A stretch of DNA of 44,726 nucleotides from a virus (Duplodnaviria > Heunggongvirae > Uroviricota > Caudoviricetes). The translations under genes and the position numbers were made by a program. The DNA lies in the IMG/VR virus record IMGVR_UViG_2802429225_000004; one strand, given 5' to 3'. Every line of letters begins with the position of its first letter. Positions within the stretch are counted from its first letter, which is position 1. The notes beneath the pieces were generated by a model. It worked only from the letters and a program-made list of their open reading frames with translations. It did not search any database and had not been told where the DNA came from. This document shows positions 1 to 44,726 of this stretch, one piece after another.

Positions 1-1131
1 TCAAATAACCAGTTTTTTCCACTCCTTACCGCGTGCGTCGTTGTAAATATCGGTCATTTTTTGATTCGAATGACCCAGCAAAATTTTGGTATCAATTCCC
101 TGTTCTCTGAACAATCTTTCTGATAAAGATCTTTGCTCATGGAAAGAGGGTGGAGTGCCATTAGCACGCCAGTTGTAATCCACAGAATCCCGGGCTTTTT
201 TAAATGCAACTGTTAACGTTGCTGGTTTAACCATCCCGCCGCGCTTACCCATCCCCTTAGCGTGATGATGGTGCAATAACCACGGACTAAGGATGTAATC
301 ACGACAGGATGACACCACGTCACCTAGGGTCAGATTTAATTTGTCGCAACGCAGAGCCAGAGGAATGGCTATCCGGGCTCCTGTTTTTTGCTGTTCGACA
401 TGAAGGTAACCATCCCGGATATCCGAAAACTGCATTTTGCAAATATCCGAAAGACGCTGGCCCGTCATCAGTGCCAGCAGCATGCCGCGCTGTAAAAAGT
501 AACCATCCTTTTCCGCTGCGTTATAAATCATCATCCACTCATCAAAAGTCAGTCGCTGTCTTGATATCCGCACTTGCGGTTTTTTTGCCGATTCAGCCGG
601 GTTAAAGCCTGGCGGGACATCACCCGTTTGTTGAGCCTCCCGGAAAACATCGATCAATACCTTCCTGAAAATTTGTCCCATTCTGTTATGTCCCTTTGCC
701 TTGTATTCTTCCAGCACCGATACCACATCTTTTACGGTTATGGCATCTAGCGGCCTGGCTCCAAAACGTTCATCAAACACCCTGAGAGGAGCCGCTTTTT
801 GTTTCAGCGTGCTGAGCTTGATTTCTCCGTTCTCATATCTTTCCTGTTGAATTTTTCTGTAATTATTCAGAAAAATGGAAACGGTTGATGCGCCGCCGGT
901 ATCACTAATAATTTTCTCCTGCAGACTGAGCATTTGCTCCATTTGTTGTCTGGCAAGACGGCTGTTCGCTTCTGCTGCAATGGTTTCCGCCAGTTTCTGG
1001 TCAATACTGCCGAGTCCATGATTTTTACCTGTGATGGGATGCCTGTAACGCCAGTAAACTTTGTTATTTCTTTTGTCAAAATACGGAGATAAACCCGGAA
1101 CATCGGTTTTATATTTTCGCGGGCGCGCCAT
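1..1131 (-). CDS. int: Phage integrase, tyrosine recombinase (lambda Int family); stop codon is the first codon of the window
   Basis: 376-aa ORF; C-terminal catalytic-domain motifs typical of tyrosine recombinases (HxxR...Y region, LLGHSNQKMTDIY); position at prophage end next to xis. Confidence 0.9.
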   Translation of the reverse strand: MARPRKYKTDVPGLSPYFDKRNNKVYWRYRHPITGKNHGLGSIDQKLAETIAAEANSRLARQQMEQMLSLQEKIISDTGGASTVSIFLNNYRKIQQERYENGEIKLSTLKQKAAPLRVFDERFGARPLDAITVKDVVSVLEEYKAKGHNRMGQIFRKVLIDVFREAQQTGDVPPGFNPAESAKKPQVRISRQRLTFDEWMMIYNAAEKDGYFLQRGMLLALMTGQRLSDICKMQFSDIRDGYLHVEQQKTGARIAIPLALRCDKLNLTLGDVVSSCRDYILSPWLLHHHHAKGMGKRGGMVKPATLTVAFKKARDSVDYNWRANGTPPSFHEQRSLSERLFREQGIDTKILLGHSNQKMTDIYNDARGKEWKKLVI

Positions 1132-1357
1132 CTTCCAGTATCCTCTTCAAAGCAGGGTGATCTGTGGCGATCACCTCAGGCTTGTTTACCATTCCGACAA
1201 AGCGAGCGCGTGGATCCACTCGCCAGTGCCTTCCTACTTTTTTGGGGAGAGGAAATATCATTCCGGCTTTAGCGTATTTACTTAACGTACCCGGAGTAGG
1301 GACCGGTTCACTGAATTCCTCTTTTGCCCACTCAGTGAGCAGAATAAGTCTTGCCAT
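1109..1357 (-). CDS. Excisionase-like small DNA-binding protein
   Basis: 82-aa ORF overlapping int start by 23 nt; basic winged-helix-like sequence; synteny directly upstream of int. Confidence 0.6.
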   Translation of the reverse strand: MARLILLTEWAKEEFSEPVPTPGTLSKYAKAGMIFPLPKKVGRHWRVDPRARFVGMVNKPEVIATDHPALKRILEDGAPAKI

Positions 1358-1421
1358 GAGCGTCGTTCGCTAATCATGGTCGCCGCCACTATAGCTGGTG
1401 GGCGACGACCGGGGTTGAACA

Positions 1422-3896
1422 TTAAAAATCAGCCTGATTCGGGATCAGTTTTTGCCAGATTGCTGAAACGTATTTCGCCTGGTGACGGGCATCATCCAGC
1501 GCATGGTGGCGCACGCCTTCAAATGGAATAACTGTTCTGGCATCGAAGTCGATAGTTTTTCCCAGTTCAACGATTGTACGTACATCGCGATCGTTGTAGT
1601 AACGCCACGGGCAGGGGATGTTCAGGCGTTCGTACGAGGTTCGTAAAATAGTGTTGTCGAAAGTTGCACCATTGCCCCATACCTGAACGAATTTTTCATT
1701 CGAGTACTCATTGATGAATTCCCGAAATTGAATAAGAGCGTCAACCAGTTTTACCTGATCAACTAAAATTGCAGATCTGGCTTCGCTGGACTGAGCAAGC
1801 CACCATTCGATGGTGGAACCATCAGGTACAGCACCCGTGTCCATAGCGTCAACCAGGCTGATAACGATATAAAATGTTGGCCCGATTTCCCCGGTCTGCG
1901 GATCGAAGAACACAGCACCAATAACCACGATGGGGGCATTACTTTTTTTACCCATCGTTTCAAGGTCGATCATCAGGTGGTACCACACTCTGCTGGTGGA
2001 TGTGCTTTTATGATGACCATTCACATTAATTAAGGGATCTGCCGCCTCACCAGTTTCACTATCGCTGGCGTGGTCCTGAGCGCCGCTAGTGTCCCCCTTG
2101 TGTGGATGTTCAGCGCCTTCCATTTCCTCCGGATCATTTTCCTGAACTTCAACCTGATTCTCTTCATCGAATGTTTCCTGATATGTTGCGTTGCCCATCA
2201 CCGCGCCACAATCAGGGCAGTTGCCGCCACCGCTCTGACCGCAGGCGGTGCAGGTTTTTTCTGGTTCTTGTTGCGCTACTGGTTCGGATTGTTTCGTTTC
2301 TGGCTCGTTTTGTAACGCATTTTGGCTGTTTTGTTCCGCTTTCTGGTCGTTCTGTTCCGTTTCTTGCTGGTTCTGGTACACAGAATCGCGGGTTTCAATC
2401 CCCTTCACCCATTTCGGATCATTCGGGTCGCTAATCCCTGCAACAAATTCTCCGCGAGAGGCAGCAAGCAACTGATTGGCGTCAGGCTGGCTGACTGCCT
2501 GCATAATTTTGTTTACTTCGTCAGCGGTAACTTTTACCGGCTCTGGTTGTGCGGTCGTGTCAGATGCACCAGTATTTTGTTGTGAACCTGAGTATGTGCC
2601 GTTTTTGCGGGCAAAATATTCTTCTTTCGTGATTTCAGTAGCCCCGGCAGCCAGCGCCTTATTCAGACCAGAAAGTTTGTTTGCACGACCATATTTTTCG
2701 CCATCCTTATCGGTGAAGAGGAAGTAGAACGGCCCCTCACGCTCTACAGATGGTTCAGTTTCCAGCGCGCTTTCATTTTTTTTGGTATCAGATACTTCAG
2801 TTTCCACTGCATCAGTTTGTGCTGCTGACGGCTGGAGAATATCAGCAGTGTTCTGGTCTGTTTCTTCATCCTCAAACACGCCCTTTGTCGCCAGGTATTC
2901 AGTGATGTATTTGTTCAGTGCCACGGGATCCTTGTGAATGTCGATCGGACGCTCACGGACAAGGCCAAAAATAGTCTGACGGTCATAGCGAATGGCATCA
3001 GGCTGTTTGCGCATTGATGCGGAAATACGCTTCCAGTCTTCGCGATCGCTCTCGATAACTTCATTTTTTGCCCAGCGATGGATGCTGCCGTCAATGTTTC
3101 CGGCATCAATGTCACCAGGCCACAGAGCGTAGGCCAGTTCATCATCCAATGTTTTCCATGTCTGCTTGTATTCGCGACGAATAACTGCAGTGACAGGGGG
3201 GATTTTTTCTGCTGAGTTTTCAGTGTGCTGTCGGTTGACTCTGGTGCGGGCGAGATCAACAACAGACGTGTATTTTCCAGTCTCTTTGCGCTCCGCGTCC
3301 TGCCGTTTTTTCCAGTTACGTAATTCAGCCTGAATTTCGGGCCATTTGGCACCCGGCTTACATTTGTGTTTACCCCATCCGATAGCGAACAGTTTGCGTT
3401 CCGGATACATAGCGTTAATTTCTGGTGTTTTCATCAGTGCTTCAACGATATGCCCGTCGAATGTCGCCACGTCTTCCTGCAGTAACTCCTGTGCGCTAAT
3501 CACCATATCAACGGTGATGTTTTCACATGTACCGAACTTAACCAGGACCGCGTTCTGTACTTCAAGGGACAGCTTGTCAAAATTGACGTTCATCGGATCG
3601 GATTCTGGTTCGACCGGAATAAAGGAAGCGGATTCCTCATCCCAGCGGTTTTCCTGCATATATTCGGTATCCCAGGAGTCGATAGCAGGGCGGGGCATGC
3701 CGGGTTTATCCTCGCAGACAAGAAATTTATAAGCGCAGTCCTGAGCAGCCGGATATTGCTCCAGGAATTGCCAGGTAAATTTGGCACGGGCGCGGCGTTC
3801 GTCACCGGCTTCAATGGCAGTGGCTACAGCAACTGCACCTTCTTCCTTTATTGCCTGTTCGTCCGGAATGGCGGCGCAAATAAAGACTTTACTCAT
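1422..3896 (-). CDS. Large prophage exonuclease with C-terminal DnaQ-like DEDDh 3'-5' exonuclease domain (family often annotated exodeoxyribonuclease VIII in enterobacterial prophages)
   Basis: 824-aa ORF; C-terminal motifs MIDLETMG, WGNGATFDN, HHALDDA match DEDDh exonuclease Exo I/II/III; long acidic Q/E-rich low-complexity middle region with CxxC...CxxC zinc-ribbon-like motif. Confidence 0.75.
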   Translation of the reverse strand: MSKVFICAAIPDEQAIKEEGAVAVATAIEAGDERRARAKFTWQFLEQYPAAQDCAYKFLVCEDKPGMPRPAIDSWDTEYMQENRWDEESASFIPVEPESDPMNVNFDKLSLEVQNAVLVKFGTCENITVDMVISAQELLQEDVATFDGHIVEALMKTPEINAMYPERKLFAIGWGKHKCKPGAKWPEIQAELRNWKKRQDAERKETGKYTSVVDLARTRVNRQHTENSAEKIPPVTAVIRREYKQTWKTLDDELAYALWPGDIDAGNIDGSIHRWAKNEVIESDREDWKRISASMRKQPDAIRYDRQTIFGLVRERPIDIHKDPVALNKYITEYLATKGVFEDEETDQNTADILQPSAAQTDAVETEVSDTKKNESALETEPSVEREGPFYFLFTDKDGEKYGRANKLSGLNKALAAGATEITKEEYFARKNGTYSGSQQNTGASDTTAQPEPVKVTADEVNKIMQAVSQPDANQLLAASRGEFVAGISDPNDPKWVKGIETRDSVYQNQQETEQNDQKAEQNSQNALQNEPETKQSEPVAQQEPEKTCTACGQSGGGNCPDCGAVMGNATYQETFDEENQVEVQENDPEEMEGAEHPHKGDTSGAQDHASDSETGEAADPLINVNGHHKSTSTSRVWYHLMIDLETMGKKSNAPIVVIGAVFFDPQTGEIGPTFYIVISLVDAMDTGAVPDGSTIEWWLAQSSEARSAILVDQVKLVDALIQFREFINEYSNEKFVQVWGNGATFDNTILRTSYERLNIPCPWRYYNDRDVRTIVELGKTIDFDARTVIPFEGVRHHALDDARHQAKYVSAIWQKLIPNQADF

Positions 3897-3976
3897 TTTG
3901 TTTTAACCTCATTACAGATTTAAGGGTGAACAAATCCCTGCCATTGCTGGCATCTAAAAATGAAACCGGATATTAA

Positions 3977-4180
3977 TTACGGTGCTGCTTTAAGTCCTGC
4001 CGGGATTTCGTTATTGTCCATGCGAATAACTTTATCAACCGGATAACAGTTGCCGGGAATTTTCTGTTCCGCTGCGGCAGCCATGCATTCTTTCATTGAG
4101 TCATGTATACCAATAACAAGATCGACTGGTTCGCCTGTATTAAGAAAAACTGTCAGAACGAGTGCAAATGCTGTATTCAT
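3977..4180 (-). CDS. ydfD: YdfD-like small secreted/lysis protein (DUF1482-type)
   Basis: Internal Met start MNTAFALVLTVFL... gives about 67 aa with N-terminal hydrophobic segment; resembles remembered Qin prophage YdfD; directly downstream of dicB-like gene as in the dicB operon. Confidence 0.5.
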   Translation of the reverse strand: MNTAFALVLTVFLNTGEPVDLVIGIHDSMKECMAAAAEQKIPGNCYPVDKVIRMDNNEIPAGLKAAP

Positions 4181-4182
4181 TG

Positions 4183-4365
4183 TCAGCGTCCTTTTTGCAT
4201 CAGGCGTAAACGGGCCAGCATTGAAACAATGCATATTTGATTTAATAGCTCCCGTTCGTGTTTTCTCTTATTAATGGCATCTTCAGTAAATACAGGGTTA
4301 CTGATTCTGACACCAATTTCAAAACAACCTTCAGACGTATTGACGTTTGGTAATAACGTTTCCAT
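4183..4365 (-). CDS. dicB: DicB-like cell-division inhibitor
   Basis: 60-aa product METLLPNVNTSEGCFEIGV...SMLARLRLM closely resembles remembered E. coli DicB; GAGGA RBS upstream; follows DicF-like terminator hairpin. Confidence 0.6.
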   Translation of the reverse strand: METLLPNVNTSEGCFEIGVRISNPVFTEDAINKRKHERELLNQICIVSMLARLRLMQKGR

Positions 4366-4548
4366 TATCGCGTCCTCAACAATGAATTTTGTGATGCGGT
4401 GCCTGGTGCCTCCAGGTGACGTTAACCAGTTAATAATTAACGCCGGATACAGAGAACCCACCCATAAGAACCAATACGGAAGTCAACTGGCCTTTTTAAC
4501 TGTTCCGCGTGCGCTGAGCCGCATTCACCGCATCACAAAATTCACTTT

Positions 4549-4606
4549 AAAAAGGGCGGGTATCACGGGGAAAACAAAACGGATACCCGCCAAAAGGTAA
4601 TCAACA
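4549..4606 (-). ncRNA. dicF: DicF-like sRNA ending in a rho-independent terminator
   Basis: Minus-strand hairpin GGCGGGTATC...GATACCCGCC followed by TTTTT; downstream flank AAAGTGAATTTTGTGATG.GGTGAATGCGGCT.AGCGCACGCGGAACAG matches remembered dicF-dicB intergenic sequence of Qin prophage; 5' end not determinable. Confidence 0.5.
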
Positions 4607-4932
4607 TGGGTTGTTGTGGCGGGGTTGTCACTCAGGCGTATGGTCAACCTGACAACCCGGTGCCACTAATGGGGTAAGGATAACCCCGCCATACTTACCG
4701 CCGCGCCATTTCGCGGATTGCCACAACCGGAAGCGCACGGTCGAATTAAATTTAACGACACCGTACAGACAGAAGAACTTCGCCGTGCGCTTTCGCGTTA
4801 TGCCCTGACTTTTCAGGGATATATCCTTTCAGTAAACTGTCAGTGCCGGATTCTTATCCGTGTCCGGCGCACGACTACACGTGGCAGCGTGTTGGTCTCC
4901 ATTTTTAACCCAGAACCTCAATGGAGGATAAA

Positions 4933-5142
4933 ATGCCAAACAGACCAATACATCCGCTTATTGAAAAACAGATTGAATGTCTGGTTAATCAACTCAGGCA
5001 ATCAGGGTTATTAAAAAACCATTCAGAGTTAAGGCTCACGAAATCAGCATTTGACGATAAATTAAACAATGTGCTTTATAATGGCATCATTGATTACAAT
5101 CGTGGTGTTGGTCGTCGTGGCCCTGCTGGCACCGCCCTGTAA
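4933..5142 (+). CDS. Hypothetical 69-aa protein, antisense-oriented to the surrounding minus-strand operon
   Basis: ATG preceded by GGAGGA; stop abuts the convergent stop of the 212-aa minus-strand gene; no recognisable domain. Confidence 0.3.
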   Translation: MPNRPIHPLIEKQIECLVNQLRQSGLLKNHSELRLTKSAFDDKLNNVLYNGIIDYNRGVGRRGPAGTAL

Positions 5143-5781
5143 TTACCAGTCAATCCAGAGCGGATAGTGTTCAGCGTAAATATAGCTGTATACATCAAGG
5201 TTGTATTTGTGGTCTGCTTTTAACAGGTCACAAATACATGTTGCTGCTTCCAGGGCTGAAGCTCTGTTACTGAACATCCACGTCGCAACATTCCAGCTAT
5301 TCTCTGTATCCCATTCTTTCGCAAGAGTTGACACTCTGAAGGATCCGTTGGCGTTGCCATCAAATACTTCTGTTTCCAGGTTCTTAAGCAATGCCTGATG
5401 AACTTTTGTCAGGTATTCAGCCGGAATCTTGCCACGGATTCTGATGAGATTGTCATAAACAAACATATTTCCCGCGTATGGCGATTTTTCTTTCTTGTTT
5501 TTTAAACCAGCATCATGAGCAAACTGATCAATTTCTTCTTTCATTGGTTTCGTATTGATGTTTTGCGCTGTCGTTTCTGCAATTTTCTTTGCCACACTCT
5601 CTGAGTCGTGTTTATTTACAGACGAACAGAAATACAATCCGGTAAACGCATCGCGCACATTACGAGCCATATTATCAATGTCTTTCTTCGTTGCAGATTC
5701 TAATTCAACTTCGGACAGACGTTGACAAAGTGCATGCGCTGCAATCACCTTGATTTCTTTTGGTAACTCTTTAAATTCCAT
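5143..5781 (-). CDS. Hypothetical 212-aa protein in the ydfC slot of the dicB-type operon
   Basis: Long ORF, AT-rich relative to neighbours, tightly packed behind YdfB-like ORF; no motif recognised by eye. Confidence 0.6.
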   Translation of the reverse strand: MEFKELPKEIKVIAAHALCQRLSEVELESATKKDIDNMARNVRDAFTGLYFCSSVNKHDSESVAKKIAETTAQNINTKPMKEEIDQFAHDAGLKNKKEKSPYAGNMFVYDNLIRIRGKIPAEYLTKVHQALLKNLETEVFDGNANGSFRVSTLAKEWDTENSWNVATWMFSNRASALEAATCICDLLKADHKYNLDVYSYIYAEHYPLWIDW

Positions 5782-5792
5782 CTATAACCCCG

Positions 5793-5921
5793 TTAGTCGA
5801 TAGATTTTGCCGAACTGTAAAGCGCCTGTTTAAACTCACTGAAGCTGAGAGCTTCTTCGCCTTCGGCAAGGCCTTCGAAGTATTCTTCGTAAGCCTTTTC
5901 CATGATTGTGTCGAAATCCAT
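5793..5921 (-). CDS. ydfB: YdfB-like 42-aa acidic protein
   Basis: 42-codon ORF MDFDTIMEKAYEEYFEGLAEGEE... placed 1 nt after YdfA-like stop; below the 60-aa ORF-track cutoff, translated manually. Confidence 0.4.
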   Translation of the reverse strand: MDFDTIMEKAYEEYFEGLAEGEEALSFSEFKQALYSSAKSID

Positions 5922-5922
5922 A

Positions 5923-6078
5923 TCACTCACCTGAGTTTCTTTCCAGCCAGCGACGGGCACCATTTTCGGTTTTAAACATTTTGCTTTTGGTATACGTCAT
6001 CGCGGTGAACGTGCCGTCCTGGTTGGGAAACACGCCGTACACCAGAGATTCGTTGTTGCCAAGATCGATAGTATCCAT
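5923..6078 (-). CDS. ydfA: YdfA-like small protein (DUF1391-type)
   Basis: Internal Met start MDTIDLGNNESLVYGVFPNQDGTF... (51 aa) with GAGG RBS; first gene after the palindromic operator/promoter. Confidence 0.5.
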   Translation of the reverse strand: MDTIDLGNNESLVYGVFPNQDGTFTAMTYTKSKMFKTENGARRWLERNSGE

Positions 6079-6260
6079 GTTGACCTCATTTCCCCTTAAC
6101 GCCGGGGTAGCGGAACAAAAACCTGCTGCATAGTTAAAGTTGAACCCTGCCGTCATGTTCTTACGCCTCGGGCTGGCTACTTAACCCCTGACCACTGCCT
6201 GGTAACTCGAAGTATTGCCCTGCATTCTGTGGGGCGGGGTGGGTTGGTAAAAATAATCTA

Positions 6261-6297
6261 CAATTAAAAACTGTTTTGTGTCAACAGTTTTTAATTG
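6261..6297. promoter_or_regulatory. Perfect 15-bp inverted repeat operator (CAATTAAAAACTGTT-N7-AACAGTTTTTAATTG) in the promoter region of the dicB-type operon
   Basis: Read directly from sequence; related half-sites AAAACTGT/ACAGTTTT recur in the repressor/cro divergent region. Confidence 0.5.
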
Positions 6298-6304
6298 TTG
6301 TCTT

Positions 6305-6334
6305 AGACAAAAAAACTCCCTCGAATGAGGGAGT
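6305..6334 (-). terminator. Rho-independent terminator ending the repressor-antitoxin-toxin operon
   Basis: Hairpin ACTCCCTC-GAAT-GAGGGAGT followed on the minus strand by T-tract; 17 nt after the ParE-like stop. Confidence 0.55.
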
Positions 6335-6350
6335 ATGGAAATTGTTCGGC

Positions 6351-6638
6351 TCAGATAGAGAAGGGAAATTGTCGACGGGCATGCACAATATTCGCAATTT
6401 CAATGCTTGAAGTTGCTACTCGGTACAACACGATATAATTAGGGTGAACCACAAGTTCCCGCAAACCGGATACTCGATCACTTAGCGGATATAGATATGG
6501 GTGCTCAGAGAGGGTTAAAACAGACGTTTCAATACGTATTTTTAGTCTGCGTGCTGCAGGAATGTTTTCCTTAGCAATATAGGTTACGACCTGACGCAAA
6601 TCATCGCGAGCAGATGGTAGCCATAAAATGGGTAACAT
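6351..6638 (-). CDS. RelE/ParE-family toxin (ParE2-like)
   Basis: 95-aa ORF with conserved RelE/ParE core pattern (...YIVLYRV...IEIANIVHARR); start overlaps stop of upstream small antitoxin ORF. Confidence 0.6.
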   Translation of the reverse strand: MLPILWLPSARDDLRQVVTYIAKENIPAARRLKIRIETSVLTLSEHPYLYPLSDRVSGLRELVVHPNYIVLYRVATSSIEIANIVHARRQFPFSI

Positions 6639-6829
6639 TACTCGCTCCTGTTAGTTGCAGCAATTTGAGCAATAAGATTTTCCATTTCAGCCATTACCTC
6701 GTCATGTGGAATTGCGGGGCGAGGGTCTGCAAGGCTTAACGTCACTTTAGCGCGCAACCATTCGTTGTAACTGTTTTCTTGTTCGGTAGTTTCGAATTCT
6801 GAAACTATCGGAGAAAGGGCTGTACTCAT
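6638..6829 (-). CDS. Small antitoxin (PaaA2-like) paired with ParE-family toxin
   Basis: 63-aa acidic ORF directly upstream of and overlapping the toxin gene; size and position match the PaaR2-PaaA2-ParE2 arrangement of O157 prophages. Confidence 0.5.
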   Translation of the reverse strand: MSTALSPIVSEFETTEQENSYNEWLRAKVTLSLADPRPAIPHDEVMAEMENLIAQIAATNRSE

Positions 6830-6856
6830 GGCATAACTCCTCTTCTTGTACAGTGG

Positions 6857-7258
6857 TCACGCCCGGCGGCTTTTTTGTGCCGCCAACCATCGGGCAATAG
6901 TTTCTTCCATTGATTTTTTCTTGTCTTTGATTTCTTGAAGCATTTTTTCTTGGTCTTCCTCTGGAAACGCACTAAAAGCTTGGAGCAGTTCGCGTTGGCG
7001 AGGACCAATTTTCATTGTGTCAGGGGTGAAAATTTGCTCCCCCTCATCAGGAGGCAATAAAAACCAATGCAATGGATGCCCTGTAACCTCAACCAGTTTA
7101 TCCAAACTTGAGGCTTTAGGCGTAGCCTTACCGCTGACCCATTGTTGAACTGTTTGTTGTGTCACACCAATTCTACGGGCAAGTTCAGCCTGGCTCCATC
7201 CAGTTTCCTGAAGAAGCTTGCTGATTCTGTACATAGATACTTCTAGGGCGTTCATCAT
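6857..7258 (-). CDS. HTH_XRE repressor (cI/DicA/PaaR2-like), probable prophage immunity repressor
   Basis: 133-aa ORF with HTH ISKLLQETGWSQAELARRIGVTQQTVQQW; divergent from cro-like gene; palindromic operators nearby. Confidence 0.75.
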   Translation of the reverse strand: MMNALEVSMYRISKLLQETGWSQAELARRIGVTQQTVQQWVSGKATPKASSLDKLVEVTGHPLHWFLLPPDEGEQIFTPDTMKIGPRQRELLQAFSAFPEEDQEKMLQEIKDKKKSMEETIARWLAAQKSRRA

Positions 7259-7366
7259 TATTCAATTTTACAGGTAAATACTGTTAAAAGCATCACAATA
7301 AAAAACTGTTGATTGCGTACAGTTTTTTATTGTAGGCTTTGTTTATAGTTTTCAGAGGAGGGCAAA
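7259..7366. promoter_or_regulatory. Divergent repressor/cro promoter-operator region
   Basis: Intergenic region between divergent HTH genes containing AAAAACTGTTGATTGCGTACAGTTTTTT inverted repeat similar to the 6261-6297 operator. Confidence 0.5.
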
Positions 7367-7639
7367 ATGCTAGATAGCACTCGCGAAAAAATTAGGCAGA
7401 AATACACTCAAGCTGAAATAGGTCGCTATATGGGGGTCGCTCAACAGACCGTTTGGCAATGGTTTAGCTTTGGCGTTCCCCCAAAGCAGGTAATTCCGTT
7501 ATGCCAGTTAATGAAGTGGGAAGTTACCCCGCATGAAATTCGCCCTGACATTTATCCCAACCCAACAGATGGACTACCTTGTGGAAATAAGTGTATGTCG
7601 AATGAATCACTGGCGGTGAACAATGATATTCACTCCTGA
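7367..7639 (+). CDS. Cro/YdaS-like small HTH regulator
   Basis: 90-aa ORF, strong RBS GAGGAGGG, HTH-like EIGRYMGVAQQTVWQW; divergent from repressor. Confidence 0.6.
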   Translation: MLDSTREKIRQKYTQAEIGRYMGVAQQTVWQWFSFGVPPKQVIPLCQLMKWEVTPHEIRPDIYPNPTDGLPCGNKCMSNESLAVNNDIHS

Positions 7640-8174
7640 GCAGGCTCGCGAGGCTCTGGATGCCTGGGTATGTCGACCAGGAATGACGCAGGAGCAGGCG
7701 ACGATATTAATCACAGAGGCATTCTGGACTCTGAAAGAACGCCCGAACATCGATGTTCAACGTGTCACATTTGATGATGGCGCGGTTGATCAACGGGCGC
7801 TTGGCGTTAACAGAGTGAAGATATTCGAACGCTGGAAAGCTATTGACACCAGGGATAAGCGTGAAAAATTCACGGCGTTGATTCCGGCAATTATGGAGGC
7901 TATCCGGATCAGTGATTTCAGGTTGTATTGTGAAATTACTGACGGAAAAAGCATTACGTACATGATCGCCGGGTTAAACAAAGAATATGGCGATGTGGTG
8001 GAGTCCGGGCTGCTTTTTGCGGATCCCGCTGTTGTGGAACGTGAGACTGACGAGCTTATAGAAAAAGCTATTGCTTTCAAGCATGCGTATCGTCAGCAAT
8101 ACCAACATTATTTTGCAGATAAACAAATGTCTGTCTGGGGTTCGTATGAGTATCGATGCACTACGATGGGCTAA
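7623..8174 (+). CDS. Hypothetical early protein (CII/YdaT position)
   Basis: 183-aa ORF overlapping cro-like stop; no motif recognised. Confidence 0.4.
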   Translation: MIFTPEQAREALDAWVCRPGMTQEQATILITEAFWTLKERPNIDVQRVTFDDGAVDQRALGVNRVKIFERWKAIDTRDKREKFTALIPAIMEAIRISDFRLYCEITDGKSITYMIAGLNKEYGDVVESGLLFADPAVVERETDELIEKAIAFKHAYRQQYQHYFADKQMSVWGSYEYRCTTMG

Positions 8175-9186
8175 AAAGGTGAAAACCGGCAGTTCATCCA
8201 GTAAGTCAGTATTGACCTGGCTTGCTGATATGTGCGGTGCCGATTTGTGTGCATACCCGTCTGTATCTGCCCTGGCAGAAGTAACGGAACTGAACAAAAA
8301 GACTGTGCAGGACAGCTTACGACACCTGATGGAGATTGGGTTAATTGTTGATACCGGTGAGAGAAAAGGCAGAACAAAGCAAATTGTGGTGTACCGACTT
8401 ATCGGTGTAGAAGAAAGTGTTGCCGAGCCTGAATACACCCAAAAACGGGAGTCTTTAAAGGTGGGTAAAATTGGTGCTGTTAATAAAAACAGTACCGAAA
8501 ATGGTTATGTTTCAGCACAAAACAGCCCCAAAAACGGAACTCTTAACTGCATGGAAAATAACCAAAGACACCCAAATTTTCCATCAAAGACACCCAAAAA
8601 CGGATCACGGAACCCAAAGGAACCCAAAGATCTAACCCCCACACATAACGCACGCGAGAGTGCTCCGACCAGTGAGCAGGAAGTTTTGTCGTTACAGGCA
8701 GCACCCCCTGTATTCCTGGATGGCCTGAGCGAACCCATCGGAAAATTTCCGATGACCGATAGCTGGTATCCGTCACGGGATTTTCGACGACGGGCTGCGT
8801 TGTGGGGGATGGCTTTGCCGGAGACAGAATTTACACCTGCTGAACTTGCCGCCTTCCGGGACTACTGGGCAGCGGAGGGGAAAGTATTTACGCAGATTCA
8901 GTGGGAGCAGAAATTCGCCCGTCACGTAAATCACGTCAGGGCGCAGGTTAAACCAGTCAGCAAGGGGGTAAACCATGCAGCAACGCCAGGTGGCACCGCA
9001 TCACGGGCAGTTCAGGAAATTCGGGCAGCACGTGAGCAGTGGGAACGTGAAAACGGATTTATCCGCGACGGAAACGGCGTGGAAGTTGTGGGAACTCATG
9101 GGGGAGGTTTATTCGAACCGCTGGACCCAGAAGAACGGGGCCGCACCTTCGAAGCTCTGGATTGCACAGATTGGCGCGATGACTGA
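8146..9186 (+). CDS. Replication initiation protein (O-like, N-terminal HTH)
   Basis: ORF with N-terminal winged-helix-like segment MSIDALRWAKKV...; position after cro/cII region; start chosen at internal ATG, true start uncertain. Confidence 0.55.
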   Translation: MSIDALRWAKKVKTGSSSSKSVLTWLADMCGADLCAYPSVSALAEVTELNKKTVQDSLRHLMEIGLIVDTGERKGRTKQIVVYRLIGVEESVAEPEYTQKRESLKVGKIGAVNKNSTENGYVSAQNSPKNGTLNCMENNQRHPNFPSKTPKNGSRNPKEPKDLTPTHNARESAPTSEQEVLSLQAAPPVFLDGLSEPIGKFPMTDSWYPSRDFRRRAALWGMALPETEFTPAELAAFRDYWAAEGKVFTQIQWEQKFARHVNHVRAQVKPVSKGVNHAATPGGTASRAVQEIRAAREQWERENGFIRDGNGVEVVGTHGGGLFEPLDPEERGRTFEALDCTDWRDD

Positions 9187-9640
9187 GCAGCAAATCCGGC
9201 AGGTCTGCCGCCAGTGCATGGATCGCTGCCGGGCGGGTGAAACATGGCCTCCGGACCTGGCTGAGTTTGTGGCGCTGATTTTGGAGAGTGGGGCAAATCC
9301 ATTTGGTCTGACGGTGGATGCTGTGATGGAGGAGTACCGCCGCTGGCGCAATGAGTCCTGGCGATACGACGGAAGCGATAAATATCCGTGGCCTCAGCCT
9401 GTGCTGTATCACATTTGTCTCGAGATGCGTTCAAAGGGGATTGAGCGGCAGATGACCGAAGGGGAGTTAAAACGGCTTGCAGAACGGCAACTGACGAAAT
9501 GGGCAAAGCATGTTAGTAACGGCCTGAGCGTTCCGCCAGTCCGGCGACAACTGGCGGCACCCAAACGCCCGTCGGGGCCAACACCAATTGAGTTGCTGAA
9601 ACGGGAGTATGAACGCCGGAAGGCAGCTGGTTTTGTATGA
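9098..9640 (+). CDS. Replication protein P-like (helicase loader family)
   Basis: Central region resembles remembered lambda P segment; overlaps O-like gene end; start codon ambiguous (ORF opens at 8975, alternative ATG at 9179). Confidence 0.45.
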   Translation: MGEVYSNRWTQKNGAAPSKLWIAQIGAMTEQQIRQVCRQCMDRCRAGETWPPDLAEFVALILESGANPFGLTVDAVMEEYRRWRNESWRYDGSDKYPWPQPVLYHICLEMRSKGIERQMTEGELKRLAERQLTKWAKHVSNGLSVPPVRRQLAAPKRPSGPTPIELLKREYERRKAAGFV

Positions 9641-10065
9641 ATTGTGAAGGTGATTTTTCAGGAGGGCTTGTGGCAAAAGTTTTTACACCCGAACAGCGGG
9701 AAGAGCTGAAGGCACGAATTATCGGGTTGGTACGCAAAAATGAACGCATGACGATGTCGCAACTGGAGAGAGCGACGGGAGCTGGCTGGCATTCGGTCCG
9801 ACGCTGCCTTGTGGATGTACTGGCTTGTGGTGATTTATACATGTCCGGGGAATACGGTGTTTTTGCATCAGAGCAGGCGTATCGTGAATGGCGTAAGACA
9901 CCGGAGAAAACAACTGACCAGACACTGATTCGAAAGTTACCAGACGGAGAAATACGCCGCTACGACAGACATCTGAACATAATCTGTCGCGAGTGCCGGA
10001 AGAGCGAAGCTATGCAGCGTGTACTGGCTTTCTATCAGGGTAATTTTCAGGAGGCGGTACTGTGA
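9637..10065 (+). CDS. Hypothetical protein
   Basis: 142-aa ORF with ATGA overlap to upstream gene. Confidence 0.4.
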   Translation: MNCEGDFSGGLVAKVFTPEQREELKARIIGLVRKNERMTMSQLERATGAGWHSVRRCLVDVLACGDLYMSGEYGVFASEQAYREWRKTPEKTTDQTLIRKLPDGEIRRYDRHLNIICRECRKSEAMQRVLAFYQGNFQEAVL

Positions 10066-10122
10066 GTGAAATTAGCTATCAGGTTTCAATTACCGCTGGC
10101 ATTCGCATCAAAGGAGAGGAGC

Positions 10123-10479
10123 ATGGAAATAAAACCAGAAGATGAGTTAAGCAATATCGTTTTATTTCCGGTAAAAGAGGATGACCCACGTAATCAAGTT
10201 AATTTTCTTTATGAGCCATCGGAAAGACCATATTGCCATCACGCCTCTGTCCGGGTTGACGAAAAAGAGCGTCAGGTCCGCTGTAAAATCTGCGGTGCAG
10301 TTGTGGAGCCATTTGACTGGATGCTCTCTGTGGCTAAAAGAGAAACCAGGCTGGCAGATGATGTAAGGTTATTGCGCCAGGAGGAACAGGAACGGCGGAA
10401 AAATATAGAAAAGCTAATTCAGATTGAGCGTAACGCGAAAGTGCGGATACGCAGGGCGACAAAATCAAGAACTGAATAA
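10123..10479 (+). CDS. Hypothetical protein with CHH...CxxC zinc-ribbon-like motif
   Basis: Internal ATG with AAGGAGAGGA RBS; 118 aa. Confidence 0.4.
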   Translation: MEIKPEDELSNIVLFPVKEDDPRNQVNFLYEPSERPYCHHASVRVDEKERQVRCKICGAVVEPFDWMLSVAKRETRLADDVRLLRQEEQERRKNIEKLIQIERNAKVRIRRATKSRTE

Positions 10480-10641
10480 TTAAATTTAGCACTGTTAAAA
10501 ATTTAATCCTTAACCGGAGGGATTCCTGCACCCTCAGAACATCAGGAGGCCGCCCGAAAGGGCGGTAATAAAAATGGCAGAATTAACTAAAGAATGGTTG
10601 CAACAAACAATTACTGATATTCAGGTCAGTTGAGGTGAGAA

Positions 10642-10812
10642 ATGCGAATGGAAAATTGTTTATTGCCGTATCTGGTGCGGTTTTGGGCGTCGTCATTAAC
10701 AGTTATTCCACATGTCATGATGGCTGACAATATTATCCCGGCACCAAAGCGCCATACCGGTATTGCAGCGGCACGACGTGCAGCAAAGAAACGCAGGAGA
10801 TCAAAGCGATGA
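10642..10812 (+). CDS. Small hypothetical protein (56 aa)
   Basis: Manually translated small ORF in AT-rich moron segment; overlaps next ORF start. Confidence 0.25.
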   Translation: MRMENCLLPYLVRFWASSLTVIPHVMMADNIIPAPKRHTGIAAARRAAKKRRRSKR

Positions 10813-11006
10813 AAAACCGTAAAGCAAAACTGCTTACTGCAAAGCCCGGGCAGCTTATCCGCATCTCAAATCGACTTGTTGTTCGTTATGCGCCTTCTGG
10901 CCTTGCCAGGTGGTTACCAACGCATTTTTACAGTGTCAGGCGACGTAGAAGTGCGGCACAAAACCGCTGGAGAAATCACGGTTCTAAGCAAATTAAATGG
11001 GAGTGA
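10809..11006 (+). CDS. Small basic hypothetical protein (65 aa)
   Basis: ORF-track ORF; Arg-rich C-terminus. Confidence 0.3.
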   Translation: MKNRKAKLLTAKPGQLIRISNRLVVRYAPSGLARWLPTHFYSVRRRRSAAQNRWRNHGSKQIKWE

Positions 11007-11007
11007 T

Positions 11008-11226
11008 ATGACTACACTATTCAGGAAAAATTATCCGCGAAAGAGCAGAGCAACAGAATTCCTGTTTCTCATTCTGTTTATCGTGTTGATGATACCGATA
11101 TCCCCGTTAATTCTGGTATGGGGAATCGGCAAAATAATTGAGCCAGTTATTGAATTGTATAACGACGTGGTATGGGCGTCGTTCAACACACTACACAATA
11201 AAATTAATCCATATAAGGAAAACTGA
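11008..11226 (+). CDS. Small membrane protein (72 aa)
   Basis: Internal ATG with RBS; strongly hydrophobic segment FLFLILFIVLMIPISPLILVWGIG. Confidence 0.4.
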   Translation: MTTLFRKNYPRKSRATEFLFLILFIVLMIPISPLILVWGIGKIIEPVIELYNDVVWASFNTLHNKINPYKEN

Positions 11227-11227
11227 A

Positions 11228-11665
11228 ATGACTGAATTAACCAAAGAACAATTAATCGAAGAAGCTAAATTAAAAATAGCGATTGCGAAATGCCACCCAA
11301 ATTCAGGGATGGCACAGGTAGAGGGTGAGTTATTCAAAATTGCACTGGCATCGCTGGAAGCAGAGCCGGTGGCATGGAAGGTGACTTTCACTCGAATTGA
11401 CAATGAGTTTGATACGTTTACGGTTACGTATTCTGACAAAGCAGAAGTTGAACAGTATGTGCGATTGTATGAGACGTGTGGTCTTCGGGCAGATATAACA
11501 CCGCTTTATACAGCCCAACCAGCGCCGGTAGCTCCAGATGGTTGGATAAGCTGTAGTGATGCAGTTCCTGCGGAATACTGCGATGTGATTCTTCGCGATG
11601 ATCTCGGGAATGTATTCCCCGGTTCCTGGGATAAGGTTTTTTTGCCCCATTCGTGGCGGGAATAA
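11228..11665 (+). CDS. Hypothetical protein (possibly DUF551-like)
   Basis: 145-aa product from internal ATG MTELTKEQ...; a following 29-codon ORF (11666-11755) ends in HWMPLPEPP, a tail motif I associate with DUF551 proteins. Confidence 0.4.
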   Translation: MTELTKEQLIEEAKLKIAIAKCHPNSGMAQVEGELFKIALASLEAEPVAWKVTFTRIDNEFDTFTVTYSDKAEVEQYVRLYETCGLRADITPLYTAQPAPVAPDGWISCSDAVPAEYCDVILRDDLGNVFPGSWDKVFLPHSWRE

Positions 11666-11949
11666 GATGGCTTTTGTGGACAAAGACGGCATCGAAGTAG
11701 AGAGCTCAACTCACTGGATGCCGCTACCGGAACCACCGCAGGAGGTGAATCAATGACCTGGCCTGAGGCATTCACCACGGTAGGAATTGCACTGGCGGTG
11801 GCGCTGGTGGTGTATTCGATTTGCCGCTGGGGATAAAAACGATTTGCGGGAAAAGGATAGTTAAGTAGAATGGCTGCGGGTGCTTGAGGCTATCTGTCTC
11901 AGGCATGAACACCAACGGCAGATAGAGAAAAGCCCCAGTTAACATTACG

Positions 11950-12020
11950 CGTCCTGCAAGACGCTTAACATTAATCTGAGGCCATATCTATGACTTGCAC
12001 ACGTAGGTTAGCCTCTTACG
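11950..12020 (-). ncRNA. Putative Sok-type antisense RNA region of the hok locus
   Basis: Inferred from the canonical hok/mok/sok organisation only; boundaries not resolvable from sequence. Confidence 0.25.
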
Positions 12021-12046
12021 TGCCGAAAGGCAAGGAGAAGCAGGCT

Positions 12047-12202
12047 ATGAAGCAGCAAAAGGCGATGTTAATCGCCCTGATCGTCATCTGTTTAACCGTC
12101 ATAGTGACGGCACTGGTAACGAGGAAAGACCTCTGCGAGGTACGAATCCGAACCGGCCAGACGGAGGTCGCTGTCTTCACAGCTTACGAACCTGAGGAGT
12201 AA
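12047..12202 (+). CDS. hok: Hok-family type I toxin (HokD/RelF-like); overlapping mok frame begins at 11990
   Basis: 51-aa product MKQQKAMLIALIVICLTVIVTALVTRKDLCEVRIRTGQTEVAVFTAYEPEE is a hallmark Hok sequence; upstream overlapping reading frame as in mok. Confidence 0.85.
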   Translation: MKQQKAMLIALIVICLTVIVTALVTRKDLCEVRIRTGQTEVAVFTAYEPEE

Positions 12203-12430
12203 GAGACCCGGCGGGGGAGAAATCCCTCGCCACCCCTGATGTGTCAGGCATCCTCAACGCACCCACACTTAACCTTACTAGCAAGTGGCTTTAATATTAT
12301 TGTAACATTTTCATGCTCGCATGTGTTTTCTGTTGTTATGAATTAGGTACAGGGTTCTTATGCTTCTTTATTGCGATGAGCTTGCAACTGATTGTTAGTT
12401 GCTATTGGTGGGGGAAGGGATATACTTTAA

Positions 12431-12679
12431 ATGAGCAAAAAAGAGAAGTTGAGGTGGCGTCTGAATCAGCTTCCAAAGGATTTTACATGGGATGAACTCG
12501 TGACGTTGCTTGGGCATTATGGTTTCGAAATGCTTACCGGTTCAGGCTCAAGAAGGAAGTTTACCAATGCTAATGGAAGGCTTGTGGCTTTTCATTGCCC
12601 ACATCCTGGCAATATTGTTAAAGGATATGTGCTTAAAGAAGTGAAAAATCTTTTGGATGAGATTGATAGTTATGAGTAA
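12431..12679 (+). CDS. hicA: HicA-family toxin (YcfA-like mRNA interferase)
   Basis: Pattern GSGSRRKF...GRLVAFHCPHPGNIVKGYVLKEVKNLL matches HicA/YcfA family. Confidence 0.7.
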   Translation: MSKKEKLRWRLNQLPKDFTWDELVTLLGHYGFEMLTGSGSRRKFTNANGRLVAFHCPHPGNIVKGYVLKEVKNLLDEIDSYE

Positions 12680-13148
12680 TGTGCTGAGTTATAAAGGTTA
12701 TTTTGGCAGCATTGAGGTTTCACTTGAAGATAACATACTTCATGGGAAAATTCAGTGCGTAAACGATGTTGTAACCTACGAAGCGGAAACACTGGATGGG
12801 TTAAGGGCGGCTTTTGAAGAAGCTGTTACAGATTATCTCGACACATGCAAGCAGTTAGGGAAATCTCCTGATAAACCAATGAGTGGTACTTTTAACATCA
12901 GAATTGGTCGCGATCTTCATAAGAAAGCGTTTTTGGCTGCAATGGCGGATAAGACGACGCTTAATGATTATGTGCGTAAAGCTATCGAAGAAAAGATTGC
13001 TGACAAAAAAGAAGTTCATTCTCATTCGGAAAGCGAAGAAACGACAGATACATTCGTTTGGGAAAAAGCATTCTCTTTTGGTTATGTCATTTCCCCTTCA
13101 GCAAGAACAAAAAAGAAAGAGGCTGGTGAGCGATGGATGCGTCACTGA
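12672..13148 (+). CDS. hicB: HicB-family antitoxin with about 50-aa C-terminal extension
   Basis: N-terminal HicB-like fold segment plus ribbon-helix-helix-like GTFNIRIGRDLHKKAFLAAMADKTTLNDYVRKAIEEKI; start overlaps hicA stop (ATGAGTAA). Confidence 0.65.
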   Translation: MSNVLSYKGYFGSIEVSLEDNILHGKIQCVNDVVTYEAETLDGLRAAFEEAVTDYLDTCKQLGKSPDKPMSGTFNIRIGRDLHKKAFLAAMADKTTLNDYVRKAIEEKIADKKEVHSHSESEETTDTFVWEKAFSFGYVISPSARTKKKEAGERWMRH

Positions 13149-13561
13149 TGTTACAAAATATTAAGTATGCTGGTTTCGATATTGTTTCCAGTAGTTTCAA
13201 GGATAACACTAGTGATGATGGAGGGTTTTTTAAGGTCTCGATCGAGGAAGTTAAATTTTCTTCGGGGCGCGATGATGATGGTACTTGTTGGTTCCGGATT
13301 GGATTTTCGCCATCGATAAAAGGGTATCCCGATAGAGATGGTGCCGGGGATGAAGAACCCTCTTTTGAGCTAAAGATGGAGCTGATTACGGACTTTGATA
13401 TCATGAATGGAGAGTTGATCGATGAAAAATTCTTTGTGAAAAATTCATGGTATTTTGAGAATTTCATGTCGTTGACGTTAAAATTGGCGGTGGACTCTGT
13501 TCTTAAGCACACGTCGTTAAGCGATATTTATTTCCCCTGGTATTCGCCGGACTCAGCTTAA
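13148..13561 (+). CDS. Hypothetical acidic protein translationally coupled to hicB
   Basis: ATG overlaps hicB TGA by 1 nt (TGATG); 137 aa, D/E-rich, no recognisable domain. Confidence 0.45.
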   Translation: MLQNIKYAGFDIVSSSFKDNTSDDGGFFKVSIEEVKFSSGRDDDGTCWFRIGFSPSIKGYPDRDGAGDEEPSFELKMELITDFDIMNGELIDEKFFVKNSWYFENFMSLTLKLAVDSVLKHTSLSDIYFPWYSPDSA

Positions 13562-13666
13562 TAATCAAGCCCGCCGATGTGGGCTTTGTGTTATTCCTGT
13601 GTTCTGGTTTACAATTCACATGCCAGCCTGAACAACTGGCACCTGCTGCGCCAGCAGAGAAAACAG

Positions 13667-13939
13667 ATGGCGCACAAGACCAAATTACACAATTCTGATA
13701 CCGATCGTGCCAGCAGGCACGATCGGCGTTCTCATGCATTCAAATATGACTGGTACCAGCATGACCCATGCACTGCAGAACAGGCCGAATGGCTGATTCA
13801 TAACTACCGCAGACGTGGATACGAGATTAAGAAAGCCCTCAGCCTCGATTATCGTCACTGGATAATCTACGTCAGGCTGCCGTACTCCGAGCGCCCACCG
13901 CGTCCGTCCCGCACATTCCAGCAACGCATCTGGAGGTAA
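13667..13939 (+). CDS. Hypothetical protein
   Basis: Internal ATG of 120-aa track ORF; about 90 aa. Confidence 0.35.
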   Translation: MAHKTKLHNSDTDRASRHDRRSHAFKYDWYQHDPCTAEQAEWLIHNYRRRGYEIKKALSLDYRHWIIYVRLPYSERPPRPSRTFQQRIWR

Positions 13940-13940
13940 C

Positions 13941-14996
13941 GTGAGGGTATTAGTGACTCCTGAAATTGCTCACCGCCTGGGGATTGTACTTTTCAGGCCC
14001 GGTCCTGATGCGATGCCTTTGTTTATGCAGGGGCGTGTGCTGGTGGAGCCTGAACCGAAAAGCATGCGCGGGCTGCCGTCCGGAGTTGCTCCTGCCGTTC
14101 GCCAGCCGTTGGCGGAGGATAAATCATTACTGCCATTTTTCAGCGATGAGCGGGTGATTCGTGCTGCCGGCGGCGCTGGTGCACTGTCTGACTGGCTCCT
14201 GCGTCATGTTAAATCCTGCCAGTGGCCTCATGGTGACTACCATCACAGCGAAACCGTCATACATCGTTACGGTACCGGCGCGATGGTGTTGTGCTGGCAC
14301 TGCGACAACCAACTGCGTGACCAGACCTCAGAATCACTTGAGCAACTTGCTCAACAAAACCTGACAGCATGGATGATTGACGTCATCCGTCACGCAATAA
14401 GCGGTGCGCAGGAGCGGGAATTATCGCTGGCTGAATTATCTTGGTGGGCGGTCTGCAATCAGGTGGCGGACGCACTACCGGAGGCAGTATTACGTCGCTC
14501 TCTGGGGGTACGAGAGGAAAAAATCCGCTCTGTGTACCGCGAAAGCGACATCATACCGGGAGAACAGACCGCCACCAGTATACTGAAGCAGCGTACAAAA
14601 AATATTGCGCTACCGCCTCACGTCCACCAGCACCAGCAACAGAACCCACCACAGGAAAAGACAGTGGTCAGCATTGCCGTTGATCCGGAGTCTCCGGAAT
14701 CTTTCATGAAACGACCTAAACGTCGCCGCTGGGTTAACGAGAAATACACGCGCTGGGTAAAGACACAGCCGTGCGCGTGTTGTGGTAAGCCAGCCGACGA
14801 TCCCCATCACCTGATTGGTCATGGTCAGGGCGGAATGGGAACAAAATCCCACGATATTTTCACACTACCGCTGTGTCGGGAGCATCACAACGAGCTTCAT
14901 GCGGATCCGCTGGCGTTCGAAGAAAAGCATGGTTCCCAGGTTGATTTAATTTTTCGTTTTCTTGATCACGCCTTTGCAACCGGCGTGCTCGGGTAA
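13941..14996 (+). CDS. DUF968-family protein (YdfU-like) with Cys/His-rich C-terminal putative metal-binding nuclease-like region
   Basis: 351-aa ORF; C-terminal CACCGK...DDPHHLIGHGQGGMGTK...LCREHHNELH; nin-region synteny before rusA. Confidence 0.55.
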   Translation: MRVLVTPEIAHRLGIVLFRPGPDAMPLFMQGRVLVEPEPKSMRGLPSGVAPAVRQPLAEDKSLLPFFSDERVIRAAGGAGALSDWLLRHVKSCQWPHGDYHHSETVIHRYGTGAMVLCWHCDNQLRDQTSESLEQLAQQNLTAWMIDVIRHAISGAQERELSLAELSWWAVCNQVADALPEAVLRRSLGVREEKIRSVYRESDIIPGEQTATSILKQRTKNIALPPHVHQHQQQNPPQEKTVVSIAVDPESPESFMKRPKRRRWVNEKYTRWVKTQPCACCGKPADDPHHLIGHGQGGMGTKSHDIFTLPLCREHHNELHADPLAFEEKHGSQVDLIFRFLDHAFATGVLG

Positions 14997-15008
14997 AAGA
15001 GGTTACTG

Positions 15009-15368
15009 ATGCGTATAGAGTTTGTTTTGCCTTACCCACCGACGGTGAACACCTACTGGCGACGTCGTGGCAGCACATATTTTGTATCAAAAGCCGGTGA
15101 GCGTTATCGCCGGGATGTGGCACTTATTGTTCGCCAGCAGCGACTGAAATTAAACCTGTCCGGAAGGCTGGCGATAAAGATTATTGCAGAGCCACCGGAT
15201 AAGCGCCGTCGTGACTTGGACAATATCCTGAAAGCACTACTGGATGCGCTGACGCATGCGGGACTACTCATAGACGACGAGCAGTTTGATGAAATTAATA
15301 TTGTGCGCGGTCTGCCTGTTCCTGGTGGTCGGTTGGGGATAAAAATCACAGAACTGGAGTGCGCATGA
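15009..15368 (+). CDS. rusA: RusA Holliday-junction resolvase
   Basis: 119 aa; conserved RusA pattern DKRRRDLDNILKALLDALTHAGLLIDDEQ...GGRLGIKITE. Confidence 0.8.
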   Translation: MRIEFVLPYPPTVNTYWRRRGSTYFVSKAGERYRRDVALIVRQQRLKLNLSGRLAIKIIAEPPDKRRRDLDNILKALLDALTHAGLLIDDEQFDEINIVRGLPVPGGRLGIKITELECA

Positions 15369-16054
15369 ATAACCAGTATTTACAGTTTGTTCGTGAGCAG
15401 CTCATTATCGCCACCGCCGATTTGAGTGGGGCAACAAAAGGCCAGCTTGAAGCCTGGCTGGAGAATGCCATGTTCGATACAGGGCGTTACAGGCGTAAAA
15501 AAATCCGGTACCGCGATGAAGTGACTGGAAAAATGGTCACGCGGGATAATCCACCAATCCCGGGGAAACAATCGCTGGCAAAGGGGACGTCAATTCCTCT
15601 GGTAAGTCAGGTTGAGTTTTCGACATCATCATGGCGACGGGCAGTTCTGTCTCTTGAAGAGCACCATAAAGCCTGGTTGCTGTGGTGTTACAGCGGCAGC
15701 ATTTGCTGGGAACACCAGATTGCGATAACACAGTGGGTGTGGAATGAATTTAACGCCCAATCCGGTACCAGAAAAATTGCAGGGAAAACGCTGGAGCGCC
15801 TGAAAAAATTAATCTGGCTGGCGGCACAGGATGTGAAGAGTGAGCTGGCTGGGCGTGAAACTTATGAATATCAGGAACTGGCATTACTGGCGGGAGTAAC
15901 AACAAAAAACTGGTCCAAAACATTTACTGGTCACTGGGTTGCAATGAAACACATTTTCCACCGTCTGGATAGTGAGGCTTTATTGTTTGTGATGAGAACA
16001 CGCTCAGAACAAAAGGCGGCATTTTCAAAGCAAAGTGTTGCAAAAGTAGATTAA
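15365..16054 (+). CDS. Late-gene antiterminator Q-like protein
   Basis: Position immediately after rusA and before tR'/tRNAs/lysis; ATG overlaps rusA stop (ATGA); family assignment by synteny. Confidence 0.5.
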   Translation: MNNQYLQFVREQLIIATADLSGATKGQLEAWLENAMFDTGRYRRKKIRYRDEVTGKMVTRDNPPIPGKQSLAKGTSIPLVSQVEFSTSSWRRAVLSLEEHHKAWLLWCYSGSICWEHQIAITQWVWNEFNAQSGTRKIAGKTLERLKKLIWLAAQDVKSELAGRETYEYQELALLAGVTTKNWSKTFTGHWVAMKHIFHRLDSEALLFVMRTRSEQKAAFSKQSVAKVD

Positions 16055-16120
16055 AAGGCATATATTTCGTGCAAATCTGATATTTTGCCGATTTTGTACA
16101 TGATGGCAAAGCAAGCAAAA

Positions 16121-16143
16121 CCCGCTGCCGAGCGGGTTTTTTT
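16121..16143 (+). terminator. Rho-independent terminator (tR'-like) downstream of Q
   Basis: Hairpin CCCGCT-GCCG-AGCGGG followed by T7. Confidence 0.6.
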
Positions 16144-16379
16144 ATGTCCGCAAAATGGTGTGGAAGAAAAAATTAATCAGATTGTAACTGAGATAAAAAA
16201 CAATCGTTAAATATGCATTTAATAATTTCTTTATTTCATAAAAAATAAAAACATATATGTATATTTACAAATCTTGATGTGATTTTCCATTGAAAAGAGA
16301 GCTGGTATTATTAATATCGGTCTCCGGTTCCGAAGGGGATGTAAAGCGCGGTCATTTTTATTTCTCTTGAGGAACCAGT

Positions 16380-16455
<76 letters not shown>

Positions 16456-16458
16456 TAT

Positions 16459-16533
<75 letters not shown>

Positions 16534-16802
16534 TAGTAGTAAGGCGAGATTGTGTTATGCACTGACACATTATATATGTGGGGATGGTTTTTGGCCTCTT
16601 TATCCACGTCCCGTTCTGTAATGAGTGATACCAATTGCAGTCCAGTGCTATTTTTTTACACCATCGGAATGGTGCATCATTGGTAGAGATTTGCAATATC
16701 TCTGGCAGGGTCGGTGATGCATCATCCCGATGTTGTAAACATCGCTAAACGTGACATTGAGATTAATCATATACTAATCAAAATCTGGTAATACATCCTT
16801 AA

Positions 16803-16827
16803 CCGCCGTACCAGGCGGTTTTTTTTA
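16803..16827 (+). terminator. Rho-independent terminator
   Basis: CCGCC-GTACCA-GGCGG hairpin followed by T8. Confidence 0.5.
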
Positions 16828-17203
16828 TTCCTGCATCAAACAAAAAAATACACGAGCATCCTGGAATACTCGTGGGACAAAGTCCTTTAGATAGCAATTT
16901 GCGAGAGGGTGAAAAAATGGCGCGGCTGTCGGATTAAAGCCGCGGGACAAAGTCCATGAAGAATAATAAGTATCAGCCTCCTACAGGAGACGAGTTGATA
17001 TTACTAAGCTTTAAAAATGGTTTAAATCCTCAGATTAACCTTAATTTCAGGTAAGTCTTATTTCATTTCTTCGCGCCGCGCCCGGCGCACATCAAAAACC
17101 ACAGAGCCTTTCAGGGGTGAGCTTACGGGATGGTCAGTGTGACTTTCTCTGTGGGCTGGTCACCCTCCGGGCGCAGGCTCACCCACTAAAAGGAAAAGTC
17201 ACG

Positions 17204-17629
17204 ATGTTTGGTATTTTCAAAAAGAAAACCCGCAAGGCCATTACTGAAGTAAAGAAAATGGAGAACCGCGATGCAGTGGAGGCGACCGTCTGGGGCGCGT
17301 ATTCCATTGCATACGCTGACGGCACCTGTGACGCGAAAGAAATCGCGGTGCTGGAGAAAACCATTGCAGCACTTCCTGCTTTTGCGCCGTTCTCCGGTGA
17401 GATTGCACAAATGAGTGCAAATATCCGCGCCCGTTATGAAGCGTCGCCGCGCTCTGCCAATGCTGAAGCCCTTCGTCAGTTGGCTGACGTGGCAGGAACA
17501 GACGATGCAGTTAATGTGCTGTGCCTGTGTCTGGATATCGCTGACCAGGATGGCATTGGTCCGGATGAAGAAGCACAGCTCAAGAAAATTGCTCAGGCGC
17601 TTCAGCTACCGCTGGAGCAGTACCTGTGA
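17204..17629 (+). CDS. TerB-like (tellurite-resistance TerB fold) small protein; moron between Q and lysis genes
   Basis: ATG with AAAGGAAAAG RBS; about 141 aa with TerB-like paired-helix pattern (AYADGTCDAKEIAVLEK...DIADQDGIGPDEEAQLKKIA). Confidence 0.5.
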   Translation: MFGIFKKKTRKAITEVKKMENRDAVEATVWGAYSIAYADGTCDAKEIAVLEKTIAALPAFAPFSGEIAQMSANIRARYEASPRSANAEALRQLADVAGTDDAVNVLCLCLDIADQDGIGPDEEAQLKKIAQALQLPLEQYL

Positions 17630-17778
17630 AAAGTGCGCGCCTTGTGCTGGCTGCCATCCTGCTGTTTCTGGTAGTGGCGGTGGATTTCACCGGACGGCTG
17701 ATGTCGGTGCTGGCAGATGGTGTGCTGGTGGCGATGGCGCTGGTCGTGCTCCGGCCTTTACTGCATAAATCTGAATAA
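17626..17778 (+). CDS. Small hydrophobic membrane peptide (about 50 aa)
   Basis: GTG overlapping TerB-like stop; VKSARLVLAAILLFLVVAVDF...VLVAMALVVL; below ORF-track cutoff. Confidence 0.3.
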   Translation: MKSARLVLAAILLFLVVAVDFTGRLMSVLADGVLVAMALVVLRPLLHKSE

Positions 17779-17830
17779 CATCACACAAAAGGCATCTGCG
17801 GGTGCCTTTGACGGGGTGTTGTTTTTTTAC

Positions 17831-17852
17831 GGGCCGCTGGTGGCCCTTTTTT
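17831..17852 (+). terminator. Rho-independent terminator upstream of the lysis cassette
   Basis: GGGCC-GCTGGT-GGCCC hairpin followed by T6. Confidence 0.5.
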
Positions 17853-17870
17853 ATTTACAGGAGAAAAAGT

Positions 17871-18263
17871 ATGTCTGAACCCTTATCCGGTTCCGGCACG
17901 GCTGCGGCGCTCGGCGGGGCGACGGTATTCGGGCTGTTTACCGGAACGGATTTCGGGATTGTGTTTGGTGCGTTCGCCGGGGCGTTATTTGTGGCAACGA
18001 TGCCGCAGGCGCTTTCAGCCTGGCGTGTGGCAGCGCATTTTCTGGTGTCGTTCATTATCGGCGTGCTGGGCGCAGAGGTTCTGGCATCCTGGCTGGTAAA
18101 GCATACAGAGTTTGATGGTGCACCTGTTGACGCATTGTGTGCAGTGCTGGTGTCTGTATTGTCGGTAAAAGTGCTGTCCTTTGTGCACAGGCAGGACGTT
18201 ATATCACTGATGTCCTGTCTGCTCTCCCGCCTGAAGAGTGGAGGAGGCGATAATGTTAAGTAA
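17871..18263 (+). CDS. Holin-like membrane protein
   Basis: ATG with AGGAGAAAAAG RBS; multiple Gly/Ala-rich predicted TM segments; first gene of lysis cassette. Confidence 0.55.
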   Translation: MSEPLSGSGTAAALGGATVFGLFTGTDFGIVFGAFAGALFVATMPQALSAWRVAAHFLVSFIIGVLGAEVLASWLVKHTEFDGAPVDALCAVLVSVLSVKVLSFVHRQDVISLMSCLLSRLKSGGGDNVK

Positions 18264-18528
18264 CCTTCCCGGATTGCTGAATGTGGCGTTATGCACGGTT
18301 ATCGTGCTGACGCTCTTTTTTTATCGTCGCCGTGATTCCAGACATAAACCGCTGATGTCATGGCTGGCCTGGCTGCTGATGCTGCTGTATGCCTTTGCGC
18401 CCCTCAGCTATCTGTGCGGTCGCCCGTTAGCGGCGAACTGGCTGGCGGTGGGGCTTAATCTGCTGTTCTGCGTGCTGGTGATTCGTGCACGCGGGAACGT
18501 TTCAAAAATCCTTTCATTTCGGAGGTGA
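18252..18528 (+). CDS. Second small membrane protein (holin/antiholin-like)
   Basis: Overlaps first holin end; 2-3 hydrophobic segments. Confidence 0.45.
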
Positions 18529-18530
18529 GC

Positions 18531-18908
18531 ATGTCGGGTAAATTCAGATTCAGTCGTCGTAGCGAAAAAAATCTGGAGGGCGTCAAACCACAGCTGGTTG
18601 CTGTAGTTCGCCGTGCACTGGAGCTGACGGAAGTTGATTTCGGTATTACGGAAGGTCTGCGCAGTAAGTATCGCCAGAAACAGCTGGTTGCAGAAGGTAA
18701 GAGCCAGACCATGAACAGCCGCCACCTGACCGGTGATGCTGTGGATGTTGTGGCTTATGTTGGCAGCCAGGTGTCATGGGACTGGCCTCTGTACGAGAAA
18801 ATCGCACAGGCATTTAAGCAGGCTGCCGCAGAGCTTGGAACTGCCATCGAATGGGGCGGTGACTGGCGGACGCTTAAAGACGGCCCACATTTTCAATTGA
18901 AGCGATAG
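18531..18908 (+). CDS. Endolysin, peptidase M15 (L-alanyl-D-glutamate/VanY-like) family
   Basis: GGAGG RBS; Zn-binding motif pattern SRHLTGDAVDV ... DGPHFQL (H-x6-D ... H). Confidence 0.7.
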   Translation: MSGKFRFSRRSEKNLEGVKPQLVAVVRRALELTEVDFGITEGLRSKYRQKQLVAEGKSQTMNSRHLTGDAVDVVAYVGSQVSWDWPLYEKIAQAFKQAAAELGTAIEWGGDWRTLKDGPHFQLKR

Positions 18909-18978
18909 CTTGCAAAACATACAGGGCTGCCATGAGCGGCTTTTTTATTGCTCAAAAAACGAAAGAACGGAGGTACAT

Positions 18979-19260
18979 ATGTACGCACTGAAAAAAATTA
19001 CCGTAACTGAAGATGGTCGCCAGGTTGAGGAAGTGCATGTCCTGGGGGATATGTATCGTCTGGAGTTCTATCCGCGTGGCACTCATCTTGCAGCAAAAAT
19101 TGAGTATTGCCTGGGCGGGGATATTCCATGTATTCCGGTAGAAAAAGAGGATGAGGCTTACATTACCACGCTGACCGGAGACACGGTGCGTTGTATCTGT
19201 CGCGGTGGCAGTAAAGCCAGGAATGAAATAGCCAGATGCCGCACCCAAGGCAGTAAATAA
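18979..19260 (+). CDS. Hypothetical Cys-containing 94-aa protein
   Basis: Internal ATG with GGAGG RBS; no TM segment, not spanin-like. Confidence 0.4.
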   Translation: MYALKKITVTEDGRQVEEVHVLGDMYRLEFYPRGTHLAAKIEYCLGGDIPCIPVEKEDEAYITTLTGDTVRCICRGGSKARNEIARCRTQGSK

Positions 19261-19269
19261 AAAACAAAA

Positions 19270-19301
19270 CCCCGGCTGCTGGAACAGTCCGGGGTTTTTT
19301 T
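19270..19301 (+). terminator. Rho-independent terminator
   Basis: CCCCGG...CCGGGG hairpin followed by T7. Confidence 0.55.
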
Positions 19302-19392
19302 AGTTTTCACGTCAAAGAGGAAATTGTGAGTAGTGAGTACGGAGAAAATCCTCGTGGGAAAGTATAAAAGATTCTTTTTGAGGTTGTCCATT

Positions 19393-19506
19393 ATGAAAGG
19401 TATTGAAGTGGAAACTCCCGCGAGCTTTGATTTGACAAGGGCTGCGGCCTTTGCAGTTCGCCTTGTGGCGGTCGCTGTTCTGATTTGGGCTGTGCGTTGG
19501 TGGTGA
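19393..19506 (+). CDS. Small TM peptide (37 aa)
   Basis: Manually translated; hydrophobic C-terminal half AAAFAVRLVAVAVLIWAVRWW; stop 1 nt before next ATG. Confidence 0.3.
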   Translation: MKGIEVETPASFDLTRAAAFAVRLVAVAVLIWAVRWW

Positions 19507-19507
19507 C

Positions 19508-19690
19508 ATGAGCCGAAAACACTGGACACACAGAATGCCTCGAACGGCGGTGAAATGGGCGCTGGTAGCGATACTGGTGCCTTTTTTCCTGGTGGGATGT
19601 GTCAGCCTGGATAAAGCGCGCCAGCTTTTTGATACAGCTTCTCAGGTCTGTGAAATTGTCGACGGTGTTCGGCAGTGTCTGCAGAACTGA
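19508..19690 (+). CDS. Small lipoprotein (signal peptide with lipobox LVGC), possible o-spanin-like or exclusion lipoprotein
   Basis: 60-aa ORF; N-terminal signal sequence ending FFLVGC; mature part about 30 aa with 3 Cys. Confidence 0.45.
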   Translation: MSRKHWTHRMPRTAVKWALVAILVPFFLVGCVSLDKARQLFDTASQVCEIVDGVRQCLQN

Positions 19691-19861
19691 TCGCCTGTAA
19701 GAGCAGAATATTTTGCTGAAAAATGAAGGATGTGTCAGCGTCTGGAAAGCATGAAATTCTGTGTTTGTGGCTACTCAATTAAATAAATTCTTTCTGTCGC
19801 CGCGAATACTCAAATGTTGATCAGCGCCCGGTGCGGCGACGGGCTTCGATATCAGGAGACG

Positions 19862-20161
19862 ATGATGGAAAAAACAGAAAACAAACCGATTGTAATTGGT
19901 GCTGATGCTGCTCCGTTTAAGTTTGAGTTGTCTCAACTGGTGGAGATGCGCATCAGTGATGAATGGGGGGAGGTTAAAGCCCGCGCGCAGTATGCGGATG
20001 GCGAAAACCAGTACTTGATCCACTACAAAGCAGCTGATGGTCGCGCCACGACGGAGTGGTTTGGTGAGTCAATGCTGGAAGCAACGGAAGATGATCGCCA
20101 TCCTGGCTGTCCGGTATTTGCTGGTATGAAATTGCCGGAAGGCGCGGTTGTTACTGAGTAA
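19862..20161 (+). CDS. Hypothetical protein
   Basis: ATG with CAGGAGAC RBS; 99 aa. Confidence 0.4.
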   Translation: MMEKTENKPIVIGADAAPFKFELSQLVEMRISDEWGEVKARAQYADGENQYLIHYKAADGRATTEWFGESMLEATEDDRHPGCPVFAGMKLPEGAVVTE

Positions 20162-20414
20162 CGGGCATTACAGCAGCCCTTCAGCGAGGGGCTGCGATAA
20201 TGCAACACAGGAATAAAAACCGGCCAGGGAGAATCCGTTAAAGGTCTGCCGGTGGCGAAAAAGTGCCAGGTGCTCAACCTAAGCTGATTCTCTGTTGAAC
20301 ACAATAATTTTATTTACATCTATGTGAATGCGTAGGGCTTCTGTGATGCACGTCATGTTAATGATGTATGGATATGCGAATCATTCCCATTTTCACGGGT
20401 CCTTTCCAGAATCT

Positions 20415-20612
20415 GAAATACCGAGGGTCTGGGGACGCGCAAAAACGCGCTATTTATGAAAATTTTCAGGGAAAAAGCAGATCCGTTCTTCTTCTGGCTA
20501 ACCTGTTGTGTAATAAAATTTTCTTGAGAAAAAGAAAGGATCTGGTAGCGGTGATTTTTCGCTGAAAAAAGCGTTTTGAGATCCTTTCTTCTTTTTGTGA
20601 GGAATATGTGCC
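20415..20612. other. Lambda-like cos region (cosN/cosB) upstream of Nu1
   Basis: Segment ...GGGTCTGGGGACGCGCAAAAACGCGCTATTTATGAAAATTTTC...CCGTTCTTCTTC...GAAAAAGAAAGGA closely parallels remembered lambda left-end sequence. Confidence 0.45.
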
Positions 20613-21161
20613 GTGAAGGTTAACAAAAAGAAACTAGCGGAAATTTTTGAGTGCGATGTCAGAACAATCACTGGCTGGCAAAGTCAGGGGCTGAGAGTTT
20701 TGTCGGGGGGAGGCAAAGGTATCGAGGCCATGTTCAATACAGCAGAAGCCATTGAGTGGTATGCGCAGCGGGAAAAAGATATCGAAAACGAAAAGCTCCG
20801 CAAAGAACTGGAAGATTTGCGTGCGGCTGCAGAATCAGATTTACAACCCGGCACCATTGACTATGAACGCTACCGGCTCACCAAAGCACAGGCTGACGCA
20901 CAGGAGCTGAAAAATGCCCGTGAAGAAGGGCTGGTGCTGGAAACGGAATTGTTTACCTTCATTCTGCAACGTGTGGCACAGGAGATTTCGGGGATACTTG
21001 TACGTGTGCCGCTGACATTACAGCGTAAATATCCGGATATTTCACCATCACACCTTGATGTGGTGAAAACTGAAATCGCGAAAGCCTCCAATGTTGCAGC
21101 TAAAGCCGGTGAAAACGTGGGCAGGTGGATTGATGATTTCAGACGCACAGAAGGCAGCTAA
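20613..21161 (+). CDS. Nu1: Terminase small subunit (lambda Nu1-like)
   Basis: [35 protein letters not shown] aligns with remembered lambda Nu1 N-terminus; GTG start. Confidence 0.85.
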
Positions 21162-23049
21162 TGCAGCCGGTGCGATAGCTACAGGGCTTTTATCTCTCAA
21201 TATTCCGGTTCCACTGACGACGGTTCAGTGGGCTGATCAACATTATTATCTGCCGAAAGAATCTTCATACACTCCCGGACAATGGGAAACCCTGCCGTTT
21301 CAGGTTGCCATTATGAACAGCATGGGAAATGACCGGATCCGCACCGTTAATCTGATTAAATCGGCGCGCGTTGGTTACACCAAAATGCTGTTGGGGGTGG
21401 AGGCTTATTTTATTGAGCATAAATCCCGTAACAGTCTGCTTTTTCAGCCAACAGATTCTGCGGCAGAAGATTTCATGAAATCTCATGTTGAGCCAACGAT
21501 CAGGGATGTCCCTGCATTGCTGGAGCTGGCTCCATGGTACGGAAGAAAGCACCGCGATAATACACTTACCCTGAAGCGTTTTTCCTCCGGCGTGGGGTTC
21601 TGGTGCCTGGGCGGTGCCGCAGCTAAAAACTACCGTGAAAAATCTGTGGATGTGGTCTGCTATGACGAACTCTCCTCGTTTGAACCGGATGTGGAAAAAG
21701 AAGGCTCGCCGACGCTGCTTGGCGATAAACGTATCGAAGGCTCGGTATGGCCTAAATCCATACGCGGCTCAACGCCGAAAATTAAAGGCTCCTGCCAGAT
21801 TGAGAAAGCCGCGAATGAATCTGCGCATTTCATGCGGTTTTATGTCCCTTGCCCTCATTGCGGGGAGGCCCAGTATCTGAAGTTTGGCGATGATGCGACG
21901 CCGTTTGGCCTGAAATGGGAGAAGGGTAAACCGGAAACGGTGTATTACCTGTGTGAACATAATGGCTGTGTGATCCGGCAGTCGGAACTTGACCAGACCG
22001 ACGGGCGCTGGATTTGTGACAATACCGGGATGTGGACGCGCGACGGCCTGGCATTTTACAGCGCCGGTGATGAGGAGATGCCGCCACCGCGCTCAATCAC
22101 GTACCACGTGTGGACAGCGTACAGTCCGTTCACCACCTGGGTACAGATTGTTTATGACTGGCTGGATGCGCTGAAGGATCCGAACGGTGTTAAGACGTTT
22201 ATTAACACCACGCTCGGGGAGCCCTATGAAGAGGCCGTGGCAGAAAAACTGAGCTTTGAGTTGTTGCTGGAAAAAGTCTGCCACTATGGTGCGCAGGTTC
22301 CCCTGCGGGTGGTTTACCTGACCGCCGGGATCGACTCCCAGAAAGATCGCTATGAAATTTATGTCTGGGGCTGGGCTCCCGGCGAAGAAGCCTTTCTGAT
22401 TGATAAGCAAATTATCATGGGGCGACCGGAAGACGAGGACACCCTTAAACGTGTTGATACGGTGATCCGGAAAAAATATCGTCATGCTGACGGTACTGAA
22501 ATTTCCATTTCCCGTGTCTGCTGGGATACCGGTGGTATCGACCAGGACATTGTGTATCAGCGTTCCAGGAAACACGGCACTTTTTTTGTGCTTCCCATAA
22601 AAGGGGCATCGGTGTACGGCAAGCCGGTGATCACCATGCCCAAAAAGCGCAACCAGCGTGGTGTGTTTTTGTGTGAGGTGGGCTCCGATACCGTCAAGGA
22701 AATGCTGTACGCCCGTTTTGCCCTGCCAGTGGTCTCTGTCAGTGAAGCCGCCCCGTATACCTTCCGTTTTCCGGATAACCCCGACATTTTTTCGGAAGAA
22801 GAGGCGCGTCAGATCGTGGCGGAAGAGCTGGTGGAGAAGGTGGTTAATGGCAGGGTGAAACTGCTGTGGGATAAAAAAGGGCGACGCAACGAAGCCCTCG
22901 ACTGCCTGGTATATGCCTATGCTGCCCTGCGTATTTCAGTTCAGCGGTGGCAGCTGGATCTTGAAGCACTGGCCCGTGCCAGAAGAGATGAGCAGGACGA
23001 CGATGAGATGAGTCTGGAAGAAATCGCGGCTGCACTGAGTGGAGGATAA
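21133..23049 (+). CDS. A: Terminase large subunit (lambda gpA-like)
   Basis: Extensive similarity to remembered lambda gpA across the protein ([44 protein letters not shown]). Confidence 0.9.
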
Positions 23050-23052
23050 AGA

Positions 23053-23262
23053 ATGGTTTATACGCATGAAATGCTTTGTGATGCCCGTCGGGCATTACAT
23101 GAACTGATGATCGGACGTGCTGTGGTTTCCGTCAGTAAGGACGGGCGTCAGGTTCAGTATTCGCGGGCGACGATTGGTGAACTACGCCAGTATATTAAAG
23201 AGCTGGAAAGTGCGCTGGGCGTATCCGGACGGCGTTGTGCCCCGGCAGGAGTGGGGCTGTGA
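23053..23262 (+). CDS. W: Head-tail joining protein gpW-like
   Basis: 69 aa; pattern ARRALHELM.G..V..V.KDGR.V....A.I.EL..YI.ELE resembles lambda gpW. Confidence 0.8.
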   Translation: MVYTHEMLCDARRALHELMIGRAVVSVSKDGRQVQYSRATIGELRQYIKELESALGVSGRRCAPAGVGL

Positions 23263-24830
23263 ACGGGGAACTGGTGGATCTGCACGGGCAGCCATTGCGG
23301 CAGAGTATGGGATATTCCGGAGGGGGTACCGGATTTGGCGGGCAGCTTGCGGAATGGTTGCCTGCACCGGAAAGTGCCGATGTGGCGCTCTTACCTTCCA
23401 TTCAGCTGGGTAACGCCCGTGCGGATGATCTGGTCCGTAACAACGGTATTGCCGCAAATGCAGTGGAAATTCATAAAGACCATATCGTCGGGCACATGTT
23501 TCGCCTGAGCTACCGGCCCAACTGGCGCTGGCTGGGGATGTCGGAAGCTGATTCGCATGCCTTTATTGAAGATGTGGAGGCGGCGTGGATGGAATATTGC
23601 GATCCTGTGTTTGGTTCGATGGATGTGGAGGGGCGTCGCTCGTTTACCGAATTTATTCGTGAAGGGGTGGGCGTTCATACGTTTAACGGTGAAATTTTTG
23701 TCCAGCCCGTATGGGATACGGAATCCACGTCATTATTCCGGACGAAATTCAAGACCATCAGCCCGAAACGTGTCAGTACGCCCGTTTATGGCATCGGCGA
23801 TCGTTTTATGCGTGCCGGGGTGGAAATCAACCGGTACGGAAAAGCACTGGCCTACCATGTTCAGGAAGATGACAGGCCCGGTTACGGTGTCAGCAACTGG
23901 ACGCGGATTGCGGCGACGCTGCCCTCCGGGCGACCGGGAATGATCCATGTGTTTCAGCCGCAGGAGGACGGGCAGACGCGCGGGGCCAACCAGTTTTATT
24001 CTGTCATGGAGCGCCTCAAGATGCTCGACACACTGCAGGCCACGCAACTGCAGTCGGCGGTGGTGCGGGCGATGTATGCCGCGACGATTGAATCCACACT
24101 GGATTCGGAAAAAGCATTTGAATATATCGCCGGGGTGGGAGACGGCGGAAAAAATCCCCTGAACACCATCATGAAAGGCTATGCGCGTTATTACGCCACC
24201 AATACGGTAAAACTGGGCGGGGTCCGTATTCCGCATCTTTACCCGGGGGATTCACTGAATCTGCAGACAGCGCAGAATGCAGATAATGGTTTCTCTGAAC
24301 TGGAAAAGGCGCTGTTACGTTACATTGCTGCCGGGCTGGGGGTGTCCTATGAACAGCTTTCCCGTGATTATTCACAGGTCAGTTATTCCAGTGCCAGGGC
24401 ATCCGCCAATGAGTCGTGGCGGTATTTTATGGGCAAACGAAAATTTGTGGCCAGTCGACTGGCATCACAGATGTTTGCCTGCTGGCTGGAGGAAGCTCTT
24501 ATTCGCGGTGTGATTCGCCCGCCGAAATCCCGTTTTTCATTCTGGGAGGCCCGTTCCGGATGGTGTCGTGCCGAGTGGATTGGTGCCGGTCGCATGGCGA
24601 TTGATGGCCTTAAGGAAGTGCAGGAAGCGGTGATGCGTATTGAAGGTGGTTTAAGCACGTACGAGAAAGAGCTGGCCCTGATGGGCGATGACTATCAGGA
24701 GATTTTCCGCCAGCAACTGCGTGAAAGCCAGGAGCGACAGGCAGCGGGTCTTCCCCGCCCCATCTGGATAAAGGACACGTTTCAGCAGCAGATCCGACAG
24801 ACAACGGGAGAAAAAGGTGATGCGTCGTAA
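23259..24830 (+). CDS. B: Portal protein (lambda gpB-like)
   Basis: GTG start overlapping W stop; strong similarity to remembered lambda gpB (GNARADDLVRNNG, VFQPQEDGQTRGAN, LRYIAAGLGVSYEQLSR). Confidence 0.9.
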   Translation: MNGELVDLHGQPLRQSMGYSGGGTGFGGQLAEWLPAPESADVALLPSIQLGNARADDLVRNNGIAANAVEIHKDHIVGHMFRLSYRPNWRWLGMSEADSHAFIEDVEAAWMEYCDPVFGSMDVEGRRSFTEFIREGVGVHTFNGEIFVQPVWDTESTSLFRTKFKTISPKRVSTPVYGIGDRFMRAGVEINRYGKALAYHVQEDDRPGYGVSNWTRIAATLPSGRPGMIHVFQPQEDGQTRGANQFYSVMERLKMLDTLQATQLQSAVVRAMYAATIESTLDSEKAFEYIAGVGDGGKNPLNTIMKGYARYYATNTVKLGGVRIPHLYPGDSLNLQTAQNADNGFSELEKALLRYIAAGLGVSYEQLSRDYSQVSYSSARASANESWRYFMGKRKFVASRLASQMFACWLEEALIRGVIRPPKSRFSFWEARSGWCRAEWIGAGRMAIDGLKEVQEAVMRIEGGLSTYEKELALMGDDYQEIFRQQLRESQERQAAGLPRPIWIKDTFQQQIRQTTGEKGDAS

Positions 24831-26298
24831 TTTATCGCATATTGCCGCCATGGCATTTAATGAGCCGCTTTTACTGGAACCCGCCTATGCGCGGGTTTTC
24901 TTTTGCGCGCTGGGTAAAGAGATAGGGGCCGGCAGTCTTGCCGTTCCTCAGCAGGCTGTTCAGCTTGATGCTGATGGTATGCAACTGGCTGTGACTGACT
25001 ATATGGCGGGCGGTCAGCGTCCGGCGAAGAGTTACCAGGTGAAGAATGGCATTGCCATTCTTCCGGTGAGCGGCACGCTGGTGCATAAACTGGGTACCCT
25101 GCGGCCTTACTCCGGCATGACAGGCTATGACGGTCTGACTGCTCGTCTTCAGATGGCGGTGAATGATCCGGATGTGCGCGGCATTTTGCTGGATATCGAC
25201 AGCCCGGGCGGTCAGGCTGCCGGGGCGTTTGACTGTGCTGACATGATTTACCGTCTGCGGGAACAGAAGCCCGTGTGGGCGCTGTGTAATGACATGGCCT
25301 GTTCAGCCGCCATGTTGGTGGCGGCAGCCTGTACGCGTCGGCTGGTCACACAGACGGCAAAAATTGGTTCGATTGGCGTGATGATGGCGCACACCAGTTA
25401 CGAGAAACAACTGGCACAGGAAGGGGTGGACATCACGCTGATTTACTCCGGGCAGCACAAGGTTGACGGCAACAGTATTCAGGCATTGCCGGCAGGTGTG
25501 CGTGCAGATTTTCAGCGCCGTATTGATGAGACCCGCCGGATGTTTGTCGACAAGGTGGCGCTTTATACGGGGCTGAGTTCAGAGGCGGTGATGAATACCG
25601 AGGCTGCCGTTTATGACGGTCAGGCAGGCATTGATGCAGGCCTGGCTGATCAACTGATTAATGCTGCAGATGCCGTTGAAGTGATGGTTTCTGCACTGAA
25701 TGACTCTGTTACGAAGGAGAATGCAATGACTGTTAAAAATCTCACCGTTGCTGAAGCGGTGGCCCAGGAAAATCAGCGCGTGATGGGGATCCTGAATTGT
25801 CAGGAGGCGAAAGGGCGCGAGCAACTGGCGCAAATGCTGGCAGGTCAGCTAGGAATGACGGTTGAGCAGGCGAAAGCGTTTCTGGCGGCAGCCCCTGCTG
25901 CCAGTGCTGCAGGCACAGGCGATCAGATTATGGCGTTGCCGGAAGCAAAAGGGCGTGAACAACTCGCGCAGGCGCTGGCTGAACAGCCGGGAATGACCGT
26001 TGACCAGGCAAAAACGTTACTGGCGGCGGCACCGGTTGCTGGTTCTGCAAGTGTCGGCGATCAGATTATGGCACTGCCCGAGGCGAAAGGGCGCGAGCAA
26101 CTTGCACAGGCGCTGGCAGAACAACCGGGAATGACGGTGGCGCAGGCGAAAACGTTGCTGGCAGCCGCACCGGCGGCATCGCAACCGTCACAGGAAACAC
26201 TTTTTGATCGCTTTATGGCACAGCATGCCACCAGTTCGGTTTCCGGTGGCGGAACTGCCGGGCGCGGGGAAGAAGACCTGCTGATGAGTATGCCGTAA
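24817..26298 (+). CDS. C: Minor capsid protein C / prohead protease-scaffold (lambda gpC-like, ClpP/S49 fold) with repeat-containing C-terminal region
   Basis: Similarity to remembered lambda gpC (HIAAMAFNEPLLLEPAYARVFFCAL, PVSGTLV, TGSIGVMMAH, ITLIYSG.HKVDGN). Confidence 0.85.
   Translation: MMRRNLSHIAAMAFNEPLLLEPAYARVFFCALGKEIGAGSLAVPQQAVQLDADGMQLAVTDYMAGGQRPAKSYQVKNGIAILPVSGTLVHKLGTLRPYSGMTGYDGLTARLQMAVNDPDVRGILLDIDSPGGQAAGAFDCADMIYRLREQKPVWALCNDMACSAAMLVAAACTRRLVTQTAKIGSIGVMMAHTSYEKQLAQEGVDITLIYSGQHKVDGNSIQALPAGVRADFQRRIDETRRMFVDKVALYTGLSSEAVMNTEAAVYDGQAGIDAGLADQLINAADAVEVMVSALNDSVTKENAMTVKNLTVAEAVAQENQRVMGILNCQEAKGREQLAQMLAGQLGMTVEQAKAFLAAAPAASAAGTGDQIMALPEAKGREQLAQALAEQPGMTVDQAKTLLAAAPVAGSASVGDQIMALPEAKGREQLAQALAEQPGMTVAQAKTLLAAAPAASQPSQETLFDRFMAQHATSSVSGGGTAGRGEEDLLMSMP
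25804..26217 (+). repeat. Three tandem 138-bp (46-aa) in-frame repeats within the gpC-like gene C-terminal region
   Basis: Units start at 25804, 25942, 26080; peptide repeat ALPEAKGREQLAQALAEQPGMTV.QAKTLLAAAP... Confidence 0.8.
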
Positions 26299-26337
26299 GC
26301 GGTATCCGGAATTCAGATAAATCAGGAGACTGAAAAA

Positions 26338-26673
26338 ATGATTAAAACCACCACGGAAAAGCGTGCAGATGTGCGCATTTTTGCCGGAAGCGATCCGGCG
26401 CATACCGCAACAGCCACCAGTGGTATCAGTGCTGCCACACCTGCACTGACGCCACTGATGGTGGATGACGCCACCGGAAAACTGGTTGTCTGGGATGGTC
26501 AGAAAGCCGGAACGGCTGTGGGGGTGCTGGCTCTGGCGCTTGCCGGGACCGAGCCCACGCTGACGTACTACAAAAGCGGTACGTTTGCCACTGAGTCGCT
26601 GGTCTGGCCTGGTTCGGTGGATGCGGTGAAAAAAGCCAACGCATTTGTGGGAAGTGCCATCAGCCACGCCTGA
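26338..26673 (+). CDS. D: Head decoration protein (lambda gpD-like)
   Basis: 111 aa; SDPAHTATA...TPLM.D...KLV.WDG resembles lambda gpD. Confidence 0.85.
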   Translation: MIKTTTEKRADVRIFAGSDPAHTATATSGISAATPALTPLMVDDATGKLVVWDGQKAGTAVGVLALALAGTEPTLTYYKSGTFATESLVWPGSVDAVKKANAFVGSAISHA

Positions 26674-26742
26674 TGGTGAAGTGATTAACTGAAAAAACGG
26701 GTCGCGATGCGGCCCGTTTGTGTTTCTGAAGGAAAATAAATT

Positions 26743-27771
26743 ATGGGGTTATTTACCACGCGTCAGTTACTCGGGTACACCGAGCAGAAAGTGAAATTTC
26801 GTGCGCTGTTTCTTGAGCTGTTCTTTCGTCGCACGATCACTTTCCATACTCAGGAAGTCATGCTGGATAAAATTACCGGCAAAACACCGGTTGCGGCGTA
26901 TGTGTCTCCGGTGGTGTCAGGCAAAGTGCTGCGCAGCCGTGGTGGTGAAACCCGCGTGTTACGTCCCGGTTATGTAAAACCAAAACACCGCTTTGATTAT
27001 CAGCAGGCTGTAGAACGTCTTCCGGGGGAAGATCCGGCCCGCCTTAATGACCCGGCTTACCGCCGTCTGCGTATTCTGACGGACAATCTGAAACAGGAAG
27101 AGCAGGCGATTGTGCAGGTGGAAGAAATGCAGGCAGTCAGTGCTGTTCTGCAGGGTAAATACACCATGAGCGGCGAGCAGTTTGAGACGGTGGAAGTGGA
27201 TTTTGGGCGTTCTGCCGCCAATAACATTACGCAGGCTGGCGGACGCGAATGGTCGAAGCAGAATGCTGATACCTTCGATCCGACGCATGATCTGGATGCG
27301 TACTGCGATTTCGCTTCCGGCACCATCAATATCGCGATTATGGACGGCACGGTCTGGCGTATGCTGAACGGTTTTAAACTGTTCCGTGAAAAACTGGATA
27401 CCCGCCGTGGCTCCAAATCTGAGCTGGAAACGGCACTGAAAGACCTGGGCTCCGTGGTTTCCTTTAAAGGCCATTACGGCGATCTGGCAATTGTGGTGGC
27501 GAAGACAACGTATGTTGACGAAAACGGGGATGAACAGCGTTATCTGCCGGAAGGTACACTGATTCTGGGGAACACTCAGGCGGAAGGCGTCCGTTGTTAT
27601 GGTGCCATTCAGGATAATCAGGCACTGAGTGAAGGGATCACCTCTGCGATTCGTTATCCGAAACACTGGGAGGAAGTGGGGGATCCTGGTTGCGAATATA
27701 CCATGACGCAGTCTGCGCCGTTGATGGTGCTGCCGGATCCGGATGCGTTTGTGGTGGTTCAGGTGAAATAA
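26743..27771 (+). CDS. E: Major capsid protein (lambda gpE-like)
   Basis: 342 aa; high similarity to remembered lambda gpE (PGYVKPKH, QVEEMQAVSAVL.GKYTM, DTRRGS.SELETA.KDLG). Confidence 0.9.
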   Translation: MGLFTTRQLLGYTEQKVKFRALFLELFFRRTITFHTQEVMLDKITGKTPVAAYVSPVVSGKVLRSRGGETRVLRPGYVKPKHRFDYQQAVERLPGEDPARLNDPAYRRLRILTDNLKQEEQAIVQVEEMQAVSAVLQGKYTMSGEQFETVEVDFGRSAANNITQAGGREWSKQNADTFDPTHDLDAYCDFASGTINIAIMDGTVWRMLNGFKLFREKLDTRRGSKSELETALKDLGSVVSFKGHYGDLAIVVAKTTYVDENGDEQRYLPEGTLILGNTQAEGVRCYGAIQDNQALSEGITSAIRYPKHWEEVGDPGCEYTMTQSAPLMVLPDPDAFVVVQVK

Positions 27772-27821
27772 GACGGGGCGGGATATTCCCGCCTTTTTCT
27801 TTAGCGCACGGGAGAGATGTG

Positions 27822-28199
27822 ATGACAAAAGAGCAGATGACGGAACGCCTTCAGGAACTGGCAGTGATTCTGGGGCGTGAAGCAGATATTTCAGGTTCAA
27901 AAGCCGATCTTGAGCAGCGCCTGGCGGAATGGGAAGAAGAAGCAGAATGTATTCATCAGACTGATGAGATTTCTGATGAAATTTCCGAAGTACAGAAAAC
28001 AGAGAAAGTTACGCAGAATGCAACTGATCTGGTTCGGGTAAGAATGAAAGTGACGGCTCACCTTTGTGCTTTTGATGAGCACGGCACCCGCCGGGTGGAA
28101 TTTGCTCTGGCAGGTCAAATTGTCAGTCTGGAGTCTCATCGCCTTGCCAGCGTCATTGCTGCCGGAGTGGCTGAGGTTTGCCATGCTGTCGATGTCTGA
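27822..28199 (+). CDS. FI: DNA packaging protein FI-like
   Basis: MTKEQMTERLQELAVILGRE... resembles lambda FI N-terminus; GGGAGAG RBS. Confidence 0.7.
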   Translation: MTKEQMTERLQELAVILGREADISGSKADLEQRLAEWEEEAECIHQTDEISDEISEVQKTEKVTQNATDLVRVRMKVTAHLCAFDEHGTRRVEFALAGQIVSLESHRLASVIAAGVAEVCHAVDV

Positions 28200-28557
28200 T
28201 AATGATTTTGACCGGGCTATGGCAAAAGCTGATCACGAGATACTCAGGGCGATGGGGCGTGAGTTTCATATTCAGGCCGGTGGGCGTTTTGTCCATATCT
28301 GGGGCGTACTGGATGAGACTGAGTCTGATGTTCTCCTGAAAAAAGGAGGAGGGATGATTCATGATGTCGCTCCACGGTTGTTTGTTTGCACCCGTGATAT
28401 CGAAGGTGTATCCAGGAAAAGTCGGGTTGAGTGTGATGGTGTTGTTTACTGGGTGGTAAGTATTGGCCCGGACGACAATGGTTTCTGTTATCTGACGCTG
28501 GCGCGTGGGGAACCGGGTACGTCACTGCCGGTTATTGACGGGTGGAGTAAAAAATAA
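28192..28557 (+). CDS. FII: Head completion protein FII-like
   Basis: MSDNDFDRAMAKADHEILRAMG... aligns with remembered lambda FII; start overlaps FI stop. Confidence 0.7.
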   Translation: MSDNDFDRAMAKADHEILRAMGREFHIQAGGRFVHIWGVLDETESDVLLKKGGGMIHDVAPRLFVCTRDIEGVSRKSRVECDGVVYWVVSIGPDDNGFCYLTLARGEPGTSLPVIDGWSKK

Positions 28558-28578
28558 ACTTCATAAGGAGATATCGCA

Positions 28579-29262
28579 ATGGCGCGGGCATCACGCATCC
28601 GGCAAAATCTGTTGTTTGATATCGACGTCGAAGAATTGCGGGATATTGCGGCGCTGGCTGGCGCAACGCAGCACCAGTTTCGTCTGGCCTATTCCCGCGC
28701 ACTGAAGCGAACGGCATCAAAAATGCGCATGAAGGCGCTTGCGGAACTGAAAACCGGCCTGGCTCCCCGCAAAATGGACATGCTGCGCAGGCGTCTTTTT
28801 TTCACTCGCATTACCCGGGGTAATGCAATGGATGAAGCCCGTTTCTGGTTTGGTCTTAATGCGATCAAGATAAAGGATCTACGCGGACGCATTCGTGGAC
28901 GACGTGTTCGTCATCATGATCTCCGTGACCCGGTAACCGGGCGGTTTATCAAAGAGAATCGTGTCAGACGGCGTCGCCGCAAAGCCAGCGATCCGGTTTT
29001 TGAACCCAACGGTTCGTTTTTATCTCCCACCGCATATGAAAACGGGCTGGTGATACGTAGCCGCAAAGAGAACCGACGAACAATCATCATCAAAAATCCG
29101 GAAACCGGGCGCGTCCGGGAGGCTGAAGCCGGTATTTATGCCCGTACAATGGATTATGTTGAAGATGTGGCTTTTGCAGAATGTCTGGAAATTTTTATGA
29201 AAGAGTTCGAATCGGACATCCGGCGACGTGCGAAGTACGGCATTACCGTGACCCCCCGATAA
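28579..29262 (+). CDS. Hypothetical virion protein at head/tail junction (possible tail completion/neck protein)
   Basis: 227 aa; strong RBS; function inferred by position only. Confidence 0.4.
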   Translation: MARASRIRQNLLFDIDVEELRDIAALAGATQHQFRLAYSRALKRTASKMRMKALAELKTGLAPRKMDMLRRRLFFTRITRGNAMDEARFWFGLNAIKIKDLRGRIRGRRVRHHDLRDPVTGRFIKENRVRRRRRKASDPVFEPNGSFLSPTAYENGLVIRSRKENRRTIIIKNPETGRVREAEAGIYARTMDYVEDVAFAECLEIFMKEFESDIRRRAKYGITVTPR

Positions 29263-29278
29263 AAAACGTGAGGACACA

Positions 29279-29842
29279 ATGGCTGAACCCTTATGCATGG
29301 CATCCTGGCACGCTGCTGTGCTGGGTGCCCTGAAAGAACTTAAATGGATCAGGGATGCGGATACCTACCCTGAACGGGTTACGCAACTGGTCACTCCGGC
29401 GGTGTTTCTGGCGGTCGATGGCTGGGATGCGAAAAACAATGCAGACGGACAGATGACGGTGGTGTTGTCTGCTGCGCTGTGGGTGCTGGTTGATCGTGCC
29501 GGTGAGCCGGAGAACGAAAAAAAGGAAGTGGCTGCAAAGCCGGATATTTTTATCCGTTCGGCAGCCGCCGATCTGACGCACTGGCTCGACGGACAGACGT
29601 TCGGGCTGGCAAATGTGGAGCCTGCCATTTTTATATCAGCGGACGCAGATGAAACCGATCCGCGCCTGGATGATTATCTGGTCTGGCAGATTTCATTTAA
29701 CCAGACGGTGACGTTTGGTATGGATCTCTTTGCCACGGATAACCTGCCGCTACAGCGGGCCTGGCTGGGTGTTGCACCGGAGATCGGGCGACAGCATGTG
29801 GATGATTACCGGCTGATTTTTGAGAGAAAGCCACGTGAATGA
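29279..29842 (+). CDS. Hypothetical virion protein at head/tail junction
   Basis: 187 aa; RBS GAGGA; function inferred by position only. Confidence 0.4.
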   Translation: MAEPLCMASWHAAVLGALKELKWIRDADTYPERVTQLVTPAVFLAVDGWDAKNNADGQMTVVLSAALWVLVDRAGEPENEKKEVAAKPDIFIRSAAADLTHWLDGQTFGLANVEPAIFISADADETDPRLDDYLVWQISFNQTVTFGMDLFATDNLPLQRAWLGVAPEIGRQHVDDYRLIFERKPRE

Positions 29843-30455
29843 GGTTCTGGGGGATTTACAGCGCCGCCTGGCAAATATGGTCCGGCGCGGGGTGATCCAC
29901 TCGGTGCGGCTGGACGGTGGTTTTCCGGAATGCCGCGTGGATCTGGGGGATATTGTGACCACCTGGCTGCCATTATGTCAGGGGTTTGCCGGAAAAAACA
30001 GGGCAGATTTTGAGCCGTTTGCTGTGGGTGATGCGGTTACGGTGCTGTCAGAGGCCGGGGAGCTGAATAACGGTCGTGTTTTTCCCGGCTGGAATACCGG
30101 TGAGGCACCGGCTCCGCAGGGCAGCGACAGTGAGCACATCACCCGTTACGGAGATGGTACTGAAATTTGCTATAACCGGGAGACGCACTCACTGACCATT
30201 ATTCTGGCGGAAGGGGGCACCTATGCCATTACCGGGAATGGTGTACTGGACGGAAACGTCATGATTTCAGAAAACCTGATCGTGAACGGACGCACGATGG
30301 TTGAAGGTGAAGTGGTGGTGAAAAGTGATTTTTATGCAAAAGGAGAGGTGACGGATAAATCCGGCAGTATGAGCCGGATCCGGGAAACGTTTAATGGACA
30401 CGACCATCCCGGAGACAGTGGGGGAACCACGAAAGTACCGAATCAGAAAATGTGA
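29820..30455 (+). CDS. Baseplate spike/assembly protein gpV-like (P2 V family)
   Basis: N-terminal OB-like region and C-terminal HDHPGDSGGTT motif match remembered P2 gpV. Confidence 0.7.
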   Translation: MRESHVNEVLGDLQRRLANMVRRGVIHSVRLDGGFPECRVDLGDIVTTWLPLCQGFAGKNRADFEPFAVGDAVTVLSEAGELNNGRVFPGWNTGEAPAPQGSDSEHITRYGDGTEICYNRETHSLTIILAEGGTYAITGNGVLDGNVMISENLIVNGRTMVEGEVVVKSDFYAKGEVTDKSGSMSRIRETFNGHDHPGDSGGTTKVPNQKM

Positions 30456-30493
30456 CCTGCTGCGGCAGGTTTTTTTATGTCCGGAGAATGCAA

Positions 30494-31963
30494 ATGGGGC
30501 AATTACATGGTGTGGAAACCATCGAGCTGACAGCAGGCACGGTGGCGGTAACCACAATAGAGACAGCCATTATTGGGGTGGTGGGAACCGCGCCGCAGGC
30601 TGCCGGGGCTGTGGCAGCAACACTGACAGCGGGAACGCCGTTGCTGGGTAACGAGCTGACCTTTACGGCAAAAGCGGCGGGGCGGAGCGGAAATACCATT
30701 ACCGTTATTGCTGAACAGGCTTTACAGGCAGCAAAAGAAAAAAGTGCGGGTGCGGTCCCCACGTCAGCAAAATGGGAAAACGGAAGCCTGTTGATTTGGC
30801 TTGGATGCAGTGAAGAGGGGGCCGGTAATGCCACCGTCAGCGATGTTGTGACGGCAGTGAATGGCGTGGCTGGGGTCGGGGTGAGTGCCACCGGCAGCGG
30901 TGACGGTATTGTGTCGCCGTTTTCCGGCACACTGAGTGGCGGTGAAGATGAACCGTTTCCGCTGAACACGCCAGTGGCGATGGCGGGAACAACGGCGCTT
31001 TCACGTCTGGGGCTCACCGGAACACTGAAGCAGGCGCTGACGGAGATTAACGACCAGCGTAACGCGCTGTCGGTGATCGTCCGGGTGGAAGAAAAAACGA
31101 AGCCGGAAGAGCAGCGTGCTGCCATTCTTGCGGGGATCAGCATGCTGTCATCGGCAAAATCCGTCACCACGTATCAGCCACGTATTGTGATTGCACCAGG
31201 ATTCAGTGAAGACGATGCGGTAGGTAAGGCACTGGAAACTGTGGCCGGAAAACTGCGGGCAGTGGCGTACGTGGATTGTGCTGCGGGCGCGACACTGCAG
31301 GAAGTGGTGCAGCGTCGTCAGTCTTACGGTGCCCGGACTGAACTACTGCGCCCGCGTGTGCAGGTCAGTAATGCAGAGGGGCAACTGGTGTATCGCCCGT
31401 ATTCGGCGTTTGCTGCCGGACTGCGTGCCCGTATTGACTATGAAAAAGGGTGGTGGTGGAGCAAATCAAACCAGGAGGTTTACAACATCCTCGGTGTTGA
31501 GCAGGTGGATGAATTTATCCTCGGTGAGCGTAACTGCGATGCCAACCTGCTTAATATGCAGAATGTCTCCACCCTGATCCGCCGCGCCGGATTTAAACAC
31601 TGGGGAAACCGGCTGTGCTCGTCCCATCCTCAGTGGCATTTCGAGTCCGTCCGCCGTACTGCGGATGTGATTGAAGACAGTATTCAGGAAGCGATGCTGG
31701 CATATGTTGACCGCCCGCTTGATCGTCAGAATGCGGACGACATCATTGGCACCATTAATGCGTATATGCGCCGTCTGGTGGCAGAAGGTGCCATCTTCGG
31801 GGGGCGGGCATGGCTGGATCCGGAACTGAATACCGCCGAAACGCTGGCAGCCGGTGAACTGTACATCAACTATGACTTCGGTCCCAAATCGCCGACTGAA
31901 CTTATCAGCATGCGGGTGAGCGTCAACAACGAATACGGCATTAAGGAGATGAAGGCAACATGA
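30494..31963 (+). CDS. Contractile tail sheath protein (P2 FI / Mu L family) with an extra internal region
   Basis: N-terminus HGVETIELTAGT...TAIIGVVGTA resembles P2 FI; large size with roughly 100-aa insertion near N-terminus. Confidence 0.8.
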   Translation: MGQLHGVETIELTAGTVAVTTIETAIIGVVGTAPQAAGAVAATLTAGTPLLGNELTFTAKAAGRSGNTITVIAEQALQAAKEKSAGAVPTSAKWENGSLLIWLGCSEEGAGNATVSDVVTAVNGVAGVGVSATGSGDGIVSPFSGTLSGGEDEPFPLNTPVAMAGTTALSRLGLTGTLKQALTEINDQRNALSVIVRVEEKTKPEEQRAAILAGISMLSSAKSVTTYQPRIVIAPGFSEDDAVGKALETVAGKLRAVAYVDCAAGATLQEVVQRRQSYGARTELLRPRVQVSNAEGQLVYRPYSAFAAGLRARIDYEKGWWWSKSNQEVYNILGVEQVDEFILGERNCDANLLNMQNVSTLIRRAGFKHWGNRLCSSHPQWHFESVRRTADVIEDSIQEAMLAYVDRPLDRQNADDIIGTINAYMRRLVAEGAIFGGRAWLDPELNTAETLAAGELYINYDFGPKSPTELISMRVSVNNEYGIKEMKAT

Positions 31964-32466
31964 GCAGTAAAAACACATTACGGGCCTGGACTTTTTTCCG
32001 CCAGGGGATCCGTATTCAGGGAGCGCATGAGTTCACGCCACCCACGCTGTCCATAACCACCACCGATTTACGCACCGGGGCACAGGATGCGCCCACGCCG
32101 GTTGACGACGGCATGGAGGCGCTGACCTGCCAGATTAAATTCTATGGTCTGGATACAGACATGCTGTCCAGTCTCGGATTTGTCAGTGGCAGCCGCTCCC
32201 GCTTCACGGCCTATCAGGGCTATCTGGCAAACGGCACCGCGCTGGGGACCACCGAAGAAATCGAAGGTTTTGTGAAAACGGTGACGCCGGATGCGCGCGG
32301 AAACAGCGGGCTGTCAGAAAATGCGGTGACAGTGGAAATCGCGGTGAATTATTACCGTCAGACGCTGGAGGGGATCGAACTCATTATGATTGATACCGAG
32401 CGTTTTGAGCGTCGGATCAACGGCGTGAATGTTCTCGCCGGCCTGTCGGCAAAAGTGCGTCTCTGA
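31960..32466 (+). CDS. Tail tube protein (P2 FII family)
   Basis: 168 aa; ATGA overlap with sheath gene; synteny sheath-tube. Confidence 0.75.
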   Translation: MSSKNTLRAWTFFRQGIRIQGAHEFTPPTLSITTTDLRTGAQDAPTPVDDGMEALTCQIKFYGLDTDMLSSLGFVSGSRSRFTAYQGYLANGTALGTTEEIEGFVKTVTPDARGNSGLSENAVTVEIAVNYYRQTLEGIELIMIDTERFERRINGVNVLAGLSAKVRL

Positions 32467-32484
32467 GCACTGATTAACGCATAA

Positions 32485-32506
32485 CGGCCTGCGGGCCGTT
32501 TTTTTT
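32485..32506 (+). terminator. Intra-operon rho-independent terminator after tube gene
   Basis: CGGCC-TGCG-GGCCG hairpin followed by T8. Confidence 0.5.
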
Positions 32507-32518
32507 AAGGAGCAGATT

Positions 32519-32818
32519 ATGAATATTCCGGGTGAAACCCGCACCATCACACTGTACACACCTGTCACTCTGGGGGGCGGGGCTGTGCTGGAACACATCA
32601 CCATGCGCGAACCGCTGGTGCGCGATCGCATTGCCTTCACCAAAGACCGGGGAACAGAGGAGGAAAAAGAGGCGCGTATGATTGCGCAGCTTTGTAATCT
32701 GAGTGAGCAGGATATCTGGCTGCTGACCGCAGCGGATTATGCCCAGCTGACGGATGCCTTTAATGTTTTTATGCTGCCACCCGGGAAGCGACCGAAACCG
32801 AAATCTTCAGAGGGTTAA
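32519..32818 (+). CDS. Tail assembly chaperone gpE-like (probable E/E' frameshift gene)
   Basis: 99-aa ORF between tube and tape measure; both alternative frames stay open across the gap to the tape-measure start. Confidence 0.5.
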   Translation: MNIPGETRTITLYTPVTLGGGAVLEHITMREPLVRDRIAFTKDRGTEEEKEARMIAQLCNLSEQDIWLLTAADYAQLTDAFNVFMLPPGKRPKPKSSEG

Positions 32819-32920
32819 GGTTTCTCGGGCGGCGGCTGCATTTTCCTCTTTCCGATTATCTGTCCATGCCGTTCAGTGTGTTTACGGCATTTTTACTGGA
32901 TGAAGTGGAGGCGGTAAAAC

Positions 32921-34570
32921 GTGGGAAGCGTAAGTCAGAATCTTAAGGCCACCGTGTCGTTCGGGGGCAAACTGGACAGTTCGTGGCGTCGTTCGGCGAC
33001 GGATCTGCGAAAAAATCTGCAGGATGTGGAGCAGCAGGCTGCGCGTTTGCGTAAGGAGCAGGCAGAGCTGGCAGCAGAAATGAAGCGGGCGGCGCTGGCA
33101 GGGAAACGTTTTAAGTCGATGGAGGATGAATACGCCCGGCTCACTGCTGAAATTAAGAAAGCGGATGCGGCCCAGAAAAAACTGAACCGGAGCCTTGAGC
33201 GTCGCGATCGGCTCGGACGTTTTATGGGGAAGGGAAAAAGTCTGCTTGCCGGAACCGGCAAATTTGCCTGGAATGCCGGTCTGGCGATGGGGGGCGGTGC
33301 CGTGACCACGGCACTTGGTGCGCTGATTGCTCCGGCAGCCATGAATGCGCAGACGGCTGAAACGGCGGGTAAAGCGACTGCGTATGGCGTGGATACCCGT
33401 ACGTACATGAACTGGGACGCCCTGGCAAAACAGTACGATATGACCGGCGATAATATCGGAGATCTGTTTGAGGAATACCTGCATAAGGCCGGGGAATATA
33501 AACAAAATGGCAAGCAGAGTTCGCTTTCTGACGCCTTTGAAACGCTGGGATTTAAGGAGGGCGATCTTGCCGGACTGAGTGATTCGTCGCAGTTCGAAAA
33601 AATTATCGACAGGGCGCTGTCTCTGGAAGATGAATCAAAGGCATCTTTTGCGCTGGATGCATTGTTTGGTGGTGAAGCCAGTAAACTGCTGATGCTGATC
33701 AAACGTTCAGGAAAAAGTTTTCAGGAACTGCTGGCTGAGCAGGATAAATATAATCTGGTGACAAAAGAGGGGGTGGCTGGCGCACTTGCCGGAAACAAGG
33801 CTGTTTCTGATTTGCAGCAGGTTTTTTCTTCTGCGGTTGCAGAAATTTCCGGACAACTGGGCGCAGAGCTGGCTCCCGCTATACAACAGACAGCGGGTGA
33901 CCTGGCAGAGTGGTTTAAAGGTGGAGGCATTAAAAAGGTTGTGTCTTTTCTGAGGGACACCCTGTATCCGGCAGCCCTGAAGTTTGGCGAAGGCGTCATT
34001 TTTGTCGGAAAAATCATTTTTGCAGCAGCCAAAAAGCTCTCCTGGTTGTTACCGGATGAACAGGGCGATCAGAAGCAGATTCTGGAGTATGTCGGGCGTG
34101 GTGACATGACCGCTGCCCGGACAGTGGCCCGGAACAGCGGGCAGGATGCGTGGCTTGACGGGCAACTGAAAAATAATCCCGATTTTGAAAAGAGTGTCCG
34201 TGAAAAATACAACGCCGCGAAGGGCTTTATGGGCATTGTGGATACGGATGCGTTTCATGAATCGGTGAACAGTTACCTCACGCCGGAAAAAACGTTCGAT
34301 TTTTCGCTGCCGGCAGGATCCGCCGGAAAACAGGATGATCCTTTTGCCAGTGCGGGGGCATGGCAGGCTGCCGTGCAGGCTATTCCTGTTGAGGGCGGAC
34401 AGTCCGGCGCACAGCTGAATGACAACAGTGTGAAGAATTATAACTTCAACATTGTTGCGCAGCCCGGACAGAGCGAACAGGGTATTGCGGACGCCATTGC
34501 CGGAATGACGAAAAACAACCCGGCCTTCAGTGGTAATAATGCGTTGTGGGATGGAGGAAGTGTCTGGTGA
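32921..34570 (+). CDS. Tail tape measure protein
   Basis: 549-aa helical/Ala-Gly-rich protein in tape-measure position; GTG start with GGAGGCGG RBS. Confidence 0.7.
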   Translation: MGSVSQNLKATVSFGGKLDSSWRRSATDLRKNLQDVEQQAARLRKEQAELAAEMKRAALAGKRFKSMEDEYARLTAEIKKADAAQKKLNRSLERRDRLGRFMGKGKSLLAGTGKFAWNAGLAMGGGAVTTALGALIAPAAMNAQTAETAGKATAYGVDTRTYMNWDALAKQYDMTGDNIGDLFEEYLHKAGEYKQNGKQSSLSDAFETLGFKEGDLAGLSDSSQFEKIIDRALSLEDESKASFALDALFGGEASKLLMLIKRSGKSFQELLAEQDKYNLVTKEGVAGALAGNKAVSDLQQVFSSAVAEISGQLGAELAPAIQQTAGDLAEWFKGGGIKKVVSFLRDTLYPAALKFGEGVIFVGKIIFAAAKKLSWLLPDEQGDQKQILEYVGRGDMTAARTVARNSGQDAWLDGQLKNNPDFEKSVREKYNAAKGFMGIVDTDAFHESVNSYLTPEKTFDFSLPAGSAGKQDDPFASAGAWQAAVQAIPVEGGQSGAQLNDNSVKNYNFNIVAQPGQSEQGIADAIAGMTKNNPAFSGNNALWDGGSVW

Positions 34571-34653
34571 GTGTGGGTTCGGTTATTGCTCTCGCTGAAG
34601 ACAGCCTTCAGCGTTACAACAGTTATCTCCGTGGTGCTGCAGATGCCAGAGTC

Positions 34654-35046
34654 ATGCTGATGCTGGGGGATTTCGCCTTTTCCGTGGATACCACGGCATA
34701 TAACCAGCTGACCCGTGAGGCCGGGTGGACCTGGAGCGAGCAGTCGCGTATCGGGCAGCAGAGTCTGCTGCAGTACACCGGGAAAAACGGGCGAACCGTC
34801 CGCCTTGAAGGGGAATCGCACGCCTTTTTGGGGAAGTCAGGGACGGAGGCGGTGAACACGCTGTATGACCTGGCAAATAAGGCTGAGCCGCAACTGCTGG
34901 TCAGTGGAGAAGGTGATGTGCTGGGATGGTGGGTGGTGGAGCGTTTTTCTGATTCCACCGACTGCTTTTTACCTGGTGGTGGGCACCGTAACAAAAAGTG
35001 GAGTCTGGAGCTGAAACATTATGCCGACGATCTGGATAACCCGTGA
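34654..35046 (+). CDS. Tail protein gpU-like (P2 U family)
   Basis: MLMLGDFAFSVDTTAYNQL... resembles P2 gpU N-terminus; ORF opens upstream at 34546, start uncertain. Confidence 0.6.
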   Translation: MLMLGDFAFSVDTTAYNQLTREAGWTWSEQSRIGQQSLLQYTGKNGRTVRLEGESHAFLGKSGTEAVNTLYDLANKAEPQLLVSGEGDVLGWWVVERFSDSTDCFLPGGGHRNKKWSLELKHYADDLDNP

Positions 35047-35236
35047 CGGGGATGTGCTTGATGCGATTTGCGCCACGCATTACGGCACGGAAAATCTGTC
35101 TGCCGTGCTCACTCTTGTGCTGGAGGCCAATCAGGGGTTGGCAGAGAAGGGCGCGGTTTATCCGGCGGGGATCCGGATTGTGTTGCCTGAAATCACACAA
35201 CAGGTGTCTGAGTCGCCATACAGCCTGTGGGATTAA
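35021..35236 (+). CDS. Tail protein X-like (P2 gpX family)
   Basis: 71 aa; GDVLDAICATHYG...VLEANQGLAE.GAV.P.G resembles P2 gpX. Confidence 0.6.
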   Translation: MPTIWITRDGDVLDAICATHYGTENLSAVLTLVLEANQGLAEKGAVYPAGIRIVLPEITQQVSESPYSLWD

Positions 35237-35244
35237 GGGAGGAG

Positions 35245-36447
35245 ATGATGACGTCATTATCCGAACAGCTGCAGGCAATAAATGCTGCGTATCAGGAGTC
35301 CCTGAACAGTGAGGAAAAACAGGAAACCATTGCCACGACCGTCCGGGAATTCTGCCCGGCGTATCGGGTGACAGCTGAAGGGCGGGATATCACGCGGGTG
35401 CTGGCCCGTTATCTTGTGGATATCACTCTGACGGATTACGGCGGAGCCACCGCCAAATCTGATGAACTGAAAATCACGCTGCTTTCTGAAACACTGCCCC
35501 TGCCGACAAAGGGGGCGCGTCTGCGGGTGGCGATGGGGTTTAACGGTAATCTGGTGGACAAGGGCTGGTTTGTGGTGTGCGGCGTGAGCAGCAGCGGCCC
35601 GCCGCGGCGGATCGAGATTTATGCTACCGCTGCCCCCATGAATGCGGAAAAGCAGTCCGGTGATGTGCTGAATCAGAAAACACGCAGCTGGGATAATCTC
35701 ACGCTGGGTGATCTGGTGAAAACTGTTGCCACGGAAAACGGACTGAAGGCCCGGGTGGCGGAGAAGCTGGCGGGGATCCGCATTACCCATGTGGATCAGG
35801 TGGCAGAATCGGATGCCAGCCTGTTGTCCCGCCTTGCCCGGACGTATAACGCCGTCAGTAAACCTGCCGGAGGTTACTGGTTGTTTCTGGAGCAGGGTGC
35901 CGGAACCACCGTATCGGGCGCGCCCCTGAAGACCGTGACGCTGACACCTTCCGTGGTGTCATCCTGGAATTATCAGGAAGGTGAACGGGGGAGCTCTGGC
36001 GGCGGTGGAGATAAAAAAAAGAAGAAAGAAAAAATCACGGTTCGTTATTTTGACAAGGCTGACGGGCGAACCAAAACGGCAACCGTGGAGCATGACGGCT
36101 CGTCTGTAACCAGTCCGTACACGCAACCGGAAAAGGAAACGGCTGAACAACAGGCAAAATCGAAAAAAACACAGGCGCAACGCAACAGCCGGAAAATGAC
36201 GCTGACAGGGCCGTGCCGTCCTTCATATGTTGCCATGACCGCCGAATCCGGCGTGGTGACATCCGGATTTGGTAAGCGGGAAGATCGCCGCTGGCTCGTG
36301 GAATCACTGTTTTTTTCCCTCTCATCTTCAGGCTTTACCTTCACGTTTAATCTGGTGGCTGAAATCAAAAACGCCAGTAAATCAGACAAAAAATCCGGTG
36401 ATAAAACAGGGCCGGATTATTTTGGTATCGGATCGGGAAAAAAATAA
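35245..36447 (+). CDS. Tail protein gpD-like (P2 late control D family)
   Basis: About 400 aa in gpD position; GGGAGG RBS; contains an A8 homopolymer at 36013-36020. Confidence 0.65.
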   Translation: MMTSLSEQLQAINAAYQESLNSEEKQETIATTVREFCPAYRVTAEGRDITRVLARYLVDITLTDYGGATAKSDELKITLLSETLPLPTKGARLRVAMGFNGNLVDKGWFVVCGVSSSGPPRRIEIYATAAPMNAEKQSGDVLNQKTRSWDNLTLGDLVKTVATENGLKARVAEKLAGIRITHVDQVAESDASLLSRLARTYNAVSKPAGGYWLFLEQGAGTTVSGAPLKTVTLTPSVVSSWNYQEGERGSSGGGGDKKKKKEKITVRYFDKADGRTKTATVEHDGSSVTSPYTQPEKETAEQQAKSKKTQAQRNSRKMTLTGPCRPSYVAMTAESGVVTSGFGKREDRRWLVESLFFSLSSSGFTFTFNLVAEIKNASKSDKKSGDKTGPDYFGIGSGKK

Positions 36448-36449
36448 TC

Positions 36450-36803
36450 ATGAATGGTGTGAACTGCCGGACAGGGAAGCGTCTGTCCGGTGCGGCGCAT
36501 CTGCGCCAGTCTGTCAGCGATATTCTGAACACGCCAGTGGGAAGCCGTGTTCTGGTCAGGGATTACGGCAGCGATCTTTTTGAATTGCTGGACTCTCCCC
36601 GGGATGACCTGTTGAGGCTGCGCATAATAGCTGCCACGGCGACGGCGCTGGCACGCTGGGAGCCCCGGCTGAAAGTGTCAAAAGTGATCGTAACGTTTCC
36701 GGAGGATGAGGCCGGATGTGTGGTGGATATCATGGGGACGAATACGGAAACCGGTACACAGGTGACAACAGGAGGAATAACCGTTTATGGCAGAAAGTTA
36801 TGA
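36450..36803 (+). CDS. Baseplate wedge protein gpW/gp25-like
   Basis: 117 aa; GPW_gp25-like pattern (SVSDILNTPVGSRVLVRDYGSDLFELLD). Confidence 0.75.
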   Translation: MNGVNCRTGKRLSGAAHLRQSVSDILNTPVGSRVLVRDYGSDLFELLDSPRDDLLRLRIIAATATALARWEPRLKVSKVIVTFPEDEAGCVVDIMGTNTETGTQVTTGGITVYGRKL

Positions 36804-37695
36804 TGTGATCAATCTTTCGGATTTGCCCGTACCGGATGCCATCGTGGTGCCTGATGCGGCGGTGATTTTCGGGGCCTGGCTGGCACGTCTGCGCGAACTG
36901 GATCCTGAATTTGATGCCCTGGTGGAATCCGACCCGGCTTACAAGCAGGGCGAAGTGACAGCCTTTCAGCTTACCCTGGCTTTTCAGCGGGTGAATGATG
37001 CTGTGCGGGCCGTTTTTCTGGCAAGTGCGCAGAATGCCGATCTCGATCAGATTGGCGCGGCGTTCAATGTCGGACGTATGGTGATTGTTCCGGCAAATCC
37101 GGATGCCGTGCCTCCGACGGATGCGGTTATGGAAGAGGACGACGCTTTTCGCGAACGCATTCAGTTGTCCTGGTCGCAACTGAATACTGCAGGCGCCCGC
37201 AATGCTTATCGTTTTCATGCCCGCTCTGCTGATGAAAATGTGCTGGATGCTGATGCCTATGGTCCGGAAGAGCACGGGCGTGCGGGGGAGGTGGATGTCT
37301 ACGTATTGTCCCGTGAAGGAAATGGCACTGCCAGCGAGGCGTTGCTGGATGCGGTCAGTGCGCGGCTGAATGCTGATGAAATTCGTCCGCTGACGGATTT
37401 TGTGACGGTGAAAAGCGCCATTATTAATGACTATACCGTGACGGCTGAGCTGGAAATACCGGACGGTCCGGATGCCGGTGAAGTGCTGGAAAATGCGAAA
37501 AACACGCTGATGTCTTATACCCGGCTGGCAAACCGGATTAATGGCATGGTGCCGCTGTCCGCTATTTACGCAGCACTGCAACAGTCCGGTGTGGCGCGGG
37601 TTATTCTGTCCAGTCCCCGGGCCGATATTGAACCGGCAACCGGTACGGCTCCCCGTTGTGCCGCCGTTAATGTGACGCGCAGAGAGATGTGGTGA
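36787..37695 (+). CDS. Baseplate assembly protein gpJ-like
   Basis: 302 aa, matches size and position of P2 gpJ. Confidence 0.75.
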   Translation: MAESYDVINLSDLPVPDAIVVPDAAVIFGAWLARLRELDPEFDALVESDPAYKQGEVTAFQLTLAFQRVNDAVRAVFLASAQNADLDQIGAAFNVGRMVIVPANPDAVPPTDAVMEEDDAFRERIQLSWSQLNTAGARNAYRFHARSADENVLDADAYGPEEHGRAGEVDVYVLSREGNGTASEALLDAVSARLNADEIRPLTDFVTVKSAIINDYTVTAELEIPDGPDAGEVLENAKNTLMSYTRLANRINGMVPLSAIYAALQQSGVARVILSSPRADIEPATGTAPRCAAVNVTRREMW

Positions 37696-38249
37696 TGACA
37701 GAGACGTTTCGCTCACTTCTGCCGCCTTCCGCTGTCAGGCCGGAGCGGTCACAGGAGCAGGCCACAACAGAAAGTATCCTGACGCTTGATGCGGATATGG
37801 TCAGAAAGGTGAAAAATCCGGATACCTGTCCGTTGCATCTGTTGCCGTGGCTGGCATGGGAGTTTGCTGTGGATTTCTGGCAGGACGACTGGAGCGAAGA
37901 GCAGAAGCGGCAGATTTTACGTGATGCGGCATATGTGCATCAGCACCGGGGGACGGCGGGGGCAGTGTTGCGGGCGCTCAGTGCGGTTGGTGTTCCGGCA
38001 GCAATCAAAGAGTGGTGGCAGGATTCACCGCGCAAAAAACCGTACACTTTTCGTGTGGAGCTGTTTTTGCGGGAAGGGGCTGACAGTGTGCTTTACAGTC
38101 GGGTCAGGACGCTGGTCATTAAGGCCAAGAATTTACGCAGCGGTCTGAGCACCATTGACGTAAATACGAATATCGGAAAGGACAGCCAGTTTTATGTTGG
38201 TGGCGCGGTGACCGCGCATATTGATGTGGTGATTGAGGCGGGAGAATAA
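37695..38249 (+). CDS. Baseplate/tail protein gpI-like
   Basis: ATG overlaps J stop (TGATG); about 184 aa. Confidence 0.7.
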   Translation: MTETFRSLLPPSAVRPERSQEQATTESILTLDADMVRKVKNPDTCPLHLLPWLAWEFAVDFWQDDWSEEQKRQILRDAAYVHQHRGTAGAVLRALSAVGVPAAIKEWWQDSPRKKPYTFRVELFLREGADSVLYSRVRTLVIKAKNLRSGLSTIDVNTNIGKDSQFYVGGAVTAHIDVVIEAGE

Positions 38250-38250
38250 C

Positions 38251-39528
38251 GTGACCACGAAACATTGCAGTATTCTGACAAACAGGGGAAAGGCGCTGGA
38301 GGCCGCGTCTGCGGCGGGTGGTGCGCCGGTGGTACTGGACGGGTTTGTGGTGGGAGACGGAAACGGAAATGCTGTCACGCCAGAGGCAGGGCAGACGGCT
38401 CTGGTCAGGGAAGTTTATCGCGGCACCATATCACGTCTGGCGGTCTCGCCTGAGCAGGAAAACCAGTTTATTGCGTATCTAGTGCTGCCGGAGGGCGTGG
38501 GGGGATTTACGGTCAGGGAAGCGGGGCTGCTGACCAGTGATGGTGAGCTTTATGCCGTCGGAAGTTGTGCTGCCATTGAGAAACCGAAAAATGGTGTGAC
38601 AGCCACACTGCAGTTCCGGCTGGCAGTGGCTGAAAGTGCGCAGGTCACACTGAATGTGGCAACCGGAGATGGTCTGTTTCTGCGACAGGACAGGAATCTT
38701 TCGGATGTGGAAGACAGGGATGAGGCTGTCGAAAACCTCGGATTAAAACCCACGGTGGACAAGGCAAAAAATGCCGTTCAGCGTGATGGTGACACCATGA
38801 GTGGTGATTTGACGTTTGAAAATGACTCAATCCTTGCGTGGATTCGAAATACAGATTGGGCAAAGATTGGGTTTAAAAATGATTCGGATTCAGACACCGA
38901 TTCATATCTGTGGTTTGAAGCGGGGGATAATGGAAACGAATATTTCAAGTGGCGGAGTAAGTCTGGAACCACAACCAAAGACCTGATGAATCTCAAATGG
39001 GATGCGCTGTATGTTCTGGTGAATGCCATCATCAATGGTGAGGTTGTATCAAAATCAGCAAACGGCTTTCGTATTGCTTATGGTAATTACGGTTTTTTTG
39101 TCAGAAACGACGGGTCGAACACATATTTTATGTTGACCAATGCTGGCGACAGCATGGGGAGCTATAACGGACTAAGGCCATTCTGTATAAATAATGCCAC
39201 TGGCGCAGTCACGATGGGCAACGGGCTGACTGTCAGCGGGGGGGTAAACGTTTCCAGCGGAAATATCACCGCCGGAGGAGGTCAGGTTATACCGGGTAAT
39301 TACAGCAATTTTGATGCCCGTTATAAGACCAAATCAGAAGGTGTGCAGGACGTGCGCCTTGGCGGTTATCAACAGATGGGCAGTACAGGCTCAAACCTGG
39401 CTCCCTCTGGTTATGTCAGTGTGGGTGGCTACTGCTACGGAGACTGGGATAACTCTGCCGACGGGTGGTTTATCCGACCGCTTCAGAAACTGATTAACGG
39501 AACCTGGTATAACGTCGCGAGTATGTAA
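38251..39528 (+). CDS. Tail fibre protein (P2 gpH-like N-terminal domain, divergent AT-rich C-terminal part)
   Basis: N-terminus resembles P2 H (GDGNGNAVTPEAGQTALVREVYRG...VGGFTVREAGLL..DGELYAV); GTG start after gpI stop. Confidence 0.75.
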   Translation: MTTKHCSILTNRGKALEAASAAGGAPVVLDGFVVGDGNGNAVTPEAGQTALVREVYRGTISRLAVSPEQENQFIAYLVLPEGVGGFTVREAGLLTSDGELYAVGSCAAIEKPKNGVTATLQFRLAVAESAQVTLNVATGDGLFLRQDRNLSDVEDRDEAVENLGLKPTVDKAKNAVQRDGDTMSGDLTFENDSILAWIRNTDWAKIGFKNDSDSDTDSYLWFEAGDNGNEYFKWRSKSGTTTKDLMNLKWDALYVLVNAIINGEVVSKSANGFRIAYGNYGFFVRNDGSNTYFMLTNAGDSMGSYNGLRPFCINNATGAVTMGNGLTVSGGVNVSSGNITAGGGQVIPGNYSNFDARYKTKSEGVQDVRLGGYQQMGSTGSNLAPSGYVSVGGYCYGDWDNSADGWFIRPLQKLINGTWYNVASM

Positions 39529-39530
39529 TT

Positions 39531-40076
39531 ATGTTGCATTTAAAAAATATTACGTCGGGCAATCCGAAAACAGCCGAACAATACGAACTGACCAAAAGGT
39601 ATGGCGTCGAGTGGTTGTATACAGAATCCGGTGAAAACTGGTATGAAATCCAGAAAAATTTTTCACCTGACACATTAAAAGTTGAATATCTGGATACAGG
39701 GAAAGTTACCTGGGTTGGAAAAGATGCTGCGTCAATTAATCCCAGAAACCGGAGCGTGATTGAAATTACCGATAACACAGCGAACCGACAAATTGATGCC
39801 TCAGGTTACTGGTTTTACCGGGATGACAAATTCATATTTGACTACGGTAAAAAGGCAGAAGATGAGCGGGTGAGTAAGCTCAAGGATGTAAGTCGGTTAA
39901 CTGCTGAATGGGAAAAAGACCTGCTGCTGGGGTTAATCAGCGACGAAGACAAAGAAAAGCTGAAAGCCTGGCGGATGTACGCGAAATCGCTGCAGGCGCT
40001 GGATTTCAGCACTATCACCGATAAAACCTCATACAGAGCCATTGAATGGCCTGTCTCTCCGGAAGCCTCTTCCTGA
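39531..40076 (+). CDS. Tail fibre assembly chaperone (gpG/U-like)
   Basis: 181 aa, AT-rich, immediately downstream of fibre gene. Confidence 0.6.
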   Translation: MLHLKNITSGNPKTAEQYELTKRYGVEWLYTESGENWYEIQKNFSPDTLKVEYLDTGKVTWVGKDAASINPRNRSVIEITDNTANRQIDASGYWFYRDDKFIFDYGKKAEDERVSKLKDVSRLTAEWEKDLLLGLISDEDKEKLKAWRMYAKSLQALDFSTITDKTSYRAIEWPVSPEASS

Positions 40077-40099
40077 TTTAATTAATCGCGAGAAAAACT

Positions 40100-42055
40100 A
40101 TGTCTGTAGTGATATCAGGTGCGCTGATAGATGGCGCAGGCATCCCCATGTCCGGATGCCACATAATTCTGAAATCCCGGGTAAACACCTCAGAGGTGGT
40201 GATGCGCACAGTTGCCGACGTGGTGACAGGAAACTGTGGCGAGTACTGTTTTAAGGCGCAGACCGGAAAATATTGCGTATATCTGAAACAGGACTGGCGC
40301 GACGAGTACTGTGTTGGCGATATTGCTGTATACGATGACTCAAAGCCTGGCACGTTGAACGATTTTCTGACCGCCCTTGATGAAGGCGACCTCAAACCCG
40401 ATGTGGTGAAACGCTTTGAGGAAATGGTGGCGCAGGCGCAGCAGAGCGCGGAAGTGGCAGCGGAAAGCGAACAACAGGCCGGGCAACATGTCGCTGATGC
40501 GCAGAAGATTAAGAGCGACTGCCAGACGCTGGCGGATAACGTACAGCAGAATGCAGAAGCCGTTGCCGAAGATAAAAAGCAGGTGGCACAGCTGGCATCA
40601 TCTGCCACACAGGATGCGGCCCGCGCAGAGCAGGCCGTTAAGGACGCAGACAAAATCGTCGATAAGGCTGTTGATAAACTCGGTGAAGCCGCAACGCTGA
40701 CCGGCGAGGCAAAGGCCAGCGCAGAAGCGGCAGCAAAAAGCGAGCAGAATGCGAAACAGCACAGGGACGAGGCGCAACGGATAGTTGATGACCTGAAGGG
40801 AGGCAATGCTTCCACGACAGAAAAAGGCCTGGTGCAACTCTGTAGTGATACAGACAACGACAGCGAAGAACTGGCAGCCACGCCAAAAGCCGTCAAAACC
40901 GTCATGGACGAGACGAAAACAAAAGCGCCACTGGACAGCCCGGCGTTCACAGGTACGCCAACCACACCAACCCCGCCGGACGATGCGACCGGGCTGGAGA
41001 TGGCGAACGCGGCATTTGTCCGCAAACTGCTCGCCGCGCTGGTTGACTCGTCCCCGGAAGCCCTGGACACACTGAACGAGCTGGCAGCGGCGCTGGGCAA
41101 CGACCCTAATTTTGCGACGACTGTCACTAAGGCGCTGGCGGGTAAACAGCCGCTTAATGACGTGTTAACGGCGGTCAGCCAGATAACACCGGAAGAAAAC
41201 ACGCTGCCTTATTTCAGTGCAGAGGGCCGGATTTTACTGGCGCAGCTGTCAGAAAAAGCCCGCGCATTACTGGCACTGGACACGCCTGAAGCCATGCGCA
41301 CGGAGCTTGAACTGAAAGCGGCTGCGACGATGGAGCCCCAGAGCGATATCCGCGACCGCACACCAGGCAGACTGGCACTGTCCGGCATGTACGGATTCGG
41401 TCAGGCATTTGCCAGCACCGACGCTCTGGCGTTTGACGGACAGGCCGATTTTGCTGAATGGCTGAAAGAGGCCACCCCGGGGCGTTATGCGGTCAGTATT
41501 GCGGACTCTTCCACACTACTGGCAGGCACCACAAAATTTAACGGCATCATTGATGTGATGTGGTCGCCTTTTGATAACGATGAATCGGACACAACGCGTA
41601 AATTCAAAATGCTGCTGTGTTTTAACCAGTATTACGAAGGTGAGCACAGTATTCATCGTCTGACTTACCGCTGGAGTGGAAACAACTGGAATGCAACAGT
41701 AAGCCCTGTCATTTACGACGGCGATTCGCTGGCGTTCTTACTGTCCCGGACAGCAGGCTCAGGCTCATATTTCAAATACCCGGCAGTGGGTGTTCCGGTG
41801 CTTGCTGTTTATCGCGGAACAACTTCCGGGGATAAAGAAATCAAAATTGGCCTGGGTGATGTGGTGCCAGGGTCACAACTGGGCGGAGTTAATCTTTCGT
41901 GCACAATATCTTCTGCGGGGGCTGGCTCCTACGGTTCCACACCGAGTGCAGGAGCTACAGGGTACACTTTTCCGGGGCGTTATATGGCGTTATCCGGGGT
42001 CAGGGACTCTTACGGAACAAGCGGTCGTATCTGCCTGTTTGTGCGCATCGAGTAA
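40100..42055 (+). CDS. Side tail fibre protein (lambda Stf-like)
   Basis: N-terminus MSVVISGALIDGAGIPMSGCHIILKSRVNTSEVV... parallels lambda Stf; internal conserved motif KGLVQL...ELAATPKAVKTVMDE; Ala/Gln-rich coiled region. Confidence 0.75.
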   Translation: MSVVISGALIDGAGIPMSGCHIILKSRVNTSEVVMRTVADVVTGNCGEYCFKAQTGKYCVYLKQDWRDEYCVGDIAVYDDSKPGTLNDFLTALDEGDLKPDVVKRFEEMVAQAQQSAEVAAESEQQAGQHVADAQKIKSDCQTLADNVQQNAEAVAEDKKQVAQLASSATQDAARAEQAVKDADKIVDKAVDKLGEAATLTGEAKASAEAAAKSEQNAKQHRDEAQRIVDDLKGGNASTTEKGLVQLCSDTDNDSEELAATPKAVKTVMDETKTKAPLDSPAFTGTPTTPTPPDDATGLEMANAAFVRKLLAALVDSSPEALDTLNELAAALGNDPNFATTVTKALAGKQPLNDVLTAVSQITPEENTLPYFSAEGRILLAQLSEKARALLALDTPEAMRTELELKAAATMEPQSDIRDRTPGRLALSGMYGFGQAFASTDALAFDGQADFAEWLKEATPGRYAVSIADSSTLLAGTTKFNGIIDVMWSPFDNDESDTTRKFKMLLCFNQYYEGEHSIHRLTYRWSGNNWNATVSPVIYDGDSLAFLLSRTAGSGSYFKYPAVGVPVLAVYRGTTSGDKEIKIGLGDVVPGSQLGGVNLSCTISSAGAGSYGSTPSAGATGYTFPGRYMALSGVRDSYGTSGRICLFVRIE

Positions 42056-42068
42056 CGGGGAATAAAAC

Positions 42069-42647
42069 ATGAAAATCAGAGCAGTAAAGGGCATCAGAAA
42101 CGCCCATTATCTCGAAAATGGTGCGGTTGACTGCGAGGTGTTATTTGAAGGTGAAACGGAATTCGTCCCGTATACCGCCATGCAGGACGATAGCGCCCCG
42201 ACAGGCCAGCGCATCTGGGAAGAGTTACAGAGCGGCAAGTGGGGGAAAATCGCCCCATTCACCGTCACGCCTGAACTTATCGCAGCGGCAAAAGATGCCA
42301 AACGCCAGGAAATCGAAGCCTGGCGCACAGAACAGGAGGCGCAGCCGTTCACGTTCGAATGGAACGGTCGCACCTGGAATGCTGGCCCAGACTCACTGGC
42401 CCGTCTCTATCCGGTGGTAATGGCTGCAAAATCTGATACGGCACGAACCGCCCTTGCGTGGGGCGACGCTGATAATCAACAGGTGAAACTGTCGATGCAG
42501 GAACTTGAAGAACTGGCGGCAGCACTGGCGCAGGCGCAGGTCAATCGCAACGACGAGATTTATCGTCGGCAGCGGGAGATGAAAGAAGAACTGAATAACT
42601 TGGATGATTTGCGCTCAATTAGAGCGATTGCAATTAGCAGTAATTAG
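42069..42647 (+). CDS. Tail fibre assembly protein (Tfa)
   Basis: 192 aa; characteristic Tfa pattern (WNGRTWNAGPDSLARL...ELNNLDDLRSIRAI). Confidence 0.8.
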   Translation: MKIRAVKGIRNAHYLENGAVDCEVLFEGETEFVPYTAMQDDSAPTGQRIWEELQSGKWGKIAPFTVTPELIAAAKDAKRQEIEAWRTEQEAQPFTFEWNGRTWNAGPDSLARLYPVVMAAKSDTARTALAWGDADNQQVKLSMQELEELAAALAQAQVNRNDEIYRRQREMKEELNNLDDLRSIRAIAISSN

Positions 42648-42686
42648 CTCAGAAAATGCAAATAACAAGTTGTCATATCATAGAGT

Positions 42687-42714
42687 AGTGAGGGGGCGCC
42701 CCTCACTATTTATT
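42687..42714 (+). terminator. Hairpin terminator between convergent tfa and cargo genes
   Basis: 9-bp stem AGTGAGGGG-GCG-CCCCTCACT followed by ATTTATT. Confidence 0.5.
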
Positions 42715-43258
42715 ACCACCAGCTATCAGCTTTACTCTCTCGTGCTTTTCCCTCACTTTGCAACAATTCTTTGGTACCAGTTGAAATATTACGCCGAGCA
42801 TCCGCTTCTGATTGAATAACGTCAGTTTGTGCAGCCCGCTCCTTGAGTTCTTGGTCCAGAAAATCGTTTGCTCTATTTACCCTGGCCCTTTTAGCTTCGA
42901 GTTCGAGTTTTCGGTTTTCTAGCTCAAGTTGGCGTAATTGATCTTCATAATCTTGATCGCGTTTTTTATCTGCCGCCATCTCCGCTTCGAGCTTAGCTTT
43001 ACGCTCAAACTCAGCCGCTCGTCGTTGTTTTTCTTTTGCTGCTGCCATAGCCGCTGCTTTCTCTTTGCGAATCCTTTCCGCATTGGCACGTTGGCGCTCT
43101 TGTTCTTTACGTGCATCTTCAATACGTTTTTCTTCGGCTTTACCTTCATTTTCGGCTCGCGCAATAGCCGCTAATTGTTCCTGTAAAGAAGACGCGTTAA
43201 CGTAAAAAGTGCTTAGGCACGGCAAAGCTAATAGTATATATAAAGCAAGACGTGTCAT
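42713..43258 (-). CDS. Secreted/periplasmic coiled-coil protein (TolA-like K/E/A/R-rich), unknown function
   Basis: 181 aa; N-terminal signal-peptide-like segment MTRLALYILLALPCLSTFYVNA then charged heptad-like repeats; 12 nt downstream of SlyB-like gene. Confidence 0.5.
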   Translation of the reverse strand: MTRLALYILLALPCLSTFYVNASSLQEQLAAIARAENEGKAEEKRIEDARKEQERQRANAERIRKEKAAAMAAAKEKQRRAAEFERKAKLEAEMAADKKRDQDYEDQLRQLELENRKLELEAKRARVNRANDFLDQELKERAAQTDVIQSEADARRNISTGTKELLQSEGKARESKADSWW

Positions 43259-43270
43259 CTGAAATGGCCA

Positions 43271-43783
43271 TTATTTATTATCAGGGCATGTTGCATTTGG
43301 TTGAATACGTGTTTCGTTTTCTTTAGTTGAAATCATGGCTGCTAATCCAGGTGCAAATTGGCAAGCTCTACCAACTTGAGTCGATGTATAAACTTTTGTA
43401 CCTTCTTTGTATGTTAGAGAAACGCCTTCAACAATTGTTTTATCTTTGACTAATGAACCAGCGGCTGCACCAAGTGCGGTTCCACCTACAGCCCCTGCGG
43501 TGGTTGCCAGTTTCGAACCACTTTTGGTGTTATGTCCAATTACTCCTCCAGCAACGGCACCAACTACAGCACCGAATGTTTGTGCTGCTTCTTTATTTTC
43601 TTTGTTGTCCACAGCAATTTTTGCAGGAAGAACCGAAATGATAGTTATCATTTTGGTTTCTTGTTTGGAATTAACCTGAGTGGTGTCATAAACATCTGCA
43701 GCAAGATGTTCTGCAGTAGACTGACACCCACTTAATGCAAAGACAGCTAATAAAGAAATGGTTGCTTTATTTAATTTCAACAT
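43271..43783 (-). CDS. SlyB-like outer-membrane lipoprotein (glycine-zipper domain)
   Basis: Lipobox LSGC; glycine zipper GAVVGAVAGGVIG...AGAVGGTALGAAAG; overall pattern resembles remembered E. coli SlyB; AGGAGAG RBS. Confidence 0.6.
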   Translation of the reverse strand: MLKLNKATISLLAVFALSGCQSTAEHLAADVYDTTQVNSKQETKMITIISVLPAKIAVDNKENKEAAQTFGAVVGAVAGGVIGHNTKSGSKLATTAGAVGGTALGAAAGSLVKDKTIVEGVSLTYKEGTKVYTSTQVGRACQFAPGLAAMISTKENETRIQPNATCPDNK

Positions 43784-44048
43784 TTTACTTGCTCTCCTAG
43801 TTTCTGAGAAACTGCAAATATATTTACCTGAGCTTTTGTGTCAATATTTTTGGGGTTGTTTTGTTGTCTTTAATCAAAAAAAGTATCCTGCTCATATAGT
43901 TATGTTTAGTGTTTTTATGTTTTTTAATAAATTTCATAAATAGCTGAATTTATTGATATCAATATATAAACTTATCGTGCATACATTGCCCAAAATACAG
44001 TTTCAGAAGGGGGCTGGTTGTTGTTGGGGGCAATGTTATCAGTGGGAA

Positions 44049-44126
44049 ATGCAGGATGAACTGAATAATCTGGATGATTTAAGCTCAATCAGAGAGATGA
44101 CGATTAGCGGCAATCACGCTCGATAA
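44049..44126 (+). pseudogene. Remnant/duplicate of tail-fibre-assembly gene 3' end
   Basis: 25-codon ORF MQDELNNLDDLSSIREMTISGNHAR; about 80 percent nucleotide identity to the last 55 nt of the tfa gene at 42590-42647. Confidence 0.5.
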
Positions 44127-44132
44127 AATTAA

Positions 44133-44155
44133 CCCCGGTGATCATCCGGGGTTTT
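44133..44155. terminator. Bidirectional hairpin terminator
   Basis: CCCCGG-TGATCAT-CCGGGG followed by TTTT on plus strand; lies between tfa remnant and convergent antirepressor-like gene. Confidence 0.5.
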
Positions 44156-44162
44156 GCATTCA

Positions 44163-44726
44163 TTAAAACCGCATCAACCGTTCCACCAGTTGTTCTTTAC
44201 GGGCAACGATCCAGCCGTGTTGCTCCAGATAAAATTTAAACCGCTCCAGAGTGCATACCATCGCATCGGCGGGGACTTTTTCCGTGAACTCGACCTGACC
44301 GTGTTTATCGAAGTGGATCAGTAATGCGAATCCATCATTTTTGGTGGCGGAGTTTTGTGCTGCTGGTGGTTGTTTTTGGCTGAAATAACAGTCTTCGAGT
44401 TTTTCGAACACTTCCCACGCCTGATCGGTTTCGAGCATTTTTGCGTGGCGAGCTGCCCCGCGTTCTGTCCATAGGATGAGGGAGCGGGCTTTGGGAGATA
44501 TGGGGTTTTGTGACTTACTTAAAGTAAGTCGCAAATTTTTTAATTCTTCACCCGATGCTTTAAAAAAGTGCTTTCCTTCGACAAAACGCTCTTTGTTTCT
44601 GGTGAAGTTAACCTGGATATTCAGAATTTCGGTGCCATAAAGCTGCGCCAAAAGTTCGGTGGTAATAACAGGGATCTGGTTATGGGTGATCGGGGAGAGA
44701 GTTTCAACAGAGATTTGAGTGGCCAT
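44163..44726 (-). CDS. Phage antirepressor-like protein (ORF6N/KilA-N-type N-terminal domain)
   Basis: 187-aa ORF starting exactly at window end; N-terminal pattern resembling ORF6N/KilA-N DNA-binding domains; assignment tentative. Confidence 0.45.
   Translation of the reverse strand: MATQISVETLSPITHNQIPVITTELLAQLYGTEILNIQVNFTRNKERFVEGKHFFKASGEELKNLRLTLSKSQNPISPKARSLILWTERGAARHAKMLETDQAWEVFEKLEDCYFSQKQPPAAQNSATKNDGFALLIHFDKHGQVEFTEKVPADAMVCTLERFKFYLEQHGWIVARKEQLVERLMRF

Follow-up and report, generated by a model that had tools for sequence, protein, structure and literature searches.

The gene at positions 1422 to 3896 (minus strand) of the stretch of phage DNA analysed here (44,726 nucleotides, hereafter the window) probably encodes a lambdoid early-left-operon protein which is built on the scaffold common to YdfE and RecE, carries a DEDDh domain for the RecE nuclease and would serve as an accessory DNA-end processor, not as part of a SynExo system. 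Such genes are ordinary and very frequent in lambdoid prophages, and the one in the window is intact where its E. coli K-12 counterpart ydfE is not. The 824-aa protein reported by the first-pass annotation is real, its frame running uninterrupted from an ATG start (ORF list); NCBI holds an identical protein of 824 aa named 'exonuclease', and phrog_2082, also 'exonuclease', aligns with the whole ORF from end to end. The precomputed Pfam list for this exact protein comprises YdfE_N (PF27430), YdfE_C (PF27432) and the Rv2179c-like family. The gene lies in a leftward string in which int, xis, the DUF1482 gene and dicB are all on the minus strand, in the placement first annotated:

1-1131, minus strand: int, neighbour gene
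1109..1357, minus strand: xis (excisionase), directly downstream of the exonuclease gene, with a 64-bp gap without recT between the two
1422..3896, minus strand: whole ORF, 824 codons and stop, with a C-terminal DEDDh exonuclease on the YdfE/RecE scaffold
3977..4180, minus strand: DUF1482 gene (ydfD-like), directly upstream of the exonuclease gene (Pfam PF07358, E 1e-22, and gene calls)
4183..4365, minus strand: dicB, upstream of the DUF1482 gene and part of the leftward string (Pfam PF05358, E 7e-37)

Within the protein, the following parts can be distinguished from the N- to the C-terminus:

3597..3896, minus strand: head domain 1 (aa 1-100), small alpha/beta, part of YdfE_N
3219..3584, minus strand: helical head domain 2 (aa 105-226), also belonging to YdfE_N, AF2 helices at aa 111-226
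2862..3191, minus strand: conserved helical module (aa 236-345), present throughout the family, in Rac RecE at aa 253-359
2592..2744, minus strand: small conserved island (aa 385-435), FYFLFTDKDGEKYGRANKLSGLNKALAAGATEITKEEYFARKNG, among acidic linkers
2028..2471, minus strand: segment aa 476-623, DNA-level homologue of Rac recE (RecE aa 458-591)
2208..2252, minus strand: C4 zinc ribbon CTAC-x7-CPDC (aa 549-563), counterpart of CNAC-x7-CPDC in Rac RecE
1455..1979, minus strand: DEDDh 3'-5' exonuclease domain (aa 640-814), from Pfam PF16473 and the DexA alignment

The architecture would accordingly be read as a YdfE_N two-domain head (aa 1-226), a helical module (about aa 236-345) and linkers that carry the conserved island and the zinc ribbon and whose last approximately 150 residues appear RecE-homologous even in DNA, with the DEDDh domain placed after aa 623.

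The identity of the C-terminal domain is well defined. The DEDDh (DnaQ-like) motifs which the first-pass annotation had placed in the last approximately 180 aa correspond to a match to Pfam PF16473 (Rv2179c-like) at aa 640-814 (230.8 bits, cutoff 27, E 1.1e-68), spanning positions 2-177 of the 177 of the profile. In an alignment with T4 DexA all five catalytic residues are present, namely D644 and E646 of Exo I (DexA D7 and E9), D747 of Exo II within an FD motif, and H797 and D802 of Exo III (DexA H186 and D191). Among solved structures, PDB 8kel, a 227-aa 'Exodeoxyribonuclease', is nearest in sequence (E 1.4e-9); it was equated with T4 DexA from its sequence. With DexA (exonuclease A; PDB 8kel/8ken) the domain has the DEDDh fold family and approximately 29% identity over about 140 aa in common, although DexA is a stand-alone protein with extra loops while the domain of the window protein is fused to a 625-aa scaffold. 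Stand-alone DEDDh exonucleases of approximately 180 aa which, unlike the window protein, are devoid of the RecE/YdfE scaffold also occur, such as Sb30 of Salmonella phage ST64B with 65% identity to aa 640-819. The C-terminal domain is probably a metal-dependent 3'-5' exonuclease, the polarity being read from its family, and the enzyme would remove nucleotides at DNA 3' ends in a Mg2+-dependent manner.

That the substrate is RNA, the protein being a 3'-5' exoribonuclease like Rv2179c which trims or degrades transcripts or small RNAs in phage development, is quite improbable. The Pfam family is entitled '3'-5' exoribonuclease Rv2179c-like' after the Mycobacterium tuberculosis protein, homologues are often labelled '3'-5' exoribonuclease' by PGAP, and weak matches to RNase_T and, among solved structures, to oligoribonuclease (E 0.023) exist, but the best match to a solved structure is a DNA exonuclease, and the domain stands in for a DNA exonuclease on the RecE scaffold.

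This scaffold, overlooked in the first-pass annotation, is the second line of evidence. Residues 262-623 align with residues 278-591 of K-12 RecE (BLASTP E 5e-60), a region which spans the non-nuclease part of Rac RecE and includes the zinc ribbon formed by C549/C552 and C560/C563, the CxxC...CxxC motif already recognized from the sequence. Between window positions 2029-2471 and Rac, nucleotide identity is 75% (blastn) and amino acid identity 67%, with a dN/dS of 0.28, and the DNA homology to Rac recE ends exactly at aa 623, the junction with the nuclease. The protein therefore has a RecE-type scaffold in which the PD-(D/E)XK nuclease has been swapped for a DEDDh domain. The NCBIfam exodeoxyribonuclease VIII equivalog NF007259 covers only aa 245-623 (profile positions 270-602 of 877) and scores 266 bits, short of its cutoff of 1269. 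A PD-(D/E)XK domain of the DUF3799 type gave no Pfam match in the ORF and RecE 600-866 no BLASTP alignment to it, and a RecE-type PD-(D/E)XK nuclease was not found by tblastn across the window, so that the domain search proposed earlier yielded neither such a nuclease nor a cryptic annealase. Rac RecE (exodeoxyribonuclease VIII, K-12 b1350) is thus alike in the helical module, the C4 zinc ribbon, the acidic tail, a similar length and the position in the early-left operon near xis and int, but combines a 5'-3' PD-(D/E)XK nuclease with recT where the window protein has a 3'-5' DEDDh domain and no recT. The heads differ as well; the Exonuc_VIII N-terminal domain of RecE (PF06630) is not among the Pfam matches of the ORF, whose head is of the YdfE_N type.

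Heads and nucleases are mixed among representatives at 50% identity. YdfE_N-type and RecE-type heads are each found with a DEDDh, a PD-(D/E)XK or a third C-terminal domain, as exemplified by P0131, which joins Exonuc_VIII to DEDDh, and P0130, which joins YdfE_N/C to DUF3799, and some scaffold relatives end in a domain with a Rad52-like motif. As far as these sequences go, the exchange of the nuclease on a shared scaffold is demonstrably modular.

The N-terminal part is not the anonymous stretch of approximately 600 low-complexity residues for which it had been taken, but the YdfE_N/YdfE_C family. Sequence entropy amounts to 3.4-4.0 bits per 50 aa with clear Q/E-richness in the block 501-550 only, AF2 confidently folds aa 1-345 into three domains (mean pLDDT 88), and purifying selection acts on the folded domains (dN/dS 0.09-0.25). 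Acidic or Q-rich stretches are limited to the linkers at approximately aa 346-384, 436-470, 500-548 and 566-625. The helical module, predicted with a pLDDT of about 90-96, is recovered by jackhmmer in 59 representatives plus K-12 RecE and aligns with RecE by BLASTP, and the segment aa 385-500 is present in most family members irrespective of the nuclease type (phmmer). Of the original observation, the ORF, the DEDDh domain, the CxxC pairs and the lack of an annealase stand while the low-complexity claim falls; of its interpretation, the DEDDh assignment and the lack of a canonical pair are supported while the nature of the N-terminus and the kinship with RecE had been missed.

The third line of evidence is the missing partner. 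No gene for a RecT-, Bet-, Erf- or Rad52-like protein is located between xis and dicB according to Pfam matches of 20 early ORFs, as had been stated at first, and six-frame searches of the whole window with tblastn and phmmer panels found no annealase either. The 212-aa ORF at 5143-5781 was considered as a hidden annealase and rejected, having no Pfam match, belonging to phrog_2151 (function unknown) and showing no similarity to the annealase panel. Homologous loci in phage Evi, E. coli RM10740, L005, L008/L009 and phage Tritos are equally devoid of an annealase. Among the best matches in IMG/VR, none of the 79 loci of the DEDDh type, 73 of which have at least 900 bp downstream, is associated with an annealase, whereas recT starts at the end of recE in all of the best 80 matches of the PD-(D/E)XK type; these best 80 matches per scan are closely related sequences and not independent events. 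A gene of the RecT family (PF03837, E 2e-36) likewise comes after P0130, which is of the PD-(D/E)XK type. Without a PD-(D/E)XK domain and without an adjacent or cryptic annealase, the gene is therefore not one half of a canonical exonuclease-annealase pair, in agreement with the earlier reading, and with regard to SynExo systems it has no adjacent annealase and a sole nuclease domain that is DEDDh and not of the lambda-Exo/RecE PD-(D/E)XK type.

Could the annealase nevertheless be provided in cis by the N-terminal part, or in trans by host RecA or by RecT or Bet of a co-resident prophage? The scaffold is in common with RecE, relatives with a Rad52-like C-terminal motif exist, and trans partners are available since the number of such genes per E. 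coli genome has a median of 2 and a maximum of 10. A recombination exonuclease of this kind is still very unlikely, as 3'-5' is the wrong polarity for making the substrates of SynExo annealases (PMC11611040), the model of the N-terminal part resembles none of the RecT, Redbeta, Rad52 and Erf folds, and the DEDDh-type loci among the best matches are without an annealase throughout. A 3'-5' exonuclease destroys the 3' tails which an annealase needs and would therefore not have a SynExo role in single-strand annealing.

The genome around the gene would fit a use of the recombination machinery of the host. The window contains 10 Chi sites, 8 of them on the plus strand, against 2.0 +/- 1.3 expected, a number reached in 0 of 100 shuffles. 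Neither a recognizable anti-RecBCD gene nor an SSB is encoded in the window; a single Gam-like antisense match of 37 aa (E 0.001) was judged spurious. This gene class has been described before, as the 'Tritos' type of Zheng et al. (2025, Table 1) comprises a nuclease without annealase, SSB or anti-RecBCD function in Chi-rich genomes, with Chi counts from 21/6 to 7/2 across the class, and the Chi-rich lambdoid phages with such genes have been proposed to use RecBCD (PMC12315714). The window has both the Rec-module content and the abundant, strand-biased Chi of this type. The Tritos exonuclease (OV696610.1) is an 81% identical homologue within the same order of dicB, ydfD, exo, xis and int, and full-length homologues in Tritos, the PPompW prophages of EHEC, mEp460_ev081, Evi and HannyBb are 81-86% identical; nothing essential differs from the window, a further member of the type with an Escherichia cryptic-clade or E. 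marmotae-like host, in which DicF is not detectable.

In the preferred reading, an accessory processor of DNA ends, induction would switch on the gene as part of the leftward early operon, and the protein, by the scaffold it has in common with RecE, would be directed to the same partner or substrate, probably DNA ends, in a phage that would depend on host RecBCD, Chi and RecA. Possibly, 3' tails are trimmed so that the ends become RecBCD substrates, a speculation based on general knowledge of E. coli 3'-5' exonucleases in recombination and on the Chi enrichment; host or competing DNA might alternatively be degraded. A further-reaching idea, tentative and rather unlikely, regards the RecE/YdfE scaffold as a platform of general use, by which exchangeable heads that process DNA ends, whether a 5'-3' exonuclease working with RecT, a DEDDh exonuclease of 3'-5' polarity or a Rad52-like annealase in fusion, are all delivered to a single target in the cell. 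The DEDDh version would be pro-RecBCD in that 3'-tailed phage ends are trimmed blunt and RecBCD can load, which would explain the co-occurrence with Chi-rich genomes without an annealase or RecBCD inhibitor.

The relationship to DexA opens a different view, in which the DEDDh domain degrades the 5hmC DNA of incoming T-even phages and protects the lysogen, a function in superinfection exclusion or defence as in EcD (HREX). EcD, a plasmid-borne E. coli homologue of DexA, cuts T4 DNA, protects against T4 and is defined by loss of the tetramer-forming aspartate, DexA D90 being replaced by alanine (PMC12153337). Compared via the termini encoded by its cloning primers, with which a scan of genome contigs gave chance matches in unrelated bacteria, EcD starts with the same MID-x-ET motif as the domain of the window protein; in both, 75 residues separate the catalytic aspartate from the DexA D90 position, and genes adjacent to int often benefit lysogens. 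However, the window protein has kept the D90 equivalent (D719), DexA S87 aligns with K716, and the residues W152 and D169 of DexA, proposed to recognize 5hmC, align with Y767 and A786, in a loop where the alignment is poor and uncertain. EcD moreover is short and stand-alone with the C-terminus ...TIPETY (as inferred from the primers), in contrast to the 824-aa fusion. Immediately before the gene, no promoter-like site was seen on the same strand, so that expression in a repressed lysogen is doubtful, and PADLOC gave a generic DEDDh match that is weak (E 7e-4) and no membership of a defence system. A role in defence is therefore considered unlikely.

Host takeover or anti-defence, as suggested by the first-pass annotation, is equally unlikely. 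The protein would degrade retron msDNA or other defence DNA, or scavenge host DNA for nucleotides, a role described for T4 DexA (PMC12153337). Retron msDNA is an in vivo substrate of Rac RecE (bioRxiv 10.1101/2020.06.22.160242) and nucleases on the RecE scaffold can therefore encounter such substrates; that the gene belongs to the early operon would also fit. Yet retron defence is triggered, not blocked, by RecE, and the strict exchange of nuclease together with recT on a recombination scaffold points to the DNA-end metabolism of the phage itself. No temperate lambdoid phage is known to degrade the host chromosome.

Of 5426 complete E. coli genomes, about 4800 (approximately 88%) contain the gene, whose carriers include EHEC PPompW and Stx-phage-associated prophages, and intact homologues are present in the genome records of the phages Tritos, Evi, mEp460_ev081 and HannyBb. 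With a dN/dS of 0.09-0.51 for every segment, it is clearly under purifying selection; it is also present in viable phages. In databases it is frequently mislabelled 'exodeoxyribonuclease VIII', and a literature search found no experimental study, biochemical or genetic, of the protein or any full-length homologue. In K-12, YdfE of the Qin prophage belongs to the same family in the same order of dicB, ydfD/DUF1482, gene and int, but ydfE (W3110) matches nucleotides 1-767 of the window gene with 86% identity before IS2 interrupts it, such that K-12 YdfE ends just after head domain 2 and lacks everything past about aa 256, the window gene being the full-length form. Although this truncation and the many copies in defective prophages might suggest a functionless, decaying relic of a cryptic prophage, the reading frame is unbroken in the window as well as in thousands of genomes, isolated phages carry the gene and dN/dS is well under 1 in all segments; contradicted by selection and distribution, the pseudogene reading is extremely unlikely and was dropped.

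While no single element of these findings is surprising enough to rank high alone, together they concern a gene that is among the most widespread of E. coli prophages and often present in several copies. A RecE scaffold with a nuclease of opposite polarity and no annealase corrects the annotation as exodeoxyribonuclease VIII, and the same view accounts for the orphan K-12 gene ydfE. It may also provide a handle on two questions, the job of the first 600 residues of RecE, long without an explanation, and the use of host RecBCD by Chi-rich lambdoid phages without a recombinase of their own.

The uninterrupted ORF of 824 codons at 1422-3896 on the minus strand, over which base composition shows nothing unusual, encodes a protein whose sole strong Pfam match, PF16473 'Rv2179c-like 3'-5' exoribonuclease', lies at its C-terminus (aa 640-814, E 1.1e-68). 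The closest solved structure by sequence is 8kel, a 227-aa 'Exodeoxyribonuclease' (E 1.4e-9) which we take to be T4 DexA, and when T4 DexA and four members of the family are aligned with the protein, the catalytic residues D644, E646, D747, H797 and D802 are all present. The first-pass annotation had recognized a C-terminal DEDDh exonuclease and a CxxC...CxxC motif; the match and the five residues bear out the former, and the latter is CxxC-x7-CxxC at aa 549-563. The C-terminal domain probably degrades DNA ends as a metal-dependent 3'-5' exonuclease, while RNA as its substrate, in the sense of the Pfam family name, is quite improbable.

The preceding ~600 residues had been described as low complexity, which is contradicted by sequence entropy (3.4-4.0 bits in 50-residue blocks, with only aa 501-550 clearly Q/E-rich), by homology to YdfE and RecE and by an AlphaFold2 model of aa 1-350 (mean pLDDT 88; input alignment of 30 sequences) with three folded units:

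Folded units in the AlphaFold2 model
aa 1 to ~100: alpha/beta domain
aa ~105-226: helical domain
aa ~245-340: second helical domain

The precomputed Pfam content of the protein is YdfE_N, YdfE_C and Rv2179c-like, and in E. coli K-12 the match stops after nt 767 of the gene and is followed by an IS2 element, so that K-12 ydfE is a truncated copy. Residues 245-623 match the NCBIfam RecE model, and BLASTP aligns aa 262-623 with residues 278-591 of K-12 Rac RecE (E 5e-60), zinc ribbon and acidic tail included. Nucleotide identity to recE is 75% over window 2029-2471, and this homology breaks off precisely at aa 623, the point at which the nuclease domains start. The common segment, a 'linker', is under purifying selection (dN/dS 0.28). 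Judged from these alignments, the relationship with RecE is one that the first-pass annotation overlooked. According to a review of recombineering proteins, the function of the RecE N-terminal region is unknown, yet the full-length protein gives better linear-linear recombination (PMC11611040).

Exhaustive search with aa 1-630 retrieved just 251 representatives at 50% identity, and the family is therefore narrow. An architecture survey, in which segments were mapped onto the long representatives and jackhmmer was run with the aa 236-345 module, reveals an ~105-residue helical module common to all members, K-12 RecE among them, two alternative N-terminal heads (YdfE_N type and RecE Exonuc_VIII type) and three alternative C-terminal ends (DEDDh, RecE-type PD-(D/E)XK and a third domain, phrog_7838). 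All combinations of head and nuclease are seen, such as Exonuc_VIII with DEDDh in the related protein P0131 and YdfE_N/YdfE_C with DUF3799 in P0130. The third end, a domain of ~270 aa belonging to neither nuclease type, sits on the YdfE scaffold in P0129 (5001-7337 of the related locus L007) and also terminates P0133, P0134, P0163 and P0180. It carries the Rad52-like motif GEAQKKSLTDAxKKALSLLGFSADVWLGLYD, Pfam Rad52_Rad22 matches it at E 0.0038, under its cutoff, and a Gam-like gene and Sipho_Gp157 are neighbours of the scaffold gene. Such proteins could be scaffold-annealase fusions and may be the 'RecE-2' proteins, which are without a nuclease domain (PMC12315714).

Neither an annealase nor a lambda-type exonuclease nor any convincing RecBCD inhibitor was identified by Pfam among 20 early-region ORFs of the window, and a tblastn/phmmer panel run over all six frames (two RecT proteins, lambda Bet, P22 Erf, lambda Exo and Gam, P22 Abc2, the RecE nuclease domain and the Rad52-like C-terminus) agrees. 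A lambda-Gam-like tblastn match at 14676-14786 (minus strand) is weak (37 aa, E 0.001), runs antisense to a DUF968 gene and was judged spurious. The earlier claim that an annealase partner is missing extends to the related loci, as none was found in phage Evi, E. coli RM10740, phage Tritos, the Rac-like prophage carrying P0131 or two metagenomic loci carrying P0140. Scanning IMG/VR with aa 466-625 returned the DEDDh form in 79 of the best 80 loci, with an annealase of any kind in none of the 79, 73 of which have at least 900 bp of downstream sequence; a scan with the RecE nuclease domain shows recT beginning where recE ends in all of the best 80 loci, one of which has the YdfE_N head. Directly after P0130, which combines a YdfE head with PD-(D/E)XK, comes a gene of the RecT family (PF03837, E 2e-36). 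These comparisons point to a strong association of nuclease type with recT, to be read not as a tally of independent events, each locus set consisting of close relatives. An annealase hidden or acting in trans is very unlikely. The DEDDh protein would not be a single-strand-annealing recombinase, because an exonuclease of 3'-5' polarity consumes the 3' tails on which an annealase would have to act.

Genes around the exonuclease gene
1422-3896, minus strand: exonuclease gene (ORF list)
1109-1357: excisionase, downstream of the exonuclease gene
1-1131: integrase, downstream of the exonuclease gene, with the excisionase
Upstream of the exonuclease gene: DUF1482 gene and dicB

No promoter-like site was found before the exonuclease gene, which would be expressed as part of the leftward early operon. 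A near-consensus promoter-like site (TTGACA-18-TAGATT) at 6255-6334 on the minus strand overlaps a 16-bp inverted repeat, with a strong terminator-like hairpin and T-run just upstream on the same strand; together they may be a regulatory point of this operon. A ParE toxin/PaaA2 antitoxin pair (6351-6829, minus strand) adjoins the repressor gene, and an early-left ORF of 212 aa (5143-5781, minus strand) belongs to PHROG 2151 (function unassigned), is conserved in related prophages and has no Pfam match. Upstream of dicB, 4388-4542 (minus strand) gives a sub-threshold match to the STnc100 sRNA family (33.5 bits vs 47) and is 80% identical to the Rac region upstream of kilR, which bears the kilS annotation; DicF gave no match in the window, and it is annotated at the equivalent position in phage Tritos. 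The early-right and late-regulatory region holds a sok antitoxin RNA (11878-12052, 109.5 bits), a HicB-family gene (12657-13148) and two tRNA genes (16380-16530), all on the plus strand.

Comparison with three homologues gives a dN/dS of 0.09-0.25 for the folded domains and of 0.28-0.51 for the linkers. Compared with E. coli RM10740, aa 1-100 are 96% identical (dS 0.12), whereas aa 101-230 (window 3207-3596) are only 62% identical (dS 1.2), which indicates recombination within a mosaic gene. Full-length homologues of 81-86% identity occur in the phage records Evi, mEp460_ev081, Tritos, HannyBb and PhiR42_1 and in EHEC PPompW prophages. By megablast, 4800 of 5426 complete E. coli genomes have a match, spanning at least 80% of the gene in 3457, at a median of two places per genome and a maximum of ten. 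PGAP names the product 'exonuclease' or '3'-5' exonuclease', and the wrong label 'exodeoxyribonuclease VIII' is common in phage records. The prophage gene is real, intact and very common, and gene decay is most implausible.

Chi sites (GCTGGTGG) number 10 in the window against 2.0 +/- 1.3 expected, with at least 10 reached in 0 of 100 shuffles:

Chi sites in the window
Plus strand (eight): 1394, 1992, 11803, 14039, 17724, 17836, 22827, 44362
Minus strand (two): 14624, 42716

Ten sites, eight of them on one strand, are in keeping with the class of Chi-rich lambdoids lacking a recombination module that was described in a survey of lambdoid recombination modules (Zheng et al., Genome Res 2025; PMC12315714). 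According to this survey such modules include DnaQ-like 3'-5' nucleases, a class whose exonucleases usually inhibit homologous recombination, while DnaQ-type genes near int are generally excluded from module membership; a 'Tritos' functional type appears in its Table 1, having a nuclease and many Chi sites, with annealase, SSB and anti-RecBCD gene absent, and the authors propose that recombination-dependent growth of Chi-rich lambdoids without a module makes use of host RecBCD. Accessory end-processing in a phage dependent on RecBCD, Chi and RecA would be the most economical role for the protein, if a speculative one. A part in defence, as for the DexA homologue EcD (PMC12153337), is unlikely, as the Asp whose loss defines EcD is retained (D719) and PADLOC reports nothing specific for the protein; DexA W152 and D169 align with Y767 and A786, in a loop that aligns poorly. 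Anti-defence or host takeover is improbable; in its favour, Rac RecE degrades retron msDNA.

Phage Tritos encodes a homologue 81% identical to the window protein in the same gene order, and given this homologue, the listed type and the Chi sites of the window, the core observation of the first-pass annotation is already on record as a class. Added beyond the published class are the homology to the RecE scaffold, the junction at which the nuclease is swapped, the link to ydfE and the nuclease/recT association; the prophage gene itself is already catalogued, and its modest interest lies in the unexplained scaffold.

Follow-up and report, generated by a model that had tools for sequence, protein, structure and literature searches.

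DicF is the textbook prophage small RNA that ties derepression of a phage to the division and metabolism of its host. In Escherichia coli K-12 it belongs to the dicBF operon of the Qin prophage, which is ordered ydfA-ydfB-ydfC-dicF-dicB-ydfD-ydfE. The 3′ region of DicF is complementary to the ribosome-binding region of ftsZ, its 5′ seed pairs with xylR and pykA, and a 72-nt DicF species has been described for K-12 (PMC5069750); an RNase III cut makes the 5′ end of a precursor of ~190 nt (PMC10448788). In prophage Rac the same slot, upstream of the division inhibitor gene kilR, is held by KilS (b4833), a northern-verified small RNA that was recovered by Hfq RIL-seq (PMC8175672). K-12 YdfD brings about division-dependent lysis through inhibition of IspG, for which the intact protein including its C-terminus is needed, and changes at that C-terminus affect lysis (PMC8835842).

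The window analysed here, a 44,726-nucleotide stretch from a Caudoviricetes virus (IMG/VR record IMGVR_UViG_2802429225_000004), carries on its minus strand a gene cluster of early-left (PL) type that encodes homologues of YdfA, YdfB, DicB and YdfD downstream of a PL-like promoter. Gene order and strand match those of Qin, the four proteins are 73-98% identical to their Qin counterparts, the spacer between ydfC and dicF and the dicB leader are conserved with their RNase III hairpins, and the architecture as a whole is colinear with K-12 Qin, E. coli prophages and phage Tritos. We therefore read the region, with a probability of roughly 0.7, as the PL operon of an Escherichia lambdoid prophage that is homologous to Qin dicBF, and in which the hairpin at the DicF position is a sibling allele of DicF and KilS. 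An earlier note on this DNA had placed a DicF/DicB/YdfD cluster at 3977-6156, and these limits are right, running from the stop codon of the ydfD-like ORF to where a 77-aa ORF enclosing the YdfA homologue starts; its DicB-, YdfD- and YdfA/YdfB-like assignments agree both with family models and with the alignment to K-12 Qin. Unlike Qin, the window has two other ORFs instead of ydfC, an intact exonuclease gene where Qin has the ydfE pseudogene, a repressor of another immunity type with an adjoining ParE/PaaA2 pair, and a different allele in the DicF slot.

A consensus scan placed a PL/dicBp-like promoter at 6255..6298 on the minus strand (-35 TTGACA at 6284, 18-nt spacer, -10 TAGATT ending at 6255), ahead of which lies the ParE gene terminator (6334-6315). 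An inverted-repeat search found a palindrome at 6260-6298, with 16-bp arms of 100% complementarity, that encloses this promoter and is a putative operator; promoter and operator function for 6255..6298 is suggested by its Qin-like position upstream of ydfA. The CI/HTH_3 repressor gene (6857-7258) is separated from the operon by the ParE/PaaA2 toxin-antitoxin pair, and its product is only ~30% identical to DicA; silencing of the operon by a DicA-type repressor is, we infer, plausible. Transcription would start on the minus strand at a repressor-controlled promoter at ~6284-6255 and proceed through ydfA, ydfB, a 212-aa ORF and a structured non-coding RNA of ~320 nt to the hairpin of the DicF slot, an intrinsic terminator; from there it would go on through the leader of dicB to that gene and ydfD and, beyond these, reach the exonuclease, xis and int. 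ARAGORN found no tRNA-like genes in 3900-6400.

The first protein of the operon, a 51-aa YdfA homologue (DUF1391; 5923..6078, minus strand, ATG at 6078), matches Pfam PF07151 with 95.5 bits (E = 1.4e-27) and is identical to K-12 YdfA at 50 of 51 positions, followed by a 42-aa YdfB homologue (5793..5921, minus strand; phrog_2061) with 39 of 42 positions identical to K-12 YdfB. The place of ydfC is occupied by the 212-aa ORF, which is 'Ybl81'-like (phrog_2151; 5143..5781, minus strand), together with a convergent 69-aa ORF on the plus strand (phrog_4274; 4933..5142), for which the match of 145.5 bits spans residues 5-73 of a 73-aa ORF and whose counterpart in E. coli EC21Z-048 is annotated as a 69-aa hypothetical protein. 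Both ORFs, like the ~320 nt structured RNA, lie inside the range covered by the earlier note but are absent from it.

The 60-aa DicB homologue (4183..4365, minus strand), a predicted cell-division inhibitor, scores 127.4 bits against Pfam PF05358 (cut-off 27; E = 1.6e-37) and 126.5 bits against the NCBIfam model CellDivInhibDicB, NF049927 (cut-off 100), and shares 54 of 60 residues with K-12 DicB; this identity of 90% suggests MinC/ZipA-dependent inhibition of FtsZ ring formation. The start codon of ydfD follows 2 nt past the dicB stop, and its 67-aa product, a putative lysis protein (DUF1482; 3977..4180, minus strand), matches PF07358 with 81 bits (cut-off 25; E = 5.9e-23). It is the most diverged of the proteins compared, with 46 of 63 positions identical to K-12 YdfD, 17 substitutions, both cysteines kept and four extra C-terminal residues; the substitutions and the C-terminal extension are a caveat for its predicted lysis activity. 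Given how closely both proteins resemble their K-12 homologues, K-12 work makes a division block by DicB and lysis by YdfD the expected outcome of derepression.

Upstream of the DicF slot, 4604-4905 holds the conserved structured non-coding RNA. Alignment to K-12 and the inverted-repeat search define its 5′ part (4736..4905, minus strand), the beginning of a non-coding leader with several hairpins that include a long one, P0, with arms at 4795-4783 and 4740-4728; the 360-nt fold has z = -3.9. By homology with K-12 (alignment A2), RNase III would cut on the 3′ strand of P0, at about window position 4733. The remainder, directly upstream of the slot, is a conserved four-helix domain of ~130 nt (4604..4735, minus strand), for which the RNAalifold consensus comprises P1 (GUUGUGGC/GCCACAAC), P2 (CCGCG/CGCGG), P3 (GGGG/CCCC) and P4 (GGGUUGUCA/UGACAACCC plus AGG/CCU). 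The K-12 counterpart of this domain belongs to the 190-nt precursor, and the domain has so far been recognised solely as the 5′ portion of '190-nt DicF'. It has no Rfam match at E ≤ 10, whilst a covariance model of our own, R1, gives 155.6 bits in the window and 122-127 bits in Trabulsiella and Erwinia, and the domain was found in 4283 of 5426 E. coli genomes. Formal covariation in a MAFFT alignment is weak (two pairs with double changes), owing to excessive sequence similarity and to misalignment of P3, so that support comes mainly from the stem variants of P3, which include at least eight different compensated stems. Two candidate features of the domain were rejected: the P4 variant GGGTCGTCA/TGACAGCCC, which in register yields U.G and a C.A mismatch and hence no compensation, and a pseudoknot of the P3 loop UCCUU with a downstream GAGGA, which is conserved neither in the window nor in other variants. 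The domain may have a role of its own, for instance in guiding processing or in modulating terminator read-through into dicB-ydfD-exo-xis-int.

On the other side of the slot, the dicB 5′ leader (4366..4548, minus strand; 87% identical to K-12 and 99% to EC21Z-048) is closed by a duplex of 19 bp (arms 4544-4526 and 4401-4383, 100% complementary) that ends 12 nt ahead of the dicB Shine-Dalgarno sequence and matches the K-12 site of the RNase III cut yielding 72-nt DicF. Both RNase III hairpins, P0 (4795-4728) and the leader duplex, are conserved, and processing at them is predicted by analogy. The leader also aligns at 4388-4542 to positions 21-154 of the 206 in the STnc100 model (RF02076), covering the outer helix and the CCUGGAGGCACCAGG hairpin, with a score of 33.5 bits (E = 6.1e-05) that lies below the gathering score of 47, and membership is not claimed; STnc100/PasD prophage sRNAs have been described near Q/the late region and not upstream of dicB (bioRxiv 10.64898/2026.05.13.724894).

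The DicF slot itself (4549..4605, minus strand) lies between the gene in the ydfC position and dicB and contains a terminator hairpin with a U-tract (alignments A1 and A5), a putative sRNA and intrinsic terminator syntenic with DicF and KilS that we designate allele C. Its 5′ tail, short and rich in pyrimidines (UUGAUUACCUUUU), leads into the hairpin GGCGGGUAUC-CGUUUUGUUUUCCCCGU-GAUACCCGCC (4591-4555), with a 10-bp stem (4591-4582/4564-4555) and a 17-nt loop, after which comes U5 at 4553-4549. The element folds with -19.7 kcal/mol (z = -5.1); its G+C-rich stem is more stable than that of K-12 DicF, and the loop is the only obvious seed. The earlier description of a DicF-like sRNA with its terminator hairpin is accordingly right as to the hairpin, which is real and syntenic with dicF, but the DicF identity did not stand. 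Formal searches with family models recover dicB and ydfD, but give no match to the DicF family (Rfam RF00039) at the gathering score of 48 bits, nor at E ≤ 10 over 3800-6400, whereas K-12 DicF and allele E, as positive controls, score 76.7 and 61.1 bits. The hairpin had also been called diverged from the K-12 copy, as indeed it is: identity to K-12, 87-92% in the flanking segments, falls to 61% within the slot, and identity to another allele, D, falls from 93-99% to 80%, making the slot the least conserved segment in both comparisons.

What allele C has in common with DicF is the slot, the flanks, the stem base GGCGG/CCGCC and the U5AAAG tail. The K-12 5′ seed for xylR and pykA (UUUCUGGUGACG) is absent from it, alignment A1 showing a 9-nt gap, in which CTGGTGACG of the seed is deleted, and a different tail; the loop and the 3′ half, which in K-12 serves ftsZ, are different as well. 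With KilS it shares the slot, the terminator base and the downstream leader, but the KilS loop (UUUUUUUCUUGAAGUUCGG) and 5′ part are unlike its own, so that allele C is not a KilS either, and Rac-type loci, unlike the window, have no four-helix domain. Alignment A5 brings four hairpins, those of Qin DicF, allele D, Rac KilS and the window, to one position; they have in common GGCGG.ATC.GTTTT, CCGCCCTTTTTAAAGTGAATTTTGTGATG.GGTGAATGCGGCT and the leader as far as the start codon. At least eight allele classes occur at this position among ~150 IMG/VR loci; in 5426 complete E. coli genomes the K-12 DicF allele is present in 3954, the KilS type in 1430, allele C in 153 (at ≥ 90% identity) and allele D in 100. 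E. coli ETEC4090 (NZ_CP122620.1) and OkiPb01701 (NZ_AP042598.1) are two strains with allele C. Common to all alleles are the stem base GGCGG...CCGCC, the U-tract and both flanks, whilst the loop and 5′ tail, i.e. the target-pairing parts, vary. The slot hairpin is thus not DicF but a distinct allele of a polymorphic slot. The missing RefSeq annotation over allele C was considered as a sign of Rfam failure and discarded, K-12-type DicF being likewise without annotation in those records.

Allele C is most likely a sibling sRNA/terminator of DicF and KilS, and not an ftsZ antisense RNA. [quoted passage not shown] Alternatively, the hairpin could be merely an intrinsic terminator or attenuator before dicB, its short RNA an inert by-product and its alleles free to vary as long as stem and U-tract are maintained. 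Such a role would agree with the conservation of just stem base, U-tract and flanks among alleles, with a very stable stem that leaves the loop as the sole exposed part, and with target searches that produced no convincing target; a search of the window for complements of the loop returned only the element itself and one site with three mismatches. We nevertheless regard it as unlikely, since DicF and KilS, two alleles of this very slot, are experimentally verified Hfq-associated regulators (PMC5069750; PMC8175672), of which KilS demonstrates that non-DicF alleles can be real sRNAs, and since divergence far greater in the slot than in its flanks accords better with exchange of the variable part, or with selection acting on it, than with drift.

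The sibling-allele reading also has to be weighed against a working orthologue of DicF in which repression of ftsZ is retained by weaker or different pairing, e.g. of the loop UUUUCCCC with the ftsZ Shine-Dalgarno region CGGAGAGAAAC. Target calculations covered 35 leaders from one 40-kb K-12 stretch and used a home-made accessibility model. Plain RNAduplex, run with complete sRNAs on a 140-nt stretch of the ftsZ leader, produced extended duplexes rich in loops that did not beat shuffles, even in the case of K-12 DicF, and was replaced by windowed accessibility-corrected scoring and cofolding. The genomic slot adjoining dicB is that of DicF, and the best contact of allele C with ftsZ does land on leader positions -12 to -1; the hybrid there, however, amounts to only -7.5 kcal/mol, and in the model points at most weakly to regulation through the loop. 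After opening costs -3.1 kcal/mol is left, rank 17 of the 35 leaders, as against -9.1 kcal/mol and rank 4 for K-12 DicF, and in cofolding with the ftsZ leader allele C reaches a ΔΔG of -2.5 kcal/mol, forming 6 bp through its U-tail with the hairpin closed, compared with -9.4 kcal/mol and 33 bp for K-12 DicF. Taken with the absent Rfam match, and with the fact that DicF9 and DicF23 carry their mutations in a 3′ half not conserved in allele C, these values make a retained DicF function very improbable. Pairing of the variant with ftsZ, proposed earlier as a check, is therefore not predicted, whilst the accompanying guess that it might have altered target pairing is supported by the computations and by its different loop and 5′ tail. 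Because allele C lacks both DicF seed regions, no repression of ftsZ, xylR or pykA is expected, and DicB is the sole predicted division inhibitor in the window, with no ftsZ antisense RNA beside it. That the whole module is a decaying, non-functional remnant like cryptic Qin is hardly credible, for although a defective prophage is the best-known source of the operon and YdfD is the most diverged protein, every ORF is intact, the window holds an integrase, an excisionase, a full-length 824-aa exonuclease, replication genes and a complete structural region, and a near-identical IMG/VR copy exists (99.98% over 14.9 kb).

Overall, the operon itself is an ordinary module, and it is the variant at the DicF slot that is moderately interesting. 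We tentatively suggest that a polymorphic sRNA cassette occupies the DicF position, one in which allele C would be a third regulator with host targets of its own, and the four-helix domain would have its own function. Such a cassette could, in a proposal that we hold somewhat short of probable, combine a scaffold that stays fixed (processing hairpins upstream, the stem base with its U-tract and the dicB/kilR leader) with interchangeable loops and 5′ tails. Searches with Rfam, or with BLAST using K-12 dicF, would miss every non-DicF allele, and for the window the practical consequence is that the label 'DicF' should not be transferred. If several seed sequences share one slot, prophages that look alike at the level of their genes would rewire different host mRNAs.

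Clear family-model scores, together with identities to the K-12 Qin proteins, establish that the DicB/YdfD/YdfA/YdfB cluster claimed in the earlier note is real, and its placement at 3977-6156 is correct. YdfA (6078-5923, minus; DUF1391, 95.5 bits) and YdfB (5921-5793, minus) are identical to their K-12 Qin counterparts at 50/51 and 39/42 positions, DicB (4365-4183, minus; Pfam 127.4 bits, NCBIfam 126.5 bits, cut-off 100) is identical to that of K-12 at 54/60, and YdfD (4180-3977, minus; DUF1482, 81 bits) at 46/63, with both cysteines of K-12 YdfD retained and four residues added at the C-terminus. In K-12, DicB prevents the FtsZ ring from forming and gives protection against some phages as well (PMC6832061), and K-12 YdfD inhibits IspG, leading to division-dependent lysis that requires intact termini (PMC8835842); by analogy we infer that the window proteins would carry these activities, more strongly for DicB than for YdfD. 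Downstream of ydfD, where K-12 Qin has the ydfE pseudogene, the window has an intact 824-aa 'exonuclease' (1422-3896, minus) with a C-terminal Rv2179c-like 3'-5' exoribonuclease (DEDDh) domain (Pfam, 230.8 bits).

The window is a temperate phage or prophage of Escherichia type, with an integrase (1-1131, minus) followed by an excisionase (minus); beyond the cluster it continues, in order, through an immunity region, replication genes, a hok/sok locus, two tRNAs and a structural region with tail sheath. The hok/sok-type locus (11878-12052, plus) scores 109.5 bits against the Rfam sok antitoxin (gathering score 59), and the adjacent phage-borne tRNA genes (16380-16452 and 16459-16530, plus) score 73.8 and 64.5 bits against Rfam tRNA. 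The IMG/VR contig UViG_2802429219_000011 is 99.98% identical to the window over 14.9 kb, and the best-matching prophages in the 5426 complete E. coli genomes searched are ~92-94% identical. The module itself is ordinary; hundreds of these genomes share its architecture, with at least 80% of the region covered in 450 records.

A promoter-like sequence (TTGACA-18-TAGATT, 6284-6255, minus) is set inside a perfect palindrome (6260-6298, 16-bp arms), and control of the operon by the CI/HTH_3 repressor encoded at 6857-7258, only ~30% identical to DicA, is plausible. Between the repressor gene and this PL-like promoter lie genes for a ParE toxin (95 aa) and a PaaA2-type antitoxin (63 aa; pair at 6351-6829, minus), followed by a clean terminator (6334-6315); lambda carries rexAB in this position. 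Where K-12 Qin has ydfC, the window has a 212-aa ORF ('Ybl81', phrog_2151; 5781-5143, minus) and a convergent 69-aa ORF (phrog_4274; 4933-5142, plus), the latter being the only element of the region that is not on the minus strand. Comparison of the 212-aa product with YdfC found no similarity, and structure prediction with fold search gave no usable match for it; its homologues, nearly all from Escherichia, are only 61-88% identical to it, a between-strain variation far exceeding that of its neighbours YdfA and YdfB. Among the loci compared, the gene upstream in this slot differs widely, and an antisense ORF often begins at the boundary of the structured RNA.

The exact position of dicF is occupied in the window by a hairpin with a U-tract (4591-4549, minus; arms and loop GGCGGGUAUC / CGUUUUGUUUUCCCCGU / GAUACCCGCC, then C-U5-AAAG), folding at -19.7 kcal/mol (z = -5.1) and bounded on both sides by highly conserved flanks when aligned with phage Tritos, where DicF is annotated, E. 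coli EC21Z-048 and K-12 Qin. To this extent the earlier reading of a DicF-like sRNA with its terminator hairpin holds, but a search of the window with Rfam RF00039 gave no match at the gathering score nor at E<=10, K-12 dicF as control scoring 76.7 bits and one further allele 61.1 bits. The nine bases CTGGTGACG at the 5' end of K-12 DicF are missing, the tail is also different, and the loop and 3' half differ; in K-12 the 5' part pairs with the xylR and pykA mRNAs, and pairing with the ribosome-binding region of ftsZ falls to the loop and 3' half (PMC5069750). The hairpin was accordingly rejected as DicF on the absent RF00039 match, the missing 5' bases and the different loop and 3' half; by every sequence measure applied, the RNA in this slot is a different allele from DicF.

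In a windowed duplex search that charged the opening cost of both RNAs, with 35 leaders as background, K-12 DicF paired with ftsZ -28 to -7 (hybrid -22.7, net -9.1 kcal/mol; rank 4/35), whereas the window RNA ranked 17/35, its hybrid being only -7.5 and its net energy -3.1 kcal/mol. On cofolding with the ftsZ leader K-12 DicF opened and formed 33 intermolecular pairs (ΔΔG -9.4 kcal/mol), whereas the window hairpin stayed closed, with six pairs made through the U-tail only (ΔΔG -2.5 kcal/mol). The two approaches agree, and the positive control, K-12 DicF, behaved as published; as predictions against a small background set, they point to ftsZ pairing that is weak at best, consistent with the altered target pairing that had been cautiously flagged as possible.

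Upstream of the slot, ~320 nt (4905-4604) with no credible ORF show the same degree of conservation as the genes, and a 360-nt segment folds at -133.7 kcal/mol (z = -3.9). An RNAalifold consensus of 81 distinct sequences places a four-helix domain (helices P1-P4) in the 3' 132 nt (4735-4604, minus), and every locus of this type scores 122-163 bits against a covariance model built from these sequences. The domain, which has no Rfam match, occurs in 4283/5426 complete E. coli genomes and in loci of E. albertii, Trabulsiella and Erwinia tracheiphila; the covariance model found none in Rac-type (KilS) loci. P3 has at least eight different stems, complementary in every case, and P1 a G.U/G-C change and one C-G to U-A exchange; formal covariation was weak on the automatic alignment, owing to the closeness of the sequences and the misalignment of P3, and the structure is therefore rated as supported but not proven. 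Three loci (L011 1628-1759, L042 5217-5348 and L182 2643-2774) are without the 5' strand of P1 and the 3' strand of P0, the long hairpin 5' of the domain, in what appears to be a deletion between two CGCGAAA repeats, because of which the domain is unable to close. In K-12 the domain makes up the 5' part of a ~190-nt DicF RNA, with RNase III generating the 5' end (PMC10448788); by alignment this cut would map to ~4733 in the window, in the 3' strand of P0 (4795-4728). In the literature consulted it is discussed only as that 5' part, and older literature may hold an earlier description.

Within the 183-nt dicB leader (4548-4366, minus), a perfect 19-bp long-range duplex (4544-4526 with 4401-4383), starting directly after the terminator and ending 12 nt before the dicB Shine-Dalgarno, closes 124 nt. 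An RNase III cut is reported to yield a 72-nt DicF in K-12 (PMC5069750), for which this duplex is probably the site; two of its G-C pairs are G.U in K-12. The leader (4388-4542, minus) also matched Rfam STnc100 at 33.5 bits (E 6.1e-05), below the gathering score of 47 and too low for membership to be claimed; other descriptions place STnc100 and PasD near the late/Q region of prophages.

At least eight hairpin classes occupy the slot in ~150 loci retrieved from IMG/VR with two conserved anchors, all sharing the stem base GGCGG...CCGCC, the U-tract and the flank AAAGTGAATTTTGTGATG, with variable loops and 5' tails. The K-12 DicF type is present in 3954 of the 5426 complete E. coli genomes, allele 'B' in 1430, the window's allele 'C' in 153 and allele 'D' in 100. 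Allele B is KilS (b4833), an sRNA annotated in prophage Rac upstream of kilR, which encodes a division inhibitor; its slot in K-12 Rac (L188 7406-7503, minus) corresponds to window 4549-4605, and DicF, KilS, allele D and the window element align in register, with a common stem base, terminator tail and leader to the dicB/kilR start codon. In some related phage contigs (L119 4593-4781, L166 1171-1359) isrK and C4 antisense RNA, scoring above their Rfam gathering thresholds, take the place of dicB after the same slot and leader.

Divergence from the K-12 copy had already been noted, and identity to K-12 indeed falls to 61% in the slot from 91% in the domain, 87% in the leader and 92% in dicB; the corresponding values for allele D are 80% against 98%, 99% and 93%. 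Because the slot is thus the least conserved segment in both pairwise comparisons, the window element is best read, with a probability of roughly 0.5-0.6, as an uncharacterised putative sibling sRNA. That the hairpin and its U-tract form a bare terminator ranks second and is appreciably less probable, and a DicF still directed at ftsZ, in keeping with the exact dicF position but not with the weak predicted pairing, is unlikely. The KilS paper (PMC8175672) does not mention DicF and does not connect KilS with it or with the further alleles; older literature may hold an earlier description. KilS itself was confirmed on northern blots and found with yncL in Hfq RIL-seq (PMC8175672); together with DicF, the slot therefore has at least two alleles that are real sRNAs, with different targets.

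Follow-up and report, generated by a model that had tools for sequence, protein, structure and literature searches.

How does a single prophage come to hold so many genes that can harm its host within about 9 kb? In positions 3977-13148 of the window, by which we mean the whole 44.7 kb stretch of phage DNA analysed here, the first-pass annotation had recognized a ParE-family toxin with its antitoxin, Hok, HicA, DicB, a DicF-like sRNA and a YdfD-like lysis protein, and had seen in this unusual density a sign of strong selection for prophage maintenance or for abortive-infection-like defence of the lysogen. We are confident that this stretch belongs to a mosaic lambdoid prophage of the Qin/CP-933P/PPompW type, of which it forms the early (immunity, replication and nin) region, and it is very probable that phages of this family usually have such an element at each of the positions taken by the ‘toxic’ ones here. 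That the modules occur together is best accounted for by recombination of modules between lambdoid phages, not by special selection on this element; a mosaic architecture of this kind is already known.

The gene order runs from int (1-1131) through an exonuclease gene, ydfD, dicB and the immunity region to O/P-like replication genes, the nin region, DUF968, RusA, Q and tRNAs. With its integrase, replication genes, Q, lysis genes, terminase-size ORFs and genes of the tail-fibre region, the window is apparently a complete phage and not a remnant, and IMG/VR holds a twin that is 99.98% identical to it. The YdfD-like protein, DicB, ParE and its antitoxin, Hok and HicA are indeed encoded here, as attested by Pfam, NCBIfam, Rfam and PDB matches. 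The possibility that these genes are disrupted was checked by comparison with homologues: every protein-coding element is an intact ORF, and no toxin or antitoxin is truncated or frameshifted.

At the centre of the region lies the immunity region.

6309..6333, minus strand: intrinsic terminator CTCCCTC-ATTC-GAGGGAG-T7, read from the sequence
6351..6638, minus strand: parE-family toxin gene of the ParE2 type (95 aa; Pfam ParE_toxin, 54.8 bits)
6638..6829, minus strand: paaA2-type antitoxin gene (63 aa), without a DNA-binding domain (Pfam PaaA2, 75.8 bits)
6857..7258, minus strand: gene for a paaR2/dicA-like HTH repressor (133 aa), without a peptidase domain (Pfam HTH_3, 50.5 bits)
7295..7333, no strand assigned: OR, palindromic operator ACAATAAAAAACTGT-N9-ACAGTTTTTTATTGT (inverted repeat I3)
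7367-7639, plus strand: ydaS-like gene, Cro analogue (Pfam YdaS_toxin, 38.9 bits)
7623-8174, plus strand: ydaT-like gene, CII analogue (Pfam YdaT_toxin, 26.3 bits)

The repressor gene is the first of a three-gene operon, in which the paaA2 stop overlaps the parE start and which is closed by the terminator. ParE aligns over residues 1-93 with O157 ParE2 (PDB entry 5cw7_B; E = 1.5e-36), and the antitoxin matches both NCBIfam NF050103 (93.6 bits) and PaaA2 (PDB entry 3zbe; E = 2.9e-22). By tblastn, the PaaR2-like protein is 55-66% identical to its counterparts in L071 and L081, where ParE is 66-68% and PaaA2 75-77% identical to the proteins of the window. OR sits between the repressor and cro-like genes and is 78% identical to the OL copy described below. 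The repressor would be the functional analogue of cI, a role taken over from the homologous system (PMC8630535). Co-transcribed with PaaA2-ParE, it would form a three-component toxin–antitoxin (TA) system, as in CP-933P; PaaA2-ParE would then be expressed in the lysogen, fill the position that rexAB has in lambda and provide the immunity region with an addiction module. The homologous paaR2-paaA2-parE2 operon is addictive, stabilizes an unstable plasmid and has been proposed to stabilize the immunity region, guarding it against recombination (PMC8630535). ParE2 activity was undetected in both transcriptional states (Jurenas et al.). Despite their Pfam ‘toxin’ names, ydaS and ydaT do not form a further TA pair and are regulators (PMC8630535; PMC9986795).

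Beyond the terminator begins a leftward operon of the PL type, which contains three of the six listed elements, namely the RNA of the DicF slot, DicB and YdfD.

6255..6298, minus strand: OL/PL, palindromic operator ACAATTAAAAACTGTT-N7-AACAGTTTTTAATTGT (inverted repeat I2)
5793..6156, minus strand: ydfA-like gene (DUF1391) and ydfB-like small ORF (Pfam DUF1391, 93.8 bits; phrog_751, phrog_2061)
5143..5781, minus strand: gene for a 212-aa PL-operon protein of unknown function (phrog_2151; PHROG E = 1.4e-119)
4933..5142, plus strand: 69-aa ORF of unknown function (phrog_4274; PHROG E = 5.9e-43)
4549..4618, minus strand: DicF-slot element, allele ‘B’ (K-12 flanks highly conserved, body replaced)
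4183..4365, minus strand: dicB, cell-division inhibitor (60 aa; Pfam DicB, 125.3 bits)
3977..4180, minus strand: ydfD-like gene (DUF1482, 67 aa; Pfam DUF1482, 80 bits)

The ydfA-like and ydfB-like genes come first, in the order of K-12 ydfA-ydfB, and the true start of the former is probably at 6078. The 212-aa protein has no match in Pfam, NCBIfam or PADLOC. The 69-aa ORF, which in relatives is listed as encoding a hypothetical protein, is an insertion relative to K-12 in the alignment and is missing from K-12 Qin. DicB is 90% identical to its K-12 counterpart and scores 126.5 bits against NCBIfam NF049927 (cut-off 100); the ydfD-like gene starts directly past the dicB stop, and its product matches K-12 YdfD along its whole length at 73% identity. 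A PL promoter (TTGACA-N18-TAGATT, hexamers read from the sequence) overlaps OL and faces the ydfA-like gene, and a direct repeat (D1) is common to the OL and OR regions. This OL/PL matches PL933P/OL as described for CP-933P (PMC8630535), and the layout also fits the DicA/dicBp logic. Since the PL operator/promoter is duplicated at OR, the lysogen is predicted to keep the DicF-slot RNA, DicB and YdfD repressed. Homology to Qin of K-12 and CP-933P of O157 lets us infer how these genes would be expressed and what each toxin would do. The PaaR2/DicA-like repressor would bind the near-identical palindromes of OR and OL and so shut off the ydfA-like and ydfB-like genes, the 212-aa ORF, the DicF slot, dicB and ydfD, which would be toxic solely upon derepression; once expressed, DicB would block division and YdfD would cause lysis. 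These three elements are early-lytic host-takeover genes, not post-segregational killers.

The DicF-slot element consists of a 5′ arm CACAACAACCCAUGUUGAUUACCUUUU, a 10 bp stem GGCGGGUAUC/GAUACCCGCC and a U5 tail, with a fold energy of −19.7 kcal/mol. It has in common with DicF the slot upstream of dicB between conserved flanks and the stem base GGCGG...CCGCCC with a U-run after it; it probably still acts as a terminator inside the operon. Its identity as DicF is not upheld, however. The body differs, with a 5′ arm that lacks the UUUCUGGUGAC seed and a loop that lacks the ACUCCG anti-RBS sequence. The Rfam DicF model (RF00039) did not match it, even at E ≤ 10 in a 201 nt search, whereas the same tool gave 76.7 bits for canonical DicF in K-12 and in two other prophages. 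Cofolding with the ftsZ translation start yielded a ddG of −4.1 kcal/mol, compared with −9.3 kcal/mol for K-12 DicF, so that the pairing with ftsZ predicted for DicF is lacking. The element is an intrinsic terminator rather than canonical DicF, and possibly also a processed sRNA; its hairpin would attenuate read-through into dicB. It is only a positional homologue of DicF, a syntenic allele with another hairpin and 5′ arm. At least three to four alleles occur at this slot, ‘B’ among them, and those that are uncharacterized constitute a minor lead.

The remaining elements lie in the nin region.

11878..12265, plus strand: complete hok/mok/sok type I locus (Rfam RF01794, 109.5 bits, model positions 1-157)
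11935..12033, minus strand: putative Sok antisense RNA gene (pattern match, promoter TTGCCT-N17-TAACCT)
11990-12202, plus strand: mok ORF of 70 codons, in frame upstream of hok
12047-12202, plus strand: hok ORF (51 aa; Pfam HOK_GEF, 81.6 bits)
12431..12679, plus strand: hicA-family gene (82 aa; Pfam HicA_toxin, 39.7 bits; phrog_8887 ‘toxin’)
12657..13148, plus strand: hicB-family antitoxin gene (163 aa; Pfam HicB, 63.8 bits)

The nin region carries two self-contained morons, the complete hok/mok/sok locus and the hicA-hicB type II pair. Nucleotide for nucleotide, hok has the coding sequence of K-12 hokD (100% identity), and the leader, missing in K-12, is intact here (Rfam cut-off for the sok/hok leader, 59 bits). 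The mRNA has the 5′ tac and 3′ fbi elements, and its MFE fold pairs nucleotides 1-12 with 375-387; the Sok transcript would cross the mok Shine–Dalgarno sequence and start codon. In its 51-aa Hok, in-frame upstream mok, tac/fbi fold-back pairing, antisense promoter over the mok start and full-length Rfam match, the locus resembles hok/sok of plasmid R1 and the chromosomal hok loci. It differs from that of R1 in lying in a prophage nin region, not on a plasmid, and its activity is a prediction.

The hicAB pair shares with HicAB of E. coli K-12 and of Thermus thermophilus (TTHA1913; PDB entry 1WHZ) the position of hicA upstream of hicB, which overlaps its 3′ end, the Pfam HicA_toxin and HicB domains and an invariant HP motif. 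On the other hand, the HicA of the window, with 82 aa and a conserved N-terminal extension, is only 22% identical to K-12 HicA, and a PDB search with it found no sequence relative at E < 0.1. Aligned to 1WHZ and 14 homologues, it has Arg41 at the position of the canonical catalytic histidine, with a GS-R-RKF motif in place of GSH. Most of the subfamily members in the alignment have this arginine, and so do all of the ones with an enterobacterial annotation, a pattern that argues for purifying selection and against decay. With a HicA devoid of the canonical histidine and a DicF-slot RNA devoid of the predicted ftsZ pairing, two of the six ‘toxic’ modules may be non-toxic. The HicA subfamily with arginine at this position is a second minor lead. 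Six related E. coli prophages were examined, and all have a downstream ORF of about 140 aa that overlaps or abuts the 3′ end of hicB.

Is the density of these modules unusual? Within 4.9 kb, K-12 Qin holds HokD, RelBE, DicF, DicB and YdfD; five modules of this kind (DicF, DicB, YdfD, ParE/RelB-type antitoxin and HokD) fit into 7.8 kb of an O157-type prophage (L087); and that of E. coli PSS-15 carries YdfD, DicB, ParE, HokD, HicAB and a MazF-like toxin. Equal or higher densities, with the order of elements repeated, were found in K-12 Qin, in four evenly sampled E. coli prophages and in hicAB-bearing relatives. The dicB-ydfD pair occurs in 3,977 of 5,426 complete E. coli genomes (73%) and the ParE operon allele of the window in 507 (about 9%); a hok/hicAB query matched 4,938 genomes, hok being the widespread part, and hok with hicAB occurs in 12, in which HicB is annotated, hicAB being the rare part. 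In 52 sampled IMG/VR loci, YdfD adjoins dicB in all 52, hok lies within 10 kb in 35, ParE is found in six and HicAB in one. The exact six-part combination is rare, and apart from the near-identical IMG/VR twin, ParE, hok and hicAB were found to share one prophage in few complete E. coli genomes (SC407, Z1323CEC0009, Z1323CEC0016 and PSS-15). Some ParE allele accompanies hicAB in at least four of the 12 prophages, two of which come from a single chicken-isolate series; this count mixes two ParE alleles and has a measured baseline for the common allele only. Rough as they are, these co-occurrence figures give no indication of co-selection; at these sample sizes there may be weak co-selection. 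The initial observation therefore stands for the presence of the modules, and not for the DicF identity or the unusual density. Nor does selection follow from concentration, as prophages of the type present in most E. coli genomes have this cluster as their standard layout; proposals of maintenance or defence find support for single modules in PMC8630535 and PMC6832061.

Three other explanations have to be weighed against modular recombination. One is that PaaA2-ParE, hok/sok and HicAB were accumulated by selection against loss or rearrangement, as an adaptive ‘maintenance island’. The plasmid stabilization and proposed immunity-region guard noted for the homologous operon (PMC8630535) speak for it, as does a hok locus with all of the structural elements for post-segregational killing, unlike K-12 hokD, and a ParE frequency among hicAB prophages somewhat above 9%. 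However, that excess amounts to three or four genomes of mixed alleles, almost every phage of this type has hok, whatever other TA modules are present, ParE2 activity went undetected (Jurenas et al.), and neither DicB nor YdfD nor the DicF-slot RNA is an addiction module, all three lying behind a promoter predicted to be repressed. We regard this accumulation as quite improbable. Reports often describe TA loci of types I and II as Abi systems, and the modules could jointly act in abortive infection or superinfection exclusion, shielding the lysogen; PaaA2-ParE lies in the operon of the cI analogue, predicted to be expressed in the lysogen, in the place of rexAB, and DicB protects against some phages, those that enter by a ManYZ- or FhuA-dependent route (PMC6832061). 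Yet for this protection dicB has to be expressed, and the OL/PL layout predicts that in most lysogens it is not; for ten proteins PADLOC matched no defence model beyond a generic repressor HTH and a weak AbiEii on HicB (E = 0.0028), making a joint defence improbable too.

Decay of a cryptic prophage, with mostly non-functional toxins kept as relics because antidote loss is lethal, would agree with the frameshifted DUF551 gene near the modules, the lost catalytic histidine of HicA and the lost ftsZ complementarity of the DicF slot. It is contradicted by the full-length toxin and antitoxin ORFs, by the arginine that prevails in the HicA subfamily and by the apparently complete phage around them, and we consider it highly unlikely. 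Modular recombination among lambdoid phages remains our preferred reading.

The closest comparisons are with Qin and CP-933P. K-12 Qin (hokD - relBE - dicC/dicA - ydfABC - dicF - dicB - ydfD) has a comparable density, with five killer modules in 4.9 kb, the same order of repressor, ydfA-like gene, DicF slot, dicB and ydfD, and highly conserved non-coding flanks of the DicF slot. Qin has RelBE beside hokD, whereas ParE/PaaA2 of the window lies inside the repressor operon; the hok leader with mok and sok, intact in the window, is lost in hokD of Qin. The window adds HicAB after hok, differs in its DicF-slot allele, has the 212-aa and 69-aa ORFs as additional PL genes, and is apparently a complete phage, whereas Qin is a cryptic remnant. 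Repressor specificity also differs: K-12 DicA is 28% identical by tblastn at the repressor position of L007, a near-identical twin of the window used for this comparison. With CP-933P (Sp12 of E. coli O157:H7; paaR2-paaA2-parE2/ydaS-ydaT), the window shares the regulator without a peptidase domain, the antitoxin without a DNA-binding domain and the ParE toxin, in an operon divergent from ydaS-ydaT and upstream of the replication genes, with a second operator/promoter set (PL/OL) beyond parE. Judged by eye from printed alignments, ParE is about two-thirds and PaaA2 about three-quarters identical to the crystallized O157 proteins. The regulator is a distinct allele, as seen against L071 and L081, and its operators therefore presumably define a different immunity, while the ParE allele is the commoner one among complete E. 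coli genomes.

Open reading frame listing and family scans resolved 3977–13148 as a clean lambdoid early region, and the gene calls of the first-pass annotation, which had described an unusual density of host-toxic modules here, proved essentially correct. A search for host flanks showed the window to be prophage throughout, end to end. Segments of it match various E. coli genomes at 97–99.7% identity, which makes E. coli, or a very close relative, the host. The features are as follows.

Features of the early region and its surroundings (window coordinates)
6857–7258, minus strand: HTH repressor, first gene of a three-gene operon
6638–6829, minus strand: PaaA2-type antitoxin
6351–6638, minus strand: ParE toxin
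6309–6333, minus strand: intrinsic terminator
6255–6298, minus strand: operator/promoter block
5793–6156, minus strand: ydfA-like and ydfB-like genes
5143–5781, minus strand: 212-aa ORF, phrog_2151, function unassigned
4933–5142, plus strand: 69-aa ORF, phrog_4274, with a strong SD, on the opposite strand within the minus-strand stretch
4549–4618, minus strand: hairpin and U-run at the DicF position
4183–4365, minus strand: dicB
3977–4180, minus strand: ydfD-like gene, then exonuclease and integrase genes
7367–8174, plus strand: ydaS-like and ydaT-like regulators
plus strand: O-like (DnaT domain) and P replication genes, then DUF977, DUF4014 and a frameshifted DUF551
11878–12265, plus strand: hok/mok/sok locus
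12431–12679, plus strand: hicA
12657–13148, plus strand: hicB
plus strand, downstream of hicAB: DUF968, RusA, Q and two tRNAs

Some features of this map lie outside the toxic modules. The 69-aa and 212-aa ORFs constitute a convergent insertion in the PL operon when compared with Qin, the cryptic prophage of E. coli K-12, and a 781-nt stretch upstream of dicB, the 69-aa ORF included, has a match of at least 80% coverage in 596 of 5,426 E. coli genomes. The DUF551 gene (11228–11756, plus strand) is split over two frames, with tblastn matches in frames 2 and 3 and the break between 11593 and 11610, and is probably a frameshifted pseudogene; that of the prophage of E. coli PSS-15 is likewise annotated as frameshifted. 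On the 3′ side of Q lie tRNA-Thr(UGU) and tRNA-Gly(UCC) (16380–16533, plus strand), a pair also found in a related prophage of E. coli TUM9812, then a TerB-domain moron (17117–17629, plus strand), then holin/endolysin genes.

By sequence, the three-gene operon would form a three-component toxin–antitoxin system of the paaR–paaA–parE type, with toxin, antitoxin, regulator and both the OR and OL operators. ParE scores 54.8 bits against Pfam ParE_toxin and aligns over residues 1–93 with the crystallized ParE2 of O157 (5cw7_B; E=1.5e-36). The antitoxin (Pfam PaaA2, 75.8 bits; 3zbe, E=2.9e-22) has no DNA-binding domain, and its stop codon overlaps the parE start at 6638. The regulator is a separate HTH_3 protein (50.5 bits), encoded first in the operon and divergently from ydaS–ydaT. 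Toxicity, neutralization by the antitoxin and plasmid stabilization have been shown solely for the O157 homologue (PMC8630535). The predicted OL is a 39-nt palindromic operator, ACAATTAAAAACTGTT-N7-AACAGTTTTTAATTGT, at 6260–6298 between parE and the ydfA-like gene; a TTGACA-N18-TAGATT promoter overlaps the palindrome and reads into the operon running from ydfA to ydfD. The predicted OR, a copy with 78% identity, lies at 7295–7333 in the gap that separates the repressor gene from the cro-like one. The Pfam names of the YdaS and YdaT matches would suggest two further toxins, but these labels are misleading: in CP-933P, a prophage of E. coli O157:H7, the homologues are regulators, YdaS being a Cro analogue and YdaT a CII analogue, and they do not form a toxin–antitoxin pair (PMC8630535, PMC9986795). 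We therefore left them out of the tally of toxic modules.

At the other end of the minus-strand stretch, dicB is predicted to encode a member of the DicB cell-division inhibitor family (Pfam PF05358, 125.3 bits against a cut-off of 27; NCBIfam NF049927, 126.5 bits against a cut-off of 100), 90% identical to K-12 DicB over its full length. The ydfD-like gene starts 2 nt past the dicB stop codon. Its product matches Pfam DUF1482 (80 bits) and is 73% identical to K-12 YdfD over the full length, including the N-terminal hydrophobic AFxLVLTVFL segment; domain, segment and position right after dicB together point to a lysis protein of the YdfD/DUF1482 type. The two genes adjoin in 52 of 52 loci.

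The element preceding dicB had been called a DicF-like sRNA. The position and the terminator fit the name: the slot is syntenic with DicF, between the ydfC-like genes and dicB, and ends in an intrinsic terminator (10-bp stem followed by U5, −19.7 kcal/mol). An operon-internal terminator before dicB is certainly retained. The rest of the likeness fails. In an alignment with K-12 the flanks are highly conserved and the RNA body is replaced. The Rfam DicF model (RF00039) has no match in the window at its gathering score (48 bits), nor at E≤10 over 3.5 kb or over 201 nt, whereas canonical DicF scored 76.7 bits with the same tool in K-12 and two other prophages. The residues of DicF that pair with ftsZ are located in its 3′ part (PMC5069750). 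RNAduplex, which does not consider accessibility, returned long nonspecific duplexes and did not separate DicF from shuffled sequences, and cofold ΔΔG was used in its place for ftsZ pairing. With the ftsZ translation start, RNAcofold gave K-12 DicF −9.3 kcal/mol, its loop pairing with the GGAG of the ribosome-binding site (RBS), compared with −4.1 kcal/mol and no predicted RBS pairing for the window allele. The window element is not canonical DicF.

This slot could be extracted from 76 DicB-bearing phage loci (among L006–L085 of our comparison set), giving 22 distinct sequences in three to four allele classes: canonical DicF (about 27 loci), type B, to which the window belongs (about 28), type C (about 20) and type D (one). 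All alleles share the stem base GGCGG/CCGCCC and the U-run. Types B and C largely conserve the 5′ arm (CCAUGUUGAUUACCUUUU in most variants), have no Rfam entry and mostly show no predicted pairing with ftsZ; in variant C2 of type C, such pairing is predicted for the 5′ arm (−10.2 kcal/mol). Since Rfam recognizes canonical DicF only and misses about two-thirds of the slot alleles in the sampled phage contigs, statements based on the canonical sequence as to which prophages carry a DicF-type RNA are probably incomplete.

A tentative reading, to which we give rather less than even credence, is that the slot is a polymorphic 'cassette' and that the B and C alleles are uncharacterized sRNAs of the prophage which, like DicF, are cut from the PL transcript and act on host targets other than ftsZ; the window element would then be a different regulator and not a division inhibitor. 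One specific target was considered. Just 5′ of the slot hairpin, CACAACAAC (4611–4619, minus strand) fits the GcvB R1 target consensus (PMC4104026) on which the anti-sRNA AgvB relies, and a long form of the window RNA cofolds with GcvB R1 at −9.7 kcal/mol. An AgvB-like anti-GcvB sponge was nonetheless rejected as a working explanation: AgvB itself occupies the PR′ moron site and not the DicF slot, the motif would by analogy with DicF processing fall upstream of the mature 5′ end, and the majority of sister alleles have TGCAACAAC or TACAACAAC at this place, which makes a chance match probable. The supplements of Tree et al. (2014) contain neither a DicF or dicB entry nor a match to the allele-B hairpin. 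The spacer between the slot terminator and dicB (4388–4542, minus strand) is highly conserved with K-12 Qin. Rfam at permissive thresholds matched it, below the cut-off, to STnc100, an sRNA family of Salmonella (33.5 bits, cut-off 47, E=8e-5), and otherwise gave only noise.

On the plus strand, the hok/mok/sok locus has the Hok peptide, regulatory leader and fold-back of a hok/sok type I system. The Hok/Gef peptide scores 81.6 bits (Pfam), mok is a 70-codon ORF (11990–12202), and the sok/hok leader model RF01794 is matched end to end, over the full model, at 109.5 bits. In the minimum free energy fold of the 389-nt hok transcript, nucleotides 1–12 pair with nucleotides 375–387, which is the classic tac–fbi fold-back. 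Over its coding sequence and 3′ region, hok does not differ from K-12 hokD by a single nucleotide, but the whole 5′ leader kept in the window is missing in K-12, where RF01794 finds no match. A minus-strand pattern, TTGCCT-17-TAACCT, is a plausible antisense Sok promoter as a pattern match only, unlisted in the consensus promoter scan.

The hicAB pair has the predicted layout of a type II system, adjacent and overlapping (12657–12679) with hicA first, and both products exceed their Pfam cut-offs (HicA_toxin, 39.7 bits against 27; HicB, 63.8 bits against 21); a PDB sequence search gave nothing significant for either. In alignments to 1WHZ and to the subfamily, Arg41 replaces the catalytic histidine of the HicA G-S-H (G-x-H) motif. 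Most aligned subfamily members have arginine at this position and three have glycine, the histidine being kept only in the most distant homologue found, from Gallionella. That most of the subfamily shares the arginine argues against decay, and the replacement does not prove inactivity: the subfamily may work in another way, or may have no RNase function at all. A 142-aa ORF (13133–13561, plus strand; phrog_19522) shares its first 16 nt with the end of hicB and has no Pfam or PADLOC match. An equivalent ORF overlaps or abuts hicB in six of six related E. coli prophages (SC407, TUM1881, Z1323CEC0017, TUM9812, PSS-15 and L007, an IMG/VR locus entered on its 99.98% identity to the window), and the cassette may include it as a third gene. 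In other prophages, rem or small hypothetical genes occupy the post-hok slot instead.

The protein-coding modules are intact, DicB and YdfD being full length, ParE aligned throughout residues 1–93, the hok leader complete and HicA 82 aa long, the same as its homologues in other Enterobacterales; the concern that most of these ORFs might be disrupted is not borne out. Their density, on the other hand, is not unusual. K-12 Qin carries hokD, relE/relB, dicF, dicB and ydfD within 4.9 kb. Four prophages fetched at even steps along the ranking of all dicB–ydfD matches each carry, in this order, int, exonuclease, ydfD, dicB, canonical DicF and ydfC/ydfB/DUF1391-type genes (in varying combinations), then repressor, cro, ydaT, replication genes, hokD and DUF968, with RusA and Q where the fetched stretch extends; one of them, of O157 type, also has the ParE/PaaA2 pair, which makes five killer modules in 7.8 kb. 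All four fetched prophages with the window hicAB allele carry ydfD, dicB and hokD. The prophage of SC407 has the module set of the window with a different replication module, and two of the four have an additional PemK/MazF-family toxin gene directly after Q (TUM1881, 13930–14274 of its locus; PSS-15, 13872–14273), with no adjoining antitoxin annotated; the window has no counterpart at the post-Q position. PSS-15 exceeds the window in density, since it also carries ParE.

Among complete E. coli genomes, dicB–ydfD is found in 3,977 of 5,426 and the repressor–PaaA2–ParE allele of the window in 507; a hok/hicAB query matched 4,938, hok being the widespread part, and hok and hicAB occur together in only 12. 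Of the IMG/VR DicB loci, the 52 that extend 9 kb or more upstream of DicB contain YdfD (52), Hok (35), ParE (6) and HicAB (1), the last in a locus that shares 99.98% identity with the window. This makes four of the six elements standard for this prophage type, with ParE a common option and hicAB the one rare moron; in these small numbers, co-occurrence of the modules shows no clear sign of excess over independent assortment. Near-identical sequences to the region are already public.

Selection for prophage maintenance or defence of the lysogen, as proposed from the clustering, is plausible module by module, but the clustering itself carries no such signal. Addiction has been reported for ParE2, and PaaA2–ParE is the sole module with published addiction evidence (PMC8630535); phage resistance due to DicB is reported in PMC6832061. 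PADLOC recognized no defence-system protein among ten tested, giving only generic HTH matches and a weak AbiEii match on HicB (E=0.0028). Moreover, half of the listed elements would be repressed early-lytic genes. The region is well stocked with such modules, yet remains an ordinary example of an architecture already described.

As a finding this matters little, the window being a routine member of the commonest lambdoid prophage architecture in E. coli, with killer genes (DicB, YdfD, Hok, ParE2 and HicA) that are already catalogued. The lesson is one of annotation: 'toxin' names that cluster in the early region of a lambdoid prophage are not in themselves exceptional. Two small points that may be worth pursuing are the DicF-slot alleles missed by Rfam and the conserved HicA subfamily without the canonical catalytic histidine.

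Two of the regulatory circuits have already been dissected by experiment, in Qin and CP-933P. The operator/promoter pairs of the window have the OL/PL and OR/PR layout described for CP-933P, where PL is repressed by PaaR2 and YdaS and PaaR2 plays the role of CI (PMC8630535). By this likeness, the DicF-slot RNA, DicB and YdfD would be silent in the lysogen and would serve host takeover upon induction or stochastic derepression, PaaA2–ParE would be expressed together with the repressor, and hok/sok and hicAB would be autonomous morons of the nin region. The OL/PL layout likewise matches that of DicA/dicBp in Qin (PMC10448788).

Follow-up and report, generated by a model that had tools for sequence, protein, structure and literature searches.

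A convergent two-gene cassette at the ydfC position of a dicB-type operon in an Escherichia lambdoid prophage

Analysis of a 44,726-nt Caudoviricetes sequence (IMG/VR record IMGVR_UViG_2802429225_000004, hereafter the window) revealed that the ydfC position of a dicB-type operon is taken by a cassette of two convergent genes, a large gene encoding a 212-aa protein of PHROG 2151 ('Ybl81') and a small gene encoding a 69-aa protein. Sequence comparison indicates that the small gene and the C-terminal domain of the large protein are co-inherited as a single block in lambdoid and P2-like prophages alike, and we put the chance that the two products act together at somewhat better than even. As a tentative working model, held with less than even confidence, we propose a two-protein accessory module encoded on opposite strands, whose small protein would be made in the lysogen and whose large protein would be its early-lytic antagonist. 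The sequence of the large protein itself is not new, as its family has a PHROG entry and its members are on record as hypothetical proteins. We found no description of the unit of two genes, of its movement between the early operons of lambdoid and P2-like prophages, of the constant N-module and leader that frame a hypervariable slot, or of the leader RNA; literature on ybl81, the ydfABC genes and EHEC prophage sRNAs yielded no mention of the pair, the family or the leader.

The cassette and its operon

The prophage in the window is an Escherichia lambdoid prophage and shares 98.9% identity with E. coli chromosomes at its integrase end. Its minus strand carries, in this order, a DicA-like HTH repressor, PaaA2/ParE, ydfA, ydfB, the 212-aa ORF, a dicF-like element, dicB, DUF1482/ydfD and an exonuclease. 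The assignment to the dicB type follows from homologues of ydfA, ydfB, dicB and ydfD that are ordered on one strand downstream of a DicA-like repressor. The relevant features are as follows.

6857..7258, minus strand: DicA-like repressor gene (Pfam HTH_3)
6351..6829, minus strand: PaaA2/ParE toxin-antitoxin pair between repressor and ydfA (Pfam)
6255..6298, minus strand: promoter-like site (TTGACA, 18 nt, TAGATT) in a 39-bp perfect palindrome 5' of ydfA (promoter/terminator scan)
5923..6078, minus strand: ydfA homologue (Pfam DUF1391), 5' of the large gene in the same operon
5793..5921, minus strand: ydfB homologue, 5' of the large gene in the same operon
4881..5794, no strand assigned: cassette relative to K-12 Qin, in place of ydfC and its flanks (blastn breakpoints)
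5143..5781, minus strand: large gene, 212 aa, PHROG 2151/'Ybl81' (ATG-initiated ORF, 212 codons)
4933..5142, plus strand: convergent partner gene, 69 aa (ORF; phrog_4274 match)
about 4549..4596, minus strand: diverged dicF-like element (alignment to K-12 dicF)
4183..4365, minus strand: dicB (Pfam DicB)
3977..4180, minus strand: ydfD/DUF1482 (Pfam DUF1482)

A first-pass annotation made from the sequence alone had likened this region to the Qin-prophage dicB operon. The overall gene order bears this out, with the PaaA2/ParE pair as an addition, and ydfA, ydfB, dicB and ydfD are all present, but dicF is represented only by a diverged relative. The latter keeps the terminator hairpin and flanks of the K-12 element, differs in its body and lacks 9 nt of the 5' part; the model of canonical DicF (Rfam RF00039), on which K-12 scores 76.7 bits, had no match in the window whether the gathering threshold or E<=1 was applied. 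The palindromic site at 6255..6298 matches the position of K-12 dicBp, between dicA and ydfA, and is probably the repressor-controlled promoter of the operon including the large gene.

Alignment to K-12 Qin by blastn delimits the cassette sharply, with 97.5% identity over the ydfA-ydfB stretch (6116..5795) and 84% over the dicF region, dicB and ydfD (4880..3900). Between these blocks, 914 bp in the window stand at the site where 302 bp hold ydfC in K-12 Qin. The 212-aa ORF at 5143-5781 was correctly called, lies on the minus strand with an ATG start, and occupies the ydfC position as a longer gene unrelated to YdfC, for which no BLASTP alignment to the 212-aa protein was obtained at E<=100. 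The idea of a swapped-in gene likewise holds in that the DNA is an accessory cassette in an early-left operon, but it comprises two genes, the 212-aa ORF and the convergent 69-aa ORF, rather than one. The convergent partner had been overlooked, as had the two-domain build of the large protein, the structured leader and the hypervariability of the slot across prophages.

The large gene starts 11 nt past the ydfB stop codon with a GGGG Shine-Dalgarno-like box in front and is translationally close-coupled to ydfB. Its GC content of 40.8%, compared with 50.4% window-wide, agrees with its earlier description as AT-rich. On the opposite strand, the small gene has GGAGG 5 nt 5' of its ATG, and its stop codon adjoins that of the large gene. 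It encodes a basic protein (pI 9.7) with a conserved C-terminal R..PAGxxL tail, which is predicted to be soluble as it contains no hydrophobic segment (maximum Kyte-Doolittle 19-residue average 0.22); profile searches of Pfam and PDB gave no HTH or RHH family match. The dN/dS of the small gene is 0.11-0.25.

Conservation of the large gene

The phrog_2151 HMM matches the large protein end to end (residues 1-212 versus profile positions 1-212, E=1.4e-119). A search of 5.8 billion proteins returned 142 homologous clusters with 61-100% identity, nearly all from Escherichia and one from Salmonella, which bear only the names 'hypothetical' or 'Ybl81'; relatives of either the large or the small protein were absent from 185,579 species-representative genomes. 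Of 5,426 complete E. coli genomes, 568 contain a full-length copy of the large gene, O157:H7 among them, and the pair of large and small gene occurs in about 10% of the complete E. coli genomes, again including O157:H7, although these genome counts are unsuited to orphan analysis, given that the deletion allele described below leaves some 80% of the two-gene query covered and that divergent N-modules depress query coverage. The allele in the window is itself diverged, and its nucleotide identity to complete E. coli genomes does not exceed about 90%.

The dN/dS of the whole large gene is 0.17-0.30, and these comparisons indicate a genuine gene maintained by purifying selection. A fortuitous ORF or decaying pseudogene, which has nothing in its favour beyond the absent annotation, is refuted by the selection analysis (dN/dS of 0.11-0.19 in the C-terminal domain at dS 0.5-0.9) and is further opposed by the full-length copies in E. 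coli, by a confident AlphaFold2 model of the C-terminal domain and by motifs kept in distant homologues, so that we regard it as having a negligible probability. The same dN/dS values, together with the 142 clusters, show that it is not a chance ORF, and evidence against its translation, which the first-pass annotation had named as a refuting condition, did not emerge. Homology to a housekeeping phage protein, which had been named there as speaking against its proposal, was not found; as no housekeeping phage function emerged, the proposal stands on this point.

The earlier statement that the protein carries no recognisable motif agrees with our searches of Pfam, NCBIfam, PADLOC and PDB sequences, all of which came back empty. 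For both the large and the small protein there was no credible match in Pfam, NCBIfam or PADLOC, the NCBIfam matches at E ~0.02 falling far short of their cut-offs, and no defence-protein family of PADLOC-DB 2.0 was matched at E<=1. When PADLOC was applied to relatives and to the proteins of alternative cassettes, nothing was retrieved save HTH-only matches. The 212-aa protein is mildly acidic (pI 5.9, net charge -4).

Domain architecture of the large protein

Alignments and structure prediction divide the large protein into a predicted N-terminal helical module, a flexible linker and a C-domain modelled as an alpha/beta sandwich.

5587..5781, minus strand: N-terminal helical 'slot module' (N-module), codons 1-65 (~55-65 aa), ME[FL]KDLP...GLY (alignment, HMM, AlphaFold2)
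5491..5586, minus strand: linker, codons 66-97, low confidence (AlphaFold2 pLDDT)
5146..5490, minus strand: C-domain, codons 98-212 (~115 aa), beta-beta-alpha-beta-beta-alpha-beta two-layer sandwich (AlphaFold2)

The N-module, for which AlphaFold2 places helices at residues 8-24 and 32-55, also matches PHROGs 1363, 9419, 6937 and 33007 and has a dN/dS of 0.5-0.7. In a 27-member alignment, residues 8-65 fall into at least three discrete, strongly divergent versions in a mosaic pattern; residues 98-212 are nearly invariant in the same alignment. An exhaustive HMM search of 1.84 billion representatives yielded 47 proteins, about 35 of which match residues 1-55 alone and join them to other C-termini of 42-201 aa, while the C-domain is common to only two of the 47, the Salmonella proteins P0141 and P0152. 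The linker is probably disordered (pLDDT <50 at residues 76-99), and blastn comparison with the Salmonella locus L012 gives blocks that break within it, at window positions 5501/5525; recombination breakpoints likely fall in this segment.

The C-domain was found in Escherichia and Salmonella prophages only and shows the conserved motifs PYxxNMFVYDNLIRIxGxIP and VFDGxxNGxF, a dN/dS of 0.11-0.19 at dS 0.5-0.9, a pI of 5.3 and no hydrophobic segment. Modelling of the large protein from the full alignment was weak (pLDDT 62); with the Salmonella relatives included, the C-domain reached a mean pLDDT of 78 and a pTM of 0.72, with about 90 in the core. Its invariant residues are mostly hydrophobic or located in loops and form no obvious catalytic set, which suggests a binding domain.

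Sequence and profile searches of the PDB with the C-domain, the small protein and the N-module gave nothing below E=0.1, and Foldseek found no PDB match for the low-confidence full-length model. The combination of AlphaFold and structure search that the first-pass annotation had recommended returned just generic alpha/beta sandwiches for the C-domain, its likeness to ACT-type regulatory sandwiches being equally generic; in BFVD the best match (E=1.4e-3) was to uncharacterised proteins.

Linkage between C-domain and small gene

Three Salmonella relatives of the C-domain (P0152, P0171 and P0141) share about 35% identity with it, have a wholly different N-terminus and, in the case of P0141, an inserted XRE-type HTH. 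Their genes sit in P2-like prophages directly 3' of integrase-repressor-cox, and each is followed by a convergent gene of 64-69 aa that overlaps its 3' end. The encoded small proteins are 36-56% identical to that of the window (E ~1e-24) and share with it an SGLLK motif and the R..PAGxxL tail. The L012 locus of Salmonella has the C-domain as an ORF by itself, about 125 aa long and still adjoining the small gene.

Retrieval of loci via the small protein placed the C-domain next door in 67 of 67 viral and 10 of 10 metagenome loci, and none of these 77 combined an intact small gene with a C-domain that was decayed or missing. Across 40 unique alleles, the Mantel correlation is 0.95 between C-domain and small gene and 0.69 between N-module and C-domain, the latter two correlating less although they are parts of one gene. 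From the linkage across loci, the Mantel correlations and the break in the linker of L012, we concluded that the conserved unit consists of C-domain and small gene, with an exchangeable N-terminus. Two lineages account for essentially all of the deep association of the pair, namely the lambdoid type of Escherichia and Salmonella and the cox-operon type of Salmonella. Gene adjacency by itself favours co-inheritance.

Loss of the small gene was observed in a clade whose large proteins end in '...WIDWFKG' (e.g. L212, L213 and L218; P0057, P0067 and P0076), where a clean deletion of about 165 nt has taken out the start codon together with most of the small ORF and left the leader in place and the large gene intact. 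In a further locus, L296, an independent loss affects the 3' half of the small gene. Another class with apparently broken small genes (7-8 loci) was rejected as a case of decay; it goes back to one homopolymer change, A7 to A6, found in older draft assemblies, and was left out of the count as it may be a sequencing error.

Leader RNA and promoter of the small gene

The small ORF is preceded by a conserved leader with the following elements.

4810..4838, plus strand: putative weak sigma-70 promoter of the small gene (TTTTCA, 17 nt, TAAACT)
4843..4932, plus strand: small-gene leader, ~90 nt, three hairpins (alignments, folding)
4843-4870, plus strand: hairpin 1, invariant
4873-4897, plus strand: hairpin 2, three sequence types with complementarity kept
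4897-4902, plus strand: CUCCAU anti-Shine-Dalgarno box, pairing with AUGGAG at 4921-4926

Folding z-scores of the leader are -3.2, -3.7 and -2.2 on the plus strand versus -0.8 on the minus strand, and in a MAFFT alignment 82.5% of cells are paired, compared with 32-47% when the partners are slid. Compensatory pairs occur at 35-51 and 59-81, the CUCC(A)U box that pairs with the Shine-Dalgarno sequence shows one compensatory A-U to U-A swap, and helix 1 contains two conserved G.U pairs which would be A.C mismatches on the opposite strand. Sequestration of the small gene's ribosome-binding site by the leader is moderately supported by these patterns, a grade chosen because the covariation derives from only about three sequence clades.

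The leader is conserved irrespective of which small ORF comes next. The pattern of hairpin 1 is present in at least 120 IMG/VR contigs, 57 of which continue with a Shine-Dalgarno sequence and a small ORF of 57-101 aa, and in other prophages the leader precedes at least 14 unrelated small-ORF families. Loci of the K-12 type keep hairpins 1 and 2 and have no small ORF, so that these two hairpins may have another role. As no Rfam 15 model matched 4843..4932, either at the gathering threshold or with E<=10, the leader is a candidate for a new cis-regulatory RNA.

The -10 hexamer of the putative promoter at 4810..4838 ends 4 nt 5' of hairpin 1, and a -10-like hexamer ends 3-5 nt 5' of hairpin 1 in every context, even where the upstream DNA is unrelated. 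This placement suggests that the small-gene transcript starts at hairpin 1; the promoter scan scored the 4810..4838 site under its threshold. Another promoter-like site at 4905..4934 was discarded, as it overlaps the start codon of the small gene and cannot serve it.

Variability of the slot

Comparison of related E. coli and Salmonella prophages, which hold many different gene cassettes at this position, indicates that the slot is hypervariable. The convergent partner of the small ORFs that carry the leader is usually a protein with the N-module and a variable C-terminus. Two other C-terminal modules each occur with two or three different small ORFs, for which reason a strict correspondence of one small-ORF family per C-terminal family was withdrawn; as pairing in the slot is not strictly one-to-one, the argument for coupling rests on the pair of C-domain and 69-aa protein specifically. 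One alternative small ORF served by the leader barely reaches the Pfam threshold for the GhoS antitoxin (21.2 bits versus a cut-off of 21).

Comparison with known systems

The closest known relatives are the PHROG 2151/'Ybl81' proteins (e.g. WP_000394548.1 from O157:H7), which represent the same family with the same operon position and partner gene at 61-88% identity. YdfC of K-12 Qin occupies the same site between ydfB and the dicF region, and K-12 keeps leader hairpins 1 and 2, but YdfC has 72 aa, lacks the N-module and any similarity to the large protein, and K-12 has no convergent small gene.

In the Rac prophage, the order is ydaG, ydaF (minus), sieB (plus), kilS and kilR (minus), and the small gene of the window has the same relative position as sieB, which is encoded on the other strand ahead of the sRNA and kil and both converges with and overlaps ydaF, the homologue of ydfA. 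SieB of Rac and of lambda/P22 is a superinfection-exclusion protein. By analogy, the small gene would be expressed in the lysogen like sieB, but there is no homology or family match between SieB and the soluble 69-aa protein with its lack of a hydrophobic segment, and a search for a copy of the leader at Rac sieB found none.

Like the cassette, loci of pore-forming colicins and polymorphic toxins combine a constant N-terminal region with a variable C-terminal one and a small opposite-strand neighbour that has its own promoter, a putative one in the cassette; operons of pore-forming colicins carry a convergent immunity gene with a promoter of its own. They differ in that the cassette has no recognised toxin or immunity family and no secretion or translocation features. 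Its cognate pairing holds for the C-domain and 69-aa protein across lineages, and two other modules have two to three partners. Moreover, immunity genes outlive toxins as orphans, whereas here the large gene is the one that persists. With toxin-antitoxin systems (type II, and type V GhoST) the cassette has in common the two-gene mobile unit, the small partner, the one GhoS-like alternative ORF and the XRE-type HTH in one relative of the large protein, but type II genes are co-directional and co-transcribed, while those of the cassette are convergent and neither protein belongs to a toxin-antitoxin family.

The lambda OOP RNA and cII provide an example of convergent antisense control, and by analogy the convergent transcripts at the 3' end of the early gene could mutually interfere; unlike OOP RNA, the convergent transcript here encodes a conserved protein. 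Strong acidity is a mark of DNA-mimic anti-restriction proteins of the Ocr/ArdA type, compared with which the 212-aa protein, at pI 5.9 and net -4, is only mildly acidic. Overall, the pair resembles the layouts of toxin-antitoxin, immunity and sieB loci and departs from each of them in homology, gene orientation or orphan pattern.

Proposed function and alternative explanations

Under the model we favour tentatively, the operon promoter would be repressed in the lysogen, so that only the small gene could be expressed, from its own weak promoter and with leader-gated translation. Upon induction or infection, transcription of the operon would run antisense over the small gene and the large protein would be made, whose mildly acidic C-domain may bind and neutralise the basic small protein. 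The small protein would thus be a lysogen-phase effector and the large protein an early-lytic antagonist, possibly with a further role exerted via the N-module. As the small gene takes the place of sieB in Rac, its product is plausibly an exclusion or host-modulating factor. The assignment of roles, with the small protein as effector and the large protein as antagonist, is a more doubtful proposition than the joint action of the two, and we consider it possible at about one chance in three.

Several observations were counted for this direction, namely that the large gene persists intact in loci from which the small one has been deleted, with no small gene found alone, that the small protein is more conserved between branches than the C-domain (49-56% versus ~35%), that the relative P0141 contains an HTH of the XRE type, a feature of many antitoxins and regulators, that the small-gene ribosome-binding site is sequestered by a conserved leader, and that the charges are complementary (C-domain pI 5.3 versus 9.7 for the small protein); the reverse-oriented sieB at the equivalent Rac site was counted for position. 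On the other side, the small-gene loss seen in one clade is also compatible with a large protein that works alone, the small-gene promoter is weak and putative, pairing elsewhere in the slot is not one-to-one, leader hairpins 1 and 2 are kept in K-12-type loci that lack a small gene, the leader covariation derives from about three clades, and the deep linkage comes from essentially two lineages.

The two genes may instead be independent neighbours, with the large protein as a solo early-lytic host-takeover or anti-defence factor and the small gene as a separate reverse-oriented moron like sieB, their co-occurrence arising only from adjacency between two recombination anchors, the N-module and the leader. 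This explanation, a main rival that we rate as doubtful, draws on the many-to-many combinations of other modules in the slot, on the clade that retains an intact and conserved large gene after deletion of the small one, on the persistence of the leader in K-12 without a small gene, and on the fact that DicB, DicF and YdfD each act on the host independently (PMC5069750). Counted against it were a pair that outlasts divergence to 35-56% identity, transfer between two prophage types and full replacement of the N-terminus, the small gene occurring without the C-domain in none of 77 loci, the stand-alone C-domain ORF that still adjoins the small gene, and the Mantel correlation of 0.95 between C-domain and small gene.

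The roles could also be reversed in a colicin-like or toxin-antitoxin-like system, in which the large protein would be a toxic early effector with a C-terminal 'warhead' and the small protein a constitutive immunity protein or antitoxin that shields the lysogen from leaky expression. The constant N-terminus, variable C-terminus and adjacent small gene, the separately promoted convergent immunity genes of pore-forming colicin operons and the GhoS-like alternative small ORF under the same leader would all suit such a system. In addition, neighbouring genes of the dicB operon are toxic upon expression (PMC5069750). Retention of the large gene after loss of the small one and the absence of small orphans, however, are the reverse of the usual pattern of toxin and antidote, the C-domain has no recognisable catalytic or toxin fold, PADLOC and toxin-antitoxin families gave no match, and tight translational occlusion would be odd for an antidote, which leaves this scenario unlikely. 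We consider it more improbable still that the small protein is a DNA- or RNA-binding regulator of the cassette or operon and the C-domain a sensor or oligomerisation domain. Such a role would agree with a basic, helical-looking 69-aa protein with a basic tail, with the fusion of the C-domain to an HTH in P0141 and with its resemblance, at a generic level only, to ACT-type regulatory sandwiches, but the small protein matches no HTH or RHH family, and a leader and slot that serve at least 14 unrelated small ORFs suit interchangeable cargo better.

The pair is present in about one tenth of complete E. coli genomes, O157:H7 and related pathogens included, and annotated there just as 'hypothetical protein'. 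If the effector-antagonist model is true, it would represent a new small module governing conflict between prophage and host or between phages. We liken this to the role that P2/P4 hotspots have played in the discovery of defence systems.

On a broader scale, the slot may be a plug-and-play conflict locus, in which the constant N-module and the leader that occludes the ribosome-binding site would frame interchangeable cargo forming effector/antagonist pairs switchable between lysogeny and the lytic phase, a speculative generalisation that we consider rather unlikely as it stands. It would cover the dicB-type operon and the equivalent post-cox site in some Salmonella prophages, and its cargo would include at least 14 mutually unrelated small proteins in reverse orientation, with C-terminal domains of comparable variety. 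The 212-aa/69-aa pair would then be one such pair, unrelated to known defence, anti-defence and toxin-antitoxin families. In PPompW and Evi, a gene with the N-module follows ydfC, which is retained.

Start region of the small gene and alternative cargo

Comparison of the leaders, i.e. the conserved three-hairpin blocks preceding the small gene or other small ORFs, revealed an in-frame upstream ATG within the Shine-Dalgarno sequence, reading MEDKM... (window 4921..4935; also in the leaders of Salmonella prophage L012 and of loci L100-L133), which provides a 73-aa alternative to the 69-aa small-gene product and is common to leaders before unrelated small ORFs. Some Salmonella leaders carry a 4-codon mini-ORF, ATGGAGAGTAAATGA, in its place. 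Within the small gene, codons 3-6 of the O157-type allele contain an A7 run, AACAAAAAAAGA, while an A6 run causes a frameshift in eight assemblies (L146, L150, L152, L157, L177, L191, L203 and L208); this difference is due to sequencing error at the homopolymer or, alternatively, to on/off variation by a slippage-prone run.

Among the alternative cargo ORFs following the leader, a 94-aa small ORF in L100 and L061 (MAKFTVRIELRD...) matched GhoS with 21.2 bits versus a Pfam gathering score of 21. GhoS is a type V antitoxin endoribonuclease. Further cargo ORFs (MPNKPCPACN..., MSATTTKCPKCEN...) resemble zinc ribbons.

Organization of related cassettes

In L012, two cassettes are arranged in tandem (3225..4627), of which the one combines a C-domain-only ORF with the 69-aa gene, and the other a 119-aa protein that carries the N-module, the helical N-terminal part of the large-gene product, with a different convergent ORF of 64/68 aa. 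Both small ORFs are equipped with their own leader copy. The N-module profile also matched nine separate stretches of a giant protein of 5,212 aa (P0154; E=1e-7), which may be a repetitive helical protein and not a true relative.

Operon surroundings of the cassette

Downstream of the cassette, a GC-rich segment (4613..4756) shares 83% identity with L008 6987..7139, the DNA downstream of the cassette in a Salmonella P2-like prophage, and the operons around the two segments differ. We consider that the segment may be a further conserved RNA or processing element travelling with the slot. The dicF position (~4549..4596, minus strand) is occupied by a diverged variant, in which 9 nt are deleted in the 5' part and the body is different, while the terminator is the same; this variant was not recognised by the Rfam DicF model. 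Between the dicF-like element and dicB, an Rfam match to STnc100 was obtained below threshold (4388..4542, minus strand; 33.5 bits versus a gathering score of 47), and K-12 exhibits the same match in the equivalent place (L001 4433..4642; 34.4 bits).

Upstream of ydfA, a perfect 39-bp palindrome, ACAATTAAAAACTGTTGACACAAAACAGTTTTTAATTGT, was located at 6260..6298 (minus strand), and the TTGACA of a promoter-like site falls inside it. The dicB-type operon probably has its operator and promoter in this palindrome; the region lacks homology to the dicBp region of K-12.

Toxin-antitoxin and RNA genes of the prophage

The DicA-like repressor is separated from ydfA by two genes, at a position where K-12 Qin carries nothing; a hairpin follows them:

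6638..6829, minus strand, PaaA2-type antitoxin gene
6351..6638, minus strand, ParE toxin gene
6315..6334, strong terminator-like hairpin after the pair

Further RNA genes were detected as follows, the sok match implying a hok/sok-type module in the prophage:

11878..12052, plus strand, sok antitoxin RNA (Rfam match, 109.5 bits)
16380..16530, plus strand, two tRNA genes, side by side

Follow-up and report, generated by a model that had tools for sequence, protein, structure and literature searches.

Genes of the region

Within the window, by which we mean the whole 44,726-nucleotide stretch of DNA analysed, genes for a repressor, an antitoxin and a ParE-family toxin lie head to tail on the minus strand and end in an intrinsic terminator (Table 1). 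The open reading frames, Pfam matches and terminator fold confirm this gene unit, which had been proposed in the initial annotation. The terminator has an 8-bp stem with 5 GC pairs (-13.9 kcal/mol, z = -3.8), and is kept 3' of parE in relatives.

Table 1. Coordinates of genes, promoters and candidate operators in the window
Feature	Position	Strand	Remarks
dicB	4183-4365		after 212-aa ORF; Pfam DicB 7.3e-37
212-aa ORF	5143-5781		after ydfB-like ORF
ydfB-like ORF	5793-5963 (as called)		after ydfA-like gene; annotated 42-aa ydfB would start at internal MDFDT
ydfA-like gene	5923-6078	-	first of PL operon; DUF1391 4.7e-27
PL-like promoter of ydfA-ydfB-...-dicB	6255-6284	-	-35 TTGACA 6284-6279, 18-bp spacer, -10 TAGATT 6260-6255
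OL1, candidate 15-bp operator	6260-6274		ACAATTAAAAACTGT; between PL -35 and -10; kept in relatives
OL2, candidate operator	6284-6298		OL1's 15-bp operator inverted; immediately upstream of PL -35
Intrinsic terminator of repressor-antitoxin-toxin unit	6305-6334	-	stem 6334-6315, then T-run
ParE-family toxin, type-1 allele	6351-6638	-	95 aa; Pfam and PDB match
PaaA-type antitoxin, type-1 allele	6638-6829	-	63 aa; Pfam and PDB match
Repressor (PaaR1-type, DicA/CI analogue)	6857-7258	-	133 aa; ORF list, Pfam and structure match
PRM-like -10, TAAAAT	7265-7270	-	6 nt 5' of repressor ATG; read from sequence
OR3 candidate	7270-7284		ACAGGTAAATACTGT; abuts repressor-promoter -10; 25 bp from OR2
OR2, candidate operator	7295-7309		ACAATAAAAAACTGT; palindrome 2 arm
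PR-like promoter of cro-like gene	7309-7338	+	-35 TTGATT 7309-7314, 18-bp spacer, -10 TAGGCT 7333-7338
OR1, candidate operator	7319-7333		ACAATAAAAAACTGT inverted; between PR -35 and -10
Cro analogue, YdaS family	7367-7639	+	90 aa; Pfam YdaS_toxin 7.8e-10
CII analogue, YdaT family	7623-8174	+	183 aa; Pfam YdaT_toxin 1e-5

The repressor combines an N-terminal 434-like helix-turn-helix (HTH; Pfam HTH_3, 2.1e-13) with a C-terminal domain of the DicA/PaaR oligomerisation type. Pfam finds no Peptidase_S24 domain in its 133 residues. The top solved-structure match of the HTH is the 434 repressor (2e-5), and this 434-type HTH is the sole match of the repressor in the PDB, which contains no PaaR-like structure. 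The Gifsy-1 and Gifsy-2 repressors are among its nearest phage relatives. The antitoxin belongs to the PaaA2 family (PF21217, 2.6e-21), its residues 3-56 match PaaA2 in PDB 3ZBE/5CW7 (2.9e-22), and Pfam detects no DNA-binding family in its 63 residues. The toxin matches ParE_toxin (PF05016, 1.4e-14) and ParE2 in PDB 5CW7_B (1.5e-36; 64.5% identity over residues 1-93). PADLOC returned no defence-family match for ParE, PaaA, YdaS, YdaT or the 212-aa ORF, and only generic HTH matches for the repressor.

The antitoxin stop and parE start overlap (TAATG), while 27 bp, including a GAGGAG Shine-Dalgarno sequence, separate the repressor from the antitoxin gene. The scans found no terminator in this gap and, between 6830 and 7258, nothing promoter-like on the minus strand. 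Gene order and the short gap, with a single terminator placed 3' of parE, are compatible with an operon.

The initial annotation described the unit as PaaR2/PaaA2/ParE2-like. The PaaA2 and ParE families stand, but the orthologue is a different locus. Repressor, antitoxin and toxin share 97/90/84% protein identity with ECs_1069/1068/1067 of the O157:H7 Sakai prophage Sp4, compared with 33/65/63% for paaR2-paaA2-parE2. On the basis of a literature statement and background knowledge, we take Sp4 to be CP-933M and its repressor gene to be the one named paaR1. On sequence identity, the locus is thus an orthologue of CP-933M/Sp4 paaR1-paaA1-parE1, and not of paaR2-paaA2-parE2. A homologue of paaR2-paaA2-parE2 has been located on CP-933M (PMC8630535), and PMC8630535, PMC3141249 and PMC4803016 cite Hallez et al. 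2010 as the source for paaR1-paaA1-parE1.

Divergent from the repressor lies a YdaS-family gene whose product is 42% identical to the repressor across the HTH and has nearly the same recognition helix (GVAQQTVWQW against GVTQQTVQQW). It is followed by a YdaT-family gene, a family to which a CII-like role has been assigned (PMC8630535, PMC9986795). The YdaT operator of CP-933P, TTGATT-N6-AATCAA, has no meaningful match here, so this CII-like arm is putative. On the other side, the ydfA-ydfB DNA is 97.5% identical to that of Qin, and 83% nucleotide identity to Qin is also found within the dicB operon. Rfam gave no DicF match in this operon, whether at gathering or with E relaxed to <= 1, the lone match being a sub-threshold STnc100 (4388-4542). 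Direct alignment reveals a diverged DicF-like stretch that lacks 9 nt and is altered at many positions of the DicF core, the terminator alone being conserved.

Palindromes, promoters and candidate operators

Two perfect palindromes flank the gene unit. The 15-bp repeat with a 7-bp spacer reported at 6261-6297 is correct, and extends by one more pair to 6260-6298 (16-nt arms 6260-6275 and 6283-6298, 100% complementary, 7 nt between). As had also been proposed, it sits in the dicB-operon promoter, TTGACA-N18-TAGATT lying inside the palindrome, and a related repeat occupies the divergent repressor/cro region at 7295-7333 (15-nt arms 7295-7309 and 7319-7333, 100% complementary, 9 nt between). The inverted-repeat search finds palindrome 2 with a seed of 7, while the whole-window run with a seed of 8 lists palindrome 1 of the two. 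The palindromes are 78% identical over 45 nt or, with one inverted so that the promoters run parallel, 76% over 51 nt, and have the half-site ACAAT(T/A)AAAAACTGT in common. The pattern AAAACTGT-N9-ACAGTTTT, allowing up to 3 mismatches, has 2 matches in 44.7 kb, each without a mismatch, where 0.29 would be expected. Similarly, all 4 exact copies of the 15-mer ACAATWAAAAACTGT in the window are at the two palindromes.

Each palindrome arm is itself pseudo-symmetric (ACA-N9-TGT), resembling a 434 operator. We infer that each arm represents one 15-bp, 434-like operator, giving OL1 and OL2 at one end and OR1 to OR3 at the other, spaced 24-25 bp; three of these 15-bp sites, at 24-25-bp spacing, fall in the 108-bp repressor-cro intergenic region. 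OR3 deviates at 3 positions, a degree of similarity for which chance predicts about 2.8 matches across the window. Support for OR3 comes from position and conservation. It is kept in 20 unique OR sequences, varying only at central position 6, and is also present in a relative whose repressor is 81% identical (L090). Both OR3 and the TAAAAT -10 lie outside the pattern used for retrieval, yet are conserved.

PL matches the promoter consensus at 10 of 12 positions in the promoter scan and is directed at ydfA-ydfB-...-dicB. Its TGTCAA core is invariant in relatives, while the flanking spacer is variable, and TTGAC occurs at the equivalent position in four other immunity types. PR, at 7/12, is under the scan threshold, and its assignment as a probable promoter comes from parallel alignment with PL. 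In the 20 unique OR sequences, changes in the PR -10 are confined to positions 3-5 (TAGNNT), and the -35 reads TTGAT(T/C) in 19. The putative PRM -10 is invariant in all 20. No Shine-Dalgarno sequence is present upstream of the repressor ATG, and the repressor mRNA is predicted to be leaderless. A CP-933P-type locus (L006) has equal geometry (GATAAT, 6 nt, ATG), and leaderless paaR2 has been demonstrated by 5' RACE (PMC8630535).

Conservation of the sites and exchange of the cassette

The first scan of IMG/VR required the four main operator arms, whose invariance in that set is therefore partly by construction. A protein-based scan, which lifts this bias only as regards presence or absence, found the palindrome in 41/41 IMG/VR loci whose repressor reaches 92% identity. 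The TQQTVQQW helix is retained in more distant relatives of 81%, 70% and 48% overall identity, and so are 15-bp ACA...TGT sites (ACAGTAATTTACTGT, ACAAGAAATAACTGT and ACAAGATCATCTTGT). Repressors with the helix AQQSVQKW or a PaaR2 N-terminus are accompanied by other operator words, common to OL and OR within each locus. The inter-operator spacer is hypervariable among relatives. In one of them (L039), the OL2 site is kept but flipped, which fits independent pseudo-symmetric 15-bp sites. An exact-pattern scan for the palindrome in GTDB species-representative genomes gave 0 hits, and the breadth documented is that of E. coli-type prophages. In the GenBank phage collection, a ParE of the same family was found in phage Evi only, and is of type 2.

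The toxin-antitoxin (TA) cassette lies immediately 3' of the repressor in 6/6 compared loci where it is intact. Across the compared loci, the alleles of PaaA and ParE fall into two classes that vary together, consistent with cognate pairing. The cassette as a whole is less constant. The same repressor and operators are found with a type-1 TA, a type-2 TA or a deleted TA, near relatives carry unrelated ORFs instead, and TA alleles reassort relative to repressor classes. By these comparisons, the slot 3' of the repressor is exchangeable. The initial annotation was right to place the TA pair in the position that lambda uses for rexAB, but its description of the module as hard-wired into the immunity operon does not hold.

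Immunity-region model, rival explanations and known systems

We consider it likely, with a probability of about 0.87, that a lambdoid prophage of E. coli, belonging to the DicA/PaaR class, has its immunity (lysis-lysogeny) region here, with the ParE/PaaA cassette as passengers behind the repressor. The gene set and order, the operator-like sites, the PL promoter and the Sp4/CP-933M orthology are established at the sequence level, and the order exonuclease, dicB, replication genes is as in Sp4. Co-occurrence of repressor and palindrome, covariation of the sites with the recognition helix, and analogy suggest that one repressor acts on both the PL/dicB promoter and the repressor/cro region, as the initial annotation proposed. 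Points against this model are the uncalled PR with its 7/12 score, the near-chance match of OR3, the operator-arm invariance that is partly by construction, the absent YdaT operator, and the lack of detected ParE2 activity in CP-933P.

In the proposed mechanism, repressor dimers would bind 15-bp, 434-like operators with the consensus ACA(A/G)(T/G)NAAA(A/T)ACTGT. OL1 and OL2 would flank the PL -35, and OR1 to OR3 would cover PR and the repressor's own promoter. Occupation of OR1/OR2 and OL1/OL2 would keep the cro-like and cII-like genes and the toxic ydfA...dicB operon off. The centre of OR2 lies some 44 bp 5' of the repressor ATG, and this site probably stimulates the weak, leaderless PRM; OR3 would shut PRM when the repressor level is high. 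The YdaS-like protein, its recognition helix being nearly that of the repressor, may compete for the same sites as Cro does. The paaA and parE genes would be translated from the PRM transcript, hence made in the lysogenic state only, and could act as an addiction module or otherwise benefit the lysogen. With no S24 autocleavage domain in the repressor, induction is expected to proceed via an antirepressor or switch flipping, rather than RecA cleavage, a route likened to that of DicA and the Gifsy repressors.

Could the palindromes instead be mainly RNA or DNA hairpins, such as a back-up terminator at 6260-6298 behind the parE terminator, or a cruciform? Both fold well as RNA (-17.6 and -17.1 kcal/mol, z about -5 to -6), and a terminator-like element is called at 6298-6260, where a 16-bp stem is followed by AGATTATTTT. 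However, the stems are A/U-rich with 3 GC pairs, a strong sigma-70 promoter lies within palindrome 1, and the same 15-mer recurs at OR, where there is no transcript to terminate. The PL and PR transcripts begin downstream of the repeats, the flipped arm in L039 abolishes the hairpin but preserves the 15-bp site, and across relatives the sites follow the recognition helix of the repressor. The hairpin explanation was therefore rejected as very improbable. A variant of the immunity model, in which a repressor tetramer or octamer occupies each 39-bp palindrome as a single extended operator rather than as two dimer sites, is unlikely but deserves more weight. It would account for the perfect symmetry over 39 bp, and PaaR2, with the same C-terminal domain, is reported to octamerise (PMC8630535). 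Separate dimer sites are favoured by the 434-like pseudo-symmetry of each arm alone, by OR3 as a lone third site, by the flipped arm, and by the arm gap in Sp4 (10 bp against 9 bp).

The remaining alternatives concern the cassette. That paaA-parE is an autonomous TA operon, with its own promoter and PaaA-ParE autorepression, beside an unrelated phage repressor, seems improbable. Its alleles reassort against repressor classes in the manner of a mobile cassette, and a review of Hallez et al. 2010 reports that the PaaA-ParE complex partly represses the paaR promoter (PMC4803016). Yet PaaA has no DNA-binding domain according to Pfam, the PDB and PMC8630535, no promoter-like site precedes it on the minus strand, and its gene follows the repressor stop after a terminator-free 27 bp. 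Moreover, the pair lies directly 3' of the repressor wherever it is intact in the compared loci, and the paralogue is transcribed as an operon (PMC8630535). Another unlikely proposition is that the slot between the repressor and OL is a cargo hotspot for lysogen-expressed genes, where ParE/PaaA is an interchangeable occupant that, rather than plain addiction, serves RexAB-like exclusion or abortive infection, or keeps the immunity region from being lost or replaced. Free reassortment of cargo counts to some extent against a published proposal, in which the TA restrains rearrangements of the immunity region.

The arrangement itself is ordinary and already known, having been described in O157:H7 prophages CP-933M/Sp4 and CP-933P. 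Published accounts cover the PaaR-PaaA-ParE system, its occurrence within a lambdoid immunity operon, and repressor control of PR, PRM and PL (the dicB promoter), and the logic of a CI-like repressor acting on OR and the PL/dicB promoter is documented for PaaR2 (PMC8630535) and DicA (PMC10448788). The present analysis makes two modest additions: an explicit operator model for the PaaR1 type (PL with two and OR with three 434-like sites of 15 bp, and a leaderless PRM), and the reassortment of TA alleles, repressor classes and other cargo in the slot, which bears on why prophages retain TA pairs beside repressors.

Among known systems, lambda cI-rexA-rexB likewise places passenger genes between cI and OL/PL, cotranscribed with the repressor from PRM in lysogens, as predicted here; its cargo is RexAB instead of a ParE/PaaA pair, for which we know of no exclusion phenotype. 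The SOS-cleavable repressors of lambda, 434 and P22 have a C-terminal S24 autocleavage domain that is missing here. In 434, three glutamines read the ACAA of the operator, as crystal structures have established. Gln28, Gln29 and Gln33 of 434 align with Gln34, Gln35 and Gln39 of the present repressor, and the operators here start with ACAA or ACAG and end in CTGT. The 434 repressor and Cro (PDB 2OR1, 1PER, 1RPE), the top structural match of the HTH, also have a common recognition helix, but bind 14-bp ACAA...TTGT operators rather than 15-bp sites. Further differences are the DicA/PaaR-type C-terminal domain here, in place of the S24 type, and the inverted pair that two operators form around the -35.

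Qin dicA-dicC/dicBp has the same design, with a short repressor lacking S24 that acts on a divergent cro-like gene and on the PL-like promoter of ydfA-ydfB-...-dicB. DicA represses dicBp and dicCp, and the antirepressor Rem relieves repression of dicBp (PMC10448788). The repressor here is 28% identical to DicA, with an alignable C-terminal domain. Qin differs in having other operators and no TA cassette between dicA and dicBp, and the DicF region here is diverged and unrecognised by Rfam.

CP-933P/Sp12 paaR2-paaA2-parE2 with ydaS-ydaT (Jurenas et al. 2021, PMC8630535) has the same repressor-antitoxin-toxin order, divergent cro-like and cII-like genes, OR and OL/PL operators, dicB region downstream, PaaA and ParE families, and spacing of -10, 6 nt and ATG at the repressor promoter. 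In that prophage, PaaR2 represses PR933P and PL933P, both PaaR2 and YdaS give footprints on OR and act as repressors of PR933P, PRM933P and PL933P, the paaR2 operon is transcribed as such, and ParE2 activity was undetected in either switch state (PMC8630535). PaaR2 resembles the present repressor over the C-terminal ~50 residues (41% identity over the C-terminal 98 aa), but the N-terminal DNA-binding region has no detectable sequence similarity (33% overall, from an alignment of residues 37-133). The operators are likewise different, being GTTTAGTAA-type repeats in CP-933P and ACAAT..ACTGT here, and the CP-933P YdaT site is missing. The CP-933P TA is of the other allele class, 63-65% identical to the TA here, and cross-neutralisation between PaaA1 and ParE2 is reported to be absent (PMC4803016).

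Sp4/CP-933M shows several differences in detail. One extra base separates OL1 from OL2, giving the 10-bp arm gap and a 19-bp PL spacer, the YdaT-like protein is 141 aa instead of 183 aa, and parE has diverged further in its 3' half, suggestive of a mosaic. Sp4 has the same OL and OR operators and the same flanks, with exonuclease, dicB and ydfA-like genes on one side and ydaS-like, ydaT-like and replication genes on the other.

Gene content and closest relatives

The window is apparently a complete lambdoid prophage, encoding an 824-aa exonuclease, the dicB region, DnaT-domain and lambda P-like replication genes, and a Q antiterminator; it also encodes the large terminase and the sheath and fibre of the tail. 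The lambda-type integrase and early region are joined with a contractile-tail sheath module, and two tRNA genes are also carried. A hok/sok locus is a second toxin–antitoxin (TA) system of the same prophage.

Features of the window (strand and remarks where available)
Feature	Position	Strand	Remarks
Lambda-type integrase	1-1131		
STnc100 match, sub-threshold	4388-4542		beside the dicF-homologous stretch
Stretch homologous to Qin dicF	4515-4620	-	diverged: 9-nt deletion, many core substitutions, terminator kept; no DicF recognised here by Rfam
73-aa ORF	4921-5142	+	adjoins the 212-aa ORF on the opposite strand
212-aa ORF	5143-5781	-	occupies the PL-operon position of ydfC; no family assigned by Pfam or PADLOC; ORF of equal length annotated hypothetical in E. 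coli RM9088
OL1 (candidate)	6260-6274		between PL -35 and -10
OL2 (candidate)	6284-6298		directly upstream of PL -35
Intrinsic terminator	6334-6315	-	good; 3' of parE
Toxin ORF, 95 aa	6351-6638	-	Pfam ParE_toxin, 1.4e-14
Antitoxin ORF, 63 aa	6638-6829	-	Pfam PaaA2, PF21217, 2.6e-21
HTH repressor, 133 aa	6857-7258	-	Pfam HTH_3
OR3 (candidate)	7270-7284		ACAGGTAAATACTGT; 25 bp beyond OR2
OR2 (candidate)	7295-7309		
OR1 (candidate)	7319-7333		with OR2, arranged around PR as OL1/OL2 around PL
PR			TTGATT, 18 bp, TAGGCT; weaker than PL
YdaS-family gene, cro-like	7367-7639	+	Pfam
YdaT-family gene, cII-like	7623-8174	+	Pfam
sok antisense RNA (hok/sok type I TA)	11878-12052	+	Rfam RF01794, 109.5 bits
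Q antiterminator gene	15359-16054		
Two neighbouring tRNA genes	16380-16452, 16459-16530	+	just 3' of the Q gene
Contractile-tail sheath module	30452-31963		

The initial annotation proposed an operon of repressor, antitoxin and toxin genes ending in a terminator, and three such minus-strand ORFs are indeed present. The gap between the repressor stop and the antitoxin start is only 27 bp and contains a GAGGAG Shine-Dalgarno; a sequence scan found no promoter- or terminator-like sites between these genes. The stop codon of the antitoxin and the start codon of the toxin overlap in TAATG. To the left of the terminator lie a ydfA-like gene (DUF1391), a ydfB-like gene, the 212-aa ORF and dicB.

The proposed PaaR2/PaaA2/ParE2 likeness holds for the families: in addition to the Pfam assignments, the toxin aligns with ParE2 of E. 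coli O157:H7, whose structure is solved (5CW7; 1.5e-36, 64.5% identity, residues 1-93), and the small ORF matches PaaA2 (3ZBE; 2.9e-22, only residues 3-56). The closest copy, however, is of the paaR1 type. Prophage Sp4 of O157:H7 Sakai, which we take to be the counterpart of CP-933M, has the same locus with the same neighbours and operators, and its proteins are 97% (repressor, ECs_1069), 90% (PaaA, ECs_1068) and 84% (ParE, ECs_1067) identical. CP-933M carries a homologue of the paaR2-paaA2-parE2 system of the same O157:H7 strain (PMC8630535). The window therefore carries an orthologue of the first of the two systems, paaR1-paaA1-parE1. Of 5,426 complete E. coli genomes, 509 contain 80% or more of the 1.6-kb region (best identity 95.6%), and 842 contain paaA-parE-like DNA.

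The true PaaR2, taken from a CP-933P-type locus and agreeing with the sequenced protein in its N-terminus (MQKKE), aligns with the window repressor in the C-terminal part only (41% over 98 aa; last 45 residues nearly identical). DicA of Qin is 28% identical, including the same C-terminal motif. These alignments place the repressor in a DicA/PaaR class whose members, judged by sequence, have the C-terminal domain in common and differ in interchangeable DNA-binding heads. Divergence from Sp4 is much greater in the 3' half of parE (window 6351-6500 against L002:3501-3650, the Sp4 locus) than elsewhere in the immunity region, where the repressor gene is ~97% identical; this suggests a recombination mosaic within the toxin gene.

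Palindromes and a proposed operator model

Both palindromes named by the initial annotation are real. The left one is perfect and one bp longer on each side than claimed (6261-6297), with 16-nt arms (6260-6275 and 6283-6298) and 7 nt between; the related repeat in the repressor/cro divergent region is also perfect, with 15-nt arms (7295-7309 and 7319-7333) and 9 nt between. Both are 15-N9-15 when arms are taken as 15 nt (ACAATTAAAAACTGT at the left site, ACAATAAAAAACTGT at the right). In the window the 15-mer occurs four times in exact form, each time within these palindromes, and a search for AAAACTGT-N9-ACAGTTTT with up to three mismatches found no further site in 44.7 kb (0.29 expected). 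As claimed, the left repeat sits in the dicB-operon promoter: PL, a near-consensus sigma-70 promoter on the minus strand (TTGACA-18 bp-TAGATT), lies inside it and is directed at ydfA...dicB. Read in the PL direction, the left site aligns over 51 nt with the right site read rightward; the two are thus homologous promoter-operator units that point away from each other, as PL and PR do in lambda. In Sp4-type copies (L002:3420-3440 and several IMG/VR loci), an additional T between OL1 and OL2 lengthens the PL spacer from 18 to 19 bp, which might weaken PL in these prophages.

The closest HTH to that of the repressor is the 434 repressor, whose Gln28/Gln29/Gln33 align with Gln34/Gln35/Gln39. In 434 co-crystals, these glutamines recognise the conserved terminal ACAA of the 14-bp operators. 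Each palindrome arm is itself a pseudo-symmetric 15-mer, starting with ACAA and ending with CTGT, and so would be a candidate operator for one repressor dimer. The candidates are spaced 24-25 bp centre to centre, the same spacing as in lambda OR1-OR2-OR3. An alternative role for the palindromes as hairpins is incompatible with locus L039, where one OL site is flipped (ACAATAAATAACTGT read on the same strand), an arrangement compatible with independent pseudo-symmetric sites.

A TAAAAT hexamer (7270-7265, minus strand) abuts OR3, six nt before the repressor ATG, which has no Shine-Dalgarno before it. This arrangement is matched at the CP-933P-type locus (GATAAT, 6 nt, ATG), where 5' RACE found paaR2 mRNA to be leaderless (PMC8630535); by analogy, we infer that PRM of the window is leaderless. 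OR2, centred at about -44, would activate PRM if it behaves as in lambda and as reported for PaaR2. The YdaS-like recognition helix (GVAQQTVWQW) is almost identical to that of the repressor (GVTQQTVQQW), as would be expected of a Cro competing for the same sites. Pfam finds no S24 domain in the repressor, its phage relatives include Gifsy repressors, and DicA repression is lifted by the antirepressor Rem independently of RecA (PMC10448788). Induction is therefore likely to proceed through an antirepressor or switch flipping.

Conservation of the candidate operators

A scan of IMG/VR with the exact operator pattern returned 42 loci. In 35 of them both palindromes are present at the window's spacing of ~1,035 bp, and one locus, L007, is identical to the window in each of the five proteins compared. 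A second scan, blind to the operators, used the repressor protein as query and returned 50 loci. The palindrome was present in all 41 with repressors at least 92% identical, and its exact form in none of the nine with more distant repressors. Three of these nine (81%, 70% and 48% overall repressor identity) keep the TQQTVQQW helix and have 15-bp ACA...TGT sites round a TTGAC -35 (ACAGTAATTTACTGT, ACAAGAAATAACTGT, ACAAGATCATCTTGT), whereas AQQSVQKW repressors have CACTTTTAAAGTG-type sites instead. In each of six immunity types (window/KY180/Sp4 as one, O22, RM9088, CP-933P and Qin), OL and OR share their own words; constant across types are the transcribed ydfA leader (…GGGGTGGGTTGGT) and the TTGAC core.

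That the four main arms do not vary follows in part from the way loci were retrieved. OR3, the PRM and PR -10 hexamers and the 9-bp OR1-OR2 gap lay outside the search pattern. Within the window type, OR3 changes at central position 6 alone, the PRM -10 shows no variation, T1, A2 and T6 are retained in the PR -10, and the gap is hypervariable after TTGAT, patterns that would be expected of functional sites.

The TA cassette and known systems

PaaA and ParE form two co-varying allele classes, type 1 (window, Sp4, RM9088) and type 2 (CP-933P, O22, L039). Window-type repressors are paired with either class, type 1 in the window and Sp4 and type 2 in L039 (repressor 92% identical), and type 2 accompanies three different repressor classes. 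L039/L089 (IMGVR_UViG_2545824644_000012), with a window-type repressor, the same OR and a ParE 92% identical to ParE2, shows that TA alleles are swapped across immunity types. The pair can also be lost: two IMG/VR loci (L021, L030) have a 352-bp deletion that joins paaA codon 22 to the final 22 codons of parE (at L021:7990-8115) and leaves the palindromes 683 bp apart rather than about 1,035 bp, with the repressor and both operator sets intact. In the 81% and 70% relatives, unrelated ORFs occupy the slot behind the repressor (L090:2553-2915, 120 aa; L091:2580-2951, 123 aa); neither has a PADLOC match, and the former has a sub-threshold Pfam EACC1 match (1.1e-4; 22.6 bits, cut-off 23.6). In the 48% relative, the repressor gene is followed immediately by an N-like gene. 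On these comparisons, the TA cassette is exchangeable cargo, and the description of it as hard-wired into the immunity operon was too strong; the comparison with rexAB is apt for position and expression. With these refinements (paaR1 type, exchangeable TA), the initial interpretation is supported at the level of sequence.

The PaaR-PaaA-ParE architecture and logic of this region are already known. In CP-933P, PaaR2 acts as CI, YdaS as Cro and YdaT as CII, with operators at OR and OL/PL933P, a leaderless repressor and an addictive TA (PMC8630535); in Qin, dicBp and dicCp are repressed by DicA (PMC10448788). No departure from this published picture was found in the window. Unlike CP-933M and CP-933P, the window prophage looks complete rather than cryptic. 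Its immunity region holds a close orthologue of the CP-933M/Sp4 system, which is the sister of the one on CP-933P.

What the first reader, a model, noticed from the sequence alone, without database searches (positions are those of the whole stretch)
12431..13561. hicA-hicB cassette with a translationally coupled third gene of unknown function
An AT-rich moron in the nin-type region encodes a HicA-family toxin, a HicB antitoxin carrying an unusual ~50-aa C-terminal extension, and a third ORF (13148-13561, 137 aa, strongly acidic) whose ATG overlaps the hicB stop by 1 nt (TGATG). Canonical hicAB loci have two genes; a coupled third component suggests a tripartite module, for example a TA-associated effector or sensor, or an anti-defence DNA mimic, given the acidity.
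Basis: partly seen in the sequence, partly recalled or inferred. Interest (0 to 1): 0.6.

Follow-up and report, generated by a model that had tools for sequence, protein, structure and literature searches.

The report
Prophage HicAB toxin-antitoxin-chaperone (TAC) module
The third gene fused onto this prophage hicA-hicB pair encodes a SecB-like chaperone, so the cassette is a three-part toxin-antitoxin-chaperone (TAC) system, a known kind of module recently linked to phage defence, whose chaperone is so divergent that databases list it only as a hypothetical protein.

Summary
hicA (12431-12679), hicB (12672-13148) and a 137-aa acidic ORF (13148-13561) are translationally coupled in an AT-rich 1.3-kb moron. 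It lies between hok/sok and the DUF968/RusA/Q genes of a lambdoid prophage.

HicB carries a ~43-aa aromatic-rich tail after its ribbon-helix-helix domain. Among 45 distinct phage HicB relatives, 40 of 41 with room downstream and a tail have a coupled third gene. The 2 without a tail have none. Every ORF3 homologue with readable context follows hicAB, except one weak relative behind an HTH antitoxin-like gene.

This is therefore a HicAB-type TAC module, a class validated in 2016. ORF3 is the chaperone and the HicB tail is the chaperone-addiction element. The DNA-mimic idea is not supported, because acidity is a SecB trait. It is a new, unannotated member of a known kind, and a defence role is inferred, not shown.

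The parts
12275..13580 (+). Whole inserted cassette (moron), about 1.3 kb and AT-rich
   Evidence: blastn against the empty site in phage vB_EcoS-813R8 shows the flanks ending at 12274 and resuming at 13581. GC is 0.38-0.42 inside and 0.49-0.57 in the flanks. Window 12353-13568 recurs at 89% identity directly downstream of cI in E. coli NZ_CP148427.
12383..12403 (+). Conserved inverted repeat TGCAACT-N7-AGTTGC(T). It is a candidate HicB (RHH) operator overlapping a weak promoter, 28 nt upstream of the hicA ATG.
   Evidence: These are the only invariant blocks (apart from the RBS/start) in an alignment of five otherwise diverged upstream regions with 52% mean identity. The function is inferred.
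12431..12679 (+). hicA, the toxin (82 aa, pI 9.2)
   Evidence: Pfam HicA_toxin 5.4e-10, above the gathering score. phrog_8887 'toxin' 4.6e-26. This clade has GSR where canonical HicA has the catalytic GSH.
12672..13148 (+). hicB, the antitoxin (158 aa). It consists of an N-terminal HicB domain, a ribbon-helix-helix domain (about residues 66-113) and a C-terminal tail.
   Evidence: Pfam HicB 1.3e-17. phrog_9151 matches residues 1-118 of a 119-position profile. Weak RHH matches cover residues 66-113.
13017..13145 (+). HicB C-terminal tail (residues 116-158, 43 aa, 6 aromatic residues). It is the candidate chaperone-addiction (ChAD) element.
   Evidence: The tail is absent from the short two-gene relatives L073 and L076. 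It is present whenever a third gene is present. Conserved features are an aromatic-His-aromatic-His strand motif, a Trp in 37 of 39 tails and a C-terminal His in 33 of 39.
13148..13561 (+). ORF3, a SecB-like (SecB-TA type) chaperone (137 aa, pI 4.31)
13567..13596 (+). Terminator-like hairpin plus T-rich tail, 6 nt after the ORF3 stop
   Evidence: Consensus scan finds an 8-bp stem with 5 GC pairs. No such site lies between the three genes. This is a consensus match only.

Best explanation
The cassette is a HicAB-type toxin-antitoxin-chaperone (TAC) operon carried as a moron by a lambdoid prophage. The proposed mechanism follows; none of it has been tested for this locus.

- HicA is the toxin. 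By family it is presumably an RNase that arrests translation.
- HicB neutralises HicA with its N-terminal domain. It probably represses the operon through its ribbon-helix-helix domain at the conserved TGCAACT-N7-AGTTGC palindrome.
- The ~43-aa aromatic-rich C-terminal tail of HicB acts as a chaperone-addiction (ChAD) element. It makes HicB unstable or aggregation-prone unless the SecB-like product of ORF3 holds it.
- The three genes are translationally coupled, so the inert complex assembles as it is made.
- When the chaperone is titrated away, for example by a protein of an infecting phage, or when synthesis stops, HicB fails and HicA is released.
- The result would be abortive infection or exclusion of competing phages in the lysogen, possibly together with prophage addiction.
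For: Shown by tool results:

1. HicA and HicB pass the Pfam thresholds.
3. Linkage is strict. Ten ORF3 relatives were checked: 9 of the 46 family representatives (8 by look-up; P0009 matches the first 135 aa of the ORF3 homologue in L038) and a genome-scan relative (L004). Nine sit 0-5 nt after or overlapping a hicB with hicA upstream where readable. The tenth, the weakest (P0049), follows an HTH_3 antitoxin-like gene with a long tail. This mirrors the known promiscuity of SecB-TA chaperones.
4. An independent search starting from HicB found 45 distinct phage HicB relatives. Forty of the 41 with a tail of at least 25 aa and room downstream have a coupled third gene of 126-151 aa. Both tail-less HicBs (112-113 aa) have none. 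The single exception is interrupted by an IS element.
5. Tail features match published ChAD properties. The sequence is variable, there is a median of 6 aromatic residues in 38 aa, and a Trp is conserved in 37 of 39 tails. The papers describe the C-terminal extension as highly variable in length and composition (PMC5105189) and as recognised through aromatic residues (10.1101/2024.02.24.581848).
6. A validated HicAB TAC exists in Methylomonas methanica. Its HicB is 159 aa with the ChAD at residues 119-159, almost the same layout as here (PMC5105189).
7. The three genes move as a unit. In E. coli NZ_CP148427, Klebsiella (L009-L011) and a metagenome phage (L006) they sit directly after the cI-type repressor, the slot of lysogen-expressed exclusion genes.
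8. ORF3's acidity equals that of E. coli SecB.
Against: - ORF3 has no detectable sequence similarity to SecB. Pfam, NCBIfam, PADLOC and PDB profile searches are all empty. hhalign against E. coli plus H. influenzae SecB is not significant (E 0.085). Homology therefore rests on a predicted fold, with only 7-12% identity to the structural matches.
- No complex model could be made, so tail-chaperone binding is inferred from co-occurrence alone.
- The tail-less control class has only 2 distinct sequences.
- This HicA clade has Arg, Lys or Gly where the catalytic His of characterised HicA toxins lies (PMC11594946). RNase activity and toxicity are therefore not assured.
- The defence role is by analogy with HigBAC, CmdTAC and MqsRAC. 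No HicAB TAC has been shown to defend against phage in the papers searched.
- The promoter call is weak.
Confidence: 0.8

Rival explanations
1. ORF3 is an acidic anti-defence protein (a DNA mimic) or another independent phage accessory gene that merely sits next to a two-gene hicAB.
For: It is acidic (pI 4.31), small, lacks any family annotation and lies in a phage accessory region.
Against: - The fold is SecB, with a four-stranded sheet plus a long helix.
- Acidity is shared with SecB itself.
- The gene is never found apart from an antitoxin gene and is start/stop-coupled to it across 25-90% sequence divergence.
- Its presence tracks the HicB tail.
Confidence: 0.03
2. It is a TAC by architecture, but its main role is prophage or host-genome stabilisation, or stress-responsive growth control (the classical TA roles), not phage defence. 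The chaperone would link toxin release to proteostasis stress or loss of the element.
For: The original TAC literature frames these as stress-responsive modules (PMC3581621, PMC5105189). A hok/sok addiction module lies immediately upstream, so this region collects maintenance genes. No defence data exist for HicAB TACs.
Against: - Prophage-borne E. coli TACs tested so far (HigBAC, CmdTAC; also MqsRAC, whose location is not stated in the text read) protect against phages (10.1101/2024.02.24.581848).
- The recurrent placement right after cI matches lysogen-expressed exclusion genes.
- The two roles are not mutually exclusive.
Confidence: 0.15
3. ORF3 is a SecB-fold protein that acts on something other than HicB. 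It might be a second antitoxin acting directly on HicA, or a modulator of host SecB/SecA export. The HicB tail would then serve another purpose, for example as a degron or a metal-binding His motif.
For: The tail has conserved His features that are not described for ChADs: an aromatic-H-aromatic-H motif and a C-terminal His in 33 of 39 tails. Binding was not modelled.
Against: The strict tail-to-third-gene correlation holds across several sequence-unrelated third-gene families. The best structural match is specifically the ChAD-bound TAC chaperone. The layout is the same as in the validated Mmet-HicAB TAC.
Confidence: 0.05

Closest known systems
Mmet-TAC, the HicAB-SecB(TA) system of Methylomonas methanica MC09 (Bordes et al. 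2016, PMC5105189)
   Same: The gene order is the same: hicA, hicB, then the chaperone. HicB has the same layout, with an N-terminal domain, an RHH domain and a ~40-aa C-terminal extension. It is 159 aa with the ChAD at 119-159, against 158 aa with the tail at about 116-158 here. The chaperone is of similar size.
   Different: The HicB sequences belong to a different subfamily (compare). [quoted passage not shown] ORF3 matches no SecB profile. Here the module is on a lambdoid prophage. Function is untested here.
M. tuberculosis HigBA1-SecB(TA) TAC, Rv1955-Rv1957 (PDB 5mtw; PMC6377645)
   Different: The toxin-antitoxin pair is HigBA, not HicAB. Sequence identity is 7%. It is chromosomal and described as stress-responsive. 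Its ChAD ends in a Val-Ala ClpXP degron, whereas these tails end in His.
E. coli prophage TAC defence systems HigBAC and CmdTAC, and E. coli MqsRAC (Mets et al. bioRxiv 10.1101/2024.02.24.581848; Vassallo et al. 2022, PMC9519451)
   Same: HigBAC and CmdTAC are prophage-encoded E. coli TACs, and all three have SecB-like chaperones. The model in which the chaperone binds aromatic patterns of the ChAD and is titrated by a phage structural protein is the mechanism proposed here.
   Different: The toxin families differ (HigB, MqsR, the CmdT ADP-ribosyltransferase). No phage challenge data exist for this HicAB version. PADLOC v2 models do not detect it.
Canonical two-gene HicAB (E. coli, Y. pestis, B. 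pseudomallei, S. pneumoniae; review PMC11594946)
   Same: The HicA and HicB Pfam domains are present, the genes overlap, and HicB has an RHH DNA-binding domain as in the Y. pestis, B. pseudomallei and S. pneumoniae HicBs.
   Different: There is a third coupled gene and a 43-aa HicB tail. HicA has GSR in place of the catalytic GSH His. The 2024 review does not mention chaperones at all.

Membership tests
Toxin-antitoxin-chaperone (TAC) system | Tricistronic operon in the order toxin, antitoxin, chaperone | tested here: met
   hicA and hicB overlap by 8 nt, and hicB and ORF3 overlap by 1 nt. A single terminator-like hairpin follows ORF3. The same order and coupling occur in all related loci.
Toxin-antitoxin-chaperone (TAC) system | The TA pair belongs to a type II family (HigBA, MqsRA or HicAB) | tested here: met
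   Pfam HicA_toxin scores 39.7 bits (cutoff 27) and HicB scores 63.9 bits (cutoff 21).
Toxin-antitoxin-chaperone (TAC) system | The third gene encodes a SecB homologue | tested here: inconclusive
   [not shown]
Toxin-antitoxin-chaperone (TAC) system | The antitoxin carries a C-terminal extension (ChAD) that two-gene homologues lack | tested here: met
   The 43-aa tail lies beyond the RHH domain. Of the tailed relatives with room downstream, 40 of 41 have a third gene. The 2 tail-less relatives have none.
Toxin-antitoxin-chaperone (TAC) system | The ChAD is variable, disordered or aggregation-prone, and is recognised through aromatic residues | tested here: inconclusive
   The tails vary in sequence, have a median of 6 aromatic residues, and have a conserved Trp in 37 of 39.
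Toxin-antitoxin-chaperone (TAC) system | The antitoxin needs the chaperone to neutralise the toxin, and removing the ChAD abolishes that dependence | not testable with these tools
   This requires toxicity and rescue assays.
SecB chaperone family | Homotetramer (dimer of dimers) with a peptide-binding groove | not tested
   Only a monomer was modelled.
HicA toxin (RNase) | A conserved catalytic His in the G-x-H (GSH) motif | tested here: not met
   In alignments to B. pseudomallei HicA (6g26, 4c26) and 1whz, the His position is Arg41 here. Across the clade it is R, K, G or S. An invariant H-x-P-H-P (His55, His58) is present instead. The role of the His comes from PMC11594946. The protein still passes the Pfam family threshold.
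Anti-phage defence system (PADLOC catalogue) | A match to a catalogued defence-system model | tested here: not met
   There is no significant PADLOC v2 hit for any of the three proteins.

The most novel reading that the evidence does not exclude
ORF3 founds a sequence-orphan branch of SecB-like chaperones, listed as 'hypothetical protein' in every named record looked up. This branch, with a distinct His/aromatic ChAD type (an aromatic-H-aromatic-H strand, a conserved Trp and a C-terminal His), defines a temperate-phage-borne HicAB TAC clade in Gammaproteobacteria. The clade often occupies the cI-proximal exclusion slot. It would act as a superinfection-exclusion sensor in which the chaperone reads a structural protein of incoming phages and releases a non-canonical, His-less HicA toxin.
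Probability: 0.3. Interest if true: 0.6.

Novelty: new member of a known kind. Interest (0 to 1): 0.4.

Why it matters
TAC systems have recently been shown to defend against phages, with the chaperone acting as the sensor.

- **Annotation:** This locus shows that a whole clade of phage-borne HicAB TACs is invisible to current annotation, because its chaperone cannot be recognised by sequence. Forty-six 50%-identity clusters were found, in Escherichia, Klebsiella, Enterobacter, Yersinia, Cronobacter, Pectobacterium, Vibrio and Oceanospirillum. Profiles built from this family would let annotation and defence-finder pipelines label these genes.
- **Experiments:** The locus offers a compact, testable E. 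coli prophage system for asking what a HicAB TAC senses.
- **HicA chemistry:** It also allows a test of whether a HicA lacking the canonical catalytic His is still an RNase.
- **Limit:** It does not change the concept of TACs.

Tried and rejected
- Sequence searches with ORF3 and with its 43-member family found nothing. They covered Pfam, NCBIfam, PADLOC and PDB chains. The only hit was phrog_19522, of unknown function.
- The search for homologous proteins gave only 3 close relatives. The exhaustive HMMER search was needed to reach 46.
- The search for related loci with the broad ORF3 alignments failed for lack of conserved stretches.
- hhalign of the family against a two-sequence SecB alignment was not significant (E 0.085). 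The in-register match covered only strand 4.
- The third genes of more distant tailed HicBs (L069-L088) also have no Pfam SecB match.
- The afdb50 fold library was unavailable.
- The repeat finder missed the 6-7-bp operator arms. The multi-locus alignment found them.
- The promoter scan's hit at 12399-12426 would start transcription at about the ATG. Its second hexamer lies in a block conserved next to the start that is more likely the ribosome-binding site, so I do not rely on it.
- The DNA-mimic reading was rejected on fold and linkage.
- The 141-aa minus-strand ORF at 13087-13512 was disregarded. It is antisense to the conserved, confidently folding ORF3 frame.
- Rfam found no RNA family inside the cassette.

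Full report
**1. What is in the sequence**

The three ORFs exist exactly as described.
- hicA is 12431-12679 (82 aa).
- hicB is 12672-13148 (158 aa). Its ATG overlaps the hicA stop by 8 nt.
- ORF3 is 13148-13561 (137 aa). Its ATG shares one base with the hicB TGA (CAC-TGATG).

HicA and HicB pass the Pfam gathering thresholds and match the phage families phrog_8887 'toxin' and phrog_9151 'HicB-like antitoxin'. The phrog_9151 profile has 119 positions and ends at HicB residue 118. Weak matches to ribbon-helix-helix repressors cover residues 66-113. The extra C-terminal tail is therefore about 43 aa (116-158), a little less than the ~50 aa stated.

The region is AT-rich: GC is 0.38-0.42 against 0.49-0.57 in the flanks. 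ORF3 is acidic, with pI 4.31.

The surrounding genes are a lambdoid prophage accessory and nin-type region:
- hok/sok upstream (Pfam Hok/Gef; Rfam sok at 109.5 bits);
- a DUF968/HNH gene, RusA and antiterminator Q downstream.

**2. The cassette is a discrete, mobile three-gene unit**

Against phage vB_EcoS-813R8 the flanks are contiguous, and window 12275-13580 is an insertion. Only 13 of 5426 complete E. coli genomes carry the cassette. About 4000 carry the flanks.

A terminator-like hairpin follows ORF3 at 13567-13586, and none lies between the genes. Upstream regions from five diverged loci share almost nothing except an invariant inverted repeat, TGCAACT-N7-AGTTGC (window 12383-12402), and the ribosome-binding/start block. 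I read the repeat as a likely operator for the HicB RHH domain. This is an inference.

**3. What ORF3 is**

No sequence method names it. Pfam, NCBIfam, PADLOC and PDB chain searches are empty, both for the single sequence and for a 43-member profile. The word-indexed search found 3 near-identical relatives. The exhaustive HMMER search of 1.84 billion representatives found 46. All begin at the position of the 13148 ATG, which supports that start.

Named members come from Cronobacter, Yersinia, Enterobacter, Pectobacterium, Klebsiella and Vibrio. Every one is labelled 'hypothetical protein'. One relative lies in an Oceanospirillum MAG.

An AlphaFold model from the 4-sequence alignment was mediocre (pLDDT 75). 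Even so, all of its top 23 Foldseek PDB hits were SecB chains or the 2hng/2o2a proteins of unknown function.

In the viral structure library the top hits are phage proteins named 'Preprotein translocase subunit SecB' (E 2e-5, TM 0.62).

Profile-profile comparison with SecB is not significant. However, E. coli SecB does not detect Rv1957 by sequence either, so lack of sequence signal is normal for this fold family. ORF3's acidity matches E. coli SecB (pI 4.26), which removes the basis for the DNA-mimic idea.

**4. Linkage and the HicB tail**

Starting from ORF3 relatives, every context with readable upstream DNA shows hicA, a long hicB and the ORF3 homologue, with the last two genes overlapping or 1-5 nt apart. 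The hicA genes are 82-103 aa and the hicB genes 138-162 aa as called. The one exception is the weakest family member, P0049 (E 8.7e-4). It follows, with overlap, an HTH_3/HTH_26 antitoxin-like gene that has its own ~57-aa tail. Pairing of one chaperone type with different antitoxin families is what is described for TAC chaperones (PMC5105189).

Starting independently from HicB, a scan of IMG/VR gave 80 loci holding 45 distinct HicB sequences.
- 40 have a tail of at least 25 aa and a coupled third gene. Of these, 31 third genes belong to the ORF3 family and 9 to other sequence families of 126-151 aa.
- 1 has a tail but no third gene. An IS transposase follows it (L068).
- 2 lack room downstream.
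- The 2 tail-less HicBs (112-113 aa) have no third gene.

Within the ORF3-linked clade, the 39 distinct tails vary in sequence but share several features:
- an aromatic-His-aromatic-His-aromatic-acidic strand motif right after the RHH domain, VHSHSE in this window;
- a median of 6 aromatic residues in 38 aa;
- a Trp about 10 residues from the end in 37 of 39;
- a C-terminal His in 33 of 39.

**5. Comparison with what is known**

Tripartite TAC systems are an established class. They combine a type II TA pair (HigBA, MqsRA or HicAB) with a SecB-like chaperone, and the antitoxin carries a variable C-terminal ChAD extension that makes it chaperone-dependent (PMC5105189, PMC3581621, PMC6377645).

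A HicAB TAC from Methylomonas methanica was validated in E. coli. Its HicB is 159 aa with the ChAD at 119-159, nearly the same layout as here, although the HicB sequence belongs to a different subfamily.

E. coli TACs (the prophage-borne HigBAC and CmdTAC, and MqsRAC) defend against phages. In HigBAC the chaperone recognises aromatic patterns in the ChAD and is diverted by the lambda major tail protein gpV, which releases the toxin (10.1101/2024.02.24.581848).

I found no paper describing a phage-borne HicAB TAC or this chaperone family. The 2024 HicAB review does not mention chaperones.

**6. Mechanism**

Shown by the analyses:
- the identity of the HicA and HicB domains;
- the SecB fold of the ORF3 model;
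- the operon structure;
- the strict co-occurrence of the tail with a third gene;
- the mobility of the unit.

Inferred:
- HicB represses the operon at the palindrome.
- The tail makes HicB dependent on the ORF3 chaperone.
- Diversion of the chaperone, or a halt in synthesis, frees HicA.
- In the lysogen this excludes other phages.

One caveat concerns HicA. This clade has Arg (or K, G or S) at the position of the catalytic His of characterised HicA toxins, together with an invariant H-x-P-H-P (PMC11594946). The same feature occurs in the tail-less two-gene relatives, so it is a clade trait and not specific to TACs. The toxin's chemistry is assumed from the family, not verified.

**7. Verdict**

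The 'tripartite module' interpretation is right, but the module belongs to a known class. ORF3 is the SecB-like chaperone, and the 'unusual' HicB extension is the ChAD-type element.

It is a new, currently unannotated member of a known kind. Interest is moderate. The module is useful for annotation and as a compact experimental system, but it is not conceptually new.

Noticed in passing
window 12431-12679 (HicA residues 39-44 and 55-59): This HicA clade has G-S-R-R-K-F where characterised HicA toxins have the catalytic G-S-H. Across relatives the position is R, K, G or S. His55 and His58 (H-x-P-H-P) are invariant. The two-gene relatives L073 and L076 share this, so it is a clade trait. The active site may be rearranged.
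   Followed up: partly
window 12383-12403: An inverted repeat TGCAACT-N7-AGTTGC is invariant in five otherwise diverged hicA upstream regions (window, L003, L005, L006, L009). It is a likely HicB operator.
   Followed up: partly
window 13017-13145 (HicB tail), and tails in L001-L067: The tails share an aromatic-His-aromatic-His strand motif right after the RHH domain and a C-terminal His in 33 of 39 distinct tails (the others end HDA or VVN). These features are not described for published ChADs, which end in a Val-Ala degron in M. tuberculosis HigA1. They may be a degron or a metal- or pH-sensitive element.
   Followed up: partly
L069, L070, L071, L074, L075, L077, L078, L088 (IMG/VR loci): More distant tailed HicB relatives each have a start/stop-coupled third gene of 126-151 aa. 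These come from at least four sequence families that match neither the ORF3 profile nor Pfam SecB. The L070 group has a SecB-like 'FPY(V/L)R' motif and a weak hhalign match to SecB (E 8e-4). Their folds were not predicted.
   Followed up: partly
L020 2-761: The weakest ORF3-family member (P0049) overlaps the end of an HTH_3/HTH_26 (HigA- or MqsA-like) gene with a long tail, not a HicB. This hints that the chaperone family also serves other antitoxin families. The upstream toxin is off the contig.
   Followed up: partly
window 11878-12202: A complete hok/sok type I toxin-antitoxin lies immediately upstream of the cassette: Rfam sok at 109.5 bits, and a Hok/Gef ORF with its mok-like leader at 11990-12202. 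Two addiction or defence modules therefore sit side by side.
   Followed up: partly
[not shown]
   Followed up: no
L068 2501-3820: A HicB relative of 189 aa has an aberrant long tail and is followed by an IS transposase instead of a third gene. This is probably a TAC disrupted by IS insertion, and no hicA was detected upstream.
   Followed up: no
window 13577-13939: A small ORF matches phrog_1212 (unknown function) over its last 66 residues. Its counterpart in phage vB_EcoS-813R8 is annotated 'toxin to Rem' and RefSeq calls it hypothetical. The likely real start is internal, near 13739.
   Followed up: no
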